Positions 1 through 12,034 of a stretch of 12,034 bases of DNA are shown here, one piece after another. A program made the translations under genes and the position numbers. Every line of letters begins with the position of its first letter. Within the stretch, counting starts at the first letter, position 1. Where the stretch lies: positions 1 to 12,034 of the forward strand of contig JAPDJY010000041.1 of the NCBI GenBank assembly GCA_029258835.1. The letters are read 5' to 3'. The stretch comes from Thermoproteota archaeon. Its GTDB lineage: Archaea; Asgardarchaeota; Jordiarchaeia; Jordiarchaeales; Freyrarchaeaceae. The notes beneath the pieces are model-generated. The model was not told where the DNA came from, did no database searches, and saw nothing but the letters and a program-made list of their open reading frames with translations.

Positions 1-719
1 GGGATGGCAAACTAAAATCAGCATCAAACCAAACAAACAATACCTGGAAGTAAACCTAGCAAGGTACGGCTACCTGCCAAAGGACTTCAACACCACCGGA
101 GGACTACTGACAGAAAACAGGCTCATAGTCAACTTCAAGAGAGAAGTGGAAGGCGCCGAACCGAGGGGCCGGGCCTCATTCGACGTAAACCTGGCCAACG
201 TGACAGCCCCGACCAACGGGAAGGTGGTCAAGTACGACCTCAGGCAGCCACACCACATCCACAGGGCCTACGAGGAAAAGAGGAGAAGAATACAGAAGCT
301 ATCCAAGCGCAAGCCTAAAGTAGCTGAGAGGCTCATGCAAAAATACTCCAGGAGGGAGAGGAACAGGGCCAAAGACCTCATGCACAAGCTAACAGCCAGT
401 AGCCAAGGAGCTCAAGGAGCTACGTAGCGGCGCGCTACTCGAGGACCTGAGGGGCATCAAGGGCAGGGTCCTCAACGGGGGCAAAGGAATCAGCCGCAGG
501 CTTTCAGAGTGGAACGCAAGAACATTCCAGCTCATGCTCGAACACAAGCTGAAGTGGGCTGGATTACCTGTAAAGTACGTTAACCCGTCCTACTCTTCCA
601 GGACGTGCCCCCTCTGTTCTGGCCGCATGGCGGCCTATGAGGGCAGACTAATGCGATGCAAAGAATGCTGTTTGGTTCTTGATAGGGATGTTGCTGCTGT
701 CCTGAACCTTCGGATGTAG
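1..719 (+). pseudogene. tnpB: RNA-guided endonuclease TnpB, 5'-truncated by the window and frameshifted
   Basis: The frame starting at 2 gives RuvC-I SFDVN and the helical 'KYSRRERNRAKDLMHK' segment. After a shift at ~398 the next frame reads VAKELKELRSGALLEDLRG (RuvC-II E), zinc ribbon CPLC...CKEC and RuvC-III DRDVAAVLNL, then TAG at 717-719. The frame stays open beyond this to TGA 825-827. A further -1 shift near position 15 is possible (DGKLK/ISIKP). Confidence 0.92.
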
Positions 720-832
720 GGCTCTGGGGTTCCCCCGAAAGCCCTAATAGAGGTGTACGCCTCGATGATGGGGAAACGCCTGATAGACCAAAACACACAT
801 CTACCCATAAAAGCCTATCAAGCGTGAACCCC
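1..832 (+). mobile_element. IS200/IS605-family (tnpB-bearing) element, 3' part; left end lies outside the window
   Basis: TnpB reading frames run from the window edge. They are followed by a hairpin-rich region ending at GAACCCC (826-832), after which the sequence switches abruptly to the middle of an unrelated gene (ESDLLVYVN...). The exact right end is uncertain within about 829-832. Confidence 0.8.
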
Positions 833-850
833 GAGAGCGACCTGCTAGTT
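717..850 (+). ncRNA. Putative TnpB omega/reRNA scaffold plus flank-derived guide
   Basis: Stems: TAGGGCT(717-723)/AGCCCTA(740-746); GAGGT(750-754)/GCCTC(759-763); ACGCCTGATAG(776-786)/CTATCAAGCGT(815-825, one mismatch). Loop sequence GGGGTTC(726-732) is complementary to terminal GAACCCC(826-832). Position at the tnpB 3' end/right end matches known omega-RNAs. Boundaries are approximate. Confidence 0.6.
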
Positions 851-1840
851 TACGTTAACGTAACGTTCACCCCTATGAACGGGGGTTGGAAGTCGGTCGT
901 GTGGGCCTCGCCTCCTACGAGTCGATAAGCTGCCATCATAACCCAGAAGTCTTCGGCTGGAACATTATGGAACCTGAAAAGTCTGAAATGCACAGGATCC
1001 TGTGGAGGATGGGCGGCGTGGTGGAGAAGAACCTTAGGATTTTCCAGGTTGAAACGGTCGTGGCGAACGTTCTCTAGCCAAGCCTATCAATAGTTGGCGG
1101 CGGCCGTCTCCGGTCGCCCTTAACCTTGAAGGCTTTCTCCCTCCTACCCGGAGGCCTGAGAAACTGGGCTAGGGGTAGGGTGAGGGCAGCCTACAGGATG
1201 GCATACGTTAAGGCTGGAAGCGTCGGGGGGTTCACGGGGAAACCCTGAAAACCCTGAGGAGGCACTTGAACTAGAGGTTAGAGAACAGTTTGACGTGGTG
1301 GTCTTAGGCGTCCCTAACATGAGCCCATACAGCGCGTTCTCCATCCAAAACCCTATCCTCTCGGCCAACTTGGCCCTAGGGTACGCCTACGGGTTCCTCA
1401 GCGTTGGGAAGCCACTCCTTAGAAAAAGCGGGGTGGTGGTTTTCTTCAGCCCGATGGACGAGGTCTTCCATGAGGGCCACCACCCATCATACTTAGAGTT
1501 CTACAAGCTTCTGGGTGAAACACGTGACCCATGGGAGCTACGCGAAAGGTATGAAAGGAGGTTCGCCGAGGACGAGCGTTACGTCAAGCTGTACAGGTAT
1601 GGATACGCGTATCACGGAGCGCACCCCTTCTTCGTGTGGTACGCTATCAGGCCAGCCTTAGAGCAAGCTTCAGCTGTAATAAACGTCAGCCCCGTGAACC
1701 CTAGGGTTCCGGAGAAGCTCGGCTTCGAATGGGCAAGGAGCTTGGACGAGGCACTGGAGAAAGCATACGGTTACGTTGGGAGGGATGCAAGCATAGCTTA
1801 CCCCGCTATGCCACCCATCTTCTGTACTCGTGTCAAGTGA
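833..1840 (+). pseudogene. Lactate racemase (LarA/DUF2088) domain protein, C-terminal portion, interrupted and frameshifted
   Basis: Stitched translation: ESDLLVYVNVTFTPMNGGWKSV / VGLASYESISCHHNP...IFQVETVVANVL*PSL...KAGSV / VHGETLKTLRR / LELEVREQFDVVVLGVPNMSPYS...HHPSY...YGYAYHGAHPF. -1 shifts at ~900, ~1225-1230 and ~1264, and in-frame TAG at 1075-1077. The motifs resemble the long LarA-domain subfamily as recalled. The N-terminus is missing at the IS junction. Confidence 0.75.
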
Positions 1841-1847
1841 GCCTCCA

Positions 1848-2492
1848 CTACTTCTCCCAGCAGCTTTTAGCCCAGTAGGCGTTCCAGTAGGCCGTGTAGA
1901 GTGCGCCGGCGGGGTTGTGCGAGAGCACCCTATCCTTCGCTATGAGGGTCGTAACGGGCGCGTCGGAGAACTTTGTGAACACTGCGTCGTGGCCTACGCA
2001 TAGCCCTACGATTATGTTTAAATCCGTCTTTTGCTCGTTGAGGTAGAGCGCTTGGGCGACTGGGTTGCACGCGACATCGCCTATGAAGTATCCTGTCTTC
2101 GACGAGCCACTATACTCCTCTGGAACCCCAATGTCCTTTTTGAGGAACCCCCCTGTTTTGCACATTATCGTAACGACTTCGAACCCGTGCTCCCTTAGAA
2201 TCCTCGAAACGGCCTCAGCCTCGCTCTGTAAGCCTATGCAGAACGCCACTCCAAGCCTCTTGTATCCCATCAGCCTAGCGAACTCTATGGTGTCCTTGAG
2301 GCGGGGCCACTGCATGTACCCCGAAGCCTCGATGATGGCGGCGTTAACGGCGATCCTCCTAGCCTCCTCATCTTCCTCATAGATCCTCCTAGCCTCCTCA
2401 TAGACAGCCTTACTGGTCACCATTGGGCAGTCACGGGGGCGGTCGGGGCTACCTGTAACGCACGAAATCTTCCTGCAGCTCGCACAGTTCAA
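1848..2492 (-). CDS. DUF1847 family Cys-rich putative metal-binding protein
   Basis: Motifs GVAFCIGL, MCK, CNPVAQA, GLCVGHD, APVTTLIAKDRVL-HNP and N-terminal CxxC-x4-C...CP. Start placed at TTG 2492 (MNCASC) behind SD-like GGTGGTGG. The ORF track extends it to 2507. Confidence 0.88.
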   Translation of the reverse strand: MNCASCRKISCVTGSPDRPRDCPMVTSKAVYEEARRIYEEDEEARRIAVNAAIIEASGYMQWPRLKDTIEFARLMGYKRLGVAFCIGLQSEAEAVSRILREHGFEVVTIMCKTGGFLKKDIGVPEEYSGSSKTGYFIGDVACNPVAQALYLNEQKTDLNIIVGLCVGHDAVFTKFSDAPVTTLIAKDRVLSHNPAGALYTAYWNAYWAKSCWEK

Positions 2493-2675
2493 GCAAACCA
2501 CCACCAAAACGGGAAACTATGCAGCTTTTCCAAGCTATATCTTCAAAATCGGAGCAAGGTTTATTTAACTTTTTTTAACTTTTGCCGGTTTAAAAGCCGG
2601 GTTGAAAGCCGCCCCTCCACCCTTCCCCTTCCTCCACCCATTAATCCCGGATGTGAACATTTCTTAAAGGGAATG

Positions 2676-3767
2676 TTACGTTAAGCCTTCCTTAGCGTAG
2701 AGTTCAAGAACCTCGTCCACAGCCTCCTTAAGCCCCTTCTCCCTAGACATTTTTTTGAGTTCTCTCAGTACGACAGCTGAAACGATTCCTTTTAGGGCAT
2801 GTACCTTCACTACTTCCAGCACATCCCTCAATAACTTCCTGTCAGGGGTCCTGAGGAGAGGAGCGATAGCCTTTAAAGCTTCCCTTGAAACGAACCCTCT
2901 GAACGAGTACTCCATTAGGGCTAGGGCTGCAGCCCTCTTAACCTCAACGCTTGGATCGTTTAACGCCTCTATCAGCATCCTGAAAACCTCCTCTGAAACC
3001 ACGTTTTTATCCGCGTAGGCGGCTAACGCCATCACAATGCTTCTCCTAGCCTGGCTATCCTCTTCCTCTCTAAGAGCGTCCTTCATCAGCTCAAAGGCAG
3101 AACGTGAAACATGCCCCTTCTCGGCGTAAGCCATAAGCATGCTTGCAGCGCTACTCCTAACGGTTGAGCTACTTGCACGCAGTAGCAACTCTACATCCCT
3201 AAGGACGCCTACATCTAGGAGACCCCTATCGGCGTAGGCTGCCAGGGCCAACGCCACCCCGCCTCTAACCTCAAGGCTCCTATCATCTCTTAACAGCCTA
3301 AGAAGCTGCCTGAACGCTTCCCGCGAAACATAGCCATTCAGGGCGTAGACCATAGCAGCCAGCGCCGCGTTTCTCCTAACGTTAGAGTTTGAATCCCTCA
3401 GGAAGTCCTCTAGCTTTTCCAGCAGCTTCTCCGAGTGAACCCCTTCTACAAGGTGGTTCCTAATAGCTGCGATGGCATCACACTTAACATCAGGGTCCTC
3501 CTCCACGAGAAACCCTTCCAACAGGGGAACCGCCCCCTCGCTCATAAACCCCCGTTCAACGTAGGCCCTCACAGCCCTTAGAGCACTCCTCCTAACCCTC
3601 CCGTCGGGATCCTTTAAAAGCCCCACCAGCCTCTCGAATGCTTCAGGGGCTGTCACACCCTCAGACGCCTTCTTCGCTATTGCCTCGATCGAACTCTTCC
3701 TAACCCAAGGGTTCCTATCATCAAGCAAACCTATTAAACGTTTCAAGTTTCCCCCCAACAAAACCAT
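2676..3767 (-). CDS. HEAT-repeat (alpha-solenoid) protein
   Basis: About ten 36-37 aa repeats of pattern L--LL-D----VR--A--A---Y---G--S----. Start uncertain (ATG 3767, TTG 3746 or 3794). Confidence 0.88.
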   Translation of the reverse strand: MVLLGGNLKRLIGLLDDRNPWVRKSSIEAIAKKASEGVTAPEAFERLVGLLKDPDGRVRRSALRAVRAYVERGFMSEGAVPLLEGFLVEEDPDVKCDAIAAIRNHLVEGVHSEKLLEKLEDFLRDSNSNVRRNAALAAMVYALNGYVSREAFRQLLRLLRDDRSLEVRGGVALALAAYADRGLLDVGVLRDVELLLRASSSTVRSSAASMLMAYAEKGHVSRSAFELMKDALREEEDSQARRSIVMALAAYADKNVVSEEVFRMLIEALNDPSVEVKRAAALALMEYSFRGFVSREALKAIAPLLRTPDRKLLRDVLEVVKVHALKGIVSAVVLRELKKMSREKGLKEAVDEVLELYAKEGLT

Positions 3768-3783
3768 GCAACCTTTCTCTCTG

Positions 3784-3830
3784 TTAAAAAACAAGAAATA
3801 AAAACATAAATGTTTTTTAATGTTTTTTAA
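3784..3830. promoter_or_regulatory. AT-rich direct/inverted repeat cluster upstream of the HEAT gene (promoter/operator candidate)
   Basis: TTAAAAAACA (3784-3793) is the reverse complement of TGTTTTTTAA, which occurs twice in tandem (3811-3820, 3821-3830). AAAAACAT(3800-3807)/ATGTTTTT(3810-3817) forms an inner inverted repeat. Confidence 0.45.
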
Positions 3831-3965
3831 ACAACCCTATGCTCCTTGAGGGCTTCCAACAAAGGTTCGGTTTGAGTACAATGCAAGAGGATCGTTATCT
3901 TTTAACGTTGTCTATTTAACCTTCTGGTCGGCTGCTCAGATCAAGTGATGCTTCTCTCCTTAGGG

Positions 3966-5363
3966 TTACTCCACTGGTACGAGCTCTGTCCTAATATGTT
4001 CCCTTGAATCGTCTACTGTTATCGCATAGAACATGGTTGAGGGCTCCTTCCCCTGGATCAACGTTACACCGTTAACGTTTTTCATCTCAAAGTGTACGTC
4101 AGCTGTATGGAGAAGTGTGCCAACGTTTCTTTGTCCTTGCTTTATGACGAGTATTACGCTGTGCTTAACTGCCCGTAAAGTTATAATGAGCCTAGCGACC
4201 ATGTCCAGCATGTCCTCGGATCCATAAACGTGCTCTAAGGTGTCAGTAGATATGAACATTATACCTCCTTTTGAGGCTGCCTCCGTAGATATGATGTTCC
4301 TTATCTGTTCTAAGTCTTTACTTGGATCGTCCCCCTCAAGAACGTAGATGTTCCTTCCTTTTCCCACCTTATGCTCCGCGAACTGTATAATGTGAACATA
4401 GCTTTTTAATTCATGGACACGTTCTTCGAATGGCTGGAAGGAATTCCTAACGTCAATCCACGAAAAGCCTCCAGAGGGTATCATGAAAACAGGATGTCCT
4501 TGCCTTACAGCGTTTAGGAAAAACGGGATTAACACCCATCTATAGTCTACTCTAACGTCCTCCCCTACTTCTAAGGCAACCACCCATCCCTTCCTAACTC
4601 CCCCTCCAAGAGCTCTATCCAGCTCGTCTACGGTTGTGGGTATAACTTCACCCTTCACTCCCCTAATGGGAGGTGGCTCCGCTCTTTCCGGCATTACATA
4701 CTGGCTTGGCTCTAGTACGGTGAACCGTCCATCCTTCAGAGTGAACAAGCGTGACGGGAACTTTATCCTTTTACCCCTAATTTTCTCGAGAAGGATCTCT
4801 CTAATGAAGAACCCGTCGATCAGCCTCCTGTTTAACGTGACGATCCCATCCACTATGTATTCCAAGTTGCTTTCACGCGTCCCCTCTAATACTAAAACTA
4901 TGCTTGAAGACGTTGCCTCAGCCATTTCAAGCAGTAACTTCTCGATTTGAAGGTCTTCTGGCCGGGTCTTCAAGTTAAACTTTAACGCGTCCAAACTGTC
5001 TATTACAGCCACTTTAGGCTCCCCTTTCCTCTTCAACTTAACGTAAAGCACCTCCATGAACTCTGGTGCACTAGCATACTTAAGTGGAGGGCGCTCCCCC
5101 TTCTCTGGAACTACTTGAGGCGCTCTGGCGTCTATGAACATCTCATCAGACAGCACATCCCTAACCCATGGAAAATACTTATAGAATAATTCACGTGAAG
5201 TCCTCGTTGAAACGTACACGCAAGTCCCCTCTTTAAACTCTTCAATAATGGAAAGCGTAAAAGCAGTCTTTCCACCCCCCGGAACCCCCTTCACCAGCAG
5301 CGAAGCTCCTTCTCTAAGGACATCCATCAACTCTTCCGGGACTCTTACCAAGCGACTGAGCAT
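3966..5363 (-). CDS. KaiC/RAD55-superfamily two-domain ATPase, GvpD P-loop-like
   Basis: Walker A GVPGGGKT, YVSTR, Walker B AVIDSLD, EYIVDGIVTL, EKIRG. The second RecA-like domain begins IPTTVDELDRALGGG and has a degenerate P-loop. ATG 5363 follows SD-like GGTGGT (alternative ATG 5378). Confidence 0.85.
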   Translation of the reverse strand: MLSRLVRVPEELMDVLREGASLLVKGVPGGGKTAFTLSIIEEFKEGTCVYVSTRTSRELFYKYFPWVRDVLSDEMFIDARAPQVVPEKGERPPLKYASAPEFMEVLYVKLKRKGEPKVAVIDSLDALKFNLKTRPEDLQIEKLLLEMAEATSSSIVLVLEGTRESNLEYIVDGIVTLNRRLIDGFFIREILLEKIRGKRIKFPSRLFTLKDGRFTVLEPSQYVMPERAEPPPIRGVKGEVIPTTVDELDRALGGGVRKGWVVALEVGEDVRVDYRWVLIPFFLNAVRQGHPVFMIPSGGFSWIDVRNSFQPFEERVHELKSYVHIIQFAEHKVGKGRNIYVLEGDDPSKDLEQIRNIISTEAASKGGIMFISTDTLEHVYGSEDMLDMVARLIITLRAVKHSVILVIKQGQRNVGTLLHTADVHFEMKNVNGVTLIQGKEPSTMFYAITVDDSREHIRTELVPVE

Positions 5364-5542
5364 TATACCACCAAACATTAATCATACTTCATCATTTTTC
5401 AGTAATAACTTAAACTATTAAAATTTTTTAATGGAGATGAGGTAGGGGAGTAACTTTTAGATAACGCGTTGAGGCTTCCCTCCGATGAGTATATTAACTT
5501 TAATCCACGAAAATTCTAACCATACTTGAAGGAGGACGCGTA

Positions 5543-6850
5543 ATGCCTCGAACGGATGAAAGCTACGAAGAACTAATGTTCAGTTATGTGAGGGAGATTT
5601 GTGGAAGGTTCGGCCCTCGGGAGCCATGCTCTCCCGCAGAGATAAATGCGTCGAATAGAACCAAGGAGATACTGGAAAATTACTGCGACTCGGTCGAAGT
5701 TGAAGAGTACTATTGTCACCCTAAGGGATTCCTAGGATACATACGGTGGTTCATATGGTTTTACGCCGTCGCATTGCTTTTCTACTGGAGTGACTGGGCC
5801 TGGTGGATCGGCCTAAACCCTGCAGACCTCTGGCCTCTCTCGGGGGTAGGAGCCGCCCTCATAGCCTTCGCCTTCCTAGTTTTGTTTCTTCAGTTGATGT
5901 ACCTTGCAGAGTTCGTTGATCCCGTTTTTCCGAAGGGTCTCTCTCAAAACTTGATATGTAAACTGAAGCCTAAAGGTAGAGCTGAACGCCTAGTTCTCCT
6001 AGGGGCGCACATAGACTCGGCCTACGAGTTCACCCTTTCAAGCGTGCTCGGCTTCGGAGCATACGTAATGATGGTTTTAGCCATACTGTCATCAGTAGCG
6101 CTCATGACGGCCTCGGCTTTAAAATGCGCCTGCACGCTCTTTTTCGGCTATCCAACACTCTCCCCGCCGACGCCGATAAGAAGTTTTAACTTTGCGCTTT
6201 ACTGGCTAACCTTTACGTTGAAGCCGGCTTTCATGACGATTGACCCGATGCTCGTAGTCTGGATTATCGGCGGATTCTTCGTGTTTCTCGTCTCGTACTT
6301 CTTTGTCAACATGAGAAAAGTGGTCTTAGGGGCGAATGATGACCTTGCCGGAGTAGCGGCTCTAATAGGCGCCGCAAAATATCTCTCCCAGAACAGGCCA
6401 AAGAGAACAGAGGTTTGGATAGTCGTCTTCGGCAACGAGGAGTCCATGAGAGGATCTAAGAGGTTCGTGGAGAAGCACCGTGAAGAGCTAGCTAGAAGGC
6501 GGGCATACACGGTGAACATTGAAATGGTGGGGTGCAGCAGCCCCTTAATCGCCGCGAAGGCTGAGCCGATGTTCCTAACCAAGCACGCGCCAGAAGTCTA
6601 CAACCTGCTGGTCGAAGCAGGGGAGAAAGCGGGGATCCCTGTTAAAAGCGAGGTGGTACCTTTCGGAGGCTCGGACTCGGCTAACTTCTCACGTAAAAAG
6701 CTGCTGGCATCACAGCTAGTCCGGCTCGGAAGGGAGACAGCATCCCTATGGCACACTCCGAGGGACACTCTTGAAAATGTAGACCCGAAGAGAATCAGGG
6801 AGGCACTAGAAGTAATACTCGAGTTCGTAAACCTCGTAGACCAGAAATAA
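5543..6850 (+). CDS. M28 family metallopeptidase with inserted transmembrane segments
   Basis: Metal-binding/catalytic motifs GAHIDS, GANDDLAG, GNEES, NIEMVG, GSDS, WHT--D. Four long hydrophobic stretches lie within the domain. GGAGG SD precedes the ATG. Confidence 0.88.
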   Translation: MPRTDESYEELMFSYVREICGRFGPREPCSPAEINASNRTKEILENYCDSVEVEEYYCHPKGFLGYIRWFIWFYAVALLFYWSDWAWWIGLNPADLWPLSGVGAALIAFAFLVLFLQLMYLAEFVDPVFPKGLSQNLICKLKPKGRAERLVLLGAHIDSAYEFTLSSVLGFGAYVMMVLAILSSVALMTASALKCACTLFFGYPTLSPPTPIRSFNFALYWLTFTLKPAFMTIDPMLVVWIIGGFFVFLVSYFFVNMRKVVLGANDDLAGVAALIGAAKYLSQNRPKRTEVWIVVFGNEESMRGSKRFVEKHREELARRRAYTVNIEMVGCSSPLIAAKAEPMFLTKHAPEVYNLLVEAGEKAGIPVKSEVVPFGGSDSANFSRKKLLASQLVRLGRETASLWHTPRDTLENVDPKRIREALEVILEFVNLVDQK

Positions 6851-6859
6851 CCACCCCCC

Positions 6860-6876
6860 ATTTTTTAACTTTTAAA
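6860..6876 (+). terminator. Possible archaeal oligo-T terminator after the peptidase gene
   Basis: ATTTTTTAACTTTTAAA starts ~10 nt after the stop codon. It may overlap promoter elements for the next gene. Confidence 0.4.
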
Positions 6877-6941
6877 TGTCCCCCGTTTACAATCCTTTGA
6901 ATGAGAAACCCTTTTCTCCCCTGTTAACGTAGAATTTTTGG

Positions 6942-7721
6942 GTGTCCACGTTGAAAGTTTACATCGTGGCTGTTGGGGACGAGCTCCTCTCCGGTCGGGT
7001 ACTAGACTACAACACCCACTGGATTGCTAAGCGCCTGTCAGGGGTGGGCTTCAACATTGCAGGCGCGTCCATCGTCCCAGACGATAAGGAGGAGATAGTT
7101 GAAGCTGTTAGAAGGGCCCTGTCCAAAGCCGATTTAACCGTTATAACTGGGGGGCTGGGCCCCACCCCAGGAGACATAACGCTTGAAGCGTTAGCTGAAG
7201 CGCTAAACCGTAACCTTTCCCTCAACGATGATGCCTTGGAAATGGTTAAGGATCGATATAGGGAGCTGTACGAAGTAGGGCATATTAAAACCTTGGAAAT
7301 GACCCCTGAGAGGGAGAAGATGGCACGCATACCCGAAGGCGGAACCCCAATATTCAACGCCGTTGGAATAGCACCCGGCGTCATGGTGGAGCACCAAGGC
7401 AAGGTGGTTCTCGCCCTTCCAGGAGTGCCATCCGAAATGATGTACCTTCTCGAGAAGGCGCTTCCCAGCCTTGAAAGGATGAGTGGGCCGGTCTTTGTAA
7501 GCGTGGAGGACACCGTAGACGTAGGGGATGAATCAGTCATCGCCCGCGCCCTAAGAGAGGTTATGGCCGAGTTCCCCGAAGTATCCATTAAATCCTACCC
7601 GTCAGGCTTCGGGGGGAAAGTGAAAATGAGAATCATAGCTTCGATGAAAGCTGAGGATAGGGAAGGCGCTGGTAAACATCTAAGAGAAGCCATAAGAAAG
7701 TTGAAAGAAAAGCTAGTGTAA
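6942..7721 (+). CDS. CinA-like molybdopterin-binding-fold protein (COG1058-type; stand-alone, no PncC domain)
   Basis: VGDELLSG-V-D-N, ITGGLGPT, APG and LPGVP-EM motifs, plus C-terminal ES-IA...SIKSYP domain. Start GTG 6942 or TTG 6951. Confidence 0.87.
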   Translation: MSTLKVYIVAVGDELLSGRVLDYNTHWIAKRLSGVGFNIAGASIVPDDKEEIVEAVRRALSKADLTVITGGLGPTPGDITLEALAEALNRNLSLNDDALEMVKDRYRELYEVGHIKTLEMTPEREKMARIPEGGTPIFNAVGIAPGVMVEHQGKVVLALPGVPSEMMYLLEKALPSLERMSGPVFVSVEDTVDVGDESVIARALREVMAEFPEVSIKSYPSGFGGKVKMRIIASMKAEDREGAGKHLREAIRKLKEKLV

Positions 7722-7963
7722 AAAGGCAGCACTTCCCTCTCCCTCCACGTGAACGCTAAAAAATCCCCTTTCTTCCACGTTTCCATCCGAGAAATACACC
7801 TTAAAACGACCCAGCCATCACTATAGCACCTCTTAAGCTCCCTCAGCAAACATAAAACATTATCAACTCTTTCTCTTCCCAAGATGGGAGGCCATTCGTG
7901 CAGTTCTGCAAGCCCACACACTCCCTAACTTCGTCATTTAGCGTAAACCCATCAGCACCCCTA

Positions 7964-7979
7964 CCAAAAGGTTTTTAAA
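7964..7979 (+). promoter_or_regulatory. BRE/TATA-like promoter of the small membrane protein gene
   Basis: Purine-rich CCAAAAGG followed by TTTTTAAA (7972-7979), ~50 nt upstream of ATG 8031. SD AAGGAGG at 8013-8019. Confidence 0.55.
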
Positions 7980-8030
7980 TGCTCTCTAAATCCTTCACCA
8001 AACAAGTCGGTAAAGGAGGAGAATAGAAAA

Positions 8031-8414
8031 ATGTCGAGACCAGCTGGAGTAACCCTGCTAGGCGTCCTATACATCATCATGGCAATCATCTACATCATCG
8101 GCGGCCTCGTAGGCTTCCTACTGACTTCTCCGCTCGGCGGCCTATTCGGTCCAACGCCAATCTTCAGTGGGGCCATGGCAATAGTGCCAATAGTCATCGG
8201 CATTATCGACTTGGTGATCGGCTGGGGTCTGCTCTCCCTTAAGGGCTGGGCTAGGATACTAGCCATAGTCTTCGCCATCCTAGGACTACTCGGAGGACTA
8301 GCATCACTAATAGCATTCCCGATAGGGACGATAATCGGCATCATCGAGATCATCCTAAGCATCATCATACTATGGTACCTCTTCAAGCCAGAAATCGCCA
8401 GCGTATTCGAGTAA
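8031..8414 (+). CDS. Small integral membrane protein (about 4 TM helices), function unknown
   Basis: 127 aa, nearly all hydrophobic. Pattern RP-GVT-L...GWGL--LKGWAR...IILWYL-KPE----F is typical of a conserved archaeal hypothetical membrane family. Strong SD. Confidence 0.85.
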   Translation: MSRPAGVTLLGVLYIIMAIIYIIGGLVGFLLTSPLGGLFGPTPIFSGAMAIVPIVIGIIDLVIGWGLLSLKGWARILAIVFAILGLLGGLASLIAFPIGTIIGIIEIILSIIILWYLFKPEIASVFE

Positions 8415-8448
8415 ACCTACCGACGCCAGAAACACATCAATCATTACC

Positions 8449-8473
8449 ATTTTTACTTCCCAATTTTTTATTT
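8449..8473 (+). terminator. Oligo-T terminator region between convergent genes
   Basis: Runs ATTTTT and AATTTTTTATTT downstream of the 8414 stop codon. Confidence 0.4.
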
Positions 8474-8494
8474 AACGTTCCTTTTTAGTGCCCA

Positions 8495-9808
8495 TTACAC
8501 CATGTCGTTTCTTATTAGGTCGTCGAAGTTTTCCCTTCTTCTAATCAATTTAACACTGCTTCCTGATAGTAGCACCGCTGCCGGGCGTGGCCGCCCATTG
8601 TACTGCGACATTTGCTCTAACGTGTATGCTCCCACGTCCAGTATTGCGAGGTATTCTCCGGGTTTGACGCCATGTGGGAGGAACCTGTAACGTGGAAGCG
8701 CTCCCCGGGGGTCGAGGAGGGCGTCTCCACCGTCGCATAGAGGTCCTCCTATCACGTATGGCTCCCTGTGCTCCTCTCCCGCCCTGCTGGCGGATACTAC
8801 GTGGAAGTACCATTTATAGCTGAAAGCGTCCAGTAGTACGTTGAACCCTGAATCTATAAGCAGCCATTTTTCACCATTTCTCTCCTTAACGTTCTGGACC
8901 TGGGTTAGTAGCACCGCTGAGTCACCTACTATTCTGCGTCCGGGCTCGACGATTAAGCGTGCATTCTCAAGGTTCTCCCTAACAACCCTTTTAACCCTTA
9001 ACGCCACCTCGTGGACGTCGAGCTGGGCGTAGAAGTACTCTGGCAGCTCCTTAACCGGCATCTTAGCGTAGGGGATCGGGAAACCACCACCCATGTTGAA
9101 CTCTAACATTTCAAATCCAACCTTTCTCTCCACCCTTCGCGCCTCCCTGCTAACCCTTCTCACCCCCTCCTCAAAGACCTCAACGCGTGGAACCTGCGAT
9201 GCCACGTGGCAATGCACTCCTATGGGGTTCACCCCGTCGCCTTTAAACGCCTCCCTGTAAGCTTCCTCCATCTCATCCAAGGTAATGCCAAACTTCGAAG
9301 AGGGGGTGGCCGTCTCAAAGCCAACGTGGGTTCCGGCCAGAACGCCGGAGGCAACCCTGAAAGCGACGTTAACCTCCCCCCCGAAATCCCTGACGACGTC
9401 CCTCAGCCTTCTCAACTCGTACAAGGAGTCCAAATTGACGCAGTGCACCCCATACTCCACAGCCATCCGAAGCTCTCCAACCGTTTTAGCAACACCGTTA
9501 AAAACAACTTGCTCTGGTCTGAACCCCGCCTTAAGGGCCTTAAACAGCTCCCCGTCACTAGTAACCTCAACGTTAACCCCCAACCCTCTTATAATCCTCA
9601 GTATAGCCAGGTTAGAGTTGGCCTTACACGCGTAGAAAACATTCTCCCTACCGAAAGCGTCGGCGACCTCCTCAACGTTCCTCCTTATCCTCTCCTCCGA
9701 GAAAACGAAGAGAGGCGTCCCATACCCATCAGCTAACCCAATCAAATCCACACCGTAAAAATGCAGCCTTCCTCCCTCAACGCTCAGACCATCACCGTAA
9801 TGCATCAT
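8495..9808 (-). CDS. Fold-type III PLP-dependent basic amino acid decarboxylase (diaminopimelate decarboxylase family; DokD-like)
   Basis: YACKAN (PLP lysine), FNG-AK, SKFG, HCHVASQ, NMGGGF, EPGR, GPLCDGGD, GAY, YNGRPRPA. Start ATG 9808 or 9805 behind SD GGAGGTGG. Confidence 0.9.
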   Translation of the reverse strand: MMHYGDGLSVEGGRLHFYGVDLIGLADGYGTPLFVFSEERIRRNVEEVADAFGRENVFYACKANSNLAILRIIRGLGVNVEVTSDGELFKALKAGFRPEQVVFNGVAKTVGELRMAVEYGVHCVNLDSLYELRRLRDVVRDFGGEVNVAFRVASGVLAGTHVGFETATPSSKFGITLDEMEEAYREAFKGDGVNPIGVHCHVASQVPRVEVFEEGVRRVSREARRVERKVGFEMLEFNMGGGFPIPYAKMPVKELPEYFYAQLDVHEVALRVKRVVRENLENARLIVEPGRRIVGDSAVLLTQVQNVKERNGEKWLLIDSGFNVLLDAFSYKWYFHVVSASRAGEEHREPYVIGGPLCDGGDALLDPRGALPRYRFLPHGVKPGEYLAILDVGAYTLEQMSQYNGRPRPAAVLLSGSSVKLIRRRENFDDLIRNDMV

Positions 9809-10073
9809 GCTCCACCTCCACACTCACAGAGAAAACACACACGGTCATATCGTTTACTCCCTTTTGAGAAACCAAACCGTCAAATGAAAAGTACCCTTAC
9901 GCAAATTTTTAAGGCTGCAAAACAATTTATAGTAAATTTCCAGAAATTCATTTCTACCCCGTCCACTTTTTTAATGGTGCCCGGTGACGGAGCACTCTCT
10001 CACGGGCGCATCCGCGTTAAAAACCTTTTATTTGCCTGTAGTTCACTTTGACCTTGGAAATGGAGGTGTGCCC

Positions 10074-11504
10074 GTGGACCTTAAGAGGATCTTCGAGCCT
10101 AAGAACATCGCAGTAGTGGGGGTTTCCAGCAGGTTTACGAATCCGGGAACAGTCATATTCAACAAGAACCTTCACGAAATGGAGGCAAACACGTACGGTG
10201 TGAACCCCAAAGGCGGCGTGATAGAAGGCCGGGAAATATACAAGAGGGTGAGCGATATACCAGTCGACTTAGACCTCGCCATAATAGCGATCAGGGCGGA
10301 ATACGTTAACCAGGTGGTTGAGGAGTGCGGTGAGATCGGCGTAGGCGGGGTGGTCGTGGTGTCAGGGGGCTTCGCTGAGGCAGGAGGGGAAGGCGTTGAA
10401 AGGCAGAGGAGACTGACTGAAATAGCATGCAAGTACGACATGCCGGTTATAGGCCCCAACTGCTTCGGAATATACAGTCCACCCTACGTTGACACGTTCT
10501 TCCTTCCAAGCGAAAGAATGGTTAAGCTGCCGCCGGGGAACATAGCGATAGTCAGCCAGAGCGGCGGCTTCATGGTCGACCACTTCTTCTCAAGGTTCTA
10601 CGAGAGGAACCTCGGAGTATCCGTGGCCGTCGGCGTGGGAAACAAGGCTGTAGTGGACGAAGCAATGATACTAAAATACCTCGAAAACGACCCGAGGACA
10701 AAAACCATCTCACTTTACGTTGAAGGCTTCAGGGAGGGAGAAGGATCAAGGTTCCTTGAGGCGGCGAGAGAGTGCGCTGAGAAGAAAACGGTCCTTGTCT
10801 ACAAGGCTGGCAGAACCGAGACGGCTAAACGCGCCGTCTCCTCGCACACCGGGCTGATGGCGACCTCGTCAAGGCTCTTCTCGGCAGCCCTCAGGCAAAA
10901 CGGGATAGTTGAAGCGGAGAACGAAGACGAAATAATAAACTTCGCCAAGGTTTTCTCGTTCGACCTGAAACCCATAGAGAGGGGCAACGTGGCGATAATG
11001 ACGATCTCCGGCGGCCACGGCGTCATATGCGCCGACCTGTGCATCGAAGCAGGACTAAGGCTCGTCGAGATGACCGAGGAGGAACAGGAGGAGCTCAGGT
11101 CAAGGCTGCAGCCCTCTGCAGCCCTCGTAGCCTCCCTTAAAAACCCAATAGACCTAACGGGGAGCGCGACAGACGTGGACATGGAAAACACCCTAATATA
11201 CCTACTCGAGAGGGAAGACGTGGACGCAGTCATAATTCTAACCTTCCCGTATCCTCCAGCAATCTCGATGCAGATCGGGAGGCGCCTCTCAAACATAGCA
11301 GCCATGTACGATAAGCCGGTTGTCGCCCACACCCCTTGGCTGCCAAAGTACCAAATGATAGTTGAAGGCTTCGAGTACAACGGCGTCCCAGTCGCCCACA
11401 CAATAGAAGACGTCGTGCAGATGGTCAAGGCACTATACAAGAAAGGACAGATAATGAAGTTAATGTCCGAGAAAGCAGCCTCAGCCACGCAAAAAGTGGA
11501 GTGA
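10074..11504 (+). CDS. Acyl-CoA synthetase (ADP/NDP-forming) alpha subunit, acetate--CoA ligase family
   Basis: CoA-binding Rossmann start IFEPKNIAVVGVS, VNPK, SGGFAE, IGPNCFG, SQSGG, GNK, phospho-His motif SSHTG, SGG-G and NPIDLTG. No ATP-grasp domain. GTG 10074 follows SD GGAGGTG, so the ORF-track start at 9984 is probably over-extended. Confidence 0.9.
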   Translation: MDLKRIFEPKNIAVVGVSSRFTNPGTVIFNKNLHEMEANTYGVNPKGGVIEGREIYKRVSDIPVDLDLAIIAIRAEYVNQVVEECGEIGVGGVVVVSGGFAEAGGEGVERQRRLTEIACKYDMPVIGPNCFGIYSPPYVDTFFLPSERMVKLPPGNIAIVSQSGGFMVDHFFSRFYERNLGVSVAVGVGNKAVVDEAMILKYLENDPRTKTISLYVEGFREGEGSRFLEAARECAEKKTVLVYKAGRTETAKRAVSSHTGLMATSSRLFSAALRQNGIVEAENEDEIINFAKVFSFDLKPIERGNVAIMTISGGHGVICADLCIEAGLRLVEMTEEEQEELRSRLQPSAALVASLKNPIDLTGSATDVDMENTLIYLLEREDVDAVIILTFPYPPAISMQIGRRLSNIAAMYDKPVVAHTPWLPKYQMIVEGFEYNGVPVAHTIEDVVQMVKALYKKGQIMKLMSEKAASATQKVE

Positions 11505-11734
11505 ACCCCTAAACTTAAAGCGGGCCAAACCCCCACACCTTTCTCCCCGCAAGCACCTAGGTTAAGGCCGCATCAAATTTTCGCTTCTCCCCCTTCCTAG
11601 GATCGGAAGCGTTGTTCACAGGTTTTCCCCGGTGCCCCAGTTCTCGTACACGCTGAATATACGCTGAAGAAAGCTCATAATGCCCTTCATGCTTCCAGTT
11701 AAGGGTCAGAACCCGCAAATTAGGATTTTCGAAA

Positions 11735-11764
11735 TACTATATAGAAAAGAAAATTTATATAGTA
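11735..11764 (+). promoter_or_regulatory. BRE/TATA promoter of the acyl-CoA ligase gene with overlapping inverted repeat
   Basis: GAAAAGAAAA followed by TTTATATA (11754-11761). Perfect 9-bp inverted repeat TACTATATA(11735-11743)-N12-TATATAGTA(11756-11764). Confidence 0.6.
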
Positions 11765-11814
11765 ACATATCTACTAGTAAGGTTGCAGTGCGTGGTTTGG
11801 ATGGGAGGGTGTCT

Positions 11815-12034
11815 ATGAGCGTTTTAAAGGGTTTCCCAAGCACCATGATGGACGACTACCAGCTAAACCTGATAAAAATCCTGGAAAGGGCTGTAACGTA
11901 CTTTGGAAGGAAAGAGGTCGTTTCTAGGAGGATTAGTGATGGGGGCATTTTCCGCTACACGTACAAGGACGCTTGGGAGAGGGTTCAGAAGGCAGCCAAC
12001 TTCCTGGTGGAGGAGCTGGAGGTTAAGCCGGGAG
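11815..12034 (+). CDS. Medium/long-chain fatty-acid--CoA ligase (AMP-forming, AlkK-like), 3'-truncated by the window
   Basis: Not in the ORF track. Reads MSVLKGFPSTMMDDYQLNLIKILERAVTYFGRKEVVSRRISDGGIFRYTYKDAWERVQKAANFLVEELEVKPG, open to the window end, a characteristic N-terminus of this family. SD GGGAGGGTG upstream. Confidence 0.82.
   Translation, partial: MSVLKGFPSTMMDDYQLNLIKILERAVTYFGRKEVVSRRISDGGIFRYTYKDAWERVQKAANFLVEELEVKPG

Follow-up and report, generated by a model that had tools for sequence, protein, structure and literature searches.

A gene of an Asgard archaeon that would be annotated automatically as a diaminopimelate (DAP) decarboxylase (LysA) is predicted from its sequence to encode not LysA but a protein of the DAP-decarboxylase (DAPDC) lineage that belongs to its DokD-like branch. 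We tentatively propose that this protein is a basic-amino-acid decarboxylase that supplies agmatine or a diamine, with arginine as the likeliest substrate. The gene best fits a gap in agmatine supply, not D-amino-acid catabolism. The window analyzed here is a stretch of 12,034 nt, and its relevant features are collected in Table 1.

Table 1 Features of the window around the decarboxylase gene
Feature	Residues	Position (nt)	Strand	Remarks
DUF7144-like small protein		8031–8414	plus	Convergent neighbor; 26.7 bits, slightly below cut-off
DokD-clade fold-III PLP decarboxylase gene	437 aa	8495–9808	minus	Stop codon 8495–8497
GAYTLEQMSQYNGRP	393–407	8588–8632	minus	Starts with GAYTLE
GPLCDGGD loop	355–362	8723–8746	minus	
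Specificity helix LLDAFSYKWYFH	325–336	8801–8836	minus	
HVASQVP	201–207	9188–9208	minus	His201 motif
DSLYEL	127–132	9413–9430	minus	
Lys62, PLP Schiff-base lysine in ACKANSN	62	9623–9625	minus	Invariant column; aligns with the DokD and DAPDC lysine
Divergent intergenic region		9809–9983	none	Common to the decarboxylase and ACD alpha genes; read from the sequence
ADP-forming acyl-CoA synthetase (ACD) alpha subunit		9984–11504	plus	Divergent from the decarboxylase; conserved neighbor

Results

A conserved archaeal locus

The decarboxylase gene starts with an ATG at position 9808, preceded at a distance of 5 nt by a Shine-Dalgarno-like GGAGGTG; a GTG at 9823 is a second possible start. Its product comprises the Pfam domains Orn_Arg_deC_N and Orn_DAP_Arg_deC. 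The intergenic region also holds putative A/T-rich TATA-like boxes. The adjoining genes encode the ACD alpha subunit, the DUF7144-like protein, CinA and an M28 peptidase, which bears out the earlier remark that lysine-biosynthesis neighbors are lacking. This order is kept in related genomes, where a small ORF also occupies the DUF7144-like position, and the decarboxylase gene is intact and syntenic in all genomes of the host family.

Although conserved, the archaeal neighborhood gives no functional clue. No functional tie between the ACD alpha gene and the decarboxylase is evident, and neither an agmatinase nor any other polyamine gene lies beside the decarboxylase in the window or the related loci; the polyamine genes of the host are found on other contigs (agmatinases on C3 and C48, SpeE on C32, SAM decarboxylase on C6). 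A neighborhood survey of 79 bacterial loci found no polyamine or racemase genes. Diverse representatives of the DokD-like clade stand in heterogeneous gene contexts.

Contamination of the MAG (6%) was rejected as the origin of the gene on two grounds: four further Jordarchaeales assemblies show synteny with the contig, and the GC content of the gene (53%) is close to that of the window (51%). The host is an archaeon, as initially assumed, and belongs to the Jordarchaeales (Asgard).

Placement among fold-III decarboxylases

The protein scores 377.2 bits with the lysA model TIGR01048 (equivalog cut-off 297.9) and would consequently be auto-annotated as lysA, as the first-pass annotation had anticipated. 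Indeed, all orthologues are deposited as diaminopimelate decarboxylase, a label common to hundreds of bacterial relatives. Its score with the DokD model NF052544 (327.5) is far below the equivalog cut-off of 700, although this model is built around enterobacterial sequences and Acidobacterial relatives fail it too (352.7). Bona fide Asgard LysA proteins reach 420–432 on the lysA model and 186–211 on the DokD model, compared with 377 and 327 for the window protein. With the speA model it obtains 43.6 bits (cut-off 624). The protein belongs to no known arginine decarboxylase (ADC) family, and the idea of an ADC concerns function only.

Among solved structures, DokD gives the best sequence match (268.8 bits), compared with 246.5 bits for M. 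jannaschii LysA. An AF2 model (pLDDT 91.8) gave TMq values of 0.90–0.93 with DokD and 0.80–0.89 with DAPDCs, so that the predicted fold separates the two only weakly. We further computed a quick ML tree with sister-family alanine-racemase-fold (AR-fold) decarboxylases as the outgroup, in which Salmonella DokD itself is absent and is represented by its close relative P0142 (554 bits to 6n2h). The window protein falls into a 32-row DokD-like clade that includes P0142 (SH-aLRT 99), and canonical LysA, including that of E. coli, forms a separate 46-row clade (support 98). Grouping with Asgard LysA was rejected by the AU test (p 8.8e-5), whereas joining the archaeal clade to the whole LysA side costs 19.7 lnL and was not rejected (p 0.248). 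Taken by itself, the tree therefore still admits that the protein branches at the base of the LysA side, and our argument rests on residue changes and gene content.

Taken together, the suggested DokD-like character shows in the sequence and the fold, in the key residues and in the placement in the tree, with the reservation just given for the phylogeny. Of the wider first-pass interpretation, the lysA label and the archaeal host stood as well; a DokD-type operon was not found, and the NF052544 cut-off was missed.

Residue exchanges in the substrate pocket

All motifs reported earlier are present at coordinates that we checked by translation, and their likeness to DokD holds up: when the protein is aligned with PDB 6n2h by phmmer, they match DokD column for column. 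Counting along this alignment gives the published DokD residues C387 and Y430, which validates its register. The catalytic apparatus is intact, with Lys62, His199/His201, Cys358 and both phosphate loops (EPGR and GGG) in place; Ala203 of HVASQVP is Gly in most relatives.

The arginine of the DAPDC RPxxY motif, which nearly all canonical LysA rows carry, reportedly pairs with the distal (L-center) carboxylate of DAP. At this arginine position the window protein has Asp327 (8828–8830), which aligns with DokD Asp356, lies in the specificity helix (residues 326–330 in the predicted model) and is also found in all six orthologues. The loop that reads C-E-S/T-G-D in canonical LysA is C-D-G-G-D here, and its Cys358 and Asp359 align with DokD Cys387 and Asp388. 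Tyr403 (8600–8602) corresponds to DokD Tyr430, a residue proposed to act as the acid that catalyzes inversion at the D-center; this position is Tyr in the window protein and P0003 and Phe in four of the six orthologues (P0004, P0005, P0006 and P0007).

Among 150 cluster representatives, D/E/S at the RPxxY arginine together with CD[GS]GD and W-Y-F/Y is cleanly set apart from the RPxxY, CE[ST]GD and GAYG of canonical LysA, so that the pattern is not due to chance. The GPLCD[GS]xD loop pattern matches in at least 600 GTDB species genomes. Each DokD pocket residue that could be mapped (Asp356, Cys387, Asp388 and Tyr430) has an identical counterpart in the window protein, whose sequence hence gives no signal specific for arginine or an L-substrate. 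Likewise, no signature separating Arg from Orn/Lys could be derived from comparing Asp356, Cys387 and Tyr430.

Lysine and agmatine genes

Searches of five host-family genomes (the host, 94.7% complete, and four family members) recovered neither DapB nor DapF. The host genome contains two LysW-LysX-ArgC-LysZ-(LysJ)-LysK clusters, so that the choice left open by the first-pass annotation falls on the LysW route. Clusters of dapF-lysA-dapB are present in another Asgard family (f9).

With respect to agmatine, the host encodes TiaS (full-length match, 472 bits, E 1e-141), two agmatinases above the TIGR01230 cut-off, an aminopropyltransferase above the NF002010 cut-off and a SAM decarboxylase above the TIGR03330 cut-off. 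To our knowledge, all TiaS-using archaea need agmatine. We surveyed five genomes of the host family and six of its sister family for possible sources. Read from MAGs, with a completeness of 73–95% in the host family, neither PdaD nor an AAT-fold ADC occurs in any of the 11 genomes. SpeA was not found in them either; the speA model matches the window gene alone in the host family and the sister-type gene alone in the sister family. Each of these genomes has a single AdoMet_dc copy. Agmatine consumers without a known ADC are thus a pathway hole in the order, and import of agmatine could also meet the need. The sister family carries a block of genes for a Ras-GTPase, an AR-fold decarboxylase, Nnr, a CxxC protein, agmatinase, an rSAM protein and an ACT protein, and the host family has the same block minus the decarboxylase. 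A literature search combining Jordarchaeia and polyamine returned nothing relevant.

Discussion

A candidate agmatine- or diamine-forming enzyme

Family placement, residue exchanges, the missing DAP route and the pattern of gene content are results of the present analysis, whereas substrate, stereochemistry and physiological role are inferred. We read the protein as a dimeric fold-III (AR-fold) PLP decarboxylase with a converted distal pocket. In LysA, this pocket grips the L-aminocarboxylate end of meso-DAP with an arginine; here Asp327 of the specificity helix and Asp359 of the CDGGD loop make it acidic, as in DokD and ornithine decarboxylases. It should therefore accept a positively charged side chain, either guanidinium or ammonium, and release of CO2 would then yield agmatine, putrescine or cadaverine. 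The protein is the sole candidate for a basic-amino-acid decarboxylase in the host family. Its product may feed TiaS (agmatidine in tRNA-Ile2), the two agmatinases and the pair of aminopropyltransferase and SAM decarboxylase, with arginine as the most likely physiological substrate. In doing so, it would functionally replace the orphan AR-fold decarboxylase of the sister family, which is placed 2.4 kb from an agmatinase there. Of the ideas put forward in the first-pass annotation, we favor polyamine supply or another substrate over D-amino-acid catabolism.

The titles of DokD crystal entries name D-arginine, agmatine and 4-guanidinobutanal, which indicates that a pocket of the DokD type admits such guanidinium ligands. 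D-Arg is a slow DokD substrate, at ~1% of the D-Orn rate (PMC13294871). DokD is the only characterized member of the clade and uses D-Orn and D-Lys (PMC13294871), which weighs against a role in arginine decarboxylation, and Li et al. 2020 argued that polyamine metabolism is not the function of decarboxylases in this DAPDC clade (PMC7857480). Furthermore, the bacterial clade member P0126 directly follows a DAP-epimerase-family gene, so that DAP-like substrates are possible for the clade overall.

Three other readings have to be weighed. Less likely than our preferred reading, but a serious rival to it, is the main idea of the first-pass annotation, that the protein is a true functional DokD, that is, a stereoinverting D-ornithine/D-lysine decarboxylase forming putrescine or cadaverine, even though DokD is its nearest solved relative in sequence and fold, all four mapped pocket residues have equivalents and the DokD proxy P0142 shares its clade. 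Either diamine would still supply the aminopropyltransferase, and the D-amino acids would come from bacterial cell-wall debris, thermal racemization or an unrecognized racemase. No fold-III (PF01168) racemase was found in the genome search, whereas a class-III PLP enzyme (C22:28217-29596 of host genome G000) counts archaeal broad-specificity and Ala/Ser racemases among its best solved relatives (241 and 217 bits) and scores 279 bits with the LeuMetRace model, which makes a racemase possible. However, the DokD cut-off is missed by far, identity to DokD is only 34–35%, and the gene lacks the adjacent racemase or amino-acid transporter of the Salmonella operon (PMC13397332). A permease lies directly downstream in 40 of the 79 bacterial loci and not at the archaeal gene, the proposed acid catalyst is replaced by Phe in most orthologues, and the agmatine demand of TiaS and the agmatinases would be left unexplained.

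It is rather improbable that the substrate is L-ornithine, L-lysine or a conjugated or specialized amino acid unrelated to agmatine supply. The siderophore and antibiotic decarboxylases FigC, SbnH, BtrK and MccE share the DAPDC-derived lineage, in which new substrates, including L-configured ones, evolved repeatedly (PMC7857480). One member of the DokD-like clade is characterized, and its gene contexts are mixed (permease, MFS, a glutamate-synthase-like gene, a DapF-like gene). Nevertheless, genes for an NIS synthetase, a carrier protein and an ATP-grasp protein are absent beside the decarboxylase in every archaeal genome examined, and two acidic pocket residues suit a simple cationic side chain. 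Least credible, and in our view very improbable, is a genuine divergent meso-DAP decarboxylase as auto-annotated. The TIGR01048 score, the basal LysA-side position admitted by the AU test, the status of the gene as the only LysA-like one in the genome and a DapA-like gene (204.6, cut-off 206.15) speak for it. Yet this DapA-like gene is flanked by lipoate-ligase and IOR genes, DapB and DapF were found in none of the five family genomes while Asgards with canonical LysA have dapF-lysA-dapB, and two complete LysW clusters already cover lysine and ornithine. In addition, the DAP-carboxylate Arg is replaced by Asp, the Glu and Ser of CES(G)D by Asp and Gly, and the AU test speaks against a common clade with Asgard LysA (rejected, as given above).

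Significance

Agmatine or diamine supply from a basic amino acid being our preferred reading, identifying the agmatine-making enzyme would fill a gap in the central metabolism of Asgard archaea. It also concerns the way in which polyamine pathways came together in the closest lineage to eukaryotes. A more specific scenario, which we regard as possible but doubtful, is that one Asgard family recruited its housekeeping ADC from the DokD/DAPDC lineage, displacing the sister-family decarboxylase after an old bacterial transfer. If true, agmatine for the agmatidine of tRNA-Ile2 and for polyamines would come from a DokD-lineage enzyme, a further independent origin of ADC in a clade to which Li et al. 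2020 gave no polyamine role, and a switch from D- to L-substrates would be implied. Counting the decarboxylase as LysA would introduce a false DAP route into Asgard metabolic reconstructions. The protein is also a thermophilic archaeal member of the DokD-like clade in which the residue proposed as stereochemical acid catalyst varies naturally between Tyr and Phe among orthologues, a variation suited to testing what makes fold-III decarboxylases specific for D- or L-substrates.

Comparison with known systems

DokD (DOKDC; Salmonella enterica STM2360; PDB 6N2H, 8D2Y, 9NQ5; NF052544; EC 4.1.1.116), likewise a fold-III PLP decarboxylase, is the top sequence and fold match. Both proteins have Asp at the distal DAPDC Arg, an identical GPLCDGGD, GAYT-E, DSLYEL, QVP and a W-x-F segment, and the window copy retains Tyr at the Tyr430 position. 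In contrast, the window protein is ~40 aa shorter, lacks the DokD insertions and keeps the RPxxY Tyr, which is Phe in DokD. Its host is archaeal and without an ornithine racemase/transporter operon, most archaeal orthologues have Phe at the Tyr430 position, and the genome suggests that the enzyme supplies agmatine or polyamines, which has been questioned as a function of DokD itself (PMC7857480). With LysA (TIGR01048; M. jannaschii 1TWI, E. coli 1KNW) it shares the fold and catalytic core at 33–35% identity and evidently a common ancestry. It differs in Asp at the distal Arg, CDGGD for CESGD, GAYT for GAYG, its separate clade in the ML tree and a genome in which DapB and DapF were not found.

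In the sister family, the orphan AR-fold decarboxylase (e.g., G006 C1:988794-990095; P0269-P0291) is likely the functional counterpart of the window protein. It, too, is the sole AR-fold decarboxylase alongside TiaS, agmatinase, one SAM decarboxylase and no PdaD. It is nevertheless only 22–26% identical, falls into a different clade, is itself uncharacterized and is distinguished by partial SpeA-like matches, a GITCDSND loop, Phe at the Tyr430 position and its proximity to an agmatinase gene. PdaD (PF01862), a pyruvoyl arginine decarboxylase, is the usual agmatine source in archaea and adjoins agmatinase in other Asgard genomes. The same physiological job is proposed for the window protein, with an unrelated fold and cofactor, in an order where PdaD was seen in 0 of 11 genomes. 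Finally, the chlorovirus PBCV-1 ADC (2NVA) is an ODC homologue that falls into the ODC clade and not the DAPDC/DokD clade, with ~20% identity, an L-substrate and known specificity residues. It provides a precedent for a pocket of the ornithine type in the AR fold, with a pair of acidic residues, that can turn to arginine through few changes.

A LysA-labelled decarboxylase of an Asgard family

The decarboxylase gene is a single open reading frame preceded by a Shine-Dalgarno-like GGAGGTG, and its product comprises the two Pfam domains of alanine-racemase-fold ("fold III") PLP decarboxylases. Translation recovered every motif quoted in the first-pass annotation, which had also predicted automatic naming as lysA. 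The protein scores 377.2 bits on the NCBIfam lysA equivalog (cut-off 297.9), which explains the expected mis-annotation; its second match, the model of DokD, a decarboxylase of D-ornithine and D-lysine in Salmonella, reaches 327.5 bits, far below the cut-off of 700. The nearest homologues (65–69% identity), labelled "diaminopimelate decarboxylase", come from Candidatus Jordarchaeales, Freyarchaeota and Jordarchaeum metagenome-assembled genomes (MAGs), identifying the host as an Asgard archaeon. The following matches are bacterial (~45% identity; Acidobacteriota (Blastocatellia, Pyrinomonadaceae), Chloroflexota and Clostridia), and several of these carry the JGI name D-ornithine/D-lysine decarboxylase.

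Among 40 related Asgard genomes, orthologues are restricted to the window's family (the host and 4/4 others). The counterpart in the sister family is only 22–26% identical, and those in other Asgard lineages are 31–36% identical. The gene order ACD-alpha (ADP-forming acyl-CoA synthetase alpha subunit), decarboxylase, small ORF, CinA and M28 peptidase is shared with the four other family assemblies, so MAG contamination is ruled out as the source of the contig. Elsewhere in the window, where no gas-vesicle genes were found, the LarA-family ORF appears to be a truncated remnant lying next to the relic of a transposon, because its N-terminal part was not found in any upstream frame.

Coordinates of the features discussed (C, contig; L, locus; G000, host genome)
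Feature	Location	Strand	Remarks
Decarboxylase ORF, 437 aa	window, ATG 9808 to stop 8495-8497	minus	sequence read and translation
TnpB/OrfB_IS605 fragment	window 2-427		contig edge; 29.6 bits, under cut-off
LarA-family ORF	window 1184-1840		matches only positions 342-519 of 520-position model
DUF1847 protein, 372-aa HEAT-repeat protein, GvpD/KaiC-like P-loop ATPase	window 1848-5378	minus	ATPase: GvpD_P-loop + GvpD_bR2
Class-III PLP enzyme, 459 aa	G000 C22:28217-29596 = L126:3218-4597	plus	
LysW cluster 1	G000 C8:27764-32915 (L118)		LysW, LysX, ArgC/LysY, LysZ, LysJ, LysK
LysW cluster 2	G000 C4:14021-19116 (L119)		LysW, LysX, ArgC, LysZ, LysK + carbamoyltransferase
Agmatinase block common to both families	G000 C3:43000-54500 (L116); L109		Nnr (YjeF), radical-SAM activase, ACT-domain protein, Ras-family small GTPase; in G000, NDK and TIP49/RuvBL-like ATPase nearby
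Sister-family orphan alanine-racemase-fold decarboxylase, 452 aa	G006 C1:988794-990095 = L109:4783-6138	minus	relatives P0269-P0291
dapF-lysA-dapB clusters, canonical LysA, another Asgard family (f9)	G017 C88:41577-44864; G027 C95:5100-8150; G037 C29:3525-6718		
Bacterial DokD-like gene P0126 and neighbour	L123:925-3502		

Sequence, fold and phylogeny

Among solved relatives, phmmer placed Salmonella DokD on top (268.8 bits) and M. jannaschii LysA lower (246.5). A fold search with an AlphaFold2 model (pLDDT 91.8) ranked 15 DokD chains (TMq 0.90–0.93) ahead of DAP decarboxylases (0.80–0.89) by a modest margin. Counting residues along DokD reproduced the published numbers Cys387 and Tyr430, which confirms the register of the phmmer alignment. 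In it, Asp327 pairs with DokD Asp356 where the RPxxY specificity helix of LysA has its Arg, Cys358-Asp359-Gly-Gly-Asp362 pairs with C387-D388-G-G-D (C-E-S/T-G-D in LysA), and Tyr403 pairs with Tyr430. The Arg-to-Asp exchange is said, in the 2019 work of Phillips et al., to turn the distal DAP site into one for basic side chains in DokD and L-Lys/Orn decarboxylase. LysA-type and DokD-type motif sets separate cleanly when 150 cluster representatives (50% identity) are compared. Members of the archaeal clade naturally carry either Tyr or Phe at the Tyr430 position, which is the proposed acid catalyst and is occupied by Phe in L-ornithine decarboxylases. On the lysA and DokD models, respectively, bona fide Asgard LysA proteins score 420–432 and 186–211 bits, the window protein 377 and 327, and an acidobacterial relative 345 and 353.

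In a maximum-likelihood tree of 83 rows (IQ-TREE, LG+C20 PMSF, quick search; SH-aLRT supports), four archaeal sequences group together (100) inside a 32-row clade (99) that includes P0142, which is closely related to DokD (554 bits against PDB 6n2h), and canonical LysA, with E. coli and Asgard LysA, forms a separate 46-row clade (98). The AU test rejected a union of the archaeal clade with Asgard LysA (delta lnL 219, p 8.8e-5) and did not reject a tree with this clade on LysA's side of the central branch (delta lnL 19.7, p 0.248). Vertical descent from Asgard LysA is thus excluded, and the window decarboxylase belongs to the DokD clade in the best tree, a placement that the tree by itself does not prove. 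The sister of the archaeal branch is a broad group of bacteria, with no nesting in a single phylum, and the GC content of the gene is unremarkable, both compatible with an old transfer.

The DokD-like resemblance put forward in the first-pass annotation holds by sequence, fold, residues and best tree. The label "LysA" is very probably wrong. The protein lies within the DokD-like branch and is not demonstrably a DokD, as its score stays under the equivalog cut-off, the operon is missing and the Tyr430 position varies within its clade.

Lysine, agmatine and polyamine genes

The window decarboxylase is the only LysA-like gene of the host genome (2.72 Mb, 91 contigs, 94.7% complete). DapF and DapB were found neither there nor in 4/4 other family genomes, and the DapA-family protein, flanked by lipoate-ligase and IOR genes, scores slightly below cut-off. 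The compact dapF-lysA-dapB clusters of another family served as positive control for a real Asgard DAP route. Both LysW-type clusters of the host are complete; the one on C4, without LysJ, converges on a carbamoyltransferase that scores highest, with 381 bits (cut-off 288), on the N-acetylornithine carbamoyltransferase model. The choice between LysW and DAP routes, raised earlier, thus falls to LysW: lysine and ornithine have a pathway independent of LysA, and no meso-DAP source is visible.

The host encodes a polyamine aminopropyltransferase (NF002010), a SAM decarboxylase (TIGR03330) and two agmatinases (TIGR01230), each above its NCBIfam equivalog cut-off, and a full-length homologue of TiaS (472 bits), for which agmatine is the substrate in making agmatidine in tRNA-Ile2. 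Across 11 genomes (five of the window's family, six of the sister family), PdaD and AAT-fold decarboxylases were not found (0/11 each), the SpeA model matched only the orphan decarboxylase of the sister family and orthologues of the window gene, and AdoMet_dc occurred once per genome, which leaves no SAM-decarboxylase-like arginine decarboxylase paralogue. A further gene that had been taken for arginine-decarboxylase-like proved to be a member of the acetoacetate-decarboxylase family (PF06314).

PdaD directly adjoins agmatinase in other Asgard genomes. In the sister family, a different alanine-racemase-fold decarboxylase lies 2.4 kb from agmatinase, in the order Ras-GTPase, decarboxylase, Nnr, CxxC, agmatinase, rSAM, ACT; the window's family retains this block minus the decarboxylase. 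Because all six genomes of the sister family come from the same genus, they amount to a single observation. This orphan scores under the lysA cut-off with partial SpeA-like matches, and its family is archaeal-only (Freyarchaeota/Jordarchaeum, Lokiarchaeia, Theionarchaea, Atabeyarchaeum, Njordarchaeum), named hypothetical protein or diaminopimelate decarboxylase (family) by sources and without characterised members. It is a candidate short-form archaeal arginine decarboxylase. The simplest reading of the gene content is that the lone orphan decarboxylase of each family would be its agmatine or diamine source.

Possible substrates

Tentatively, we favour a role of the window decarboxylase in agmatine or diamine supply, with arginine as the likeliest substrate. 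Its predicted acidic pocket would suit Arg, Orn or Lys alike, and PDB entries whose titles give DokD with bound D-arginine, agmatine and 4-guanidinobutanal indicate that a guanidinium fits a DokD-type pocket; DokD itself favours D-Orn and D-Lys, with D-Arg turnover of ~1% (PMC13294871). A housekeeping role would need L-Arg, which would mean a stereospecificity switch relative to DokD and DAP decarboxylase. Among other members of the DAP-decarboxylase-derived lineage, FigC, SbnH, BtrK and MccE use L-substrates (PMC7857480); the window protein carries no sequence signal specific for arginine or an L-substrate.

The strict D-Orn/D-Lys decarboxylase originally proposed is a somewhat less likely rival; against it stand the missed DokD cut-off, the archaeal loci without a DokD-type operon and the Tyr/Phe variation. 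On the accompanying question of racemases, no fold-III racemase was found in the host genome, but its class-III PLP enzyme, perhaps an omega-aminotransferase or a racemase acting on basic amino acids, has as its best solved relatives the P. horikoshii entry 7VNO ("4-aminobutyrate aminotransferase", 262 bits) and then archaeal racemases, namely 9WRF with broad amino-acid specificity (241 bits) and 9WQZ for Ala/Ser (217 bits). Some other substrate is less probable still, and a true DAP decarboxylase, to which the unrejected LysA-side position lends some room, is highly improbable with DapB and DapF not found in the five family genomes. On our preferred reading, arginine-directed agmatine supply, the gene is a concrete candidate, open to experimental test, for an Asgard order's missing arginine decarboxylase; a systematic mis-annotation as LysA is corrected as well.

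Comparison with known systems

In the bacterial loci, the gene directly downstream and co-oriented encodes an amino-acid permease of the APC family in 40/79 cases (L023-L101, mostly Acidobacteriota; median gap ~190 bp). Pyrinomonadaceae loci also carry two divergent Amidohydro_1/3 genes upstream of the decarboxylase. P0126, whose distal residue is Glu, shares an overlap with the end of a DAP_epimerase-family gene (422 aa), which could encode a DapF-like racemase supplying a D-amino-acid decarboxylase; alternatively, the P0126 subclade could use a DAP-related substrate. The Salmonella operon likewise places an amino-acid transporter beside dokD (PMC13397332), so the bacterial loci resemble it as a decarboxylase-transporter module, whereas the archaeal genes have no downstream permease. 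The window protein itself resembles DokD as its top solved match in sequence and fold, in the Asp at the distal Arg site, the C-D-G-G-D loop and Tyr403, and differs from it in equivalog score, operon and the variable Tyr430 position; from LysA it differs in the RPxxY Arg, replaced by Asp327, and in the C-E-S/T-G-D loop.
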